Below, one piece after another: positions 1 through 64,000 of a stretch of 64,000 nucleotides of DNA (position 1 is the stretch's first letter; every line of letters begins with the position of its first letter). The position numbers and the translations under genes were made by a program. Where the stretch lies: the NCBI GenBank assembly GCA_963555825.3, contig CAUVXB020000001.1, forward strand, positions 1,280,001 through 1,344,000. The letters run 5' to 3'. This stretch comes from Alphaproteobacteria bacterium. GTDB taxonomy: Bacteria; Pseudomonadota; Alphaproteobacteria; JAAXGF01. Under the pieces are notes generated by a model. That model was not told the origin of the DNA, made no database searches, and worked only from the letters and a program-made list of their open reading frames with translations.

Positions 1-299
1 ATACGGACGATCACGGCGGATATCAGGGAATGCCGTTCGAGCATGAAACCGTAAAGCACAGCATCAGTGAGTTCGTGAACGGCATGGCTCACATCAACGG
101 AATTGAGTCGTTCTGGTCAATGCTCAAGCGCGGCTACCACGGGACCTACCACCACATGAGCGAGAAGCACCTTGGCCGTTACGTTGGGGAATTCGCCGGG
201 CGTCACAACAACCGCCCCGCTGACACCATCGACCAGATGCAGGCTACTGCGCAGGGGATGGTAGGGAAGCGGTTGCGCTATCAGGATTTGGTCGCATGA
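1..299 (+). CDS. IS1595-family (ISXO2-like) DDE transposase, 5'-partial
   Basis: YTDD...H..V.H..GEFV.G..H.NGIESFWS.LKR.Y.GTYH.MS.KHL.RY..EF..R.N.R motif. Confidence 0.9.
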   Translation, partial: TDDHGGYQGMPFEHETVKHSISEFVNGMAHINGIESFWSMLKRGYHGTYHHMSEKHLGRYVGEFAGRHNNRPADTIDQMQATAQGMVGKRLRYQDLVA

Positions 300-1569
300 C
301 TGCAAACTGGCAAAACCGCACGTTGTTTCACGGCGACAACCTTCCGTTCCTTCGCGCCATGAACAGCGAATCCATCGACCTGATCGCGACTGACCCACCA
401 TTCAACAAGGGTCGGGACTTCCATGCCACTCCTGATAGCCTCGCCGCCGGGGCACGCTTCCAGGACAGATGGTCTTGGGAGCGCGACGTGCATCAGGAGT
501 GGGTGGATCAAATCACCGATGATCATCCCAATGTCATGACGGTTATCCAAGGGGCGCGGATAAGCTACGGCGGCGATATGGGCGCGTTCCTGTGTTTCAT
601 GGCCGTTAGGGTATTGGCGATGCACCGCGTATTGAAGCCGTCTGGCAGCATTTATCTCCACTGCGACCAGACTGCATCGCACTACCTCAAACAGCTAATG
701 GATGCCGTGTTCGGGCGGCGGAGTTCGTAAACGAAATTGTGTGGTGCTACAAATCTGGCGGGGCCAGTTCGCGCTATTTTGCAAAAAAACACGACATGAT
801 TTTTCTGTATGGAAAAAGCAAGAAATACATGTTCAGTGCGCAGAAAGAAAAATCTTACATGAAACCTTCTTCCGGAAAGAATCCCGCTCAAACCTACTAT
901 CACGATAGAGATGGGAGCTACACACTTGTAAACACCAAAGATTGGTGGACTGATATCGGAATGCTTGCAACATCTGCCCATGAGCGAACAGCTTTCCCCA
1001 CACAAAAACCACTGCCATTATATGAGCGCATGGTTGGAGCAAGTAGCAACGAAGGCGATATTGTGCTCGATCCCTTTGCAGGCTGCGCGACCACGCTAGT
1101 TGCCGCCGAAAAGCTACAACGCCAATGGGTCGGTATGGATATTTGGGACGGCGCACATCGGCTTGTCGTTGACCGCATGGAGCGTGAAGTCGGGCTGTTC
1201 GGGAAGGTAGCGTTCACAAATAAGCCCCCTGCCCGCACGGACGACGGATTTACTTCCGCCCCCTTCCTCCGCGTCAAGCAGCGGGTGAGCGAGCCAGATG
1301 GGCCGAGCTGGACACGAGCCCAGATGTACGCGCACTTGCTGGAGCAACACGGCCCGCGTTGCCAAGGCTGCGACCGAGCCTTTGACGATCCTCGCTATCT
1401 CGAACTAGACCACAATACGCCGAGGTCAGACGGCGGGCTAAATCACATATCGAACCGCATCCTACTGTGCGGGCCGTGCAACCGGCTCAAGAGCAACACC
1501 TACACGCGGGTCGGGCTGCGGCGGGAGAACAAGCGCAAGGGCTACATGGCGACAGGGAGTGCAACATGA
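296..1569 (+). pseudogene. N6/N4 DNA methyltransferase (beta class) fused to a C-terminal HNH endonuclease; one frameshift near 720
   Basis: DPPF motif IV in ORF 296-730; PTQKP and DPFAGCATT (motif I) in ORF 739-1569; CxxC...LELDH..PRS.GG.N...N..LLC..CN..K HNH domain. Adding one base near 720 restores FGRREFVNEIVWCY. Confidence 0.85.
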
Positions 1570-1739
1570 CTGTAGAGCCGACCAAGAAGCGCACCCGAGG
1601 TCGCCCAGTCAAGAACACCATGCCGGAGCCGATCCCCGATACGCCGGAGAACATCGCGCGGGCGATCATGCGAGGCCCACCCAAGAAAGAATGGGATTAC
1701 ATGAAGGCGGCGGAGGCGCAAGATTCCACGGATAGGTGA
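1566..1739 (+). CDS. Small hypothetical protein (57 aa, RGRP AT-hook-like motif) at the IS1595 end
   Basis: ATGA overlap with the MTase-HNH stop; lies just inside the element end. Confidence 0.55.
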   Translation: MTVEPTKKRTRGRPVKNTMPEPIPDTPENIARAIMRGPPKKEWDYMKAAEAQDSTDR

Positions 1740-1796
1740 ATGCGGCTCCTGGGTAAACACGTATATAATTCCCATTCGTAACTGTATCCCGCCTCT

Positions 1797-1926
1797 CTAG
1801 CGCATAATCCGGTCGATTGAAATCGATCGGATTATGCCAGCCTGCGACCGCAGGCCGCCGACCCTTCGGCGGAAGCATGCGCGGCGATTGAGCGCAGGTC
1901 ATATTTGCGCGGCAATAATGACCGCA
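1797..1926 (+). repeat. Structured ~125-130 bp repeat, copy A (starts CTAG; four hairpins)
   Basis: Homologous to 4440-4563 with compensatory stem changes. Confidence 0.8.
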
Positions 1927-2003
1927 CAAACAACCCGGCGAGCGCTTGTCAAACGTGGCGCCGCGCCGTAGAGCTTGGAAAAGCAAGCGGGAGGAGACGC
2001 GAT

Positions 2004-3178
2004 ATGAGAACGACGATCGGCGCCGACGAGTTTGCCCAGCGCCGCGTCAGGGCGACCGACGTCGCGCGCGAGCGCGGCCTCAAGGGCCTGATGGTCTGCG
2101 CGCGTGGCGGCGGCTCGGTCGACCGCTACGGCGACGTCATGTACCTCAGCAACTTCTACACCGCCTTCCCGTTCATCCCCGACCGCCAGCCCGACTGGTC
2201 GGCGCGCGCGCATGCCTTCGTGCTGCTGCCGTTCGACGGTCCCGCGGTGCTGGTCTGCGACGTCAAACCGGGCGCCGACGACCACCTACCGATCGAGGAG
2301 GTCGTCGTCGCCAACGACATGGTCGCGGCGCTGGCGCAAGAGTTGGCCGCGCGCGGCATGGCCGAAGGCGAGATCGGCGTCGCCGGCGCCGACGCCGTGC
2401 CCTGGGGCGCCATGCGCAAGCTCGAGGCCGAAGCGCCGAAGGCGGTTTGGCGCGAGGCCGACGACATCATGGAGCGGATCCGCCTGATCAAGTCGCCGGG
2501 CGAGGTGGCGCTGCTGCGCGCGTCGTCGGCGATGGGCTCGCGCGCGATCGACGCCATGCTCGACGCCGCTGTACCGGGCGCGACGCAGGGCGCGGTCATG
2601 CTGGCCGGGCTCGAGGTCATGGTCCCCGAAGGCGGCATCCTTTACAACTCGTTCATGAGCGCCGGGCGCGGCGGCGGCAACGCGCAAGTCTGCGCCAGCG
2701 ACTTCCCGACCTGGGCGCATCCCGAGCCGCTGGCCGATGGCCAGTGGTTCCACGTCGGCCTCTCGGGCGTGCTCGACGGCTATTACTTCGACCACGCGCG
2801 CTCGGGCCCGATTGGCGACGCGCAGCCTGAGCAAATCCGCGTCTTCGAGGCGCCGATCGCCGCCGTCCAGGCCGGCATCGCCGCGATCAAATCGGGCGCC
2901 ACGGCGGCCGATGTCGCGATCGCCGCGCGGATCGGGTTGGAGGGCGCCGGCTTCCCGCTCGAGGGCAGCTTCCTCGGCTTCGGCCACGGCATCGGCCTTG
3001 GCTGGGACGCGCCCTGGCTGATCCCGGACGACGACACGCCGCTCGAGCCCGGCATGGTGCTGTGCGTCGAGCGCAGCGTGCGCCACGCCGGCTTCTACGG
3101 CGACTTCGAGGAAACCCCGTCCTGGTCACCGATGAGGGCTGCGAGCTTCTCACCGACGCGGTGGTTCGCCGCTGGTAG
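2004..3178 (+). CDS. M24 family Xaa-Pro peptidase/creatinase-like protein; apparent +2 frameshift near 3115
   Basis: IKSPGE, GHGIGL and LEPGMVLCVE motifs. Removing 2 C from GAAACCCCGTC restores EETVLVTDEGCELLT...RW* (stop 3176-3178). RBS GAGGAG precedes ATG 2004. Confidence 0.85.
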
Positions 3179-3297
3179 GCGCCGGCGCGACCTGCCTTGC
3201 GTTCCGAACGGCGATCCGTCAGGATTGGCGCCAAGGCGCCGCCCGCCACGTCGCGTCGGCAGTCGGCGAAAACCAAGGTTCCAACGGGAGGAAAGAT

Positions 3298-4443
3298 ATG
3301 GAAACCAAACGCGACGTTGAACGCTTTATCGACGACTTCAAGATGCGCCGGCTCGACCGCCGCGACTTCTCCAAGGGGCTGGCCTCGGTCGGCCTGGTGA
3401 CGATCGGCTCGTCGGTCGTGCCGCAGCGCGCCTATGCCGCGGCCGACGAACAGCCGGTCTGCTTCACCTGGGGCGGCTACGAAGTGCCCGAGATGCACGG
3501 CGAATACATCACCAAACACGGCGAATCGCCGCGCTTCGCCTTGTGGGGCGACGAGGAGGAGGCCGAGGCCAAGATGGTCGCCGGCTTCCAGCCCGACGTC
3601 GCCATGCCGTGCTCGTACAAGGTTCAGAAGTGGAACGACTATGGCTTCCTCGACGAGATCGACACCTCGCGGCTGAGCCACTGGCCCGACATCATCGAGC
3701 CCTTGAAGGGCGTTCCCGACATGGCGATCGACGGCAAGCGCCTGATGGTCTGCGCCTGGTGGGGGCTGACCTCGGTCACCTTCCGCACCGATCTGGCGCC
3801 CGAGTACGTCGACCCGTCGACCCACACCTGGGGCATCCTGTGGGATCCCAAGTACGAGGGCCGGCTGTCGATGATCGACAGCCTGATCGACGGCGTCATG
3901 GTGGCGGCGATCTATTCCGGCGCCAAGGACCCGTTCAACATGACCCCCGACGAGGTCGCCAGAACCAAGGAGCTGATGGCCGAGCAGCGGCCGTTGCTGC
4001 GCTTCTACACCAACAGCGTCACCGAGTGGGAGCAGGCGCTCGCCTCGGGCGAGCTGGTCGCCGCGGCGTCGTGGAACAACACCATCACGACGCTCTCGAA
4101 GGACGGCCTGCCGGTCGCCTTCATGTTCCCCAAGGAGGGTCCAATGACCTGGACCTGCGGCATCGTCTTGATGAAGAACCGCGATGCCAACATGACCGAC
4201 CGCGCCTACGACCTGATCAACGCGTTCATGAGCCCCGACACGGGCGAGTACTGGGTCATGGAGAACGGCATGGGCCATGCCAACAAGAAGACCTACGAGC
4301 GCATCTCGGACGACGACCTGATCATGCGCGGCCTGACGCCGGGCAACATCGAGGAATACATCGCCTCGGGCATCTTCCAGGCGACGATCCAGAACGAACC
4401 CGAACTGCAGGCCATGTACGAAGAGGTCAAGGCCGGCTTCTAG
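3298..4443 (+). CDS. PotD/PotF-family ABC substrate-binding protein with Tat-like signal
   Basis: RRDF twin-arginine-like motif; TWGGY, WG.T, W..LWDPKY.G and PKEG...W motifs. Confidence 0.85.
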   Translation: METKRDVERFIDDFKMRRLDRRDFSKGLASVGLVTIGSSVVPQRAYAAADEQPVCFTWGGYEVPEMHGEYITKHGESPRFALWGDEEEAEAKMVAGFQPDVAMPCSYKVQKWNDYGFLDEIDTSRLSHWPDIIEPLKGVPDMAIDGKRLMVCAWWGLTSVTFRTDLAPEYVDPSTHTWGILWDPKYEGRLSMIDSLIDGVMVAAIYSGAKDPFNMTPDEVARTKELMAEQRPLLRFYTNSVTEWEQALASGELVAAASWNNTITTLSKDGLPVAFMFPKEGPMTWTCGIVLMKNRDANMTDRAYDLINAFMSPDTGEYWVMENGMGHANKKTYERISDDDLIMRGLTPGNIEEYIASGIFQATIQNEPELQAMYEEVKAGF

Positions 4444-4563
4444 GGCATATTCCGATCGATCGGAATCGGTCGGAATATGCCAGCCCGCGACCGCGGGCCG
4501 CCGACCGTTCGGCGAAAGCGTGCGCGGCGATTGAGCGCAGGTCACCTTGTAAAGGTGACCGCA
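4440..4563 (+). repeat. Structured repeat, copy B (its CTAG supplies the upstream stop codon)
   Basis: Homologous to 1797-1926. Confidence 0.8.
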
Positions 4564-4612
4564 TAAAGAGATAGGTTTTCGACGGCTCACCGAGCCGACA
4601 CTTTCCACCTCG

Positions 4613-4648
4613 ACGCCCCCGCGGCCCGCGCCGCGGGGGTGTTTCTTT
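4613..4648 (+). terminator. Probable intrinsic terminator
   Basis: CCCCCGCGGC...GCCGCGGGGG stem followed by TGTTTCTTT. Confidence 0.55.
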
Positions 4649-5564
4649 GGGTGGGGGGCCGCGCGGCTAATCTCGGTTCCCGGTCAACCGCGCTGGATGA
4701 TCGCTCGACCAAGGGTTGCCAAACGTTGCATTGGCGAGGCCAAATACCGCACAGGAGCGAGGTTACCGAAACGAACCGACGATAACGGAGACAATTCCAA
4801 TTCATGCTTGAACTGTCGCGAGCACGCGACCGTCTTTACATCGCACTGGCTCTGCTCGTCGTGGCCAGCGCCGTGATCTCATATTTCAGCGCTCCCGCTG
4901 ACGTATTTTCCGTCACCGCTTGGTTTCTCACGACGCTGCTCGTCGTTCTAGGACCAATCACCAGTTGGATACTTCTGATTTTTCACGCGGGTGACGAGGT
5001 GTTCGTGACGGGGTTCGTATTCTCCGTCATATCGACGATCGTGCCAATTTGCCTTCTCTGGTGGAATTTCAAGCGGCCGGGAGTCTTGGCTTTGGCGCTC
5101 GCAACAGTCGTTTGGTTGATTGCTTGCCTATCCGGTTATCACCCACACCCACTATATGTAGTGTGCACCCATTTTCCTGAGTAAAGCTCGGTGCAGGTCG
5201 AAGCGGAGATATCTCCGGCGATGCCGAGCAGGGACTCGGACGGCATTGTAGCGGCTTTTAGGCGACACTTTAGCGTGGTGGAAATCCTAATCATTGAGTC
5301 GGATTTGGCAAAACGCCACGTTGCATAAAGGACCGTCACTTCATTGAAATTTATCTGAAATCGGAGGTGAACGACACCGATGGAATATTCCAGGAAATCA
5401 GAGCTTCATTGAATTGTAGGATTCGAGTGCCGGATTATTCACAAATAGCTCTGTGAACTGGTTTTCAAGTTCGCTCAATACGTCATATGGAGTAAACGGA
5501 TTGAGGATCACGTTCTTGCGTGTCGCTTCGTCTTCGCTGCGACTCAAAACGCGCAGGAGACTAA

Positions 5565-6738
5565 TACCGCATCCGGCTGATCAGTTCGGATAGATGGTTT
5601 TGGGCCACCAGTGGAAGTCGATACGCCCCTTGAAGAGTTCGGGATTGGCATCGAGAGTGAGGCAGCGCCGGGCGACGACGGCGTCGAGTTCCTCGATGGT
5701 CTCGAAGTGTCTGTTTGCGACCGGCTCGTCGAGTACGGGCCAGAGACATTCGGCCGGTTGCAGCTGGGGCGTATAGGGCGGCAAGTAGACGAGGTGGAGG
5801 CCTTCCGGCACCGTGAGGTTCGGCGCCGTGTGCCACCCGGCGCCGTCGATCACCAGGATGATGATGCGGCTCTGCCCAGCGCCGGCCTCGCGGGCGAAGA
5901 GGGCGAGCAGCTTCTCGAAGAATGGCTTGGAGACACAATTGGAGATGTACCAAAAGGTCTCTCCGCTGGTCGGCGAGACGAGGGCGGTGACGTAGAGCCA
6001 TTTGAAGCGGTGGTGGCCGAGCGCCACCGGGCGCATCCCGCGCGGCGCCCAGCAGCGCCGGGCCAATGGCTTCAGACCGAGCCGGTGTTCGTCGCTGGCG
6101 AAGACTTCGATCGGCGTGCCGGGGTGGCGCTCGGCTTCTTCCGCGACCAGGCGGTGAAGTTTTTTTTAAACGCCTGGCGTTCTTCCTCGCTCGCCGCCCC
6201 GGGGTTGTTCGGCCTGGGCACCTGCAAACTCCACTCGACTGCCTTCAGCGCCTCCCAGCCCCGTTGCGGCGCCACCGTCTCCAAGCCCAGTTCGCCCGCC
6301 ATCCAAGCCGCCACCTTCGGCCCAGACCACAAGCCGCCGTCCGCCGGCGGCTTTTTCAGGCGCTCTTTCAACACCGCCAGGACTTCCGGCTTCAGGATCG
6401 TCGCCTCGGAGCCGTTCGAGCGTCGACGATCGCCCAGCGACGACGGGCCGAGCTTGTTGTAGCGAGAAAGCAATTGTTCGAGCCAGCGTTGGCCGAAACT
6501 CGTCATCTCCGACACTTCGCGAACCGTATGGCCTTTGGCCAAAAGCCAGATCACCTGGAAGTGCCGCGCCTCCGTCGCCTCCGACGCCGAGCGATACCGT
6601 CCCTCCAACTCAGAAAGCTGCAAATGTTCCTCGACATGCGCCATGTCCCGCCCCTCCGCGAATCATGACTACGGATCCTAACCCTTTCCGATTCCAACGG
6701 GAATCCGTCGCAACCGAATCATTCAGGCGGAGTCGGTA
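5565..6738 (-). mobile_element. IS630-family IS, copy 1
   Basis: Imperfect TIR TACCG...CGGTA; appears identical to 55432-56605. Confidence 0.92.
5581..6644 (-). CDS. IS630 transposase (orfA 6072-6644 plus orfB, joined by a programmed -1 frameshift)
   Basis: HTH N-terminus; TTTAAAAAAAAC slippery site near 6160-6170; D.A.WH and LPPY.P.L.P.E..W DDE motifs. Confidence 0.9.
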
Positions 6739-7138
6739 TCACAGGCGCGGACGGGTTCTTCGCAACGATTCGTGCCAGCGCGTCGCTTTCTTCGACTAGT
6801 GCCGTCAATCGCTCAGACGATGTCGTTTCATCAGCAGCTTCCCGTCTGGCCGTGGGTTTCTTCGTTTTTCCCTTGGTCGCCACCGTTCCGTCCCCCGATG
6901 TTAAGTACGTGACGTGAATTAAACTCCGGTTCGGTTTTCAGAACAATCAAGAATTAGCCGGATCGCCTCCTCAATGCGCCTGCGCCGGCCCTTGCCTGCA
7001 GTCCAAGGAGACACACTACATATAGTGGGTGTGGGTGATAACCGGATAGGCAAGGTTGATTGAAGGGTTCTACTTTGCCATCGCCGTGTGGATTTAGGAT
7101 TTGACGATCAATTCTTGGCGCTAGGGACTTGCAGCAAA

Positions 7139-7651
7139 ATGAAAACTCCTGACCCGGAAGCGAGTCAACTGATTGAGACGATCCGCCGCGCATTCGCCGA
7201 CTGTCCTCAGCCGACCGACCAAAACATCGTGCCAGGCGATCCCTACGATGACTGGGAAGCCGTGAACGTTTACAAGGCGTACAGGGGCGCGACCTGGCAA
7301 GATATTGTATCGAATCTCGAACATTTTCGATTCGAACCAATCGGATTTCTAACCACTGACGCGCGCAGATACTTCCTCCAAGGCTATATGATTGCTTGTA
7401 TCTGCGACGCTGAAGAAGCGGACGTGTTGTGTGATGGAATCTTGTACGAATTAACGCCTCCCCAACCAGGGGATCGAAGCTTCGAGTTCTGGAAAAGTGA
7501 CTTTGATAACCTGACGAATCCAATGACGCGCGCACAACGCGAGGCCGTGCTCGAGTATTTGCGTTACGACTATGCGGGGTCGGACAAGTACGGTCGCGAA
7601 AAAATTGCGCCGCTCGTGGAGTTCTGGGAGGTTTTCGCGAAACAGGCGTGA
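7139..7651 (+). CDS. Hypothetical protein (possibly DUF6714-like)
   Basis: Intact 170-aa ORF; I..AF...P.P, W.D. and RYFL..Y pattern. Confidence 0.55.
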   Translation: MKTPDPEASQLIETIRRAFADCPQPTDQNIVPGDPYDDWEAVNVYKAYRGATWQDIVSNLEHFRFEPIGFLTTDARRYFLQGYMIACICDAEEADVLCDGILYELTPPQPGDRSFEFWKSDFDNLTNPMTRAQREAVLEYLRYDYAGSDKYGREKIAPLVEFWEVFAKQA

Positions 7652-7687
7652 GGTGTCGACGTCTCTTCGGCTCGCACCTCAAACAGT

Positions 7688-8593
7688 TTACGAACCCGTC
7701 AACCGTGCCGTCGCGCCCAGCACGCGGGCGACGGTGGCGCCCATTTCGGACGGGCTCGGCGCGATGGTGACGCCGGCGTCCTCGAGGATGCGGACCTTTT
7801 CGTCGGCGCTCTCGCCGAACGCCGAGATGATCGCGCCGGCGTGGCCCATGGTGCGGCCCTTCGGCGCCGAGAGGCCGGCGACATAGGCGACGACCGGCTT
7901 GGTCATGTGGTCGCGGATGAACTCGGCCGCCTCGGCCTCCTGCGGGCCGCCGATCTCGCCGATCATCATGACCACCTCGGTCTCGCCATCGGCCTCGAAC
8001 AATTCGAGCACGTCCTTGAACGACGAGCCGTTGATCGGGTCGCCGCCGATGCCGACGCTGGTCGTCACGCCGATGCCGAGCGCCTTCATCTGCGAGGCCG
8101 CCTCGTAGCCGAGCGTGCCCGAGCGGCCGACGATGCCGACCGGCCCGCGCGCGTAGATGTGGCCCGGCATGATGCCGGCGAGCGCCTGGCCGGGGCTGAT
8201 GACGCCGGCGCAGTTGGGGCCGAGGAGCCGCATGCGCCGGTTCGCCCGGTAGCGCCGCATATAGCGCTTCACCTGGATCATGTCCTGCGCCGGGATGCCG
8301 TCGGTGATCGCGATGCACAGCTGGATGCCGGCGTCGGCCGCCTCCATGATCGCGTCGGCAGCGAAGGGCGGCGGCACGAAGACGATGCTCGCCGTCGCGC
8401 CGGTCTCGGCGACCGCCGCCTTGACCGTGTCGAAGACCGGCACGCCGGCCGCCGTGGCGCCGCCCTTGCCGGGCGTTACGCCACCGACGACGCGGGTACC
8501 GTAATCGCGCATTTCCTGGGCGTGGAAGGCGCCGATGCGCCCTGTGATGCCCTGGACGACGACGCGGGTATCGGCATTGAGAAGGATGCTCAT
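7688..8593 (-). CDS. mtkB: Malate--CoA ligase alpha subunit (SucD paralogue)
   Basis: MSILL...[15 protein letters not shown] and MGHAGA phospho-His motif; ATGA overlap with mtkA; next to sgaA. Confidence 0.85.
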
Positions 8594-9789
8594 GACGCGG
8601 GCCCTCCGGAAATCTGGGTTGTTTGGGCCGCCCGCCACACCGCGACCGAACATTCGGCGGCCTCGGCGAGCGTCTCGGCGGCGACGATGTCGAGCCCCGA
8701 GTGGGCCAGAATCTGGCGGCCTTCCTCGACGTTGGTGCCGGCCAGGCGGACGATCAGCGGCACGCCGACCGGTGATTTCTCGAGCGCCTGGACGATGCCC
8801 TCGGCGACCCAGTCGCAGCGGTTGATGCCGGCGAAGATGTTGACCAGAATCGCCTCGACGCCCTGGTCCGCGGCGACCAGCCGAACCGCCTTGGCGACGC
8901 GTTCGGGCGTCGCGCCGCCGCCGATGTCGAGGAAATTGGCGGGCTCGCCGCCGGCCTTCTCGATCATATCCATGGTCGCCATGGCGAGGCCGGCGCCGTT
9001 GACGACGCAGCCAATCCGGCCGTCGAGCCCGACGTAGGAAAGGCCGCGGTCCGATGCCTGGGTCTCGCGCGGGTCCTCCTGCGACTTGTCGCGCAACTCG
9101 GAGATCTCGGGCCGGCGGTAGAGCGCGTTGTCGTCGAAGGTCATCTTGGCGTCGAGCGCGACCAGCGCGCCATCGGCGGTCAGCGTCAGCGGGTTGATCT
9201 CGACCATCGTCGCGTCGAGCTCGCGGAACGCCCGGTAGCAGCCCAGGAAGGTCTCGACCGCTTGGGGAATGACCGCCGGATCGAAGCCGAGCGCGAAGGC
9301 GATCTCGCGCGCCTGGAAGGCGGGCATGCCGACGGCGGGCTCGACCGAGGTGCGGATGATCGTCTCGGGCGCTTGCGCGGCGATCCCCTCGATCTCCATG
9401 CCACCGGCCGACGAGGCGACGACCATGACGCGCTCGGTCTTGCGGTCGAGCACGAAGGCGACGTAGACCTCGCGCACGAACGGCACGGCGGCCTCGACCG
9501 AGAGCCGGTAGACGACGCGCCCGCGCGCGCCGGTCTGCTCGTTGACCAGCCGCTTGCCGAGCAGTTCGTCGGCCGCGTCCCACACCGCGTGCTCGGAATC
9601 GCACATGATGATACCGCCCGCCTTGCCGCGGCCGCCGGCATGCACCTGGGCCTTGACCGCCCAACGATGGCCGCCGATCTCGCGCGCCCGGTAGGCCGCC
9701 TGCTCGGGGCTGTAGGCGAGACCGCGGCGCGGCACGGCGACACCGAAGCCGGCCAGCAAGTCCTTGGCTTGGTACTCGTGGATATCCAT
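8590..9789 (-). CDS. mtkA: Malate--CoA ligase beta subunit (malate thiokinase large subunit)
   Basis: MDIHEYQAK...[16 protein letters not shown] and [11 protein letters not shown] motifs typical of MtkA. Confidence 0.88.
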
Positions 9790-9937
9790 GGCACGTCTCC
9801 TGGTCCCGCGGTGGCTTGGCCGCGGTGAGAGTTTTGGTTGCGTTCAATCGCCACGCAGACTTTCGCCGAACGGTCGGCGGGCCCGCAGTCGCGGGCCAGC
9901 GTAGTCCAAGCGAGGCGACTCGCCCGGACTACGCGGG

Positions 9938-11143
9938 CTAACCCGTGGCGGCTTGGGGCGAGACGAGTTCTACCGGGTGGGCGGTCGCGCGGTAGTACTC
10001 CTCGGCCGCGGCGACGCCGCTGCCGGCCGCGACGTCGATGCCGAGATCGCGCATCGCCATTTCGGCGCCGGCCAGGCCGCTCAGCACCATCAGCTCGTTC
10101 AGGTCACCGAGGTGGCCGATGCGGAACACCTTGCCGGCGACCTTCGAGAGGCCGAGGCCGAGCGACAGGCCGTAGCGCAGGTAGGCGAGCTTGGCGACCG
10201 CGTTGCCGTCGAAGCCCTCGGGCACACGGATCGCGCTGACCGTGTCGGAATACCACTTCGGTTCTGCCGCGCAGAGCGTCAAGCCCCAGGCGTCGACCGC
10301 GCGGCGCACGCCCTCGGCCATCCGGTGGTGGCGCGCGAAGACGTTGTCGAGCCCTTCGCCGAGCAGCATGTCGACCGAGGCGCGCAGGCCGCGGATCAGC
10401 GACATCGGTGGCGTGTAGGGGAAGAAGCCGTCGCGATTGGTCCGGATCATGTCCTCGAAGTCGAAGTAGCAGCGCGGGCAGCGCGCGGTTTTACGCGCCT
10501 CGAGCGCCTTGTCGCTGGCGCACAGGATAGCGAGGCCGGCGGGCAGCATGAAGCCCTTCTGCGAGCCGGACACCGCGACGTCGACGCCCCATTCGTCCAT
10601 GCGAAAATCGATCGAGGCGATCGAGCTGACGCCGTCGACGAACATCATCGCCGGGTGGACGCTGGCGTCGAGCGCGGCGCGCACGCCGGCGACGTCGCTG
10701 GTCACGCCGGTCGCGGTCTCGTTGTGGCAGACCAGCACGGCCTTGATCGTATGATCGGAGTCGGCGGCCAGGCGCTCGGCGAAGATGTCGACCGGCACGC
10801 CCTCGCCCCATTCGACCTCGACCGTCTCGACCTCGATGCCGTGGCGCTGGCAGAGATCGACCCAGAGATGCGAGAACTGGCCGAACACGGCGGCCAACAC
10901 CTTGTCGCCGGGCGACAGCGTGTTGGTGATCGCGGCCTCCCAGCCGCCGGTGCCCGACGACGGGAACAGGAACACCTGGCCCCGGTCGGTCTTGAAGATC
11001 TGCCTGAGATCGGCGAACAGCGGCAGCGTGAAATCGGGCAGATCGGGCGCGCGCTGGTCCTCCATCGCGACGTCGATCGCCTGGCGAACGGCGTGCGGCA
11101 CGTTGGTCGGGCCGGGAATGAACAGAGGCGTGGTTCCGGGCAT
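9938..11143 (-). CDS. sgaA: Class V aminotransferase, serine--glyoxylate (or aspartate--glyoxylate) type
   Basis: PGPTN, HNETATG, DGVSS, GSQKG (PLP Lys) and FRIGHLG motifs; operon with mtkAB. Confidence 0.8.
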   Translation of the reverse strand: MPGTTPLFIPGPTNVPHAVRQAIDVAMEDQRAPDLPDFTLPLFADLRQIFKTDRGQVFLFPSSGTGGWEAAITNTLSPGDKVLAAVFGQFSHLWVDLCQRHGIEVETVEVEWGEGVPVDIFAERLAADSDHTIKAVLVCHNETATGVTSDVAGVRAALDASVHPAMMFVDGVSSIASIDFRMDEWGVDVAVSGSQKGFMLPAGLAILCASDKALEARKTARCPRCYFDFEDMIRTNRDGFFPYTPPMSLIRGLRASVDMLLGEGLDNVFARHHRMAEGVRRAVDAWGLTLCAAEPKWYSDTVSAIRVPEGFDGNAVAKLAYLRYGLSLGLGLSKVAGKVFRIGHLGDLNELMVLSGLAGAEMAMRDLGIDVAAGSGVAAAEEYYRATAHPVELVSPQAATG

Positions 11144-11190
11144 GGTACTCCCCCGCGAGATGTCGTTGCGTGTGGTCGGACGTGGCCGCC

Positions 11191-11367
11191 CTAGACGGTG
11201 CCGTAGACCTCTTCCTCGACCCGGCGCATGGCCGAGATGAAGTCATGGCCGCGGCGCGCCGGCGCGCCGGTGTCGGCGATGCGCAGCGTCCGGCTGCCCG
11301 CCGCGCCGGCCGGGCCGACCTCGAGCTGGACCAGGACGCGGGTATCGGAATCTTTCAGGATAGCCAT
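11191..11367 (-). CDS. 58-aa ORF with a SucD/MtkB-like N-terminus
   Basis: MAILKDSDTRVLVQ resembles [14 protein letters not shown]; preceded by a GAGGG RBS. Confidence 0.45.
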   Translation of the reverse strand: MAILKDSDTRVLVQLEVGPAGAAGSRTLRIADTGAPARRGHDFISAMRRVEEEVYGTV

Positions 11368-11534
11368 CGGTGAAACCCTCACGTTGTCGACGCGGTTGGT
11401 CCGGGCGCCGAAGCGGTGGGCGTCGATCACGCCGGTTCGGGAAATACGCGGGTCTCTATAACTTTTCCATAAGACAATACGCCCCGTCTTCCCGTAAACT
11501 GCACAAATCCTCATTACTGGCATAACATATTGTA

Positions 11535-12440
11535 ATGGTTAGTCTGCGCGCCAAACTGCCGCCGCCGAACAGCCTGGTAACCTTCGAGGCGGCCGCCCGC
11601 CACCGTAACTTCACCCGCGCGGCGGCCGAGCTCGGCGTCACGCAGGCGGCGGTGAGCCGCCAGATTCGCACGCTCGAGGACCACCTCGGTGTCGCCGTTT
11701 TCCGCCGCGCGCCGAAGGCCCTCCAGCTCACGCGCGAGGGCCTGCGGCTCTTCCAGGCGGTCACCATGGGGCTCGAACACATCGCGACGACGGCGGCCGA
11801 TATCCGCCGCGTGCGGTCCGACGCCGAGGTCACGGTCTCAACCAGCGTGACCTTCGCGTCCTATTGGCTGATGTCGCGCGTCGCCAAGTTCCGCGCCGCC
11901 TATCCCGACATCGAGCTGCGCCTGGTCGCCTCGGCGCCGGTCGCAAATCTGGCGGGTGCCGGCATCGACCTCGCGGTGCGCTACGGCGACGGCCGCTGGC
12001 CCGGCGTCGAGGCAACGCATCTGTTGGACAACGAGGTCTTCCCGGTCTGCGCGCCGCACTACCTCGAAGGCCGTCCGCCATTGACCGAGCCCGCCGACTT
12101 GCTCGGCGAGACGCTTCTGAACCTGGTCGAGTACGACCGCAACTGGGTGACCTGGGAGGCCTGGCTGCGCGAATTCGGCGTCATCGACAAGCCGGCGCGG
12201 CGCGGACCGCAATTCGACAACTACCTGATCCTGATCCAGGCGGCGCTGGGCGGCCAGGGCATCGCCCTTGGCGGCGGCCGGCTCGCCGACGACTTCTTGG
12301 CGTCGGGCGCCCTGGTGCGCCCGATCGCCGCGACGCTGCGCTCGGAACGCGGCTTCTACGTCGTCGTGCCGCGCGAGGCGCCGCTCAGCGAACCCGCCGC
12401 CCTGTTCCGCGACTGGGTGCTGGCGGAGGCGGCGGTCTGA
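11535..12440 (+). CDS. LysR-family regulator, GcvA type, divergent from sgaA-mtkAB
   Basis: LPP.N.L..FEAAARH..FT.AA.EL.VTQ.AVSRQI HTH. Confidence 0.92.
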   Translation: MVSLRAKLPPPNSLVTFEAAARHRNFTRAAAELGVTQAAVSRQIRTLEDHLGVAVFRRAPKALQLTREGLRLFQAVTMGLEHIATTAADIRRVRSDAEVTVSTSVTFASYWLMSRVAKFRAAYPDIELRLVASAPVANLAGAGIDLAVRYGDGRWPGVEATHLLDNEVFPVCAPHYLEGRPPLTEPADLLGETLLNLVEYDRNWVTWEAWLREFGVIDKPARRGPQFDNYLILIQAALGGQGIALGGGRLADDFLASGALVRPIAATLRSERGFYVVVPREAPLSEPAALFRDWVLAEAAV

Positions 12441-12510
12441 TCACGACGCCGCGGCTTCGCCCGCGTCGTAGAGCGCCTTGGCCTCGGTCGCGGTGACCGG
12501 CGCGCAGGTC

Positions 12511-12546
12511 GATGCCGATGCCGATGCCGATGCCGATGCCGATGCC
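12511..12546. repeat. (GATGCC)6 microsatellite
   Basis: Six perfect hexamer copies. Confidence 0.9.
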
Positions 12547-12861
12547 GGCACGCTTAAAGACATCCGCGATGCCGATCGTCAACCCGTGATCCCGGCCACG
12601 GCAGGCCGCAAACTCGACTCCGGATCCTATGTTTCATTCGATCACGTCCAATTATTGAACCTCCCACACACTCGATAGACCAAATGCATTTAAATTCGTA
12701 AACTACAATCGGCAAGGGCATCGAAAGACGCCCTTGCCGATTTTCACAGCTGCCACTGTTGCAGAGAATTGTTGCAGTAATTGTCAAAACTCTCGCTCGG
12801 TCCGCTCAATTGTCATTGTCGCATGCGCGCGCGATCGGGCTTCCAAAGACAGGGACTATTA

Positions 12862-13248
12862 ATGGACCCCAATCCCTCTACCGCCCCAGGCGTAAATACA
12901 ACCATAAAAGACAGTATTAAGTTTACTGAAAACGCCCTGCAGGTCATTAAGGCATTCCTAAAATCGAACGATATCGACGCTATATTAAAAACATATATTG
13001 CTTTCTGTGTCGTTATTATAATTGTCATTGTATTTATTATTGTACTTTGTGTCGTATTCGCCGTTTTAACCGCCTGTTGCGGCGTCCACTCCTATCCACG
13101 CTGGTGTTTCGCCACGATAATTTTGTTAGCTTCGGGATTGCTGAGGTTGGGCTTCCTCGTACTGGGACGTTCTGGTTCTACGGAAAACATGCTTCGAACA
13201 AAATACAACTTTCAAACGATATCCCATTCGCGGCGGAGGCAAGCATGA
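12862..13248 (+). CDS. AT-rich hypothetical membrane protein
   Basis: Two hydrophobic segments; ATGA overlap with the ParA-like gene. Confidence 0.5.
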   Translation: MDPNPSTAPGVNTTIKDSIKFTENALQVIKAFLKSNDIDAILKTYIAFCVVIIIVIVFIIVLCVVFAVLTACCGVHSYPRWCFATIILLASGLLRLGFLVLGRSGSTENMLRTKYNFQTISHSRRRQA

Positions 13249-14890
13249 CTGTGTCGACGAAGGACCCAGTTCCGTTTTGCATAGCTGTCGTGAGTGGCAA
13301 AGGCGGTGTCGGGAAAACAATGCTCGCATCGAATGTCGCTTGGGTGTGCGGCCAGCTTGACACTACATTGCTTATCGATCTCGATTTTCAGAACCAAGGT
13401 GCCACCGGACTATTCAAACCGCATTTTGATTTTTCCTCGGCCAACGCATTTTTGAACGTCTCAACGAGTACCGGTATTGATCTTGCCGATGTCACAATGA
13501 GGTGGTCCCAGAAAATCGGACAGGGAGCTAAGGTGTATTCCACCGGATAACGGAGGAATACGAGATGACGAATCGACGCCGGTTTACGGCGGAATTCAAG
13601 GCCCGGGTGGCGCTGGAAGCGCTGCGGGGCGACAAGACGATCCAGCAGATCGCGGCCAAGCACAAGGTGCATCCGAACCAGGTGAGCGCCTGGAAGCGCC
13701 AGGCGGTGGACGGTCTGGGCGAAGTGTTTTCGAACGGCGCCAACCGCGCTTGCCGGGATCATGAATCCGAGGTCCGCGACCTTCACGCCAAGATCGGCGA
13801 GCTGACGGTGGAACGGGATTTTTTAGCCAGAGGGCTCAAGCGATGAGCCGGGGGGAGCGCAAGGCGATGATCACACGCGACGCCCCCGAGCTGAGCTTGA
13901 GCCGTCAATGCCGCCTGCTTTCGATCGGCCGGTCCTCGTTCTATTATGCGCCCAGGGGGGAGAGCCCTTCGAGTCTGGCGCTGATGCGTCGGATCGACGA
14001 GTTGTTCATGAAGTACCCGTTCTACGGCAGCCGCCAGATGGTCCGCCAGTTGCGGCGGGACGGCGTTTGCGTCGGCCGTCACCGGGTTCGCAGGTTGATG
14101 CGATTGATAGGCCTGGAGGCGATCTATCAGGCGCCGAGAACCAGCGTGCCGCATCCCATGCACCGGATTTATCCTTATCTTCTCAAAGGGATGGCTATCG
14201 ACCAGCCCAATCGGGTCTGGTGCGCCGACATCACCTATATCCCCGTCCAGCGTGGCTTTCTGTACCTGGTAGCGATCATGGACTGGGCGACGCGCCACGT
14301 TTTATCCTGGCGGCTGTCGAACACCATGGACGCTGGATTCTGCGCCGAGGCCTTGGGCGACGCGCTGGCCCGCTACGGCCAGCCGGAGATATTCAATACG
14401 GATCAGGGCAGCCAGTTCACCAGCCTCGACTTCACCGGCGTGCTCAAGAACGCGAGCATCCGCATCTCCATGGACGGTCGGGGCCGCTGCATGGACAACA
14501 TCTTCATCGAGCGCCTGTGGCGGTCTCTCAAGTATGAGGCGGTCTACCTACACGAGCTCACCGACGGCTTCCACGCCGAACGGGTCATCGGCGAGTGGAT
14601 CGGCTTCTACAACACCGAGCGGCCCCATTCGTCCCTCGACGGTCAAACGCCGGCCGAGGCCTACGGGGCCGGTCAACCTGTGGATATGATGGACAAGGCT
14701 CGCGCCTTGCCCACATCCCCACAGGCTCAACAACAGCAACAGGATGTGATAAAAAGGATTTTGGCAGCATGATCAAACAACGGAATACACCTTAACCGCG
14801 CTGCCAAACTGTCCAACAAAGTGGGACCACCTCACAATGGTGGATGATAACCTGTATTTTTTGCCCGCCGTGAGTTGGCGCGACCTAAAG
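13245..14890 (+). pseudogene. ParA/MinD-family ATPase interrupted by two IS3 elements
   Basis: SGKGGVGKT deviant Walker A and IDLD.Q motifs; frame resumes after IS3 as MVDDNLYFLPA before the second IS3. Confidence 0.75.
13498..14834 (+). mobile_element. IS3-family IS (orfA 13565-13846, orfB 13843-14772)
   Basis: TIRs TGAGGTGGTCCC.../...GGGACCACCTCA; 3-bp TSD CAA; W..DITY, NTDQG.QF and DN...E DDE motifs. Confidence 0.95.
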
Positions 14891-16198
14891 TGCGCCCCGT
14901 TGTCCAGACCATTATGCGGCCTGTTTAAGATAATTTTTGTCTCCTGATTGCTGTTGTTGCGCCTGTGGGGATGTGGGTAAGCCGTCAGGCTTATCCATCA
15001 TATCCACGGGCCGGTGGCCGCCTTCGAAATAAACCTCGTCGGGCGTATTGTAATCCAGCGACTGGTGCGGTCTCTGGCTGTTGTAGAAGTCGATGTAGGC
15101 GCCGATGCAGCGCCGCGCCTCGGGCAGGCTCTCATAGACCCGGAGATAGACTTCCTCGTATTTGATCGAGCGCCAGAAGCGCTCAATGAAGATGTTGTCC
15201 AGGCAACGCCCTTTGCCGTCCATGGAAACCCGAATGCCGCAGTCCTCCAGCGCCGATACCCAGTCCTTGGCCGTGAACTGCGCCCCCTGGTCCGAGTTGA
15301 CGATGTCCGCAACCCCTTGGGCAAGCGCATCCTCCAGCGCCTCGAGACAGAACGTCCGGCTCATCGAGTTGGACAGGCGCCAGCCCATGATCCGGCGGCT
15401 GTAAACATCGATCAGCGCCACCAAATAAGCGAAGCCCACCGGCAACTTGATGTAAGTGATGTCCACCTGCCAGACCTGACCGGGGCGGACAATGTCCAGA
15501 TCCTGCAGAAGATAAGGATGGACAACGTGGTCCCGCCCCGGGCGGCTGGTCTTGGGCGTGGCGTACAACGCCGCGATCCCCATCGCCTTCATCAGGCGGC
15601 GCACCCGCTTGTGGTTGACGACATGGCCGGCGCGGCGCAAGACCTCGGCGATCTTGCGGTAGCCGTAGAACGGACGGGCCTCCCAGATGTCCCGGATGCG
15701 GTTCATCATGTCGACCTCGTCATCCGTCCCGGAACGCCGCCGGTAGTACACCGTGCTGCGGTTGATATCCAAAAGGGCGCATTGGCGGCGCAGGCTCAAG
15801 TCGCCACCTTCGCGCCGGAGAAGTGCTTTTCTTTTGTCACGGCTCAGCTCTCCAATGCTTTTTTTAAGAAGTCGCGCTCCATCGTCAACTCGCCGATCTT
15901 CTCATGCAACTTGGCGATGGTCCGCTCATCCGCCGTCCCCGACCGGCGGCGCTTGTCGGCGAAAAGGCTCTTGCCCCCACATTCCAACTGGTCACGCCAC
16001 TTCTGGATCGCGCCAACCGAAACCGCATACTCCCGGCTCAGCTCCCCAAGCGTCCGGTCTCCCTTCAACGCCGCCAGCGCCACCTTGAATTTGAAACCTT
16101 CGCCATGCGTCTTGCGAACCCTCGTCATCCTTCAATCCTTCCCCGAAAGAAGGAGACAGACTTATCTTAAACCGTGGTCCGAAAAACGGGGCGCAGCA
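14891..16198 (-). mobile_element. Second, different IS3-family IS (orfA 15844-16128, orfB 14912-~15847)
   Basis: TIR core TGCGCCCCGTT at both ends; WQVDITY and NSDQG.QF motifs; no clear TSD. Confidence 0.92.
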
Positions 16199-16883
16199 TA
16201 ACCAACCAACGCACGATATAATTTTTGAGGAAGTTTTCGGTGGATCGTTTCATACGAAGTTGCAACAATTTTTGACGGAGAAACTTGCACAAACAAACAT
16301 CAATCGAAAAAATCCTGATGACGCCTAATTTCGTGCAAAACTTCCATAGCATTAATCTTCATTCGCCACTCACGCTTGCGCCGCCGGCGGTCGCCGACGG
16401 CACAATGCCTTTTTCGACGCCGTTTGCCAAGGCGATAAGCGGTAAAAACATACGTCACCGCTGCACCGCGCCGCAGCGGCTGGCGGAACTAGGGCCAGAA
16501 TTCAATCAGCCTGTTGATCGATCCGACCTACGCGACCGCGCGATGCGCGGCGATTGGAGAAATCGGGGGCTATCGGCCGCGGCCCTCGCGACAGTCTTGG
16601 CGTATTGGCTATAGCAAGTTTCAAAAAGCGATCAAATGCCCCCGCGACATCATCTCATCGAGTACGAGAGAATTCGTATCGACATAATTCGCTTTTGGAA
16701 TTGACGGCGAGTCGGACGGCCCCCATGTGCGGGAGGGCTGGCGCCGGTTCAACACGCTCACGATAGTACGGGCGCGCATTGATACGGGCCAGAAACCCCT
16801 ACCCCGAATTCGGCCCCTCGTCCAAAAGCGAACCCCGTTCCAAAGCAACCGTTTCAACGCAAAATTGGAAAAATTCATATGAA

Positions 16884-17096
16884 CCGACATTCCCCAGATG
16901 ACATCCAAATTCGCGGGCGTCGTACTACCGATCCACCGCCATGGGAACTCCGTACCCTTCGTAGCCCTCCGATGCGGCGACTTTGGCGGGCTGATCAAGT
17001 TCGGAACGCCATTTGGCAAAGTATTCCACCATCTCGACGCACCTCTCCCATCGTTTTCACCTCTCCGCTGATTTCCTCGGCCTACGCCGGAACGGG
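16884..17096 (-). mobile_element. IS1380 right-end remnant cut by IS21
   Basis: CCGACATTCCCCAGATGACATCCAAATTCGCGG and CCTCGGCCTACGCCGGA shared with 28386-28600. Confidence 0.75.
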
Positions 17097-19666
17097 TGTC
17101 AATGGCGGAGCAAAAAGGGACCACCTCGGCGGTGTAAGAAGGGACCGCTTGGCGGCTGCGGGCTTGTCCCCGTAGTCCACGGGAGGGCCCCGCGCGCGAC
17201 GCGGCGTGCCCTCAACAGGCTGACGCGGCGGCGCGCGCGGGAGGGACCTGTGGGCCCACGGGGTCAAGCGTGGGCTGGGTGGTCGGTTCAGTTAGCAGTC
17301 GGGGTTTGACGCCTGCGGCTCTGGTTGAGCCTGTAGCTGTCACCGTTCATCTCGAGGATGTTGACGTGGTGGGTGAGGCGATCGAGGAGCGCGCCGGTGA
17401 GGCGCTCGGAGCCGAACACCTCGGTCCATTCGTCGAAGGGCAGATTGGTGGTGACCAGGGTCGAGCCCCGCTCGTAGCGTTGGCTGAACACCTCGAACAA
17501 CAGCTCGGCGCCGGTCTTCGACAGCGGCACGAAGCCGAGTTCGTCGACGATCAGAAGCTTGTAGGTGGCGAGCTTCTTCTGGAACCTCAGCAGCTGCTTG
17601 TCATCGCGGGCCTCGATGAGTTCGTGGACCAGCGCGGCGGCGGTGATGAAGCCGACCGAGAGGCCCTTCTGGCAGGCCGCCAGGCCGAGACCGAGGGCGA
17701 TGTGGGTCTTGCCGGTCCCACTGTTGCCGAGCGCGATGAGGTTCTCGCGGCGCTCGATGTACTCGCAGCGGGCCAGCTCCAGGACCAGCGCCTTGTTGAG
17801 CGAGGGGATGACCTTGAAGTCGAAGCTGTCGAGGCTCTTGACCACGGGGAAGCGCGCCGCCTTGATGCGCCGCTCGACCATGCGGCGCTCGCGGTCGATC
17901 AGCTCGAGCTCGGCGAGTCTCAACAGGTAGCGGACGTGATCGACGCCTTCCGAGGCGCACTGCCGGGCGATCTTGTCGTACTCGCGCAGGAAGGTCGGCA
18001 GCTTCAGCGTCTTGAGGTGGTGGGCGAGCAGCACTTGCGGTGTGTCGGTCATGCGCCGAGCCCCGACAGCAGGCTCATGTACGACTTGGCGGACGTCATC
18101 GCGACCCGGGCGCGCGGCAGATACGGATAGACGTCGAGGTTGAGCCTGGGCGGCCGCCGCTCGATGCGGCACAGTACCAGGTGCTTCACCGCATCAAAGC
18201 CGATTGCGCCGAGCCGCAGGGCGTCGCCGACCGCACCCTCGACCTCCTCGAGCCGGAAGGTCTCCAGTAGACGGAGCACCTGGACGTACTCGCGCTTGCC
18301 TGCCTTGCCCATACGAGCTTCGAGGAGCCGCCGCAGAGTGATGAAGGCCTCGGGCAGGTCCCAGCCCGCCAATGGCGCGGCCTGGTCGAGGGCGCCGATC
18401 TTCTGCTCGATCAAGGGCAGGTAATGCAGCGGGTCGAAGATCAGGTCCTCGCTGTCGTAGGACCGGCGGTGCCGGGCGATCACCTCGGCCCCGCAGCTGA
18501 TCACCACCTCATCGACGTAGCCCCGGATGAGCACCTCACGGTGGCCGTAGGCCACGGGCACGGAATAGTCGTTGCTGCGGTAACGCACCAGCGACAGCGA
18601 ACTCGCCCGTCCAGGGCGCTTATCGCAGGCATCATAGGGAGCAGGCGGCAATGGCAAGAGAACTTGACGATCCCGCTCGAGACGCTCGCCGATGGTCTCC
18701 TTGTGGCCCCGCAGCCGCGCCGCCTGGCGCCGGCGGCACTGTTCGGCGAGAGCATCGTTGAGGGCCGCGAAGCTCTCGGCACGCGGGACGGGGACCAGGA
18801 AGTTCCGCCGGATGAAGCCGACCAGTCCCTCGACCTTGCCCTTGTCGTTGCCCTTGCCCGGCCGGCCGAACCTGTCCTCGAACAGATAGTGGGACTGAAG
18901 CTCCGTGAAGACGCGCGTTCGCTGCCGCTTCCCATCGCCCAGGATCCGGGCAACCGCCAGCTTGGTGTTGTCGTACAGGATGGATCGGGGGACGCCGCCG
19001 AAGAAGGCAAACGCCGCGTTGTGGCCATCGCAGAATGCTTCGGTCGTCTCCGCCGGATAGGCCGCAACAAAGCAACCATCACTGTGGGGAAGGTCGAAGG
19101 CAAGGAAGTGGATCTTCCGTAACGCGCCGCCGATCACCGCCATCGCTTCGCCGAAGTCCGCCTGGGCGTGACCGGGGGAATGGGAGAGTGGCACGAACAC
19201 CTCACGCGACCGAAGCCCCTGCTCACGAACGTAGTCCTTCACGATGGTGTAGCCGCCCGTGAAACCGTACTCGTCCCGGAGGCGGTCGAAGATGCGCTTC
19301 GCAGTGTGCCGTTGCTTGCGGTGGCTGGTCCGATCGTCTTCCAAGATCCGATCGATGATTCCCGTGAACGGACCCAGCTTTGGCCGCCTCGGCGGCGCGC
19401 TTCGGCGATACCCTGGCGGCACCGAGAACGACAGCATCTTACGGACCGTCTTGCGGTCTACACCAAACACCCGCGAGGCCTCGCGGGTGCTCATCCCCTC
19501 GACATGACACGCCCGCCGAACCCGTGCGTACAACTCCACCCGATACATCCCCCCCGCCTTCCAGTCAGAGCAACCCTGACAGAAGGCTATACGCGGTCCC
19601 ATTTTGGTCCGCCGCAGCCGGATCGACCGGCCGCTTCAGTGGGGGATTATTGCTCTGCCGTTCTCA
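17097..19666 (-). mobile_element. IS21-family IS, copy 1 (istA 18049-19548, istB 17288-18052)
   Basis: TG...CA ends; IstA Q.DFG/YDN/KGKVE; IstB GNSGTGKTH and LLIVDELG; inverted copy of 33053-35622; no TSD. Confidence 0.95.
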
Positions 19667-19687
19667 AGAGATAGGGACATCGCCATT

Positions 19688-19787
19688 ATCTCTGCAGGAA
19701 ACCGATGTCGGCGGTAGCTGATCTTGTTCATAACAGGAAGCTACTCGCCACGCGCAGCTGACACCAGCCAGTTACCGTGACAGCACC
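19688..19787 (-). mobile_element. IS6 left-end fragment
   Basis: Matches the first ~100 bp of the IS6 at 24019. Confidence 0.85.
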
Positions 19788-20310
19788 CGCCGAGGCGCTC
19801 TACCGCGCGCTGTTGGGCGCCAATGCGCGCAACATGGCGACCTTCGACCTCGCCTACCAGAACCACGTCGACGGCCAGATCGCCGACAACATCGGCTGGC
19901 TCGACTTCACCCACGCGATCACCTTCGCCAACGCACTGCGCCTCGAATGCACCAAGTTCCCCGAGCTGTGGCCTGCGGGATTGCTGCAGTTGGCCTGCTT
20001 CTCGGGCCGCAACGCCGCCTTTACCGACCCCAACATCGCGCTCGAGGACTGGCGCGTCACCGACGTCGACGCATTCTTCGACGCCTCGGTCGATAGCCTG
20101 TTCGACCACGGCCGCGACGAATACATCGTCTCGATCCATTTCGTGAAGACGCTGCTGGCGGCGCGCGACGAGGTCGTCTCGGGCGCGGCGGGCGAGGCGG
20201 CGGCCGACGTCGTCGCGGCGCTCAACCGGCTCCTGAATTCGCCGATCAAGCGCAAGCACGCCCGACGCACCGTGCACCAGGCGATGGCCTTCGTCGCGCT
20301 CGACGGCTGA
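19788..20310 (+). pseudogene. 3' remnant of a conserved protein, 5' end removed at the IS6 end
   Basis: GWLDFTHAITFANA and I.S.H.VKT motifs; begins exactly at the IS6 TIR. Confidence 0.6.
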
Positions 20311-20344
20311 CCCTTGGTATAATTGCCGTCGCCTGCCGCCGGCG

Positions 20345-21667
20345 TCAATTCCCGTAGTGCAACTTCGGCAGCCACAGGGCGATCTCGGGGAAGGCCATGA
20401 CCAGGATCAGGCCGACCAGCATGACCAAGACGAAGGGGATGATCGAGCGGTAGATATCGCCCAGCGTCACCTCGGGCGGCGCCATCGCGCGCATCAGGAA
20501 CAGGTTGTAGCCGAACGGCGGTGTCATGTAGGCGATCTGGCAGGTGATCGTATAGAGCACGCCGTACCACACCAGGTCGAAGCCGAGAATCTTGACCAGC
20601 GGCACGTAGAGCGGCGCGACGATGACGAGCATCGCCGTGTCGTCGAGGAACATGCCCATCAGGAGGTAGGAGAGCTGCATCATGATGAGCACTTCCCACG
20701 GGCCCAGCCCCAAACTCCCGATGAAGAACGCCTCGATCGCCTTGACCGCGCCGAGCCCATCGAAGACGGCGCCGAAGCATAGCGCGGCCAGGATGATCCA
20801 CATGAACATGCAGCTGATGCCCAGCGTCTTGCGGATCGTCTCTTCCATCACCTGCCTGGTGAGCCGGCCCTTGACCAGCGCGGCCAGCGTCGCCGTCGTC
20901 GCGCCGACGGCCGAACTCTCGGTCAGGTTGGTGATCCCCAGAAGGAACAACCCGGTCATCGAGAAGAATATCAACAGCGGAACGATGCCGGCCCTGAGCA
21001 GCCGCAGCTTTTCGCCCCAACCCACGTCACGCTCTTCGCGCGGCAGCGGCGGGCCCAGTTCGGGCTGAATGAAGCAGCGGATGGCGATGTAGGCGACGAA
21101 CAGCGTCGCCATCATCAGGCCGGGCAAGACGCCGGCGAGCCAGAGCTGGCCGATCGGTTGCCGGGCGATCATGCCGTAGAGGACGAGAACGACACTGGGC
21201 GGAACCAATATCCCCAGCGAGCTTCCCGCCTGGATGACGCCGGTGACCATTATCTTGTCATAGCCGCGCCGCAACAGCTCCGGCAAGGCGATCGTCGCGC
21301 CGATCGCCATGCCGGCGACGCTCAAGCCGTTCATGGCCGAAATCATGACCATCAGGCCGATCGTTCCGATCGCCAGGCCGCCGCGCACCGGGCCGAACCA
21401 GACATGGAACATCTTGTAAAGGTCGTCGGCGATGCCCGACTCCGACAACATGTAGCCCATGTAGATGAACAGCGGCAGGGTCAGCAGCGGATACCACTTC
21501 ATCAGCTTCATGGCGGCGGTGAACGCCATTTCGGAGCCGCCGTCGCCCCACAGCCAGAGCGCCGACGCGACGGCGACGAAGCCGATGGCGGCGAACACGC
21601 GTTGCCCGGTGAGCAGCATGAGCATCATCGAGGAGAACATCAGCACGGCGATCAGCCCGTAGCTCAT
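20345..21667 (-). CDS. dctM: TRAP transporter large permease
   Basis: LGILVPPS and TPPFG.NLF motifs; many TM segments. Confidence 0.92.
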   Translation of the reverse strand: MSYGLIAVLMFSSMMLMLLTGQRVFAAIGFVAVASALWLWGDGGSEMAFTAAMKLMKWYPLLTLPLFIYMGYMLSESGIADDLYKMFHVWFGPVRGGLAIGTIGLMVMISAMNGLSVAGMAIGATIALPELLRRGYDKIMVTGVIQAGSSLGILVPPSVVLVLYGMIARQPIGQLWLAGVLPGLMMATLFVAYIAIRCFIQPELGPPLPREERDVGWGEKLRLLRAGIVPLLIFFSMTGLFLLGITNLTESSAVGATTATLAALVKGRLTRQVMEETIRKTLGISCMFMWIILAALCFGAVFDGLGAVKAIEAFFIGSLGLGPWEVLIMMQLSYLLMGMFLDDTAMLVIVAPLYVPLVKILGFDLVWYGVLYTITCQIAYMTPPFGYNLFLMRAMAPPEVTLGDIYRSIIPFVLVMLVGLILVMAFPEIALWLPKLHYGN

Positions 21668-22188
21668 GCCGCGCTCTCCTCATCGAGGGTCAACCCCTTG
21701 GCCCTGGCCAGGTCCTTGAAGAATGTCGCGATGGCCTGCAACAGCATCAGCGCGATGCCGAACGTCATGATGATCTTGATCGGCGCCATGAGCGGCGACC
21801 ATGACGAATAGCTCGTCTCGCCGTAATACAGCGCGTACTCGGTGCTGGAAAATCCGCCGTAGAGCAGGAGCCCCAGATAGAAGATGAGGCAGAATGCGGT
21901 AATTGAGTCGACGAACCCCTTGCCCTTCGGCGACCACCGCCCGTAGACGAGGTCCATCCTGACGTGGGAATCGAGCTGCATGGAGTAGCCGCCGCCCAAC
22001 AGGTAATAGGCCGCCATCGAGAACTGGGCCAATTCCAGCGTCCATAACTGGGGAACGAAGAACGTCTTGGATATGGACGAAAAGAGCAGCAACCCCATCA
22101 TGGCGAAGATCATGTACATCGCGAACCGGCCGACCACGCGGTTCACGGCGTTGACGTATCGCACGTACAATCTTATGGCCCTGGGCAT
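21664..22188 (-). CDS. dctQ: TRAP transporter small permease
   Basis: W..E...HVR.D motif; four TM segments; lies between dctP and dctM. Confidence 0.88.
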   Translation of the reverse strand: MPRAIRLYVRYVNAVNRVVGRFAMYMIFAMMGLLLFSSISKTFFVPQLWTLELAQFSMAAYYLLGGGYSMQLDSHVRMDLVYGRWSPKGKGFVDSITAFCLIFYLGLLLYGGFSSTEYALYYGETSYSSWSPLMAPIKIIMTFGIALMLLQAIATFFKDLARAKGLTLDEESAA

Positions 22189-22400
22189 GGCGCCCCCTTT
22201 TCCGTCATGGCCGTGCGGGTCGGTCTTGCGGCTTCGATCGGATGCTTCATACCAAGGATCGGGACATGGCAACGGCCGCCGCTGTGACGCGACAGCCGCC
22301 CGCCCTTCGGCTACGACAGCCGACGATGGCCAGGAGACGCCGTTGTCCCCTGGCCATCGGGCTTAGGTCTTTACGCGGCGGAAATCCCGCCTCGTCCGGT

Positions 22401-23453
22401 TCAACCGTAGCGATAGGGACGGCCGGCATTCGCCATGGTTTCGGCGTATTCCTTGAAAATCTTTACCACCCTGGCGCTCCTGGGGCTATTGGCCGCAATC
22501 TCGTCCCAGAACTTGTGCGCTTCGTCCTCAAGTGTCTGCCACTCTTCATCGGGGATGGTGGTGAGCTTCAGCTTGGTGCCCTTGGTGCGAAGATGCGCCT
22601 CGCCGCCCCAGTACCAGTACTGCCGATAGTAATGCGAGCTGTCCATGCACAGCCTGAACAGCGCCTTCAGGTGCTCGGGCACTTCATTCCAGCGTTCGGT
22701 GTTGGCGAAGTAGGACCCGATCCAGGCGCCGGAGATGTTGTTGGTCAGGAAGTAGTCGGTCACATCGGCCCAGCCGACGGTGTAATCCTCCGTGATGCCG
22801 GACCAGGCGACGCCGTCCAGTTCACCCGTCTGACAGGCGACTTCGATGTCCTCCCAGGGAAGGGTCACCGGGACAACGCCGAAGCGCGACAGGAACTTGC
22901 CGGCCGTCGGGAACGTAAAGACGCGAAGGCCCTTGAGGTCCTCGAGGCTGTGGATCGGCTTGACCGTATTGAAGTGGCACGGATCCCATGCCCCGGCACT
23001 GAGCCAGGTGACGTTCTCGACCTCGCCGTAGGCTTCCTCCCAGATTTCCCGTAGCCCGTATTGCTCAAACAGCACGGGCACATCCAGGCTATAGCGTAAC
23101 CCGAAGGGGAAGTAGCCGCCGAACACGGACACGTCGACCGGCGCTGCGATCGAGTCGTCGTCGCTCTGGACGGCGTCGATCGTACCCTTCTGCATGGCGC
23201 GGAACAGTTCGCCGGTCGGTACCAACTGATCGGCGGTGTACAGCTCGATCACCATCTCGCCGTTGGCGACCTTGTTGAAGGCGTCGATCGACGGCTTGAT
23301 GACGTGCTCGGCCAGCGCCGGGCCGGCATAGGTCTGCAGCCGCCACTTGATGGTGCTTTGCGCCTTCACATAGGGCGCGCTCAGCGTCGTGGCGGCGACC
23401 ACACCGGCCGTCGCTGCGCCGGCTTGCTTCAGAAAATCACGTCTTTTCGTCAT
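22401..23453 (-). CDS. dctP: TRAP substrate-binding protein with Tat signal
   Basis: RRDFLK signal; WRLQT and DLKGLR motifs. Confidence 0.9.
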   Translation of the reverse strand: MTKRRDFLKQAGAATAGVVAATTLSAPYVKAQSTIKWRLQTYAGPALAEHVIKPSIDAFNKVANGEMVIELYTADQLVPTGELFRAMQKGTIDAVQSDDDSIAAPVDVSVFGGYFPFGLRYSLDVPVLFEQYGLREIWEEAYGEVENVTWLSAGAWDPCHFNTVKPIHSLEDLKGLRVFTFPTAGKFLSRFGVVPVTLPWEDIEVACQTGELDGVAWSGITEDYTVGWADVTDYFLTNNISGAWIGSYFANTERWNEVPEHLKALFRLCMDSSHYYRQYWYWGGEAHLRTKGTKLKLTTIPDEEWQTLEDEAHKFWDEIAANSPRSARVVKIFKEYAETMANAGRPYRYG

Positions 23454-23585
23454 TCTGTAATCCTCCCTTAACGGATGAATTTAATCGTTGGTAAACGGCT
23501 ACGCATCCTAGCTGAATTTCGTTGCCTGGCCACCAGAATATGTCGGCGCCACCCGCCTTCGGCGGGCCGCGCCCGAGGATCGGGG

Positions 23586-24018
23586 TCAGGAGCGCGCCGG
23601 CAGGCCGAGCTTCACGCGGGCCTCGTCGGGGCTCAGCACCCGGGCGCCGAGGCGCTCGATGATGCCGACCGCCTTCTCGACCAGCTGGCCGTTCGACGCG
23701 AACACGCCGCGCTCGAGATAGAGGTTGTCCTCGAGCCCGACCCGGACGTTGCCGCCGAGCAGCACCGACTTGGCGACCATCGGCATCTGCATGCGCGAGA
23801 TGCCGAACAACGCCCAGACCGCGTCGTCGGGCAGCAGATCGCGCATCGCCAGCATGACTTGGGTTTCGGTCGGCGCACTGTGGCCGATGCCCAGGCACAG
23901 CTGGAACATCGGCGGGCCGTCGATCAGGCCGTCGTCGATGAGCTGACGCGCGAGCATGATCTGGCCGACGTCGAACACCTCGATCTCGGGTTTGACCCCG
24001 GCCGCCTGGATGCGCGAC
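23586..24018 (-). pseudogene. Beta-keto acid cleavage enzyme (BKACE/DUF849) 3' fragment truncated by IS6
   Basis: KPE.E.FD.G and GGNVRVGLEDN motifs. Confidence 0.85.
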
Positions 24019-24824
24019 GGTGCTGTCACGGTAACTGGCTGGTGTCAGCTGCGGGTGGCGAGTAGCTTCCTGTTATGAACAAGATCAGCTACCGCCGACA
24101 TCGGTTTCCTGCAGAGATAATCCAGCGCGCCGTCTGGCTGTGTTTCCGGTTTCCGCTCAGTTACCGCGATGTGGAGGATCTGCTCGCTGAACGTGGTGTC
24201 GATGTTTCTTACGAGACGATACGGCGCTGGGCTTTAAAGTTTGGGCAGGCCTATGCCCGAAAACTGAGACAATCACGCCCTCGACCAGACGACCGGTGGC
24301 ACCTTGATGAGGTGTTTTCCTCCATCAACGGAAAACGGATGTATCTATGGCGGGCGGTGGACAGCGAGGGTGAGGTGCTGGATATCCTGGTTCAGTCCCG
24401 GAGGAACAAGAAAGCAGCACTCAAGCTGATGCGCAAACTGCTCAAGAAGCAGGGGTATGCGCCGAATAAGGTGGTGACCGATAAACTGCCATCTTACGGG
24501 GCAGCATTGCGTGATCTCAACATGACGGGGAAACACGTTACCGGCGGACGGAGCAACAATCGGGCGGAGAATTCGCACCTGCCGGTTCGACAACGAGAAC
24601 GCAGGATGCAGGGCTTCAAGTCATCAGGATCGGCGCAAAGGTTTCTCTCCACCCACGCCGCCATCTACAACACCTTCAATGTCCAACGTCATCTGATCAC
24701 TCGCAAGACAATGAGCCAATTCCGCGGTGACGCGATGAACACGTGGCGGACCGTGACCGCTGCTGCTTGAGCCGCTCAGTTCAGACGTTCAACTGCGACC
24801 TGCCTTCGTTAAGTTGACAGCACC
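24019..24824 (+). mobile_element. IS6-family IS (transposase 24075-24770)
   Basis: GGTGCTGTCA...TGACAGCACC TIRs; WHLDE, LWRAVD and NNRAENSH motifs; 806 bp. Confidence 0.95.
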
Positions 24825-25454
24825 CGTCACCGTACCCGATGCGCTCGCCACGTCATTCGGCGAAGCCGTTGATCCCGTACCGCTCGCTGAGGCCGACCAC
24901 GTTACGGTCGCTGGACCGGTGGCTGCACTGGACAGCGCGATCGTGAAGCTCACGTCGTCGCCTTCGTCGGCGGAACCTCCGGTAATCATCACCGCCGGTT
25001 TCCCGTCGTCGGTCACGGCGATGGTCACGTCCACTGTGTCCGTGCCCGACATGCTGTCCGTCACCCTGATCTTTACGGAGTAGCTTGCCTTGGTCTCGAA
25101 GTCGAGCGTGGCCTTGGTCTTGATCTGTCGCCTTGCCCCGTCGAACTCGAACGCGTCGGCGTCCGCGCCTTCCATCGTGTAGGTCAGGGTGTCCCCATCG
25201 TCGGCGTCCGTCGCGCTCGGGATGACCTCGCCGATGTCCGTGGCCCGCGCCGTGTTCTCGACGATCGTGCGCGTCAGCGTGTCGTCGGAGAACATTGGCG
25301 CTTCGGCCATCGCGGCCGGCGATGTCGCCACCGAGGCGAGCGCTATCGCGCCTGCGCCGATGCGCAGTGCATGCTTCGCTGCCCTCGCGCGTGCCCTCGC
25401 GAGCCATTCGCGGTTCGTTACCTTTATTGAGCTGTCGCGCGCATCGTCGGTCAT
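24825..25454 (-). pseudogene. Secreted cadherin-domain/Calx-beta surface protein truncated by IS6 (start uncertain)
   Basis: Signal-like segment then P.F...EN...ATD.D.GD.LTY...LDFE.K.SY.V...VTD cadherin repeat. Confidence 0.75.
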
Positions 25455-25752
25455 GGCGCTGCAAGCGTGTTCCTCAACCATTTCGATTGCCTCTGTCTGT
25501 TGGTTCCCGGCTCCGAGCCGGGCGGTGTCGGGTCCGAAGGTTTGTTTCCTCGGCCGAGATTGCGTCTTCCTTCTGGTCTTTCGATCTGTCCTGTCGTGCG
25601 CTTCGCATGCTTGGAGCGCTTCCGACCCTGTCCTGTTTTCCGATCCTTCGTCCGCCATTCCTGCCCTGTCGATCCCAGTTGCCTCTCACCCCGCGTCTAA
25701 TCGATTACCGTCCGCCTCTCACTTCACGCGTTCGCGGCGTCCGGCGCCAGTC

Positions 25753-27506
25753 ATTGGGTGTAGGTCTCAAACTGACCGTTCTTCATGCCCGCCTTCGGGT
25801 CCGGCGTCGTTCGAGCATCGGCTGCCCGAATGCGTCGGTGCTCCCTGTGCAAGCGCTGTCGACGGTGCACCCGCACCGCCGTTGTACCGCTGTGCGCCCG
25901 TGGTCTCGCGCGCGGGCTTGGTTCTCCGCCCCCGCTTGACCGGCGCAGCGCTTCCTTGCCGTTCTCAGCTCGCCCCACAACGCGTTCTTCGCTGCTCCGT
26001 CGGTGAGTCCTTGCGCTTTCAGCGCGAGCCATCGCAGCGCGCGAGCGCGCAGGACTTGTCCTGCGTTCACGTCGGCGTTGGCCTTGTGCTCGCACGCCGT
26101 GCATTCGAACCGGCGTTTGTCGCGACTCTTTGCGTCGACGTGTCCGCATGCGGCACACGTCGTGCTGGAGTCCATCGCGGGAAGCTTCAGCACCGTGCCG
26201 CCACGCGCTTCGAGCGCTGCCTTCAGCGTGTCTTGCGTGAATCCCCACAGCGCTGAGCGGATGCTGCGGTTGAGCCCTCTCTTCGCTGCAACGCCCGCCC
26301 ACGCCCGTCCCCGGGCGCTTGCGCCCATGCCTGTGATGTTGAGGGATTCGAGACCGAGGACGTCAAACATCGCGGCGAAGTCTTTCGCCGCCTTGCGAAT
26401 CGCATCGCGGTCGCGTGACCGCATTGCCGCTTTCTCGCTACGGAGTTGTTCCAAGTGTTCATGCCATTGTCGCGAACCTTGGACGCACTTGTTCATCGCC
26501 CGTTGTGCGTCGAGGACGACGTCCATGCCCACTGTGTGGTCTGGCAACGTGATCGTTCGCCCGTTGTGCATGGTCAGGGTGTCGGCACACCCCATGTCGG
26601 CGCCGGCGACGAGAGGTGTCTGCCTTCGCCGTTTCGTTCGGGGTACGACATCGACGAGCACTGCCAGGTGGACTTCGACTCGCGTGCGCCCCCGACTCCC
26701 GTGTTTCACGCACACCTTCGCTGCGCGAAGGCGTGCTGCTTCGGGTAGTGGATTGTTCGCAACGACTTCGACTTCTCCCAGACCGACCAACCCGACGGTG
26801 TTCGCATCCACCCGCCGCGGCGGTGTGTCCCACACCACCGCGCAGCGTCCCTTCGTCTTCCTGCGTCGGAGCAGTTGTGTGCGCGCACCGTCGCCGGAGC
26901 GCTCGTCGCGCCACGTCGCTGCACTCTTTGGTGGTGCGCGGTTTTCCTTGACCGCTTTGCGCTTGTCCTTGACCGCTTTGCGCTTGTCCTCGATGTCGAG
27001 TCCGTCCCAGGCTCCAGCGTCCCAGTCCAGATGCTTTGACATCCACTTCTTCCAGGAGGCGTCTTCTCCGAGCACCCGCGCGACGCGCGCTCTCGTCGCG
27101 TCCTCATGAAGCTTCAGCGCGGTTCTCGCCTGTCCAACCGCAGGACGTGCGAGCACCACCGGCACGTTGCCCATCCACGGGGTCTCGCTTCGCCACTCGG
27201 TGAGCCGCCCGGACAGCCCGTCGGGATGCGCTGGACTCTTCTGCTTTGCCGGCACGCTTCCGCCTTGCGGCGCGATGTCGGCGATCGTCCGGTTGTAGAC
27301 CCCGCGCTGAACGTGCCGGCAACGCGTGAGCGCGGCGTCGAGCGCCAGCGTCCACTTTGCCCGGTAAATGCGGGTGCGCAGCACGGTTGGGGGGGCTCGA
27401 CACTCTGTCACCGCTTTGCCCTCACCTTCCCCTGTTTTTCCTTCAGGCTTCACGCTTTCAGTCAGTTGCATTGTCCCAACTTGTCAGTTCGAGAGCTACA
27501 CCCAAT
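25753..27506 (-). mobile_element. TIR-bounded TnpB-only element
   Basis: 24-bp inverted repeats at 25753-25776 and 27483-27506 (22/24 identical) tightly enclose tnpB. Confidence 0.75.
25783..27471 (-). CDS. tnpB: TnpB-like RNA-guided endonuclease, up to 562 aa
   Basis: RuvC-I GADMG, RuvC-II LESL.I.GM, Zn ribbon CAACG...CTAC, RuvC-III NADVNA. Confidence 0.85.
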   Translation of the reverse strand: MQLTESVKPEGKTGEGEGKAVTECRAPPTVLRTRIYRAKWTLALDAALTRCRHVQRGVYNRTIADIAPQGGSVPAKQKSPAHPDGLSGRLTEWRSETPWMGNVPVVLARPAVGQARTALKLHEDATRARVARVLGEDASWKKWMSKHLDWDAGAWDGLDIEDKRKAVKDKRKAVKENRAPPKSAATWRDERSGDGARTQLLRRRKTKGRCAVVWDTPPRRVDANTVGLVGLGEVEVVANNPLPEAARLRAAKVCVKHGSRGRTRVEVHLAVLVDVVPRTKRRRQTPLVAGADMGCADTLTMHNGRTITLPDHTVGMDVVLDAQRAMNKCVQGSRQWHEHLEQLRSEKAAMRSRDRDAIRKAAKDFAAMFDVLGLESLNITGMGASARGRAWAGVAAKRGLNRSIRSALWGFTQDTLKAALEARGGTVLKLPAMDSSTTCAACGHVDAKSRDKRRFECTACEHKANADVNAGQVLRARALRWLALKAQGLTDGAAKNALWGELRTARKRCAGQAGAENQARARDHGRTAVQRRCGCTVDSACTGSTDAFGQPMLERRRTRRRA

Positions 27507-27594
27507 CGTTCACGAGAATCGCCGAACCACATGCTGCGAGTCGGCGAAGTCGGTGTAGTGCTTGGGGGCCAGCGCAAGGCCGCCTGCGCTACGG

Positions 27595-28380
27595 TTACTT
27601 GTCGCCTTTTTCAAGGTCGAGCTCATTCCAAGTCATCAATCGAACTTCGTCACGGCGCTGGCCGGTTAGAAAAAGCATACGAACGAGGCTACGTGCCGTT
27701 GGTGAGCAGGTGCTTGTGGCATCCCAAATTGCACGGATTTCATCGCGGGAAAGAAAGCGGTCCCGGCTGCGCTCCTTGAACCGCTTTTTCTTTCCCCGAT
27801 TGATGGAAGCGACCGGATTGACGTCTATCCATTCACGGTCCTCGACGGCCCAATTGCAGAACGCTTTGATCTGGCTGACGACGCGATTGACCTGGACCGT
27901 CAGCCCTTCGCCAGCGAGATCGTCCATAAGCTCTAGAACGTGTGCTCTGGTCAGATCCTGCAATGGAATGTTGCCAACCCGGCTAAGGACGTGTTTCTCG
28001 AATAGGCGATCGGTCTGTCGCCAGGACTTTTGGTGCTCCTTGCAATGCTCCTCGATGTAGGCTCGCGCAGCCTGCTCCACGGTGCGCTGTCGGCGTTGAT
28101 CCGTTTCCGCCTTCGCTTCGGGGTCAATGTCATGCTTGGCCAGATTTCCAATCTCAAGGGACTTTCACCGCGCTTCACTCAGCGTTATTGCGGGAAAGGT
28201 TCCGAGGCCGATGCGCTGGCGCTGGCCATTAAACCTATACCGACAATCCCAGGATTTTGCCGTCTCGGAAACGCGGAGCGTTAGGTTCCAGCCGTTCGGG
28301 TTGGTGTCGGCGTATTCAGCTCGCTCGCCACTGGCTGCCTTTGCTGTCTGACAGAACCGGTCCGTGAGATTCTTTTTCAT
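27595..28380 (-). pseudogene. Tyrosine integrase, frameshifted and truncated
   Basis: Arm-binding N-terminus (LTD.F...L.LRVS...Y.F.G....LG.FP..TL.EAR), NP..., R.R.L...E and TGQRR.E; C-terminal catalytic part missing. Confidence 0.8.
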
Positions 28381-28385
28381 CTGAA

Positions 28386-30045
28386 CCGACATTCCCCAGA
28401 TGACATCCAAATTCGCGGAAATCGTACCACGGCCCCATCTCCAAGGGAACTCTGTTCCCATTGCAGCGATCCGATGACATGATTTTGGTAATCGGCCAGC
28501 GCGTGGAAGGCCATTTGGTCGTTTCTCTTGCCATCCAGACACACCTCTCGTGTCGCAATCTCCTTGCCGTCGATTCCCTCGGCCTACGCCGGAGCGGGTC
28601 TTCGTCGTAGATCATCAATCAGGCTCAAGATTTTCTGGAACAAGCTTCTTGGGACTGCAACCTCGGCCAATTGAAATGTGACGTACCGGCCATGGCTGAC
28701 AACTTTCGCACCGATCTTGACCAGCTTCTCCCTCAGCGTCGTCAGCGACCATTGCTCCACGGCATCGGGCAACGCCAGGGTACGCATGAAGTTGCCGAGG
28801 TTATAGGCGAGTGCATGCAGCTGGAGCCGGACGGCATTGTTGCGTAACGAACGGCATGACAGCCGCGTCCACTTGATGGCGTTCTTGCCTTCCTTGATCC
28901 ATTGCTCGGCAGTGCCGCGCTGATTGTAGAACGCAACAACCCGCTCGGCAGGACGGCTCAGGTTGGTGACGCTTGAGCGGTGAAACCGATCAAGGCCGAC
29001 GCGGGGATACAGTTCCCCTGAGTGCCACTCCACCTTGGCGACGACCCGGCGGGGCTCCGTCCAGCTACCGGCCCGATAGCTGAAGTTCGCGTAATACCGA
29101 CGAACTTCCTTCGGCGGCCGACCGACGGGGCGCTTGAGCAGGTGCGCGATGCTGTCGTGCAGCACCTTGTTGGCCGGAAGCCGGATGGCGTACTTGAAGC
29201 CTTCCGCTTCCAGAAACTCATAAACCTCGGGCGAGGCGAAGGCGGCGTCACCACGGAAATAACGCCGGAGTGTCTTGTTCCGGTATCGAGCGACCACCGG
29301 GTCCAACACATCGCGCCATTCATGGGCGCTGTGCACGTTGCCCGGACGCAGGGCGCAACGCTCCAGATCGCCGAACTGGTTGAACACGAACAGCGGGTGA
29401 TAGCACGTGCAGCCGAAGTGACCGTTGTAGGCCGTGCCCTCCTGGTCACCGTAGGTCGGGCTGACGGAGCTGTCCATGTCGAGCACGATAATCTTCGGCG
29501 GCTTGCGCTCGTTAACCTGGTCGATCCAGATGCCCAAAAGGTCAGCGAGCGCGGCGAGGTTGTCATTGGTGGCGAGTAACTCCGTCTCGAACCGGCCCAT
29601 CTGGCTGGTCGATGCGCCGCCGCGCTCGACAGCCCTGCCGCCGACGATCCACCGCATCGCAGGATCGCGCCCCAGCCGGTCGGCGTCGTTCACGTCCTCG
29701 TACCCGGCGAGACGACCATAGACGGATTGGCGAAGGAGACCGATGATGCCGTGCCAACCGTTCTTGCCGGTCCGGCTGTCAGCAATAACGTCACCGGCCA
29801 GCGTGGTCAGGCCGAGGGCTTCGTCCAGTTCACGATAGGCGAGCAGACCAGCGTCTGACGTGATCCGCGAACCGTGGAACTCGAACTTCAGTCTTCGGTC
29901 GAAAAACGCCCGCAGAAGCCCCCGATCCGACTCACCCTCCAGGTTCCGCATTCGACCCACCCTCCGTCTGATCTAATCCACTGATTCTTATACAGGAATC
30001 AGACGGAAACCGCATCAGATGGATCGGTCACTTGGGGAATGCGGG
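28386..30045 (-). mobile_element. IS1380-family IS (transposase 28584-29960)
   Basis: TIRs CCGACATTCCCCAGATGAC / GTCACTTGGGGAATGCGGG; TSDAG, LD.DS, RGD..F and Y..RG..E..IKE.K motifs. Confidence 0.92.
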
Positions 30046-30217
30046 TTTAGAGGGCCTCATGGTGGCCAGCGCGCTGTGATTGTCGGCGTATCCGATGAGG
30101 CGTAACAATCACCTCTATAGACGCGCGGTGGCAGTTGTGGGTAGATTTGTCGGTTCAGGTGAACGGTTCCGGCTAAGGAGCCACGTCTACAAGAATAACC
30201 GAACTGGGAGACATCGA

Positions 30218-31198
30218 ATGCATCATTCCATCAAAAAGGCGACGCTCGGCCTCGCCGGGCTGGCGGTCGCGGCGTCCTTCGCCTTGGCGCCGGCCGCGCG
30301 GGCCGGCAGCGTTCCCGAAACGCCGGATCCGATAAAGCTGGCGATCAACGAGTGGACCGGCCAGCACATCACGACCCATGTCGCGGGCGAGATCCTCAAG
30401 CGCATGGGCTACTCGGTCGAGTACGTGACCGCGGGCTATTACCCGCAGATGACGGCGCTCGAGGACGACACCATCACCGCGACTCTCGAGATTTGGAGCT
30501 CAAACATCGGCGAGAACTACGACAAGGCGCTCGCGACCGGCAATGTCATCGAGATCGGCGACCTCGGCCTCGAGCCGCGGGAAGGCTGGATGTACCCCAA
30601 ATATGTCGAGGCCCAGTGTCCGGGCCTGCCCGACTGGGAGGCGCTGATGAAATGCGCCGAGGTGTTCGCGACGCCCGAGACCTTCCCCAAGGGCCGCTTC
30701 CTCGACTATCCGCTCGACTGGGGCACCACCAACGTCGACCGCATCAAAGCCCTGGGGTTGGATTTCGTCTCGGTGCCGTCGGGCGGCGAAGGCTCGCTGG
30801 TGGCCGAGATCAAGAGCGCGGTATCGCGCAAGGACCCGCTGATCATGCAGTTCTGGGCGCCACACTGGCTGCATGCCGAGGTCGAGATGGCGATCGTCAA
30901 TCTGCCACCCCATGAGGCTGGCTGCTACGACGACGCGTCCTGGGGACTCAACCCGAACGCCACCTACGACTGCGACTGGGAGCTCGGCTACATCAAGAAG
31001 ATGGTCTGGATCGGCATGGAAGAGAAGTGGCCGGCGGCGTTCCGCCTACTCAAGAACTACAAGCTGAACAACGCCGCGCAGAATGCCATGATGGCCGAAA
31101 TCGACGTCAAGGGCCGGCCTGTCGAGGAGGTCGTGGCCGAATGGCTCGACGCCAACGAGGGCACCTGGCGTCCCTGGGTCGACCAGGCGATGATGTAA
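30218..31198 (+). CDS. Glycine betaine/TMAO-type ABC substrate-binding protein (ProX/TmoX family)
   Basis: Signal peptide; E.W, CPGLPDW, F.TPET.PKGR and W.PHW motifs. Confidence 0.85.
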   Translation: MHHSIKKATLGLAGLAVAASFALAPAARAGSVPETPDPIKLAINEWTGQHITTHVAGEILKRMGYSVEYVTAGYYPQMTALEDDTITATLEIWSSNIGENYDKALATGNVIEIGDLGLEPREGWMYPKYVEAQCPGLPDWEALMKCAEVFATPETFPKGRFLDYPLDWGTTNVDRIKALGLDFVSVPSGGEGSLVAEIKSAVSRKDPLIMQFWAPHWLHAEVEMAIVNLPPHEAGCYDDASWGLNPNATYDCDWELGYIKKMVWIGMEEKWPAAFRLLKNYKLNNAAQNAMMAEIDVKGRPVEEVVAEWLDANEGTWRPWVDQAMM

Positions 31199-31285
31199 GC
31201 GCCGGCAGATGATTTCTGCTTTGTGCGGGACCGGGCAATTGCCCGGTCCCGTCGCATGAGCCTATCGATCCTACGGCATCCGTCG

Positions 31286-32362
31286 ATGTCCGAGAACATC
31301 AGCGAAGGCGCGGCGAACGGCGAGATCAAGCTGTCGTGCCGCAACCTGTGGAAGATCTACGGGCCCGAGCCCGAGGGCTTCTTCACCGATTCGGGCGGCG
31401 CCGTCGCCGACACGTCGGGCCATATCGAACAGATCCGGAGCACCGGGCACATCGCCGCCGCCTGCGACGTGAGCTTCGACGTCCGCGAGGGCGAGATCTT
31501 CATCATCATGGGGCTTTCGGGCTCGGGCAAGTCGACCGTGGTGCGCTGCCTGTCGCGCCTGGTCGAGCCGACCGCCGGCGCGGTGCTGTTCGACGGCGAT
31601 GACCTGCTCAAGGTTTCCAAGGCCGAACTAATCGACATCAGGCGCCACAAGATGGGCATGGTGTTCCAGAACTTCGGCCTGATGCCGCATCTGACCGTGC
31701 TGGAGAACGTCGCTTTTCCCCTCAAGATCCAAGGTATCGGGCGCGAACAACGATTCGCCCGGGCCCAGGAGATGCTCGATCTGGTCGGCCTCGAGGGCCG
31801 CGAAGCCGCCTTCCCGCGCCAGCTTTCGGGCGGCCAGCAGCAGCGCGTCGGCATCGCCCGCAGCCTCGCCGTCGAGCCCGCGGTGTGGTTCCTCGACGAG
31901 CCCTTCTCGGCGCTCGACCCGCTGATCCGCCGCCAGATGCAGGACGAGTTCCTGCGCCTCCAGCGCCTGCTGCACAAGACCATCGTGTTCATCACCCACG
32001 ACTTCCTCGAGGCGCTCCGCCTGGCCGACCGTATCGCCATCATGAAGGACGGCGAGATCGTCCAGATCGGCACCCCCGCCGAGGTCGTCATGCAGCCCGC
32101 CGACGAATACGTCACCGAGTTCACCCAGGACGTACCCCGGGTCAAGATCATCACCGCCGGTGACATCATGTCGCCGGCGGATTCGGATGCCGGAATCGGG
32201 GCTACGGTGGGCGCGGGCACCACGCTCGAGCAGTTGATGCCCCGCTTCAGAAAGGGCATGACGCCCGTGGCGGTGACCGGCGCCGACGGCGCGGTCATCG
32301 GCCAGGTTTCGGCGCAGGACGTGCTTACCGCGTTGGCCAGCGCCGAGGACGAGCCCGAATGA
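31286..32362 (+). CDS. proV: Betaine ABC ATP-binding protein
   Basis: GLSGSGKS, LSGGQQQR and DEPFSALDPLIR motifs. Confidence 0.88.
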   Translation: MSENISEGAANGEIKLSCRNLWKIYGPEPEGFFTDSGGAVADTSGHIEQIRSTGHIAAACDVSFDVREGEIFIIMGLSGSGKSTVVRCLSRLVEPTAGAVLFDGDDLLKVSKAELIDIRRHKMGMVFQNFGLMPHLTVLENVAFPLKIQGIGREQRFARAQEMLDLVGLEGREAAFPRQLSGGQQQRVGIARSLAVEPAVWFLDEPFSALDPLIRRQMQDEFLRLQRLLHKTIVFITHDFLEALRLADRIAIMKDGEIVQIGTPAEVVMQPADEYVTEFTQDVPRVKIITAGDIMSPADSDAGIGATVGAGTTLEQLMPRFRKGMTPVAVTGADGAVIGQVSAQDVLTALASAEDEPE

Positions 32363-32866
32363 CGACCGTCGAGGACGCCCACGGCCTGCTCGAAGAGGCG
32401 CCCCCGCGGCGCAGCGATTGGGGCCTGATCACCTGGCTGGCCGTCGCCGTCATCGCCGCCGCCTGCTTCTACTTGAGGACGGATCACGCGTGGCTGATCA
32501 GCTACCCGGACGACGGGGTACCGCCGATCCGCGACTGGTGCAATGTGGCGATGGACTGGTTCGTCCTGGTCTTCAAGCCGCTGTTCCGCGCCATAAGCTG
32601 GCTGCTCGACTGGCCGATGACCTGGCTCAAGGATCTGCTGCACTGGCTGCCCTGGCCGGCGACCATTGCCATCGTCACCGTCATGGCCCATGCCGCGTCC
32701 GGCTGGCGCCTCGCCCTGTTCAGTATGCTGGCGTCGCTTTACATGGTGGTCGTCGGCTATTGGGACGAGAGCATGAACACCCTGGCGCTGGTTGGCGTCT
32801 CGGTGCCGGTATCGGTCGGCGGCGGGTTCCTGCTCGGCCTGCTCGGCTTCAAGTCGCCCATGGTCC
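32359..32866 (+). pseudogene. ProW-like ABC permease truncated by ISKra4
   Basis: TM segments and GYW..SM.TL motif; coding ends at the GGGTGCGAGTCTC IS end. Confidence 0.8.
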
Positions 32867-35800
32867 GGGTGCGAGTCTCGCATGGCAGTGATGTCTGCGG
32901 CTTGGTTCGTTGAGTTCAGGCAGCGATTGCCATGGCTGCTGCACGTGGACTGATGTTGTCGTTGGCCGGTGTGTCGGTTGCGCTGATCAGGGCCTTCCAT
33001 GCCCGCTCGAAGCGGCCGGATTTGATCAGGGCGCGGAAGGTCAGAACAGCCTTGAGAACGGCAGAGCAATAATCCCCCACTGAAGCGGCCGGTCGATCCG
33101 GCTGCGGCGGACCAAAATGGGACCGCGTATAGCCTTCTGTCAGGGTTGCTCTGACTGGAAGGCGGGGGGGATGTATCGGGTGGAGTTGTACGCACGGGTT
33201 CGGCGGGCGTGTCATGTCGAGGGGATGAGCACCCGCGAGGCCTCGCGGGTGTTTGGTGTAGACCGCAAGACGGTCCGTAAGATGCTGTCGTTCTCGGTGC
33301 CGCCAGGGTATCGCCGAAGCGCGCCGCCGAGGCGGCCAAAGCTGGGTCCGTTCACGGGAATCATCGATCGGATCTTGGAAGACGATCGGACCAGCCACCG
33401 CAAGCAACGGCACACTGCGAAGCGCATCTTCGACCGCCTCCGGGACGAGTACGGTTTCACGGGCGGCTACACCATCGTGAAGGACTACGTTCGTGAGCAG
33501 GGGCTTCGGTCGCGTGAGGTGTTCGTGCCACTCTCCCATTCCCCCGGTCACGCCCAGGCGGACTTCGGCGAAGCGATGGCGGTGATCGGCGGCGCGTTAC
33601 GGAAGATCCACTTCCTTGCCTTCGACCTTCCCCACAGTGATGGTTGCTTTGTTGCGGCCTATCCGGCGGAGACGACCGAAGCATTCTGCGATGGCCACAA
33701 CGCGGCGTTTGCCTTCTTCGGCGGCGTCCCCCGATCCATCCTGTACGACAACACCAAGCTGGCGGTTGCCCGGATCCTGGGCGATGGGAAGCGGCAGCGA
33801 ACGCGCGTCTTCACGGAGCTTCAGTCCCACTATCTGTTCGAGGACAGGTTCGGCCGGCCGGGCAAGGGCAACGACAAGGGCAAGGTCGAGGGACTGGTCG
33901 GCTTCATCCGGCGGAACTTCCTGGTCCCCGTCCCGCGTGCCGAGAGCTTCGCGGCCCTCAACGATGCTCTCGCCGAACAGTGCCGCCGGCGCCAGGCGGC
34001 GCGGCTGCGGGGCCACAAGGAGACCATCGGCGAGCGTCTCGAGCGGGATCGTCAAGTTCTCTTGCCATTGCCGCCTGCTCCCTATGATGCCTGCGATAAG
34101 CGCCCTGGACGGGCGAGTTCGCTGTCGCTGGTGCGTTACCGCAGCAACGACTATTCCGTGCCCGTGGCCTACGGCCACCGTGAGGTGCTCATCCGGGGCT
34201 ACGTCGATGAGGTGGTGATCAGCTGCGGGGCCGAGGTGATCGCCCGGCACCGCCGGTCCTACGACAGCGAGGACCTGATCTTCGACCCGCTGCATTACCT
34301 GCCCTTGATCGAGCAGAAGATCGGCGCCCTCGACCAGGCCGCGCCATTGGCGGGCTGGGACCTGCCCGAGGCCTTCATCACTCTGCGGCGGCTCCTCGAA
34401 GCTCGTATGGGCAAGGCAGGCAAGCGCGAGTACGTCCAGGTGCTCCGTCTACTGGAGACCTTCCGGCTCGAGGAGGTCGAGGGTGCGGTCGGCGACGCCC
34501 TGCGGCTCGGCGCAATCGGCTTTGATGCGGTGAAGCACCTGGTACTGTGCCGCATCGAGCGGCGGCCGCCCAGGCTCAACCTCGACGTCTATCCGTATCT
34601 GCCGCGCGCCCGGGTCGCGATGACGTCCGCCAAGTCGTACATGAGCCTGCTGTCGGGGCTCGGCGCATGACCGACACACCGCAAGTGCTGCTCGCCCACC
34701 ACCTCAAGACGCTGAAGCTGCCGACCTTCCTGCGCGAGTACGACAAGATCGCCCGGCAGTGCGCCTCGGAAGGCGTCGATCACGTCCGCTACCTGTTGAG
34801 ACTCGCCGAGCTCGAGCTGATCGACCGCGAGCGCCGCATGGTCGAGCGGCGCATCAAGGCGGCGCGCTTCCCCGTGGTCAAGAGCCTCGACAGCTTCGAC
34901 TTCAAGGTCATCCCCTCGCTCAACAAGGCGCTGGTCCTGGAGCTGGCCCGCTGCGAGTACATCGAGCGCCGCGAGAACCTCATCGCGCTCGGCAACAGTG
35001 GGACCGGCAAGACCCACATCGCCCTCGGTCTCGGCCTGGCGGCCTGCCAGAAGGGCCTCTCGGTCGGCTTCATCACCGCCGCCGCGCTGGTCCACGAACT
35101 CATCGAGGCCCGCGATGACAAGCAGCTGCTGAGGTTCCAGAAGAAGCTCGCCACCTACAAGCTTCTGATCGTCGACGAACTCGGCTTCGTGCCGCTGTCG
35201 AAGACCGGCGCCGAGCTGTTGTTCGAGGTGTTCAGCCAACGCTACGAGCGGGGCTCGACCCTGGTCACCACCAATCTGCCCTTCGACGAATGGACCGAGG
35301 TGTTCGGCTCCGAGCGCCTCACCGGCGCGCTCCTCGATCGCCTCACCCACCACGTCAACATCCTCGAGATGAACGGTGACAGCTACAGGCTCAACCAGAG
35401 CCGCAGGCGTCAAACCCCGACTGCTAACTGAACCGACCACCCAGCCCACGCTTGACCCCGTGGGCCCACAGGTCCCTCCCGCGCGCGCCGCCGCGTCAGC
35501 CTGTTGAGGGCACGCCGCGTCGCGCGCGGGGCCCTCCCGTGGACTACGGGGACAAGCCCGCAGCCGCCAAGCGGTCCCTTCTTACACCGCCGAGGTGGTC
35601 CCTTTTTGCTCCGCCATTGACACAGCCTGTCCGCCGACGATCCGCCAGCGCATGCCGGAGCGCTTCATGCGCTGTGTCACCAGGGTCTTGTTGGCAGCTT
35701 CGACCACGCCTGAGCCGATGGCGATGCCCTCTTCCTTCAGGGCGTGGTAGCGCATGCGATGGCGATGCTTGCGGAAGAAGGCGAGTTCCCGCTCGGTCTC

Positions 35801-36686
35801 GGCCCGGTCCGGCGCAGCGGCGGCATCGCGAAGGTGGCGCAGCGCCCGGATCACCTTGGCGACGCCACGGGGATCGTGACGGAGGATCTCGCGGTACTTC
35901 TCGAACCAGCCGGGCGCCACGGCATGGTCGGACGCGGTTTGCAGATGTTCGCAAGCATGCCAGAAGTCGATCACCTCGGTTTCGGGCGACAGGGTCTCCA
36001 GGAAGGTCCAGTTGTCGGCGGCGCCATCGGCGATAGCGACGATCCCGATCTCGGGGCGTGCTCGCCTGATGTGTGCGACTTCGCTTGCAAGCTGCGCCTT
36101 CAGCGTGAGCTTGCCGCTCTCCGGCATGCGGCCGAGATAGAGGGTCTTCAGGCGCTTGCCCTCGGCGTCGTGGAAGGAGACCGTGCCGCAGGCAGCCTCG
36201 CGCCAGGAGGCCTTGGCGCGACCGTCCTCGCCGGGTCTCAGCGGCACCATGACGCCGTCGAGGGAGACCGAGGCGGTGGTCGCGTCCTGCGGTATGCCCT
36301 CGGCCTCACGGATGCTGCCCAGCGTCTCCGGGCCGAGGCTCTCCCAGCATTCGTGCATGCTCAGGGTCAGGCGCTGCAGGGTGCTCACCGACGGCGTCAT
36401 GGCGCCGGTCTTCGCAAAGAACGCCGCCGCTTCCCGGGCCGTGCAGTGACCCATCATCAGCAGACCGAGCTCGGCCGCCGGCCGCGTCAGGTAATCGTCG
36501 ACGAGGCCCAGGCTCTCGTCGACCGGCACCGGCGATGCCCCGCTCGCGCCGCTGCGGTAACGCGCTCGCCGGTAGGTGTGCCTCCCATTTATCTCATCCG
36601 GGGTGCATCAAGAACGCCGACCGGTCCGCCGGCACTGGTGATGGCACCATCTTCGCTGTGAGGCGGGCATAGTCATCTTCGGAAAC
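32867..36686 (-). mobile_element. ISKra4-family IS, degraded and interrupted by IS21
   Basis: ADGA..NW, DFWHA.EHL and IGSG.VEAA.K..V..RMK.SGMRW motifs; C-terminus resumes at 32916-33052; left end lost. Confidence 0.8.
33053..35622 (+). mobile_element. IS21-family IS, copy 2 (istA 33171-34670, istB 34667-35431)
   Basis: Same proteins as copy 1; 6-bp TSD CAGCCT. Confidence 0.95.
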
Positions 36687-37492
36687 GGTGCTGTCAACTT
36701 AACGAAGGCAGGTCGCAGTTGAACGTCTGAACTGAGCGGCTCAAGCAGCAGCGGTCACGGTCCGCCACGTGTTCATCGCGTCACCGCGGAATTGGCGCAT
36801 TGTCTTGCGAGTGATCAGATGACGTTGGACATTGAAGGTGTTGTAGATGGCGGCGTGGGTGGAGAGAAACCTTTGCGCCGATCCTGATGACTTGAAGCCC
36901 TGCATCCTGCGTTCTCGTTGTCGAACCGGCAGGTGCGAATTCTCCGCCCGATTGTTGCTCCGTCCGCCGGTAACGTGTTTCCCCGTCATGTTGAGATCAC
37001 GCAATGCTGCCCCGTAAGATGGCAGTTTATCGGTCACCACCTTATTCGGCGCATACCCCTGCTTCTTGAGCAGTTTGCGCATCAGCTTGAGTGCTGCTTT
37101 CTTGTTCCTCCGGGACTGAACCAGGATATCCAGCACCTCACCCTCGCTGTCCACCGCCCGCCATAGATACATCCGTTTTCCGTTGATGGAGGAAAACACC
37201 TCATCAAGGTGCCACCGGTCGTCTGGTCGAGGGCGTGATTGTCTCAGTTTTCGGGCATAGGCCTGCCCAAACTTTAAAGCCCAGCGCCGTATCGTCTCGT
37301 AAGAAACATCGACACCACGTTCAGCGAGCAGATCCTCCACATCGCGGTAACTGAGCGGAAACCGGAAACACAGCCAGACGGCGCGCTGGATTATCTCTGC
37401 AGGAAACCGATGTCGGCGGTAGCTGATCTTGTTCATAACAGGAAGCTACTCGCCACCCGCAGCTGACACCAGCCAGTTACCGTGACAGCACC
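36687..37492 (-). mobile_element. IS6-family IS, copy 2 (transposase 36741-37436)
   Basis: Inverted copy of 24019-24824; one amino-acid difference (S/R). Confidence 0.95.
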
Positions 37493-37613
37493 CTAAAAAG
37501 GATGTCTGGCTCCGGCCCCTGCGACGGGATTGGAAACGCACCCTCAATCGCTAAAATCGGCCGGGGCGAATGGAAACGCCCGCGCTGATTCCACGGCCTG
37601 AACGAACGCTTAC
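37493..37613 (+). mobile_element. Right-end remnant of an earlier IS66-DruA copy
   Basis: Identical to 41202-41322. Confidence 0.88.
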
Positions 37614-37721
37614 GGTTCGCGGGTAAGCGTTCGTTCAGGCCGTGGAATGGGTCCCGTCAAGCGCATCTCCCACGTTGAGGCGAGGCCCCACAAGGTGCTG
37701 TCTTTCTGCTGGTAACGCGAT

Positions 37722-40385
37722 TTGCCATGCGCTATCGTCGTGCGCATGGTGGTTCTGGACGAGGATTTTGGCACCAACCTGACGCTGGTCGAGGGTAATG
37801 GCGGGGTCCGGTTGTCCCCCGTGTCGGTGCCGGAGCACGCGCCGCGCGACTGGCGGTCACAGTGTGAGCGGGAACGGGCGCGGGCGGACGCGGCCGAAGC
37901 GCGCGCGGAAGAGCTGCGCTGGGCGGAAGTGGCCGCCCGCAGCGATGGCGGTTCGTGGAAGTCTCGGTTCAAGGCCTGCCGGCGCAGGCTGAGTGAGGCC
38001 GTCGAAGAGACGAAGGAAGCCCGCCGCACGGCAAGGGACGTGCCGTCCTTGCAGGCGGAAGTGGCGCGCCTGGAGACGCTCCTTTCTGAAGCCGGCATCG
38101 CGTCGGCCTTCGATACGGCCGGGGCGCTGCGCAAGGAGAACGCCCGGCTGCGCAAGGCCCTGGCGGCATCGAAGGCCCGAGAGGGCGCGACCGGGCCGTG
38201 GCCCGCTCCGCCCCGGCGGCGCACCGTCCTGGAGCCTTCCCCGGACCAGAAGGAGACCGTCAGGTCGCTTCGCACGGAACTCCGCCGGCTCGACAAGGAG
38301 GTGGTCCGGCGGGACAAGGAGAACGCCCGGCTGAACACGCGCCTCGACCAGGAGAAGGAGAGGACGGAGCGCATCAGGGAGACCGCGAAGAAGCTGTCCA
38401 GCGAGTCCCTTCGGCTCCACCGGGAGGTGAGGATACTGGGCGACGCCGAGGCCCGCGCCCGGTCGCTGTCCGACGAGGTTTTCTGGCTGCGCCATGCCCT
38501 GGAGGTGTCCAAAGCCGGTAAGGAGAAGTTGAAGGCCCGGCTCGCCAAGCTTCGGGCGGCCGGGGCGACGCTGTCGAAGCTGCCGTCCGACGAGGCTGCT
38601 CAACTGCGCGCGGCGTTGAGGCGGTCGCGGCGCCAGAAGACGACGATCGAGGCGCTGCGCAAGGGCAACGCCCGTCTGCGCAGGACCATGCGGAAGTTGG
38701 AGACCCGGAAAGCGGCGCTGGCGGTTCAGCCTGCCAAGCTTCGCGCGATCAGGAAGGCACTCGAGTCCGAGCTTGCCGGGCTTCGGGCGGTCAGGAAGAC
38801 GTTGTCGAAGTCGCTGTCCGTTGCAGACGCCGATCTCCGCAGGGCTCTGCGAAGGTCGCGGCGCCAGAAGGCTACGATCAAGTCGCTGTCCCGGGAGAAC
38901 GCCCGCCTGCGCAAGGGCGCGAAGACGTCGCGGAACCGGATCGAGACGCTGGAAGTCCAGCTTGAGAGGCTTCGTGCGACCGGGGCGGTGCTGTCGAGGG
39001 CGCTCTACGGCCGCAAGAGCGAGCAGCAGGACAAGCCGGGCTCGGAACACAAGCGCGGCCAGCAGCGCGGCGCGCCCGGCCACGGCCGCACCCAGCGGCC
39101 CGGGCTCGATGAGCGCACCGAAGAGCACAACCCGCCGCCGGATGCGTGCGTCTGCGGCCGGTGCGGGCAGCCCTATGCGCCGAACGGCGCCGAGGAATCC
39201 ACCCTCGTCGAGATCGAGGTCAAGGCCTACAAGCGCGTGATCCGCCGTCCGCGCTGGCGCCGGACCTGCGAGTGCGCGTCGTCGCCCATGGAAGTGTCGG
39301 CGCCCCCGGTGCCGCGGCTGTTCCCCAGGACGCTCTACGGGACCAGCTTCTGGGCACGCTTCCTGTTCGAGCACTGTGCCTGCTTCCGCCCCGTGCACCG
39401 CGTTGCCGCGTGGATGTCCGCCCAAGGGCTGACGGTCTCGCCGGGGACGCTGGCCGACAGCCTGAAGCGGTTCGTGCCGCTGCTCGAGCCGCTGGCCGAG
39501 GCGATCCTTGCGCACCAGAACAAGGCGGCGCTGCGCCATGCCGACGAGACCAGCTGGCGCGTCCAGGAACTTCGCGGGGAAGACCGCTCGAGCCGCGCCT
39601 GGCTGTGGGTCTCGGTCAGCAATGACGCGGTCTCTTTCCATATCGACCCCTCGCGCAGCGCCGAGGCGGCGCAGAAGCTGTTCGGCGACGCTCTCCTCGA
39701 CACGGTCATCGTCTGCGATCGCTATAGCGCCTACAAGCGACTCGCTCGCCTTCGCGAGGGCAAGGTGACCCTTGCATTCTGTTGGTCCCATATGCGCCGC
39801 GATTTTGTCGAGTGCGCGGCCGGCCAGGTGAGACTGACGGACTGGTGCCAGGGATGGATCGAGCGGATCGCGTCGATCTACCGCCTGAACGAGGCGAGGT
39901 TGGCTCATTACGACCCCGTGATCAAGCGCCAGACGCCGGCGTTCGACGCGGCGCAGGGCGCGTTGAAGGCGGCGCTCGACGGCCTGTTCGCGGAGGCCGC
40001 CCGGGAGTTGGTCGGCCTGCCGGACCAGGCGCGCCAGGGCAGGGCGCTGCGCTCGCTGCTGAACCATCGCGAAGGGCTGAGCGTGTTCGTCGACCGCCCG
40101 CAGGTGCCTCTGGATAACAATCGCGCCGAAAGATTGTTACGAGGTCCGGCCATAGGGCGACGGCTGTCGTTCGGTTCCGACAGCGAGGACGGCGCCAGGT
40201 TCACGGCGATCATGTACTCGGTGGTGGGCACGCTCTCGATGAATGGCATCGACATCCTGAGCTGGCTGGACACGTGGCTCGCAGCGTGCGCGGAGAACGA
40301 TCGCAAACCACCGGACGACCTGTCGCCGTGGCTGCCATGGTCGATGAGCGAGGAGCGCAGGCGCGAACTCATGGCGCCGGCGTGA
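37722..40385 (+). CDS. IS66 transposase with a ~420-aa coiled-coil N-terminal extension
   Basis: G.KSE, C..CG, HADET.W, D.Y.AY, CW.H.RR.F and DNN.AER motifs. Confidence 0.88.
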   Translation: MPCAIVVRMVVLDEDFGTNLTLVEGNGGVRLSPVSVPEHAPRDWRSQCERERARADAAEARAEELRWAEVAARSDGGSWKSRFKACRRRLSEAVEETKEARRTARDVPSLQAEVARLETLLSEAGIASAFDTAGALRKENARLRKALAASKAREGATGPWPAPPRRRTVLEPSPDQKETVRSLRTELRRLDKEVVRRDKENARLNTRLDQEKERTERIRETAKKLSSESLRLHREVRILGDAEARARSLSDEVFWLRHALEVSKAGKEKLKARLAKLRAAGATLSKLPSDEAAQLRAALRRSRRQKTTIEALRKGNARLRRTMRKLETRKAALAVQPAKLRAIRKALESELAGLRAVRKTLSKSLSVADADLRRALRRSRRQKATIKSLSRENARLRKGAKTSRNRIETLEVQLERLRATGAVLSRALYGRKSEQQDKPGSEHKRGQQRGAPGHGRTQRPGLDERTEEHNPPPDACVCGRCGQPYAPNGAEESTLVEIEVKAYKRVIRRPRWRRTCECASSPMEVSAPPVPRLFPRTLYGTSFWARFLFEHCACFRPVHRVAAWMSAQGLTVSPGTLADSLKRFVPLLEPLAEAILAHQNKAALRHADETSWRVQELRGEDRSSRAWLWVSVSNDAVSFHIDPSRSAEAAQKLFGDALLDTVIVCDRYSAYKRLARLREGKVTLAFCWSHMRRDFVECAAGQVRLTDWCQGWIERIASIYRLNEARLAHYDPVIKRQTPAFDAAQGALKAALDGLFAEAARELVGLPDQARQGRALRSLLNHREGLSVFVDRPQVPLDNNRAERLLRGPAIGRRLSFGSDSEDGARFTAIMYSVVGTLSMNGIDILSWLDTWLAACAENDRKPPDDLSPWLPWSMSEERRRELMAPA

Positions 40386-41263
40386 CCGGCGCGATCGAGT
40401 GCCGTTATTACGGCCGCGACTTCACCGCCGGGGAAATGGCGCTGCTGCGCGCGCTGATCGCCGGGCCGCCGCCGTTGAACCGCCATATGCTGTCGAAGGA
40501 GTTCTGCCGGCGCATCGGCTGGTTCAAGCCCGACGGCGGCCTCAAGGACATGATGGCCAGGGTCGCCATGCTGGCCATGCACAGGGACGGCCTGATCGCC
40601 CTGCCGGCGCCGCAGGGACGGCAGAACCGGCCCGGGCCGATCGTCTTCGGGCCGGACACCGAAGCGCCGCTGTTCCCGGCCCCGACGACCCTCGACAAGG
40701 TCCGTCCGCTCGACCTGCGCCCCGTCGTGCGCGGCACCCGGGAGAGCAAGCTCTGGAACGAGTTCGTCGCCCGCTACCACTATCTCGGATACAAGACCCT
40801 GGTCGGCGCCCAGATGCGCTACGCCGTCCACGACCGCGACGGCTGGCCGCTCGCCATGCTCGGCTTCTCCACCGCCGCGTGGAAGCTCGCCCCGCGCGAC
40901 AACTTCATCGGATGGACACGGCAGAAGCGCGAGAAGAACCTTCCCTTCGTGGTCGACAACCCGAGATTCCTGATCCTGCCCTGGATCAATATCCCCAACC
41001 TGGGTTCGCACATCCTGGCCATCATCCGCCGGCGCCTGCCCGATGACTGGACCGAGCGCTACAACACCACGCCCGTGCTCATCGAGACCTTCGTCGAGAC
41101 CCCGCGCTACACCGGCGCCGTTTACAGGGCCTCCGGCTGGACCCGCGTCGGGACCACCCAGGGGCGCGGGCGCTACGACCGGGACAGGCAGTCCGACAAG
41201 CCTAAAAAGGATGTCTGGCTCCGGCCCCTGCGACGGGATTGGAAACGCACCCTCAATCGCTAA
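40382..41263 (+). CDS. DUF4338 / Druantia DruA-family protein
   Basis: HYLGY...G...Y, RD..IGW, N.RFLILPW...NL.S, ETFV and Y.A.GW...G.T.G.G motifs; GTGA overlap with the transposase. Confidence 0.85.
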   Translation: MTGAIECRYYGRDFTAGEMALLRALIAGPPPLNRHMLSKEFCRRIGWFKPDGGLKDMMARVAMLAMHRDGLIALPAPQGRQNRPGPIVFGPDTEAPLFPAPTTLDKVRPLDLRPVVRGTRESKLWNEFVARYHYLGYKTLVGAQMRYAVHDRDGWPLAMLGFSTAAWKLAPRDNFIGWTRQKREKNLPFVVDNPRFLILPWINIPNLGSHILAIIRRRLPDDWTERYNTTPVLIETFVETPRYTGAVYRASGWTRVGTTQGRGRYDRDRQSDKPKKDVWLRPLRRDWKRTLNR

Positions 41264-41509
41264 AATCGGCCGGGGCGAATGGAAACGCCCGCGCTGATTC
41301 CACGGCCTGAACGAACGCTTACGTTCGCGGGCAGCGTGATAGTGCGGTTATGGTGAACGACGACAAATATGCGCCTGTATGCGCTGGAGTTAGATCGAAT
41401 CCGCTTGCTATTTGCTTACGGGAAAATGCGAACCGGAACAGAGGCAACCTAAATTGCACGTCGAGGAATTGAATTACGTCGTATTATCAATGGGTTATGA
41501 TAAGAGTGT

Positions 41510-41632
41510 CAGGACGTCTTGGCTCTGGTGAATTTTTCGGCGTCCGAACCCGGTAGATTGTCATTCCACGCCAGCACGTCGCGCTGGCCCGGCTTGATGG
41601 CCTCGATGCGTCGTTTCGTTAGTCTCGTGATC
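41510..41632 (-). pseudogene. Integrase N-terminal remnant
   Basis: TRLTKRRIEAIKPG.RD...W.D.LPG arm-binding-domain start. Confidence 0.55.
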
Positions 41633-41639
41633 AGCTCCA

Positions 41640-41678
41640 GGTAAGCACTGGGTAAGCACGGGTAAGCACGGGTAAGCG
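41640..41678. repeat. GGTAAGCAC ~10-bp tandem repeats (possible integrase arm sites)
   Basis: Four near-identical copies between the integrase remnant and the att site. Confidence 0.6.
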
Positions 41679-41797
41679 GAATTCCACGTATTTTGACGTA
41701 GACAACGCAGTGTTTCTACCGTGAAAATCTATGCTATTCCAATTACTAAGGGGGTTATGTGGTATTTCGCAGTACCATGCCGTAACACTGACAAACA

Positions 41798-41854
41798 GAC
41801 TTAAAATCCGTTCCCCGTAAGGGGTTGGGGGTTCGACTCCCTCCGCGGGCACCA
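41798..41854 (+). other. att site: 3' half of tRNA-Leu(TAA)
   Basis: GACTTAAAATCC anticodon loop, long variable arm, GGTTCGACTCC T-arm and ACCA end; 5' half absent. Confidence 0.85.
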
Positions 41855-41985
41855 CTTATCCGAACCGATCGATGAACGACACCGCCGCTGACAGGCGATG
41901 TCGCGCGGCGTGTATCTCGCGTGACTCGGCGGGCGACTGCTATATTCTTTCGCCGAAGAAGTGGCGGCCTCGGGGACTCTAGGGA

Positions 41986-42861
41986 GTGACGGCGATGAAC
42001 ATCGTGAAATTGGCTGTGGCGGTAGTTCTGGTCATCGCGGTTTGGCAGCCGACCGCGCGTCAGGCGGCGGCGCAGGACGACACGCCGCGCGCGATCACCA
42101 AGATCGCCGGCTATCTCTACCGCTTTCAGAACAAGTTCCATTACTCGGTGTTCCTGGTGACGCCCGAGGGCGTCATCGCCACCGACCCGATCAACGCCGA
42201 GGCCGCGACCTGGCTGAAGGGCGAGATCGCGGCGCGCTTCGGCGTGCCCGTCAAGTACCTGGTGCTGAGCCACGACCACGCCGACCATTCGGCCGGCGCC
42301 GAGGTCTTCGCCGACACCGCCACGGTCGTCGCGCACGAGAACGCCAAGGCCGCGATCGTCGGCGAGGGCCGGCCGACGGCGGTGCCCGACATCACATTTG
42401 CGGACCGCATGACCATCGAGCTCGGCGGCAAGCGGGTCGAGCTGATCTATCCCGGCCGGTCGCACTCCGACAACCTGATCGTCATGCGCTTCCCCGACGA
42501 AAGGGTGCTCTTCGCGGTCGACATGGTGACGGTCGGCCGCCTGCCCTACCGCAACCTGTCCGACGCCTACTTCCCCGACTGGATCGAGGCGCTCGGCCGC
42601 CTCGAGGCGCTTGACTTCGATATTCTGGCACCCGGCCACGGGCCGCTCGGCGGCAAACAGGACGTCGCCGACCATCGGCGCTATTTCGAGGACCTGCACG
42701 CCGCGGTCGTGGCCGCCGCCCGCGCCGGGCAGAGCCTCGACGAGATGAAGCGGAGCATCACACTGGACGCCTACAAGGACTGGGGCCAGTACGACGCCTG
42801 GCGCGAACTCAACATCGAGGGCATGTACGCCCGGGTCAGCCTGCAACGTCGCGGCAACTGA
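41986..42861 (+). CDS. Secreted MBL-fold metallo-hydrolase
   Basis: SHDHADH, HSD and PGHG motifs; signal peptide. Confidence 0.88.
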   Translation: MTAMNIVKLAVAVVLVIAVWQPTARQAAAQDDTPRAITKIAGYLYRFQNKFHYSVFLVTPEGVIATDPINAEAATWLKGEIAARFGVPVKYLVLSHDHADHSAGAEVFADTATVVAHENAKAAIVGEGRPTAVPDITFADRMTIELGGKRVELIYPGRSHSDNLIVMRFPDERVLFAVDMVTVGRLPYRNLSDAYFPDWIEALGRLEALDFDILAPGHGPLGGKQDVADHRRYFEDLHAAVVAAARAGQSLDEMKRSITLDAYKDWGQYDAWRELNIEGMYARVSLQRRGN

Positions 42862-42871
42862 GCGGGCGAGG

Positions 42872-43564
42872 ATGGCCGCCCCACCCCGCCCCGCGCTGAC
42901 CCATGCGCTGATCGCCCGGCGCTTCCCCGACCCGGTGCCGGACGCCGGACGGATCGGGCCGTATCTGGACGAGGCCGAGATCGCCGCGAGGCTCGACGCC
43001 GACATTGCCGCGGCCGGCGGGCCCGACCGCGACATCTGGCTGTTCGGTTACGGCTCACTGGTCTGGCAGCCGCGTTTCGAGGTCGCCGAGCATCGCACCG
43101 CCAGGGCCCACGGCTGGCACCGCCGCTTCTGCCTGTGGCAGTGGTGGTCGCGCGGCACCCGCGAGGCGCCCAATCTGATGCTTGCGCTCGATCGCGGCGG
43201 CTCGTGCACCGGCATCGCCTACCGCGTGCCGGGACCCGACGTGAAGTCCAAGGTCGCCGAGCTGTGGCGCCGCGAACTGATGGGCGACGGCTACCGGACG
43301 TGCTGGCTCAATCTGTCGAGCCCCGAGGGGCCCTTGCGCGCGGTCGCCTTCGTCGCCAACCACGAGACGGAACGCTATGCCGGCAAGTTGAGCGACCATG
43401 CGGTCGCCGATCGGATCGCGGCGGCCTGTGGGCACTTCGGCTCGGGCGCGGAGTATCTCTTGAACACCGTCGCGGCACTCGAGCGGATCGGCGTTCACGA
43501 CGGCATGCTGTGGCGCGTGCAGGAAATGGTCGCCGAGCGGATCGCCGCCAACTGCGAGGCCTGA
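42872..43564 (+). CDS. chaC: Gamma-glutamylcyclotransferase, ChaC family
   Basis: W.FGYGSL.W, RGT...P and W.RE motifs. Confidence 0.88.
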   Translation: MAAPPRPALTHALIARRFPDPVPDAGRIGPYLDEAEIAARLDADIAAAGGPDRDIWLFGYGSLVWQPRFEVAEHRTARAHGWHRRFCLWQWWSRGTREAPNLMLALDRGGSCTGIAYRVPGPDVKSKVAELWRRELMGDGYRTCWLNLSSPEGPLRAVAFVANHETERYAGKLSDHAVADRIAAACGHFGSGAEYLLNTVAALERIGVHDGMLWRVQEMVAERIAANCEA

Positions 43565-43583
43565 TCGATTGGCAATTCGGCTC

Positions 43584-44060
43584 ATGCGCGGGAACGCATC
43601 GACCTCCAGCTTCGCCGCCGCAATGGGCCCCGCTCTCGGCCTGGGTATTTTGGCATGGGCCGGCCTGGTCGCGGCCGGCTCGACCGAAATGGCCGATCCC
43701 GACGATGCCGCGCAGGTCGAACGCGGCGCGCGTATCTACGCCGAACACTGCGCCGCCTGCCACGGCGCCGAGCTCCAGGGTCAGCCAAACTGGCGGACGC
43801 AGCTCTCGACCGGCGGGTTGCCGGCGCCACCCCATGACGAGACCGGGCACACCTGGCATCACGCCGACGAGATGCTGTTCGTCTATACCAAGCTCGGCGT
43901 TAAGGAAGGGTTGGGTATCGAGGGTTTTCAGAGCAACATGCCGGCGTTTCGCGACACCCTGTCGGACGCCGACATCTGGGCCAGCCTCGGCTATATCATG
44001 AGCCGCTGGCCGGCGCGGGTTCGCCAACGCCAGGACAACATCAACGAACAGTCGAAGTGA
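43584..44060 (+). CDS. Class I cytochrome c
   Basis: CAACHG, APPHD.TGHTWHH and MPAF motifs. Confidence 0.85.
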   Translation: MRGNASTSSFAAAMGPALGLGILAWAGLVAAGSTEMADPDDAAQVERGARIYAEHCAACHGAELQGQPNWRTQLSTGGLPAPPHDETGHTWHHADEMLFVYTKLGVKEGLGIEGFQSNMPAFRDTLSDADIWASLGYIMSRWPARVRQRQDNINEQSK

Positions 44061-44079
44061 CAATCATGGGAGGCACGTC

Positions 44080-45075
44080 GTGACCGATTGGAACGTCACC
44101 GAGCGCGCCGCGGCATTGCACGCCGAGGCGCTGGTGTGGGACGACCACGCCGGCTTCGAGCCCGAGCCCGACGTCGATCTCGGTCAGCTCGCGCGCTGGC
44201 GCGACGCCGGCGTCGACTACCTCTCGGTCAACGTCTGCTACGACCGCCGGCCATGGCACGCCGCGTTCAAGACGATCGCCGCCTACCGCGCCTGGATCGC
44301 CGCACACCCCGACGACTATCTGCTGGCCGGGACGGTCGACGACGTGCGCCGCGCCAAGGCCGAGGGCCGGCTCGCGGTAGCCTTCGACCTCGAGGGCATG
44401 GGCGCGCTCGACGGCGAGATCGGCATGGTCGATGTCTATCACCGGCTCGGCGTGCGCCAGATGCTGTTCGCCTACAACCTCAACAACGCGGCGGGCGGCG
44501 GCTGCCACGACGCCGACATCGGGCTGACCGCCTTCGGGCGCGACGTCGTCGCGGCGATGAACCGCGTCGGCATGCTGATCGACTGCTCGCACTCGGGCTA
44601 CCGCACGACCATGGAGGCGATGGAGCTATCGGCGGCGCCGGTGATCTTCTCGCATTCGAACGCGCGCGCCCTGACCGACCATGAGCGCAACATCCGCGAC
44701 GACCAGATGACCGCCTGCGCGGCGACCGGCGGCGTCGTCGGCGTCACCGGAATCGGCCTGTTCCTCGCGCCCGACGGCGCCACTGTCGCGGGCCTGATGC
44801 GCCACATCGACTACATCTGCGGGCTGATCGGGCCGGACCACGTTGGGCTGGCGCTGGATTACGCCTTCGGGCAGAACCTGGCGGACGAGAGCCTGGCGGG
44901 CGCCAGTGACTACTGGCCGGCGCGCCAGTATGGAGACGGCGACATCGGCTACGTCGCGCCCGAGGCCTTCCCGGCGATCACCGAGGGCCTGATCGGGCTG
45001 GGTCTCGGCGACGACGAGGTCCGCAGTATCCTGGGCGAGAACTTCCTGCGCGTCGCCGGCGAGGTGTGGCGCTGA
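44080..45075 (+). CDS. Membrane dipeptidase (peptidase M19)
   Basis: D.H, GLT.FG, D.SH, SHSN and RN..D motifs. Confidence 0.9.
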   Translation: MTDWNVTERAAALHAEALVWDDHAGFEPEPDVDLGQLARWRDAGVDYLSVNVCYDRRPWHAAFKTIAAYRAWIAAHPDDYLLAGTVDDVRRAKAEGRLAVAFDLEGMGALDGEIGMVDVYHRLGVRQMLFAYNLNNAAGGGCHDADIGLTAFGRDVVAAMNRVGMLIDCSHSGYRTTMEAMELSAAPVIFSHSNARALTDHERNIRDDQMTACAATGGVVGVTGIGLFLAPDGATVAGLMRHIDYICGLIGPDHVGLALDYAFGQNLADESLAGASDYWPARQYGDGDIGYVAPEAFPAITEGLIGLGLGDDEVRSILGENFLRVAGEVWR

Positions 45076-45096
45076 GCGGCGCTCGGGTGGATTCAG

Positions 45097-45179
45097 AATA
45101 AATATATACTGCTTACGTTTAAATACGAGGCACCTTCTAAACATAAGCACCTTCTATACATAAGCAGTATATATTTATT
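45097..45179. repeat. RAYT-associated AT-rich inverted repeat pair
   Basis: 19-bp perfect IR (45097-45115, 45161-45179) with an internal 17-bp tandem duplication. Confidence 0.8.
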
Positions 45180-45212
45180 GCCGCCGTGGCGGCGGCGGTC
45201 TAAGCTGTGCCC

Positions 45213-45878
45213 ATGGCAAGATCCGCCCGACTCGTCGTTCCCGGCTGCCCGCACCACGTGACCCAGCGGGGCAACCGTGGCCAGAAGGTGTTCTTCGACG
45301 ACGCCGATTATCGCGACTATATCGCGCTGATGGCGGCGTCCTGCGCCAAGGCGGGCACCGCGGTCTGGGCCTACTGCCTGATGCCCAACCACGTGCATAT
45401 GATCTTGGTGCCGTCGCACGAGGACGGCCTGCGCGCGGCGGTCAGCGACACGCATCGGCGCTATGCGCGGCACGTCAACGCCCGCGAGGACTGCGGCGGG
45501 CATCTGTGGCAGGGCCGCTTCGCCTCGTTCCCGATGGACGAGGCGCATCTCTTGGCCTGCGCCCGCTACGTCGAGCTCAACCCGGTTCGCGCCAAACTCC
45601 ACCGCAGTCCGCGCGCCTGGCCATGGTCGAGCGCCAGGGCGCATCTCGGCGGCAAGGACGATGCGCTGGTTACCGTCGCGCCGCTGCTCGAGCGCGTCGG
45701 CGACTGGAAGGCATTCCTCGCCGGCGGCCTCGACGACGCGGCGCTGGACGCCATCCGCGGCCGCGAGCGCAGCGGGCACCCGCTCGGCGACAACGCCTTC
45801 TTCAGGAAGCTCAAGCGGCGCTTCGGCCGCGACGTCAAGCCGGCCAAACGCGGCCGCCCACCCCTCCCTAAAACGTAA
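45213..45878 (+). CDS. REP-associated tyrosine transposase (RAYT, HUH Y1)
   Basis: M.R..R......HHVTQRGN, AYCLMPNHVH, G.LWQGRF, RYVELNP and W.WSS motifs. Confidence 0.9.
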   Translation: MARSARLVVPGCPHHVTQRGNRGQKVFFDDADYRDYIALMAASCAKAGTAVWAYCLMPNHVHMILVPSHEDGLRAAVSDTHRRYARHVNAREDCGGHLWQGRFASFPMDEAHLLACARYVELNPVRAKLHRSPRAWPWSSARAHLGGKDDALVTVAPLLERVGDWKAFLAGGLDDAALDAIRGRERSGHPLGDNAFFRKLKRRFGRDVKPAKRGRPPLPKT

Positions 45879-46002
45879 GCAGTATACATTTACGCACAGC
45901 CGGACGCTTTCCCTTGGCGCCCATAAAAACCTAAACAGTATACATTTACGTACCGTTAGGGAGTCGGTGATCGGCGTCGAAAGTGTATACTGATTAGGTT
46001 TA
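45871..46002. repeat. Three more copies of the AAACGTAAGCAGTATACATT motif
   Basis: 45871-45890 (+, contains the RAYT stop), 45927-45950 (+), 45980-46002 (-). Confidence 0.8.
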
Positions 46003-46005
46003 ATA

Positions 46006-46113
46006 ATCCGCGGCCGCGAGCGCGACGGGCATCCGCTCGGCGACAATGCATTCTTCGGGAAGCTTAAGCGGCGATTCGGCCGTAACGTCAAGCCAGCCAA
46101 ACGCGGCCGCCCG
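46006..46113 (+). pseudogene. Diverged duplicate of the RAYT 3' end
   Basis: Encodes IRGRERDGHPLGDNAFFGKLKRRFGRNVKPAKRGRP, versus 45753-45860. Confidence 0.8.
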
Positions 46114-46313
46114 CCCCGCAGACCCGCCTGAGCCACGTTCCCATCGGCATCTGCCGTCGGCCTCCCCGCGCGAGACCAGGGATGCCGACCGAAGCGGCAT
46201 CGTCGGCCGACCCGAGCCGCCCGTGTGGACGGCGTTGTCATGGCTTGGCGAATCGTGCGATTGTTGCGGCGTCACCTATCGGTAAGAAACCTTTCACTCG
46301 ATCAGGGAAGAAC

Positions 46314-46947
46314 CTTGCCTATCCGGTTTACACCCACACCCACTAGGGCTAGAATGGGCGCAAACCGGATATAGGGGAGCGCGCCATGGATGTTCTCGAC
46401 CGCGCCGATCTCCCATTCCCGCATTCGCCACCTCAACATGGTTCTTGGGCTGTCCACCGATCCTGTCTTGGTTGGGCCGCACCATGCCCGAGCGGAGCTT
46501 GTGGAGAATTTGAAAGGCCGTCTCGTAGCGCGAAAGACCAAGTTGCCGCTGAAACTGCACGGCGGACATGCCGGGCGTCTGACTGGCGACCAGATAAGCG
46601 GCCCAGAACCAGACGTTCAGCGGAGTGTGGCTACGCTCCATCACTGTTCCCACCGTCAGCCCGGTGTTCTGGCGGCACTTGCGGCAGCGCAGGACGCCAG
46701 GGCGGTTTTCAAAGTGGAACGGCTCTCCCGCCGTGCCGCAGTGCGGGCAGGCAAAGCCGTCTCCCCAGCGGGCTTTCTCCAGGTAGGCGGCGCAGGCCGC
46801 ATCATCGGGGAAAAGTCGCTGGAACTCGGGTAGCGAATGCGGGAATGGGAGATCGGCGCGGTCGAGAACATCCATGGCGCGCTCCCCTATATCCGGTTTG
46901 CGCCCATTCTAGCCCTAGTGGGTGTGGGTGTAAACCGGATAGGCAAG
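46314..46947. mobile_element. IS1595-derived fold-back element with two left ends
   Basis: 115-bp IR (46314-46428, 46833-46947); TSD GGAAGAAC/GGAGGAAC (7/8); transposase N-terminus (Zn ribbon CP.C...C..C) 46875 to ~46429 on the - strand. Confidence 0.85.
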
Positions 46948-46959
46948 GGAGGAACGAAG

Positions 46960-47562
46960 ATGGCTTATACGCTCGAAGGACAGCTCTTGGAGGTCTGCAA
47001 CTGCCGGGTGCTCTGTCCGTGCTGGATCGGCGAGGATCCCGATTTCGGCACCTGCCAAGGCACCCTGGCGTGGAAGATCGAGAAGGGGACGATCAACGGC
47101 ATCGACGTCTCCGGTCTCTCAATCTGCCTCCTCGCCCACATTCCGGGCAACATCTTGCAAGGCAACTGGCGCGTGGTCGTCTACGTCGACGAGCAAGCCA
47201 GCGACGAGCAGCAGGAGGCGCTGCTCGAAGTCTACTCGGGCAAGGCCGGCGGACCGGTGGCGGACTTCGCCGGGCTGGTCGGCGAGATCGTCGCCGTCGA
47301 ACGCGCGCCGTTCACGGTCGAGGTCACCGAAGGCAAGGGTACGCTCAAGATCGGCGACGTCATCTTTGCGGAGATGGAGCCGTACACGGGCGCCACGGGC
47401 GGCTTGACGACGTTGCATGACACGGCGTTCTCGACCATCCCGGGATCACCCGCTTACGTCAGCAAGGCGGGGAGCTACAAGGCCAAGAATGCGGCGCTCG
47501 GCATCGACGTCGACCTCGAGGGCCACAACGCCGTTACCGGGGCCTTCCGCTTCGAAGGCTGA
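46960..47562 (+). CDS. DUF1326 family protein
   Basis: G...E.C.C...CPC..G motif; paired with DUF2182. Confidence 0.85.
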   Translation: MAYTLEGQLLEVCNCRVLCPCWIGEDPDFGTCQGTLAWKIEKGTINGIDVSGLSICLLAHIPGNILQGNWRVVVYVDEQASDEQQEALLEVYSGKAGGPVADFAGLVGEIVAVERAPFTVEVTEGKGTLKIGDVIFAEMEPYTGATGGLTTLHDTAFSTIPGSPAYVSKAGSYKAKNAALGIDVDLEGHNAVTGAFRFEG

Positions 47563-47670
47563 TCGCGGCGCCGAAAGCGAGGTCGCGGCGGCGCGGCGAG
47601 ACGGCGCTGCCTCGCCGCCGACGCCCTCGCGAGGCCTCGGTCACGCGCGCAATCCGGTGCTCTCGACAGG

Positions 47671-48462
47671 GTGGACGGGATGAAGGCCATCGCTCATCGC
47701 AACGCGTTCCTGCCCATCATGGGCATGCTTGTCGCGTTCGCCTGGCTCACGCTGTGGCTGTGGGAAGCGTCGCCCTACGGGCGCTACCTCAACCATGGTG
47801 AACTGGCCGATATCGACCTCGAGGGCGCCGGCGGCGTCCTGCTGACGGCCGCGCTCTACGTCGCCGGTTGGACGCTGATGACGGTGGCGATGATGCTGCC
47901 GACCACCCTGCCGCTTGTCGTGATCTTCCGCCGCCTCACCGCGCGCCGTGCCGACCGGACGCAGCTCGTGACGCTGGTCATCCTCGGCTACCTCGGTATC
48001 TGGCTCGCCTTCGGCGTCGCCGCCCACATCGCCGACTGGGTGCTGCACGAGGCGTATGAGCACGTCGACTGGTTGCGGGCGAACGCCTGGGCGTTCGGCG
48101 CCGGGCCTCTCTTGCTGGCTGGCGCCTTCCAGTTCACCGCGCTCAAGTACCGCTGCCTGGAGAAATGCCGCACGCCGCTCTCCTTCGTCATGCAGCACTG
48201 GCGCGGCAGTCGCGAGCGGACGTACGTGCTCCTGCTCGGCGTACGCCACGGCGCGTTCTGCGTCGGCTGCTGCTGGGCGCTGATGCTCCTGATGTTCGCC
48301 GTCGGCACCGGCAACGTCGGCTGGATGATGGCGCTCGGCGCGGTCATGGCGATCGAGAAGAACCTGCCCTGGGGCCGCCGGCTGAGCACGCCGCTCGGCA
48401 TCGGCCTCTTGCTCTGGGGCGGCCTGATCGTGCTCGACCACACGCTGTCCTGGCAGGGCTGA
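47671..48462 (+). CDS. DUF2182 predicted metal-binding membrane protein
   Basis: W.LM..AMMLP, K..CL..CR.P and CVGCCW.LM motifs. Confidence 0.88.
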   Translation: MDGMKAIAHRNAFLPIMGMLVAFAWLTLWLWEASPYGRYLNHGELADIDLEGAGGVLLTAALYVAGWTLMTVAMMLPTTLPLVVIFRRLTARRADRTQLVTLVILGYLGIWLAFGVAAHIADWVLHEAYEHVDWLRANAWAFGAGPLLLAGAFQFTALKYRCLEKCRTPLSFVMQHWRGSRERTYVLLLGVRHGAFCVGCCWALMLLMFAVGTGNVGWMMALGAVMAIEKNLPWGRRLSTPLGIGLLLWGGLIVLDHTLSWQG

Positions 48463-48472
48463 TCGCGGCCGG

Positions 48473-48566
48473 ATTTAAACGTAAGCAGTATACATTTGAT
48501 CGCGCAGCGTTAGGTTGCGCACGCATTCGATCGCGCGCGGACAATGTATACTGCTTACGTTTAAAT
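48473..48566. repeat. REPIN-like doublet of the RAYT motif between convergent genes
   Basis: Perfect 24-bp IR ATTTAAACGTAAGCAGTATACATT (48473-48496, 48543-48566). Confidence 0.85.
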
Positions 48567-48582
48567 GGAGAGGTGCAGGTGT

Positions 48583-51111
48583 TTAGCGCAACCCGGCGAG
48601 GACGATGTCGGTGGCGTCGGCGGTGGCCAGCGTGAGTGCGCGCAGGTCCTCGGGTTCGAGGTTGTGCAGCTTGGTCTTGCCCGTGCAGCGCGCCATCATC
48701 GAGGCCTCGCCGGCGCTTGCCTTGATGATGTTGGCGACCGCGCAGCTGCGTTCGGCGAGCGTGTGGTCGGGCGCGAAGTCGATGCCGTGGCGCGCGGTGA
48801 TCGCGCCGCCGGCGGCCAGCGCGATCGGAATGCCGAGCACCACCGCCTTGCCGCCCAGCGCGATGATCTTGGCCGCGTCGGTGCCCGAGCGGATGCCGCC
48901 GAAGTAGACCAGATCGATCTCCTCCTCGCGGTCGAGCCGGCGCAGGATGCGGATGGCGTCGCGCATGATCGCCAAGTCCGGCACGCCGACGAGCTCCGCC
49001 CACGGCGCGCCGAGACCGCCGGTGGCGTCCAGAACCAGCATGTCGAAGTCGTTGTCGAGCGCATGGGGGATCGCCGCCTCGAGCACTGTCGGCGACGAGA
49101 CCGCGAGGCCGAGCAGCTGATCGTCGTTGAGCCGCGCCGCCGCGGGCGCCTCGAAGCGATGGCCGACGGCGTACACCAGACCGGCCGCCGCCGCGCTCGG
49201 CGCGATTTGGCCAGGCATGACGAGCTGCAGCCACGGCACCGCGCCGCCGATCGGCCGGACGCCCAGATAGCCGCTGCCGATCTCGGCAAGGCCGGCGGCG
49301 ACGCCCTCGCGCACTTCCTCGGGCGCATCGTCGAAGCCGGTCGCGAAGAACGGCTGTGAAATCTCCATGCGATCGCCGATGTCGGTCGATATCTTGCACG
49401 CCTCGCGGTACGGGTCGATGACCAGCCGCGACAGGTTGGCGGGCAGGAAGACCAGGTCGTCGAGCACGCCGGGCCGGTCCTCGGGGAACGGGTTGTCGCG
49501 CGATGGCAGGCGCTTCTTGAGCATCGCGGCGTGGCGCGCGTGGTCGGCCGGGTTGGTGCGCGCCATGGCGAAGATGTCCTCGCGGTGGCGCACGGCATAG
49601 TCGGCCGAACCGGTCTCGGCGTCGCAACGGTAGCAGCGCGCGGCCTCTTTCTTCGCCGTCTCCCAGTCGTAGGTCGCCTCGATCTCGGGGAACTCGACGG
49701 GATTGTCGCCGACGCCGAAGAACGCGGGCTCGTGCAGCGGCTGGAGCTCCCACATGATGTCCTGCGCGACCTCGACGCGGCGCGTGCGATAGGGTGTGCG
49801 GTATGGCATCGGGCTCTCGCGGCCCTCGAGGAACGCCTTGATGTAGTACGCCGCGCGCTGGCCGTGGTTCATCGCCACGACGATGGTCGAGCCGCCGAAG
49901 GCGCCATCGCCCGCCGCGAACACCTTGGGGTCGTCGGTGCGCATGCCCTCGTACTCGGTGCGCACACGGTCCTTCACCATCAGGCCGCGTTCGTGAAGCT
50001 CGCCGCAATCGGTGAACTGGCCGACCGAGGCAATGATCATGCCGCAGTCGATGTCGTGCTCGCTGCCCGCCACGTCGAGCGGGCTGCGCCGGCCGTCGGC
50101 GTCGGGCTCGCCCGGCTCGGTCTTGACGCATTTCAGCGTCAGGCCGTTGCCCTTTTGCGCGATCGCGATCTGGCGCGTCGAGTAGATGAACTCGATGCCT
50201 TCCTTGATGGCGCCCTCGAGCTCGACCTTGCGCGCCGGAATCTCGTCCTCGCCGCGCCGGTAGACGACCTTGACGTGTTTGCAGCCGGGCAAGCGCAGCG
50301 CGACGCGGCAGGCGTCCATGGCGACGTCGCCGCCGCCGATCACCGCGACCGTCTCTGGCATCTCGGGGCGCGCGCCGGCGTTGATCCTGCGCAGGAACTC
50401 GACGCCGTCGATGACCCGTTCGTCGTCCTCGCCTGGCACGTTCATCTGCTTGCCCCACCAGGCGCCGATGGTCAGCAGCACGGCGTCGTGGCGCGCCTTC
50501 AGCTCGTCGAGCGTGACGTCGGTGCCGAGCGCTGCGTTGAGGTGGATGTTGAGCCCCGGGCAGCGCTTGGTCAGGCGGTCGAGGTCCTCCTCGATGATGC
50601 CGGGTGGCAGGCGGAACGCCGGGATGCCCCAGACCATCATGCCGCCCAGGCGGTCGGTCATCTCGTAGACGTGGACCTCGTAGCCGGCGACGCAGAGGTC
50701 GTGGGCGGCGACCATGCCGGCCGGCCCGGCACCGACGATGGCGATCGTCTCGGCGCGCGTCACGGGCACCGCCGGCGGGTCGTAGTCATGGCCGACCTTG
50801 TCCATGACGAAGCGCTTGAGGTTGCGAATCTGCAGCGCCCCGTCGGAATCGACGCGTCGGCAGGCCGGCTCGCAGGGCGCGTCGCACACCCGGCCGCAGA
50901 TCGAGCTGAACGGGTTGGTCGAGGTGATCGCCTCGAAGGCTTCGGCGAACTTGCCTTCCCAGATGTAGGCGATATAGGACGGCGCGTCGGTGCCGACCGG
51001 GCAGGCGACCTGGCAGGGCGCCGGCACGAAGTGCAGGTCGGTCCGGTCGTCCGCCAACTCCTCGGGCACCAGGACCTCGTGGGTCGCGCCGGATTTCTCG
51101 AACAGCGGCAT
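48583..51111 (-). CDS. GltD-like FAD/Fe-S oxidoreductase fused to a degenerate glutamate-synthase FMN barrel
   Basis: PC..ACP, CGRVC..PCE..C, GAGPAG, GGG.VAMD and EA.RC.RC motifs; C-terminal GGIR.G.D.AK..ALG. Confidence 0.8.
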   Translation of the reverse strand: MPLFEKSGATHEVLVPEELADDRTDLHFVPAPCQVACPVGTDAPSYIAYIWEGKFAEAFEAITSTNPFSSICGRVCDAPCEPACRRVDSDGALQIRNLKRFVMDKVGHDYDPPAVPVTRAETIAIVGAGPAGMVAAHDLCVAGYEVHVYEMTDRLGGMMVWGIPAFRLPPGIIEEDLDRLTKRCPGLNIHLNAALGTDVTLDELKARHDAVLLTIGAWWGKQMNVPGEDDERVIDGVEFLRRINAGARPEMPETVAVIGGGDVAMDACRVALRLPGCKHVKVVYRRGEDEIPARKVELEGAIKEGIEFIYSTRQIAIAQKGNGLTLKCVKTEPGEPDADGRRSPLDVAGSEHDIDCGMIIASVGQFTDCGELHERGLMVKDRVRTEYEGMRTDDPKVFAAGDGAFGGSTIVVAMNHGQRAAYYIKAFLEGRESPMPYRTPYRTRRVEVAQDIMWELQPLHEPAFFGVGDNPVEFPEIEATYDWETAKKEAARCYRCDAETGSADYAVRHREDIFAMARTNPADHARHAAMLKKRLPSRDNPFPEDRPGVLDDLVFLPANLSRLVIDPYREACKISTDIGDRMEISQPFFATGFDDAPEEVREGVAAGLAEIGSGYLGVRPIGGAVPWLQLVMPGQIAPSAAAAGLVYAVGHRFEAPAAARLNDDQLLGLAVSSPTVLEAAIPHALDNDFDMLVLDATGGLGAPWAELVGVPDLAIMRDAIRILRRLDREEEIDLVYFGGIRSGTDAAKIIALGGKAVVLGIPIALAAGGAITARHGIDFAPDHTLAERSCAVANIIKASAGEASMMARCTGKTKLHNLEPEDLRALTLATADATDIVLAGLR

Positions 51112-51112
51112 G

Positions 51113-53071
51113 TCAGCCCGCCATATCGTAAAGTGCGCGCTCGCGTTCGCGATACTCGGGCGCGTAGGGCAGCCGGGTGATCGCCGCGGCCTCGGGGGTC
51201 AGCGCGACCAGGTCGTCGCGGTTGAGCTTGGTCACCGCGTCGTGGCCGAGGCCGAGCGTCAGCGCGGCGATCTGCCAGCGCACGCCCTCGAGGTAGCGGT
51301 GGATGTTGTGCGCCTCGACCTGGGGCTTGTAGCGTTTCTCGTGCTCGGGGTCCTGGGTCGCGATGCCGGTGACGCACTGGCCGACGTGGCACTGCATGCA
51401 GGCGATGCAGCCGCCGGCGATGATCGTCGCGGTGCCCATGGCGACCGCGTCGGCGCCCAGGCACAGCGCCTTGACCGCATCGATGCCGTCGCGGATGCCG
51501 CCCATCAGGACGATCTCGATCTTGTCGCGGCAATCGATCTCTTCGAGCGCGTCGAGCGCGGCGATGATCGCCGAGATCGTCGGGATGCCGACATATTCCA
51601 TGACCTCGGCGCCGCCCGCGCCGGTCGAGCCCTGCATGCCGTCGAGCTCGACGAAGTCGAAACCGTCTTTCACCGCGATCTTGATGTCGTCGTGAATGCG
51701 CCCGGCGCCCATCTTGACGCTGACCGGCAGTCTGTAGCCGGTCGCCTCACGGAATTCCTCGACCTTGATGACCAGATCGTCGGCGCCCAGGATGTCCGGG
51801 TGGCGCGACGGCGAGCGCAGGTCGATGCCGTGCGGGATGCCGCGGATGGCGGCGAGTTCCTTGGTAACCTTCTTGGCCATCAGTTGGCCGCCGAAGCCCG
51901 GCTTGGCGCCCTGTGAGATATAGATCTCGAGCCCGTCGGCGCGGTTCATGTCATGGATGTTCCAGCCCAGCCGGCCGCCCAGACACTGGAAGATGAGCTG
52001 CTTTGCGGCGCCGCGCTGGGCGTCGCTCATGCCCCCCTCGCCGGTGTTCTCGGCGATGCCCGCGAGCCCCGAGGCGATGCCGACCGCCTGCTTGGTCGAG
52101 CGCGACAGCGCACCGTAGCTCATCGGCGCGATCATCACCGGCATCGTGAGGTCGAGCGGCTTGGCGCCGTTCTTGCCGCCGATCAGCGTGTGCATCTCGA
52201 CCTTCGAGACCGGGTCGGCAATCTCGCCGATGGTCGCGAGGTCCTGCTTGAAGGCGAGGTCCGAGAGATGCGGCAACTCGCGCGCGCCGCCGTAGCCACG
52301 CACGCGGTAACGACCGATCTGCGACTTGACGTAGAGGTCCTCCTGAATCTTCGGATTCCAATAGTCCGACGCGCCAGAGAACGAGAAGAAGGGGATCGAG
52401 CGGATCGGCTCCTCGGACGTGCTGTAGCGCAGCTTCTTGCCCGCGTTGACGACCTTGCGAAAGCCGCCGTTGAACGGGATCTCGTAGCGCTCGAGGAATT
52501 CGCGCACGCTGTCCAGCTCGTCGCCCGCGATGTCGATCTCGACGGCGTCGGAGCCGAGCGAATTCAGCTTGCCGCCGAGGTAGATCTCGCCGCCGGTGAT
52601 GTCCTCGCCCAGGCGCTCGCCCGATTCGCCGACGATGATGATGCGCCCGCCGTACATCATGTAACCGGCCATGAAGTTGGCGTTGCCGGCGCAGCACAGC
52701 GTGCCCGCCTTCATCACCTGACCGGCGCGCGAGCCCATGTTGCCGCGCACGACGACCTCGGCGCCGCGGATCGCGACGCCCGGGATGGCGCCCGCGTTGC
52801 CGCCGACCACGACCGAGCCGATGTACATATTGTCGGCCAGGCCCCAGCCGACGTTGTTGTCGATCTCGAAGCGCGGGCCGTCGGTCAGTCCGGCGCAGAA
52901 GTAGCCGGCCGAGCCACGCACCCGCACGGTAATGGGATGCGTCAGGCCGACGCCGATATGGTGGCGCGCGTCGGGGTTGAGGACCTCGACGTCCTCGCCC
53001 CTGGCGCCCGCCTCACGAATCAACTCGTTGGCGTCGCGGACCGCGACGTCGGCTAGATCGATCGTGACCAT
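51113..53071 (-). CDS. GXGXG plus FMN-binding glutamate synthase family protein (GlxC/GlxD or MgsB/MgsC fusion)
   Basis: GXGXG beta-helix; MSYGALS, TGEGG, SQGAKPG.GG and C..C..CH...C..GI.TQ motifs. Confidence 0.85.
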   Translation of the reverse strand: MVTIDLADVAVRDANELIREAGARGEDVEVLNPDARHHIGVGLTHPITVRVRGSAGYFCAGLTDGPRFEIDNNVGWGLADNMYIGSVVVGGNAGAIPGVAIRGAEVVVRGNMGSRAGQVMKAGTLCCAGNANFMAGYMMYGGRIIIVGESGERLGEDITGGEIYLGGKLNSLGSDAVEIDIAGDELDSVREFLERYEIPFNGGFRKVVNAGKKLRYSTSEEPIRSIPFFSFSGASDYWNPKIQEDLYVKSQIGRYRVRGYGGARELPHLSDLAFKQDLATIGEIADPVSKVEMHTLIGGKNGAKPLDLTMPVMIAPMSYGALSRSTKQAVGIASGLAGIAENTGEGGMSDAQRGAAKQLIFQCLGGRLGWNIHDMNRADGLEIYISQGAKPGFGGQLMAKKVTKELAAIRGIPHGIDLRSPSRHPDILGADDLVIKVEEFREATGYRLPVSVKMGAGRIHDDIKIAVKDGFDFVELDGMQGSTGAGGAEVMEYVGIPTISAIIAALDALEEIDCRDKIEIVLMGGIRDGIDAVKALCLGADAVAMGTATIIAGGCIACMQCHVGQCVTGIATQDPEHEKRYKPQVEAHNIHRYLEGVRWQIAALTLGLGHDAVTKLNRDDLVALTPEAAAITRLPYAPEYRERERALYDMAG

Positions 53072-53964
53072 GTGTTGAAGCTGCCCGGCGGCGGCTCGCG
53101 CGTATCGAGCGCCTGGCCGGGGAAGAGGCGGTTGAGCGAGACTTCTTCCGAGGCGATCGCGATCAGGTCGTCGGTCTCGTACATGATCATCGGCTTGACC
53201 GCCAGGCGGTCCTTGGCGTAGCCGATCTCGTCCTTGGTCGACACCAGGAACGAGAAGGTGCCGTCGAGATCGTCGATCGAGGTTTCGAGTGCGTCCTTGA
53301 GCGCGACGCCCTGCGCCATCTTGTCGGCCAGGTAGACCGCTATCAGCTCGGAATCGTTGTCGGTGGTGAACTGGAAGCCGCGCCGCTCGAGCCTGCGGCG
53401 CATCTTCCAGTAGTTGGTGATCTGACCGTTGTGGACGATCGCGACGTCCGAGAAGCCGGTCGCCCAGAACGGGTGCGCGGCCTCGGGCTTGACGTCGGAT
53501 TCGGTCGCCAGCCGGACATGGCCAAGCCCGTGGGTGCCGTCGAAATCGTGCACGTCGAAGGTGGCGTCGACGTCGTGCGCGCTGCCGACGTCCTTGACGA
53601 TCTCGAGGCTCTCGCCGATCGAGATCACCTTGGCGGCGTGCTCGATGGCGTAGGCGAACTTCTGCACATCGCCCGCCACCTCGACGACGGCGCGGTAGTT
53701 GTTGCCGATCTGCTGGTCCTCGACGATCGCGGCGCCGAGCGTGGCCAGCGTCTCGCGGATACGGCCGATCGAATCGCCCGCCTCGTTGCCCTCGCCGACG
53801 AAGAAGCGCAGCTTGAGGCGGCCGCCCTCGGCCTCACCGTAGAGTGCGAAGCCGGTCGAATCGGGGCCGCGGTGCTGGCAGCCGTCGAGCATGTCGACCA
53901 GCGCCTGGCCGGTCGAAATCTCCATGCCGCCGTGTTTGAGCATGATGCCGGCAATGCCGCACAT
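53053..53964 (-). CDS. Class II glutamine amidotransferase (GlxB/MgsA-like)
   Basis: MCGIAG N-terminal Cys; HRG.DS.G, GH.R.AT and HNG.I.N motifs. Confidence 0.88.
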   Translation of the reverse strand: MCGIAGIMLKHGGMEISTGQALVDMLDGCQHRGPDSTGFALYGEAEGGRLKLRFFVGEGNEAGDSIGRIRETLATLGAAIVEDQQIGNNYRAVVEVAGDVQKFAYAIEHAAKVISIGESLEIVKDVGSAHDVDATFDVHDFDGTHGLGHVRLATESDVKPEAAHPFWATGFSDVAIVHNGQITNYWKMRRRLERRGFQFTTDNDSELIAVYLADKMAQGVALKDALETSIDDLDGTFSFLVSTKDEIGYAKDRLAVKPMIMYETDDLIAIASEEVSLNRLFPGQALDTREPPPGSFNTWSRSI

Positions 53965-54098
53965 GGCCTGTTCCTCGCGCCGATTGTCGGGGCCGTTTCC
54001 CGGTCCCCAAGCTAGTGCCGAGCAACCTATCACGCAATCCCTTCCGAGGAAACTTTTTTTCCGCTCAGGAATTACGAAAGATTGTCAGGAATCGCCCC

Positions 54099-55082
54099 TC
54101 AATACGACTCGCCCAATCTCAGATAGTCGTAGCGGTCGGCCGAGTGGACGGTGACTTCGCTGATCTCTCCGTCGTGGACGATGGCGAGCGGCACTTCGAC
54201 GCCGGCGGGCCCGAGCGCCCAGATGGCGCGGAACATGTCGCGCATGGTCGTCACCGCCCGGCCGTCGACGCCGATCACGACATCGCCCGCGACGATGCCG
54301 GCCTCGGCCGCCGGGCTCTCGTCGGCGACCTGGACGACGAAGACGTGGCCGCGCTGATCGTTGGTGAACATGCCGATCCAGGGCGTCGGCGGCCCGGCCG
54401 CGCGGCCGTCGTCGATGAGGTCGGCGAGGACCGGCTTCAACAGGTCGATCGGTACGAACATGTTGCCGGGCATGGGCGGGCCGTCCTCAAGCGCGTGGCC
54501 GACCATCAGCGAGCCGATGCCGAGCAGCTTGCCGTCGGGGCCGATCAGCGCGGCGCCGCCGTATTCGCGGTGCGGCGGCGCGGTGAAGATGGCGCGCTCC
54601 AGGAGGTATTCCCACGAGCCGGCGAAGGGGCGACGCGAGACGACGATGGCGCGCACCGCGTCGCGCACCCCCGAGTAGCTCGCCACCAGCACCCGGTCGC
54701 GCCGCTCAAGCGACGCCGACGAGCCGAGCTCGAGCGGCGCGATATCGAGCGGCGCTTGCGCGCGCACCAAGCCGAAGCCGGTCGCGTCGTCGTACGCGAC
54801 CACGGTCGCCGCGACGCGCCGGTCGTCGGTCGTGATCTTGACCGCGTCGGCCTCGAGAATCAGGTAGCCGATGGTCAGCACCAGCCCGTCGTCGTCGATC
54901 ACCACGCCCGAGCCCGAACGCATCGTGCCCAGGCTGCCGGCGGTGCGCGCGCTATCCAGCACCTCGGCCTCGATATGCACCACCGCGGCGAAGAAATCGG
55001 CGTTCTGGGCGCGCGCCGGCACCGGCAGCGTGGCAATTGCCAACAGGATTATCGGTATGGCCAAGCGGCAGAGGCGGATCAT
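54099..55082 (-). CDS. S1C trypsin-like protease family protein with PDZ domain
   Basis: GSG.VI, GG.L....G.L.GI and SPA..AG...GD motifs; canonical His/Ser appear replaced. Confidence 0.8.
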   Translation of the reverse strand: MIRLCRLAIPIILLAIATLPVPARAQNADFFAAVVHIEAEVLDSARTAGSLGTMRSGSGVVIDDDGLVLTIGYLILEADAVKITTDDRRVAATVVAYDDATGFGLVRAQAPLDIAPLELGSSASLERRDRVLVASYSGVRDAVRAIVVSRRPFAGSWEYLLERAIFTAPPHREYGGAALIGPDGKLLGIGSLMVGHALEDGPPMPGNMFVPIDLLKPVLADLIDDGRAAGPPTPWIGMFTNDQRGHVFVVQVADESPAAEAGIVAGDVVIGVDGRAVTTMRDMFRAIWALGPAGVEVPLAIVHDGEISEVTVHSADRYDYLRLGESY

Positions 55083-55148
55083 CGATCGGTCCCCTTACGG
55101 CGGGACGCGGGCCCGCCCCTTAAGCGACATAGCGCGCCGCCATTGTAA

Positions 55149-55428
55149 TACCAAGGATCAGTTATAAAGACCCCTAGAGACGGCTTGCCGTGGTTCTCGG
55201 CTAGGCGCGCCCGTCGCGGCGATGCAGCGCATCGCGAGACGGGCGGAACGACGTCCGCCAGTCTGATAGCGGGCGAGAGCCTCGGCAAGCCGCCCTTCGG
55301 GTCGCGGCCGCTTATCGCCGGAGGGCGCCAAGTTGCCTAGCCGATGCGCTGCATCGCCCGCGGCTGCCTTGCCTCACCGGCGAAAAGCGGACGCGATCTC
55401 TAGGGGCCTTTATAACTGATCCTTGGTA
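55149..55428. mobile_element. ~280-bp MITE with IS630-like ends
   Basis: ~32-bp TIR TACCAAGGATCAGTTATAAAG.CCCCTAGAGA; internal CGATGCAGCGCATCG palindromes; abuts IS630 copy 2. Confidence 0.82.
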
Positions 55429-55431
55429 TGA

Positions 55432-56605
55432 TACCGCATCCGGCTGATCAGTTCGGATAGATGGTTTTGGGCCACCAGTGGAAGTCGATACGCCCCTTGA
55501 AGAGTTCGGGATTGGCATCGAGAGTGAGGCAGCGCCGGGCGACGACGGCGTCGAGTTCCTCGATGGTCTCGAAGTGTCTGTTTGCGACCGGCTCGTCGAG
55601 TACGGGCCAGAGACATTCGGCCGGTTGCAGCTGGGGCGTATAGGGCGGCAAGTAGACGAGGTGGAGGCCTTCCGGCACCGTGAGGTTCGGCGCCGTGTGC
55701 CACCCGGCGCCGTCGATCACCAGGATGATGATGCGGCTCTGCCCAGCGCCGGCCTCGCGGGCGAAGAGGGCGAGCAGCTTCTCGAAGAATGGCTTGGAGA
55801 CACAATTGGAGATGTACCAAAAGGTCTCTCCGCTGGTCGGCGAGACGAGGGCGGTGACGTAGAGCCATTTGAAGCGGTGGTGGCCGAGCGCCACCGGGCG
55901 CATCCCGCGCGGCGCCCAGCAGCGCCGGGCCAATGGCTTCAGACCGAGCCGGTGTTCGTCGCTGGCGAAGACTTCGATCGGCGTGCCGGGGTGGCGCTCG
56001 GCTTCTTCCGCGACCAGGCGGTGAAGTTTTTTTTAAACGCCTGGCGTTCTTCCTCGCTCGCCGCCCCGGGGTTGTTCGGCCTGGGCACCTGCAAACTCCA
56101 CTCGACTGCCTTCAGCGCCTCCCAGCCCCGTTGCGGCGCCACCGTCTCCAAGCCCAGTTCGCCCGCCATCCAAGCCGCCACCTTCGGCCCAGACCACAAG
56201 CCGCCGTCCGCCGGCGGCTTTTTCAGGCGCTCTTTCAACACCGCCAGGACTTCCGGCTTCAGGATCGTCGCCTCGGAGCCGTTCGAGCGTCGACGATCGC
56301 CCAGCGACGACGGGCCGAGCTTGTTGTAGCGAGAAAGCAATTGTTCGAGCCAGCGTTGGCCGAAACTCGTCATCTCCGACACTTCGCGAACCGTATGGCC
56401 TTTGGCCAAAAGCCAGATCACCTGGAAGTGCCGCGCCTCCGTCGCCTCCGACGCCGAGCGATACCGTCCCTCCAACTCAGAAAGCTGCAAATGTTCCTCG
56501 ACATGCGCCATGTCCCGCCCCTCCGCGAATCATGACTACGGATCCTAACCCTTTCCGATTCCAACGGGAATCCGTCGCAACCGAATCATTCAGGCGGAGT
56601 CGGTA
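55432..56605 (-). mobile_element. IS630-family IS, copy 2 (orfA 55939-56511, orfB to 55448)
   Basis: Same proteins as copy 1; flanked by TGA on both sides. Confidence 0.92.
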
Positions 56606-56668
56606 TGAGACCAGTCGGCGTGGCCGGTGGGCAAAATGTCGGCACTTGGGCGATAATGGCTGGAACCG

Positions 56669-57550
56669 ATGACGGAGGACCATGCCATGGCCAAGCGACG
56701 CGTGCTGGTGACCGGCGCGGCGGGCACGATCTCTGGGCAGCTCCTGCCCGCCTTCCGCGAGCGCTACGATCTGGTGCTGCTCGACCGCGACGATAGCGAC
56801 GGCATCCGCGGCGCCGACCTGACCGATCCGGACGTCGACGCCTACCGCGAACACTTCCGGGGCGTCGACGCGATTGTCCACAACGGCTTCCAGTGGCGTC
56901 CCGAGGGCCGCACCGCGGCGCCGCTGCAGTGGCTCGACGACCAGCCGCCGGGCGCGCCGGACGGCTACTACACAGAGCGCGGCAACGTCGACATGGTGTT
57001 CCACGTCATGAAGCTGGCACTAGAGGAAAATGTCCGCCGCGTCGTCGTCACCAGCTCGAACCACGCCTGCGACTGGTACGAGACCAAGCTGCACCGGGGC
57101 GCCATGGACATGGTCTACCCCGACAGCTATCCGCTCTCGAACAACTTCTACGGCTGGGCCAAGGCGACCTACGAGCACCTCGGCTTCGTCTTCGCCACCG
57201 GGCGCTTCGGGCGCGCGGTCGAGAACGTCCACATCCGGATCGGCGCGCCGCGCCCGATCGTGGGCGCGGACTTGGCCGACAATCAGACAAGCTACCGGCG
57301 CGACCTCGGCGCCTACATCAGCCCGCGAGACGTACAGCAGCTCTACGTCAAGTCGATCGAAACGGAAGATATCGGCAACGGGGACGGCGTCCCCTTCCAA
57401 GTGTTCTACGGCATCTCGAACAACGCCCGCGCCTTCTGGTCGATCGCCAACGCGCGGCGGATCATCGACTACGCGCCCGAGGACGATTCCGAGCTCTTGT
57501 ACGCCGACGACATCCGCCAACACTTGATGGCGCCGGGAAGGACAGGTTAA
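56669..57550 (+). CDS. NAD-dependent epimerase/dehydratase (extended SDR)
   Basis: TGAAG.I, SSNHA and YG..K motifs. Confidence 0.85.
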   Translation: MTEDHAMAKRRVLVTGAAGTISGQLLPAFRERYDLVLLDRDDSDGIRGADLTDPDVDAYREHFRGVDAIVHNGFQWRPEGRTAAPLQWLDDQPPGAPDGYYTERGNVDMVFHVMKLALEENVRRVVVTSSNHACDWYETKLHRGAMDMVYPDSYPLSNNFYGWAKATYEHLGFVFATGRFGRAVENVHIRIGAPRPIVGADLADNQTSYRRDLGAYISPRDVQQLYVKSIETEDIGNGDGVPFQVFYGISNNARAFWSIANARRIIDYAPEDDSELLYADDIRQHLMAPGRTG

Positions 57551-57562
57551 TGGATCGCGGCC

Positions 57563-59962
57563 CTAGTAACTCTTGCCGCCGGTCTTGAGGTTCAGCACCC
57601 GATAGGTCGCGCCGTCGATTCTTACCGTGTAGACGCCGCTGGCCGAACCCGACTTCTGCGCGCCGTCGAGGCGCCACCGGAAGCCGACATCGAGCGTCAC
57701 GATGTCGCCCGCCACGCGGGTCACCACGATCTTGCCGAACGAGTCGATCAGGGCCTGCGAGGTGCCGCCGGCGGCGCCGCCCTCGCGCTTGAAGATGCCC
57801 GCCTTCTTGTAGTGGTCCTTCATCGCCTTGTGCAGGGCCTTGTCGGTCACCAGCTTTTCCTTGTCGATGACGACGGCCGCTTTCGGCGGCGGCGTGGCCA
57901 GCGCGGTCTGAACCTCGGCGGCGGCGGCCGCCGCCTGACGCTCGGCCTCGGCCTTCGCCGCCGCTTGGCGCTCGGCTTCCTGGCGCCGGGTTTCCGCCTC
58001 GGCGGCGAGGCGCTCGGCCTCGAGGCGCACGGCTTCCCGACGTTCGGCCTCTCGAATGGCGCCGAGCCGGGTCTGCGCCAAATCGGCGAAGTGGCCGTCC
58101 GGAAAACGCCGGAGATAGGCCTCGAGGTCCGCCGGCCGCGTCGAATCCTTGACCGATTCCCAAAACGCGATATCGAGATCGGTTGTGGCCGGCGCGGTCT
58201 CGGGCGCCGGCGCCGGTGCCGCTTCAGGCGGCGCCAACGCCGCCAGCGCGGTGCGTTTGGCGCGCGCGCGCGGCGCGAAATGACCGCTCGGGAAGCCGCC
58301 GAGGAAGGCTTCGAAATCGCTGTCGTCGGACGAGCCCGCGATCGATTGCCAGGCGGCAATTTCCGCCGGATCGACCTCGGTGACCAGCGAGCCGAAGACG
58401 AAGGCCGTTCGGCCAGCCTGCTCGACACGGTACCAATTGCCGTCGGCGAGCTTGCCGGTCACGGCGACGGCGGCGTCGCGTTCGAGCCGCCCGACCCGCT
58501 CGGCGGCGGTCGTCGGTTCGGCGCGCAGGTTGGCGGTCTTGAGCGCGACGAATGTCGCGTCCAATTCATCGATCGCGATGGCCGACACGGGCGGCGGGGC
58601 GACCGCTGCGGTTTGCGTCTCGCCGCCGAGCTGTTTGAGTTTGAGACGCGCCAGCGCAGCGAATTTGCCGTTGGGATATTCTGACAGATAGACCTCGAAG
58701 CTCGCCGGATCCTTGCTGTCCCTGACGGTCTGCCAAAAGACCGTTTCCTGTTCGAGCGTCGCGGCCGCGTCGCCTGACCGCCCGGTCTCGACCGGCGCCA
58801 GCGCAGGCGCCGTCGCTGCTGGCTCGGAGGCCTCGACGTTGACCGCGAGGTTGATCACCAGTGGCACGAAGATGAAGTCGCCGCCGTCGTGGCCCGCCTT
58901 GCGTACGTCGGCGTATTCGGGCGTCTGGTCGGCGTTGACGACGATCGGCCGCTTGATGGCGTCGAACAGCGACTGGCCGTCGAGCACCCGGGTGTTGTCG
59001 CGCAGGGTCTCGAGGAACGCCTTGGCGAAGACCGAATATTGACCGCCGCCGGCATCGAGCACCGGCTCCAGCCCGCCCGAGGTGAGCGCCGTGCGCGAGC
59101 GCCGCGACGCCATCCGTTCGAGCCACGCCGAACGCTCGCTGCCGGTCTTCAATTGTGCCTCGACGTTGCGTGTCAGCTTGCCCGAATAGCAGCTGTCGGC
59201 GACGACCATGACATGCTTGGCGCGCATCGCGCGAAGCTGGCCGGTGATGTTGTTGTTCGAGATCCAGTTGACCGGGTTGTCCGGCTCGGCGTCGACCGGC
59301 AGCCAAAAGCCCTCGTCCGAACCGACGTCCAGGCTGCCGTGGCCGGCGTAATAGATCAGCAAGTTGTCCTTCTCGGTCAGCTGTGCGCGCTTGTGCGCCA
59401 GGGCCGAGATGATGTCGTAGCGGGTCGCGTCGATCAGCGTCTCGACGTTGAAGCCGTAAACTTCGATGAGCATGGCGGCGACCGCCTCGGCATCGCTCAC
59501 GGCCATCTTGAGATCGGACAGGTGCTGGTAGTCGTTGTTGCCGATGACGAGTGCGTGGAAGTTGCCGAACTCGGTCACCGCGGCCTGGGCGGCGGTGCGC
59601 CGCACGAAGACCTTATGCTCGGCTTTGTCGCCGTACGAACCCTCGACGACCAGCACGAGCTTGCTGCGGCCGACCGGCACCTGGCGGCGGATACGGAACG
59701 TGCCGTCGGAGGCCAGCGTGACCGGCGTGCCGTTGACCGACAGCGTCATCTCGCCCGGCGCCATGGCGCGACCGGTGAAGTCGACGGTCTCCTGGTCGGT
59801 GTCGATGCGCTTGGGGGCGTCGATCGCGGCGAGGCTCGACTGGGCGACGCGCAGCACCGCGCCGCCGCGATCCGCGACACCGAAGACCGCGCCATCGGCT
59901 TGAGGCCCGGCCCACGCGGGGCCGCCCAGCATCAGCGCGGCGATGAGCACGAGACATCTCAT
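57563..59962 (-). CDS. Secreted caspase-like (C14) protein with Ig-like, SH3 and repeated helical domains
   Basis: ALVIGN..Y, YYAGHG and DSCYSG motifs; NLR.EP SH3b; three W....S......Y/FL..F/YP.G.FA repeats. Confidence 0.85.
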   Translation of the reverse strand: MRCLVLIAALMLGGPAWAGPQADGAVFGVADRGGAVLRVAQSSLAAIDAPKRIDTDQETVDFTGRAMAPGEMTLSVNGTPVTLASDGTFRIRRQVPVGRSKLVLVVEGSYGDKAEHKVFVRRTAAQAAVTEFGNFHALVIGNNDYQHLSDLKMAVSDAEAVAAMLIEVYGFNVETLIDATRYDIISALAHKRAQLTEKDNLLIYYAGHGSLDVGSDEGFWLPVDAEPDNPVNWISNNNITGQLRAMRAKHVMVVADSCYSGKLTRNVEAQLKTGSERSAWLERMASRRSRTALTSGGLEPVLDAGGGQYSVFAKAFLETLRDNTRVLDGQSLFDAIKRPIVVNADQTPEYADVRKAGHDGGDFIFVPLVINLAVNVEASEPAATAPALAPVETGRSGDAAATLEQETVFWQTVRDSKDPASFEVYLSEYPNGKFAALARLKLKQLGGETQTAAVAPPPVSAIAIDELDATFVALKTANLRAEPTTAAERVGRLERDAAVAVTGKLADGNWYRVEQAGRTAFVFGSLVTEVDPAEIAAWQSIAGSSDDSDFEAFLGGFPSGHFAPRARAKRTALAALAPPEAAPAPAPETAPATTDLDIAFWESVKDSTRPADLEAYLRRFPDGHFADLAQTRLGAIREAERREAVRLEAERLAAEAETRRQEAERQAAAKAEAERQAAAAAAEVQTALATPPPKAAVVIDKEKLVTDKALHKAMKDHYKKAGIFKREGGAAGGTSQALIDSFGKIVVTRVAGDIVTLDVGFRWRLDGAQKSGSASGVYTVRIDGATYRVLNLKTGGKSY

Positions 59963-60133
59963 TACGCTATCTCCCCTGTTGCGCTATGCTATGCGCCTTG
60001 CGGCCCCATGAAAAGCCCGTCGCCGAGGCGCCCTCGGCGGTTGCATCCGAGGCGTCGAGCCGCCAAGATCGCCTGACAGATGTCGACACACTGGCGCCAA
60101 GGGCCGTCGGCCCGGTGCCAACGGGGATTCGCC

Positions 60134-61270
60134 ATGTCCGGTGACAACGTCGCGCGTCCGACCTTCGACAAGCCGCTGACCGACGACGCGGTGCGCTCGT
60201 ACACGCTGCCGGCGCGCTATTACACCGATGCCGCGGTCATCGAGCGCGAGAAAGAGGCAATCTTCTACCGCAACTGGGCCTATATCGGGCATCAGAGCCA
60301 GTTCACCGAACCCGGCGATTACGTCTGCGACGTCGTGATCGACCAGCCGGTTTTGGTCATCCGCGGCAAGGATGGTGAATTGCGCGGCTTCTACAACGTG
60401 TGCCAGCACCGCGCCCATCTCCTGCTCAAGGAGGGCGCCGGCAATCGCAAGGTCATCACCTGTCCCTATCACGCCTGGTCGTATCACGCCGACGGGCGCC
60501 TGCGCAGCGCGCGCAACTGCGAGACCGTTCCGGACTTCGACAAGGCGGAATTCAGCCTGGTGCCGATCCGCATCGAGATCTTCGCCGGCTTCGTCTTCGT
60601 CAACCTCGACGACGACGCGCCGCCGCTCGCCAGCCAGGCGCCCGAGCTTGCCGAGGATCTGGCGCACTACGTGCCACGGTTCGACGAGCTGGTCGTCACC
60701 GACGTATCCGAATTCGCCGGCCCGAAGGCCGATTGGAAGGTAGTCGTCGACAACTACCTCGAGTGCTATCACTGCACGCCGGCACACGTGGCCTTCGCCG
60801 ACATGATCGACATGGATGCGTACCGGGTCGACACTTGGCGCATTCATTCACGCCAACTCGGGCCGGTGACCAAGCCCGAGAACGCGGCTTATGACTTCGA
60901 CGCCGACGACCCGGTCCAAAATAGCGCGTTCTGGTATCTGTGGCCGACGACGACGTTCAACCTGCTGCCCGGCGAGCTTGCCCTGAACGTGGTCACCTTC
61001 GTGCCCGGCGAGACGCCGGGCACGACGACCGGCAAGGTCGTCACCCTGGGACTGCCTGGCGACGGCCGGGAAACCGGCGCGCGCAACGACTATCTCGTCA
61101 ACGTGCTGATGCCGGAAGACCAGGCGCTCTGCGAATCGGTACAGCGCGGCCTGCATTCGCGCGGCTATCGGCAGGGCAAGTTCATCGTCGACAAGGAGTA
61201 CAGCGGCATTGGCGAACACGCTGTCCATCATTTTCACAGGCTGGTGAAGCACGCGCTGGACAGCGATTAG
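60134..61270 (+). CDS. Rieske oxygenase alpha subunit (choline/carnitine monooxygenase-like)
   Basis: C.HR...CPYH.W Rieske motif; ECYHC..AH mononuclear Fe site. Confidence 0.88.
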   Translation: MSGDNVARPTFDKPLTDDAVRSYTLPARYYTDAAVIEREKEAIFYRNWAYIGHQSQFTEPGDYVCDVVIDQPVLVIRGKDGELRGFYNVCQHRAHLLLKEGAGNRKVITCPYHAWSYHADGRLRSARNCETVPDFDKAEFSLVPIRIEIFAGFVFVNLDDDAPPLASQAPELAEDLAHYVPRFDELVVTDVSEFAGPKADWKVVVDNYLECYHCTPAHVAFADMIDMDAYRVDTWRIHSRQLGPVTKPENAAYDFDADDPVQNSAFWYLWPTTTFNLLPGELALNVVTFVPGETPGTTTGKVVTLGLPGDGRETGARNDYLVNVLMPEDQALCESVQRGLHSRGYRQGKFIVDKEYSGIGEHAVHHFHRLVKHALDSD

Positions 61271-61427
61271 CCGGCAATCGCCGCGCCGGACGAGGCCGTC
61301 CGAATCAAGTTCGGACGCAGCGCGAGAGACACGGTTGAAGCGCGCGGCCATCCGGGCCACAATGGGGTCCAATATTGCGGCCAATGGGGAGCAACGGGTC
61401 GCCGTCCAACCTCGAAGGAGGGAGCAA

Positions 61428-62315
61428 ATGCATAAAATCAAGAATTCGATCCTGGCAAGCGGGCTGACGATAGCGTTGGCCGGTTGTGTCGGGATGGAGA
61501 AGGACATGGCGGCCGAGATGACGCCGGCGGGTTCGGCGTTCAATCAGGCGCTTTACGGCGAGTATCTGGGCCGTTCGCAGGTCGAGTTCGCCGAGGGCGA
61601 CTACGGCAACTCGGACCTGTTCGACCTGAAGGCGCAGTGGGCGGCTGGGGATGCCTTCGTGGTGCCCGAGGAGCCCGGCGACCACGCTCTGCCCGAGGGT
61701 TCGATCGCCGAGCTGACGGAGGCGCGTCAGTGGCTGGTCGAGGCGCTGGCCGACAACGGCCGCACGACGGTGCCCGAGCTCGCGGCGCATACCCAGCTGA
61801 TGTACGACTGCTGGGTCGAGGAGCAGGAAGAGAACCGCCAGCCGGGCGACATCGCGGCGTGCCGTGCGGCGTTCCTCGCCGGCCTGGCGGAGATCCAGGC
61901 GGCGATTGCGCCGCCGCCGATGGTGATGGCCGAGCCGGAGCCCGAGCCGGAGCCCGAGCCGGAGCCGATGGAAGTGCCGGTCCCGCCGTCGTTCTTCATC
62001 TTCTTCGACCATGACTCGGCGGCGCTCGACGACCGTGCGATGCAGGTCATCGACTGGGTCAACAACCAGGTTGGCATGCGCGAGCCGACCCGTGTTCTGG
62101 TGACCGGTCACGCCGACCGTTCGGGTTCCGACGCCTACAACTTGGGTCTGTCGGAGAACCGTTCGACCGCGGTGACCGACGCGCTGGCGGCGGCCGGCAT
62201 CTCGTCGGACATCATCATCGGTTCCGGGCTGGGTGAATCGGAGCCCAGGCTGGAGACGCCCGATGGTGTGCGCGAGCGTCAGAACCGCTACGCGCGGATC
62301 ACACTGATCAAGTAG
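61428..62315 (+). CDS. OmpA-family lipoprotein with an (EP)n linker
   Basis: LAGC lipobox; GHAD..G...YN..LS..R and NR motifs. Confidence 0.88.
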   Translation: MHKIKNSILASGLTIALAGCVGMEKDMAAEMTPAGSAFNQALYGEYLGRSQVEFAEGDYGNSDLFDLKAQWAAGDAFVVPEEPGDHALPEGSIAELTEARQWLVEALADNGRTTVPELAAHTQLMYDCWVEEQEENRQPGDIAACRAAFLAGLAEIQAAIAPPPMVMAEPEPEPEPEPEPMEVPVPPSFFIFFDHDSAALDDRAMQVIDWVNNQVGMREPTRVLVTGHADRSGSDAYNLGLSENRSTAVTDALAAAGISSDIIIGSGLGESEPRLETPDGVRERQNRYARITLIK

Positions 62316-62587
62316 CCTCGTTACGGCGCCGCCCCGGAAAACACCCCGGCGCGGCGCCGTCTCTTTCGACCGACCGCCGGGCCGGGCATTCGGTCCCGTG
62401 GCCGGCGGTTTGTCTATGTCTGCCCGCCTCCGCGCACCGGGCGTACGGTTGCAATCCCGGTGACGCTCCACCATCATCCAAGGGCGTCGAGGGCGCCGGT
62501 GAAACACTCAAGAAACTCTTGGGCGACTGACGTGGCCACCAGACGGCCCGGCCGCACAACCATGATCAAGAAGGGCTCGATCGACTG

Positions 62588-63442
62588 ATGGAACAGGAAA
62601 TCGAATCAATCAACCGATTCGTCGATGCGCTCGTCGAGTTCGGCGTCGCCTACGGCTTCCAGATCCTCGGCGCCGTCGTCTTCCTGATCATCGGTCTGAA
62701 GCTCGCCGGCTGGGCGGCACGCAAGGTCGTCACGGTCGCCGACGCGAAGTCGATGGACCCGACGCTGGCGCGGTTTATCGCCAATGTCGTCAAGTTGTTG
62801 GTCGCCGCCTTCGTGATCATCATCACGCTCGGCAACTTCGGCATCAGCATCGCGCCGCTGATCGCGCTCGCCGGCGCCGTGGCGTTCGGCGCGACGTTGG
62901 CGATCCAGGGGCCGCTGGCGAACTATGGCGCCGGCGTCTCGCTGATCCTGACCCGACCCTTCGTGGTCGGCAACACGATCACCATCAAGCACATCTCGGG
63001 CGTCGTCCAAGACATCACCCTGGCGGCGACGGTGCTGATCAACGAGGATGGCGAGCGGGTTACCGTGCCCAACAAGGAGATCGTCGGCGAGGTCATCGTC
63101 AACTCGCGCGAGCAGCGCGTCATCCAGACCAAGATCGCGATCGCCTACGAGGCGGACGTCGAACACGCCATCGCCCTGCTCGGCGGCGTGCTGGCGGGGT
63201 TCGAGGAGGTCGGCAAGGAGCCGGTACCGCAGGTCGGCATCCACGACTTCACCTACGGCGGCATCGTGCTGGGCATGCGCTTCTGGGTGCCCAGCAAGAA
63301 CTATTTCCAGTGCCGCTACGCGGTCAACCGGGCTGCCTTCACGGCGCTCAAGTCGGCCGGCATCTCGCTCATGGCAGTCGGCACGGCGTCGCTTCCGGTC
63401 GCCTCGCTGTCGGCCGACCAGGACACCGACGTCCCAGCCTGA
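62588..63442 (+). CDS. mscS: Small-conductance mechanosensitive channel
   Basis: Three TM segments; LA.QG.L.N...G...RPF.VG and PN motifs. Confidence 0.88.
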   Translation: MEQEIESINRFVDALVEFGVAYGFQILGAVVFLIIGLKLAGWAARKVVTVADAKSMDPTLARFIANVVKLLVAAFVIIITLGNFGISIAPLIALAGAVAFGATLAIQGPLANYGAGVSLILTRPFVVGNTITIKHISGVVQDITLAATVLINEDGERVTVPNKEIVGEVIVNSREQRVIQTKIAIAYEADVEHAIALLGGVLAGFEEVGKEPVPQVGIHDFTYGGIVLGMRFWVPSKNYFQCRYAVNRAAFTALKSAGISLMAVGTASLPVASLSADQDTDVPA

Positions 63443-63596
63443 CCCGGCGCGTCGATTACCGCGAATGACACGCAACGTCGCATCGCCACCGGCGTCGGCG
63501 GTTGTGGCGACCGTCACTGACGGCCATAGGGTTTGTTTCCAGGGTCTCGATGCACCTTCCGGGAGGGGATGTCGCGATCATTGCGGTATCACCCTG

Positions 63597-63687
63597 GTTT
63601 CCTCGAATGGGCAAACCGTCGGCGACGGCGGGACGCAAAGCTTCCGGCCTGGAGCACCACCAGGTAGCGGGGTTGCCAAGGGGAAAC
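63597..63687 (+). ncRNA. Cyclic di-GMP-I (GEMM) riboswitch
   Basis: GGGCAAACC-stem(GCGA loop)-GGGACGCAAAGCTTCCGGCCT...AGGTAGCGGGGTTGCC closely follows the Vc2 aptamer; closing stem GTTTCC/GGAAAC. Confidence 0.88.
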
Positions 63688-63812
63688 GATGATCGTGCCA
63701 AACGCACAGGCTCACATTTTTCCCAAAGCTTTCGGCGCCACGTCTCGTTTGTCGAGGCGCGGCCCGACGTATGAACGATCCAAGGAGCGTGGCATGCCGC
63801 ATCTCTATGTAA

Positions 63813-64000
63813 TACCAGTGAGCCTATGAAATCACCTTCATGATCCATGGATAGGCGCAGAGGGTTCGCATACGATCCGGTTCTGCGATGAGGTCGATCC
63901 ATGCTTGGCAACAGGCGTCGATGATGGCCTCGGTGTCGTCGAGGACGCGGAGCGATAGGAAGCGTTCGCGTAGGTAGAGCCAAACCCGCTCGACGGGGTT
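63813..64000 (-). mobile_element. Right end of a different IS630-family IS (partial)
   Basis: NPVERVW.YLR...C.AW...R...LC..PW transposase C-terminus (stop 63824-63826); end TACCA. Confidence 0.8.

Follow-up and report, generated by a model that had tools for sequence, protein, structure and literature searches.

The lone tnpB gene carried by the window (the whole stretch of DNA analyzed here, 64,000 nucleotides from a sponge-associated bacterium) has, in our estimation, about an even chance of being the relic of a non-autonomous, OMEGA-type transposon with terminal inverted repeats (TIRs), that is, a now immobile member of a family moved in trans. In the proposed mechanism, a lone tnpB and a nucleotide-conserved 3′ stretch, which probably templates an omega-RNA, would be enclosed by TIRs with a length of about 22 bp. 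The long-TnpB family to which the gene belongs would be mobilized in trans by a TIR-recognizing transposase, as argued from the symmetrical ends, and this transposase would most likely be of the DDE type. The best local candidate helper, as judged by end similarity, would be an ISKra4-like IS, while the tnpB copy of the window would now be immobile, being the only copy, occupying one fixed site throughout the host samples, devoid of a TSD and decaying. The features of the element and its immediate surroundings are as follows.

25753..25776 (unstranded): left arm of the 22/24 inverted repeat, which in the orientation of tnpB is the right end of the element (RE, 3′ end)
27483..27506 (unstranded): right arm of the inverted repeat, which is the left end (LE, 5′ end), the ATG following 11 nt downstream
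25783..27471 (minus strand): tnpB open reading frame of 562 aa, with RuvC residues D292, E375 and D467 and the zinc ribbon intact
26938..26979 (minus strand): 21-nt tandem duplication inside tnpB, which adds the seven residues KRKAVKD/KRKAVKE
25767..25964 (minus strand): alternative frame whose translation corresponds to the consensus C-terminal tail of homologues, conservation being at the nucleotide level regardless of frame
25753 to about 25965: candidate omega-RNA scaffold region, the last ~200 nt being conserved irrespective of the frame
25733..25752 (minus strand): flank immediately beyond the right end on its 3′ side, a putative guide template if the element behaves like known OMEGA elements

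An inverted repeat around the TnpB ORF had been reported in the initial annotation and is borne out by the present analysis, as the two arms, of 24 nt each, are complementary at 22 of 24 positions (92%) and the flank-repeat score of the locus is 18, compared to a maximum of 11 among 20 shuffles. The chance of a 22/24 match at both ends of the ORF is roughly 1e-8, a rough estimate of our own made without a tool. The reported spacing, 6 nt between the left arm and the tnpB stop codon and 11 nt between the right arm and the ATG, was likewise found to be correct, as were the reported absence of a TnpA inside the element and of a TSD: no further ORF with a transposase domain was found within it, and its flanks showed no direct repeats (minimum length 3 nt) under any of the three end definitions tried. 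The right terminus that is conserved in the family reaches position 25754. A scan of the tnpB locus for promoters returned 0 sites. A truncated integrase (27595-28164) was considered as a gene cut by the element and was rejected, as it has no continuation to the left of 25753 and is separated from the element by a gap of 88 nt.

When 40 ordinary TnpB loci were scored against shuffles in the same manner, a clearly supra-random flanking inverted repeat was apparent at only one of them, L059 (score 21, shuffle maximum 12), with loci L011 and L106 lying 1 to 2 points over their shuffle maxima. L059, located in a Rhodothermales MAG (G411), encodes a 432-aa solo TnpB within a 27-nt TIR. Its anatomy resembles that of the element of the window, with a lone TnpB in some 1.4 kb of element and a stop codon falling within the right repeat arm, whereas it differs in the ordinary length of its TnpB, in the unrelated sequence of its repeat and in the 6-bp direct repeats which flank both copies in its genome. 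The two TnpBs share 36% identity, across residues 355-488 only.

In terms of sequence scores, the protein falls into a sharply separate clade of long metagenomic TnpBs (about 43 proteins of about 550 aa), whose members attain 261 to 1248 bits, the next protein reaching 90 bits; an E value of 1e-30 or lower was reached by 37 out of 1.84 billion representatives. Read-through of the right end was observed in 13 of the approximately 160 clade proteins examined (P0013, P0014, P0043, P0135, P0139, P0144, P0153, P0267, P0306, P0323, P0326, P0327 and P0329), and all 13 tails can be back-translated into the outer portion of the repeat arm before diverging, giving 10 distinct flanks after the right end among the homologues, or 11 when the copy of the window is included. 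Two proteins were left out of this count: P0334, in which the regex match at position 20 lies inside the normal N-terminus, and P0162, an ambiguous relative with 31% identity. Because the 13 read-through tails diverge into 10 flanks, the long-TnpB family, judged from these protein sequences, is mobile or has been so in the past, with a right boundary at the outer limit of the repeat. The proposed coincidence of the repeats with copy boundaries is, therefore, upheld for the right end, whereas the left end is represented solely by P0015, the one protein with an N-terminal read-through, which fits the inner arm at 11 of 17 determinable bases and does not fit at the outermost bases; this evidence is rated as weak since it was found by a scan of three frames.

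Among the read-through proteins, P0306 resembles one copy inserted into another, and P0267 represents an internal-deletion derivative in which the right end is kept. Of 11 right flanks, 10 have an A immediately outside the GGGTG/CACCC core, an observation which may reflect either element sequence or a site preference. A search for short N-terminal fragments gave two matches, which held no left-end information, and longer, fused forms of TnpB were not found, the latter being weak evidence. Clade members were absent from the genome contigs when a protein was used as the query (with an alignment as the query, the best of 90 matches showed 40% identity) and from the metagenome contigs (best segment identity of 48% over about 120 residues). 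No homologues were found among viral contigs, and none of 2142 plasmid records covered 80% or more of the TnpB query by tblastn. When at most two mismatches were tolerated, the 21-nt repeat pattern produced two single matches in 400 genomes of the class; this corresponds to chance level, since a reversed-pattern control also gave two.

Further copies, sought as a check put forward in the initial annotation, did not emerge from the genome. No second tnpB copy was found in the genome by DNA, protein or HMM search, and a 16-mer of the repeat occurs in the 6.04-Mb genome without mismatch at the two arm sites only, with two single matches being added if up to two mismatches are permitted. The genomes of 60 relatives yielded three weak partial matches to TnpB, and neither G018, which harbors the ISKra4-like IS (15 matches, up to 99% identity), nor G003 (IS at 67%) produced a TnpB match. 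The suggested check for empty sites was similarly negative: contigs from four runs of four studies cross both boundaries with identical flanks, and neither an empty site (joint 25752->27507) nor an alternative flank was present among the joints listed for these runs, bearing in mind that contigs drop rare variants. The element occurs in 16 DNA-type runs, which belong to several studies. At least 4 of 15 listed near-identical cluster members (P0284, P0285, P0290 and P0291), together with P0125, carry a frameshift near residue 310, and in several other clusters tnpB is found in pieces on one contig; these frameshifted members and fragmented clusters argue against purifying selection.

The nature of the transposase which would have moved the family was approached through the ISKra4-like IS, a copy of which is located in the window.

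32867..33052 (unstranded): initial 186 bp of a copy of the ISKra4-like IS, whose terminus was compared with the tnpB repeat, the copy being split by an IS21
35622..36577 (unstranded): positions about 180-1136 of the same ISKra4-like copy, on the far side of the IS21, with an IS6 copy further on

This 1654-bp IS is clearly active, since the genome contains 35 full-length copies of it with at least 99.8% identity, with 8-bp TSDs in the same genome. Its transposase scores 170.7 bits against NF033572, under the cut-off of 205, for which reason ISKra4-like is the accurate label. ISKra4-family ends begin with GGG in ISfinder, and the associated duplications are of 8-9 bp. The claimed match of the repeat core to an ISKra4 end at 32867 (10/13) is real, subject to this change of label: between the two arms and the ISKra4-like ends, 11/13 and 10/13 positions agree, compared to 5-7/13 for the ends of the other IS types (IS21, IS6, IS1380 and an IS with a 420-aa ORF), making it the sole one of the five compared types with a match of 10-11/13. 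For random genomic 24-mers, the probability of at least 11 matches is 2e-4 and that of at least 10 is 2.3e-3, values which include no correction for the choice of offset or of IS and which reach the order of 0.01 when a choice among about 10-20 IS ends is allowed for. The 13-mer pattern occurs 78 times in the genome, 75 of these occurrences being within ISKra4-like copies, and G018 carries a variant of the IS, with 88% identity, that retains the same terminal motif.

That the element is a non-autonomous ISKra4-family derivative, moved by the transposase of the 35-copy IS of this genome, is a possibility which we entertain only tentatively. The terminal match confined to this IS, its evident activity with 8-bp TSDs and the retained motif of the G018 variant speak in its favor, whereas the tnpB element has remained unamplified beside 35 copies of its presumed helper and is not flanked by an 8-bp TSD. 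Moreover, the family-conserved terminus is 2 nt longer than the GGG terminus of the IS, and no match is apparent beyond position 13, the inner repeat being unrelated to that of the IS, while G018 and G003 hold the IS without a TnpB and the end match was drawn from about 10-20 IS ends available. A link to ISKra4 is plausible and unproven, and the wider proposition that the long-TnpB clade rides TIR elements with ISKra4-type ends, the copy of the window being a stranded non-autonomous member beside an exploding ISKra4-like IS, appears doubtful. The initial annotation had proposed precisely such an element moved in trans by an ISKra4-type enzyme; the TnpA-less TnpB within TIRs, the right boundary and the core match stand, whereas the single copy, its unvarying flanks in the four runs, its frameshift in part of the population, the missing TSD and the two other genomes with the IS and no TnpB do not accord with it. 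The suggested function of TnpB in homing or retention can only be inferred.

An origin of a different kind, in which the gene would represent a TnpB-only element of the IS200/IS605 (IS1341-group) or IS607 type, moved by a Y1 or serine TnpA, and the inverted repeat would be a by-product, for example of the end of the omega-RNA scaffold being copied at the left end, is considered unlikely. It would account for the lack of a TSD, as in IS605 and IS607 (PMC13565253), and is in keeping with the description, in the available part of PMC10691335, of most solo TnpBs as lying within IS200/605-like ends, with the general TnpB models that constitute the best HMM matches of the protein and with the A outside the core in the right flanks. 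Nevertheless, these families are characterized in the available parts of PMC13565253 and PMC10691335 by asymmetric ends without TIRs, whereas the tnpB arms match at 22/24; when folded as single-stranded DNA, the two ends gave z values of 0.19 (left, no hairpin signal) and -1.16 (right, only a weak signal), and no direct repeat common to both ends was found. Furthermore, no IS200/605-type or IS607-type TnpA was detected above cut-off in the genome. Its three PF01797 (Y1) matches are RAYT-like ORFs of 223-254 aa, none of them of IS200 type, and the Y1 ORF within the window scores 67.8 bits against REP_Tyr_transpos, under the cut-off of 80. NF033518 (IS607 TnpA) gave 0 matches over cut-off, the best reaching 35.2 bits with ORFs of 591-605 aa; this lack of a serine-recombinase TnpA over cut-off and the symmetric ends speak against the IS607 family. 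The IS1341 group resembles the element in comprising TnpB only, in lacking a TSD, in its conserved right end beside variable flanks and in its likely omega-RNA over the 3′ end of the gene. It differs in that the group, as described in the available part of PMC13565253, possesses asymmetric ends with subterminal hairpins and without TIRs, whereas the element of the window has a 22/24 TIR, at most a weak hairpin signal and a genome without a cognate Y1 TnpA. It is also conceivable, albeit highly improbable, that an immobilized TnpB was taken over by the host (as a TldR-type or other exapted TnpB) and that the repeats are fossils. The single copy, found at one site throughout the four runs, and its presence in the 16 DNA-type runs would suit such a scenario, against which stand the intact catalytic triad, unlike that of most exapted forms covered in the available text of PMC10691335, the frameshifts and fragmented clusters, and family flanks that vary from copy to copy.

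The preferred reading, that of a relic of a TIR transposon moved in trans, is not without precedent. The layout of a TnpB between inverted repeats is unusual and already described in bacteria, the present case being a new example and not a new kind. As far as the available part of Altae-Tran et al. (2023, PNAS; PMC10691335) extends, six DDE-associated TnpB branches (DDE-1 to DDE-6) with inverted terminal repeats are reported, together with solo TnpBs that have the same ends as the DDE-associated ones and for which trans mobilization is proposed. The novelty initially attributed to a TIR-bounded bacterial TnpB was, therefore, overstated, and the view that association with TIRs is mostly a matter of eukaryotic Fanzors is outdated. 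The element shares with these branches a TnpB inside inverted terminal repeats and a tnpB 3′ end near one of them (6 nt, the criterion being 250 bp; PMC10691335), and differs in having no DDE gene inside, no TSD and a best partner match of 10-11/13; the long-TnpB clade may already belong to one of them. The DDE partner families of TnpB given in the available texts are IS630 (PMC10691335) and, according to a review, ISL2, IS630 and IS1031 (PMC13565253), and no report linking ISKra4 to TnpB was found in the literature searched.

If the TIR reading is true, the clade would constitute another switch of TnpB from Y1 or serine partners to a TIR-using transposase, would support the notion that the benefit of the nuclease is transferable between transposon types (PMC10691335, available part) and would parallel, on the bacterial side, the occurrence of Fanzors in TIR elements. 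Should the ends truly be of ISKra4 type, it would represent a further, independently acquired bacterial DDE-TnpB partnership and a natural system in which to study the use of an RNA-guided nuclease to a cut-and-paste TIR transposon. The locus of the window, as a decaying single copy, has little to teach on mechanism, and the practical value is modest, consisting of a set of about 40 long TnpBs, whose right end is sharply conserved, for a possible screen of nucleases suited to genome editing.

The conserved stretch at the 3′ end of tnpB (25767..25964) is also found in another frame in P0017 and P0040. As 0 Rfam matches were obtained in this stretch and the 3′ 268 nt considered as RNA gave no fold-energy signal (z -0.54), the omega-RNA is counted as inferred, being probably encoded here, and likewise its guide, the position of which 3′ of the right end follows established TnpB biology (review PMC13565253, available part). 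RNA contigs of X17 span parts of the tnpB element and its flank, although RNA contigs cannot show a transcript.

The 562-aa protein scores 46.1 bits against PF07282 (cut-off 26.3), and falls under the cut-off for both NF040570 guided_TnpB (86.9 bits, cut-off 100) and PF01385 (20.2 bits, cut-off 30.5). The intact RuvC acidic motifs and zinc ribbon noted previously were confirmed in a 26-sequence alignment of the clade, in which D292 is invariant, E375 and D467 are present in at least 90% of sequences and C442, C457 and C460 of the CxxC...CxxC zinc ribbon are conserved, with the first Cys replaced by Asp in some homologues. An AlphaFold model (mean pLDDT 77.6, pTM 0.47) found its best Foldseek match in ISDra2 TnpB (8h1j, E value 1.5e-14, TM score 0.61 on the target), with ISDra2 TnpB and ISFba1 TnpB at the top, followed by Cas12f, and mimivirus Fanzor2 in 14th place. 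The modeled protein shares the RuvC and zinc-finger core of ISDra2 TnpB (8h1j, 8exa and 8bf8), although it is about 150 residues longer, mostly through a helical region before RuvC-I, and about 15% identical; ISDra2 itself belongs to the IS605 type and carries a Y1 TnpA. Eukaryotic Fanzors, according to the available part of Bao and Jurka (2013; PMC3627910), similarly include TnpB-family nucleases as passengers of TIR transposons, whereas the protein of the window is bacterial and its predicted fold is nearer to TnpB and Cas12f. Residues 512-562 are disordered in the model (pLDDT <50) and frame-shifted relative to the homologues, and the KRKAVKD/KRKAVKE insert (alignment columns 201-206) is particular to this copy, being missing from 25 of the 25 other aligned homologues.

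The proposed mobile element (25753-27506) comprises the following features.

25753-25776, left arm of the inverted repeat, at the 3' end of tnpB
25783-27471, minus strand, tnpB, 562 aa, the single long ORF of the element
27483-27506, right arm of the inverted repeat

The repeat search returned a 24-nt inverted repeat around the tnpB ORF in which 22/24 positions match; 6 nt separate the left arm from the stop codon of the ORF, and 11 nt separate the right arm from its ATG. The local inverted-match score between the flanks of the ORF was 18, and the highest value among 20 shuffles was 11; the repeat exceeds chance. Because a single ORF is bracketed by this repeat, with no second gene found within 25753-27506 and no direct repeat found flanking the element, the initial annotation was correct in describing a TIR-enclosed TnpB without TnpA.

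The same flank-score test was applied to 40 ordinary TnpB loci from public genomes and metagenomes, among which only one, locus L059 of a Rhodothermales MAG, lay clearly above its shuffles (21 versus 12), two further loci exceeding theirs by just 1 to 2 points; repeats of such strength are therefore rare around tnpB. L059 encodes a lone TnpB of 432 aa enclosed by 27-nt inverted repeats, and 6-bp direct repeats flank both copies of this element in that genome (L059, 2098-3513; L221, about 1441-2845). In this single comparator, strong flanking repeats mark a TIR/TSD-type transposon, and L059 represents a clean public example of a solo TnpB of this type.

The product of the window ORF is a divergent TnpB, which scores over the cut-off of Pfam model PF07282 (46.1 bits), under that of PF01385, and below that of the NCBIfam model guided_TnpB (86.9 bits; cut-off, 100). 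Across the 26 clade members aligned, D292 never varies, E375 and D467 almost never do, and the cysteines of the zinc ribbon are likewise conserved. The AlphaFold model built from this alignment (mean pLDDT, 77.6; pTM, 0.47), in which residues 1-24 and 512-562 are disordered, is closest in fold to ISDra2 TnpB and ISFba1 TnpB, followed by Cas12f. A 21-nt tandem duplication within tnpB (26938-26979) adds seven residues that are absent from each of the other 25 aligned homologues.

The clade includes about 43 relatives of similar length (37 to 72% identity), all from ENA metagenome assemblies, below which the bit score drops from 261 to 90; 37 representatives reached an E value of ≤1e-30 in the full HMMER scan. 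The ends of the clade were deduced from protein sequences, through read-through extensions, and not from homologue DNA. The C-terminal 50 residues of the window TnpB depart from the family consensus, a neighbouring frame (25767-25964) encodes the family-consensus tail, and another frame is also used at this stretch by homologues P0017 and P0040, so that the 3' stretch of tnpB is conserved at the nucleotide level, independently of frame. Such conservation is the pattern expected where an omega-RNA, here putative, overlaps the gene end.

Read-through of the right end was observed in 13 of about 160 clade proteins inspected, all of which, in three different frames, back-translate to the outer portion of the repeat arm, beyond which they give 10 different continuations. 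The family therefore occupies many different sites, with its right boundary at the outer end of the repeat or, more precisely, 1 nt short of that end. In P0306, a right-end read-through peptide runs directly into a second tnpB at its codon 7, which suggests a nested insertion, one copy within another; P0267, in which residues of about 86-128 are joined straight to the 3' tail, is an internal-deletion derivative. The sole left-end case, P0015, has an upstream extension which fits the inner arm (11/17 determinable bases), not the outermost bases, and is weak evidence for the left end.

In the available text of Altae-Tran et al. (2023; PMC10691335), six TnpB branches are associated with DDE transposases, all with inverted terminal repeats, the tnpB 3' end in these branches usually lies ≤250 bp from a transposon end, and solo TnpBs with nearly identical ends are also reported, interpreted there as mobilized in trans. 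The available sections of a 2026 review (PMC13565253) name ISL2, IS630, and IS1031 as DDE partners and report neither TIRs nor TSDs in IS200/IS605 and IS607. One of these published DDE-associated branches may already include the window clade. The element, a TnpB gene between TIRs that lacks TnpA and belongs to a mobile family, is most plausibly of the already known TIR/DDE-associated kind; what is new here is limited to the TnpB clade and perhaps also the partner family.

No IS200-type Y1 TnpA was found in the genome, whose three Y1 matches are RAYT-like proteins (223 to 254 aa), no IS607 TnpA scored above cut-off there, and no hairpin signal was detected at the ends of the tnpB element. One of the three Y1 (HUH) genes is located in the window (45207-45878, plus strand, 223 aa), its best model, REP-associated tyrosine transposase, being below cut-off. 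Insertion sequences abound in the genome, among them an ISKra4-like IS of 1654 bp, present in 35 full-length copies (≥99.8% identity) and making 8-bp target duplications; a copy of it, split by an IS21, does start at 32867, where an ISKra4-type end had been annotated. The tnpB repeat core is identical to the two termini of this IS at 10/13 and 11/13 positions (P of about 2e-4 for random genomic 24-mers reaching ≥11/13), whereas the ends of IS21, IS6, IS1380, and a fifth high-copy IS match at 5 to 7 only, so the resemblance is specific, though short. The terminal motif is kept in a variant of the IS, 88% identical, from another genome. A genome from another family of the same class (G018:C1; loci L192 and L195) likewise carries the ISKra4-like IS, with 99% protein identity, which suggests recent horizontal spread.

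Mobilization of the tnpB element in trans through an ISKra4-type transposase, as proposed in the initial annotation, is a reasonable but unproven lead. Against such mobilization stand the single copy of the element in the genome, the occurrence of its repeat nowhere else there, and the absence of a target-site duplication; furthermore, the family-conserved end exceeds the IS terminus by 2 nt, and the two repeats show no relation in their inner halves. Contigs from four runs, each of a different study, cross both boundaries with the same flanks, with no empty-site joint among the joints listed for these runs, and the ISKra4-like IS (up to 99% identical) occurs in two other genomes without a match to the window TnpB. 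No ISKra4-TnpB link was seen among the papers listed by a full-text literature search, one of which mentions the ISKra4 family only in an IS census. The earlier interpretation is supported in part, with the ISKra4 connection retained as a lead only.

Also against mobilization, frameshifts near residue 310 are frequent among near-identical copies from other assemblies: at least 4 of the 15 members listed for a 21-member cluster carry one, as does P0125, and other clade protein clusters are likewise in pieces. The best reading of the window copy is a stranded relic undergoing decay, neither active nor a domesticated gene. Contigs of two DNA runs break at about 26525-26560, and several near-identical proteins from other assemblies have a frameshift at the corresponding residue (about 310), which hints at a polymorphic indel inactivating tnpB in part of the population.

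On its upstream side, tnpB is immediately preceded by a frameshifted, C-terminally truncated P4-type tyrosine integrase (27595-28611), likewise on the minus strand, which looks like an island remnant. Some TnpBs are described with integrases upstream, in the available text of PMC10691335, and are catalytically dead, whereas the nuclease residues of the window TnpB are intact. Two inverted, 100% identical IS21-family copies of 2573 bp (17096-19668 and 33051-35623), encoding IstA (517 aa) and IstB, enclose 13.4 kb with TRAP-transporter genes, the tnpB element, an IS1380, and a glycine-betaine/choline ABC system, which is a composite-transposon layout. Two IS6-family copies of 806 bp (24019-24824 and 36687-37492) are likewise inverted and 100% identical, and a 103-nt fragment of this IS is found at 19685-19787. 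Four diverged copies of a 65-nt unit (65 to 74% identity; 38115-38938) are located inside a long ORF (37722-40385, 887 aa), where they could correspond to the repeats of a coiled-coil protein.
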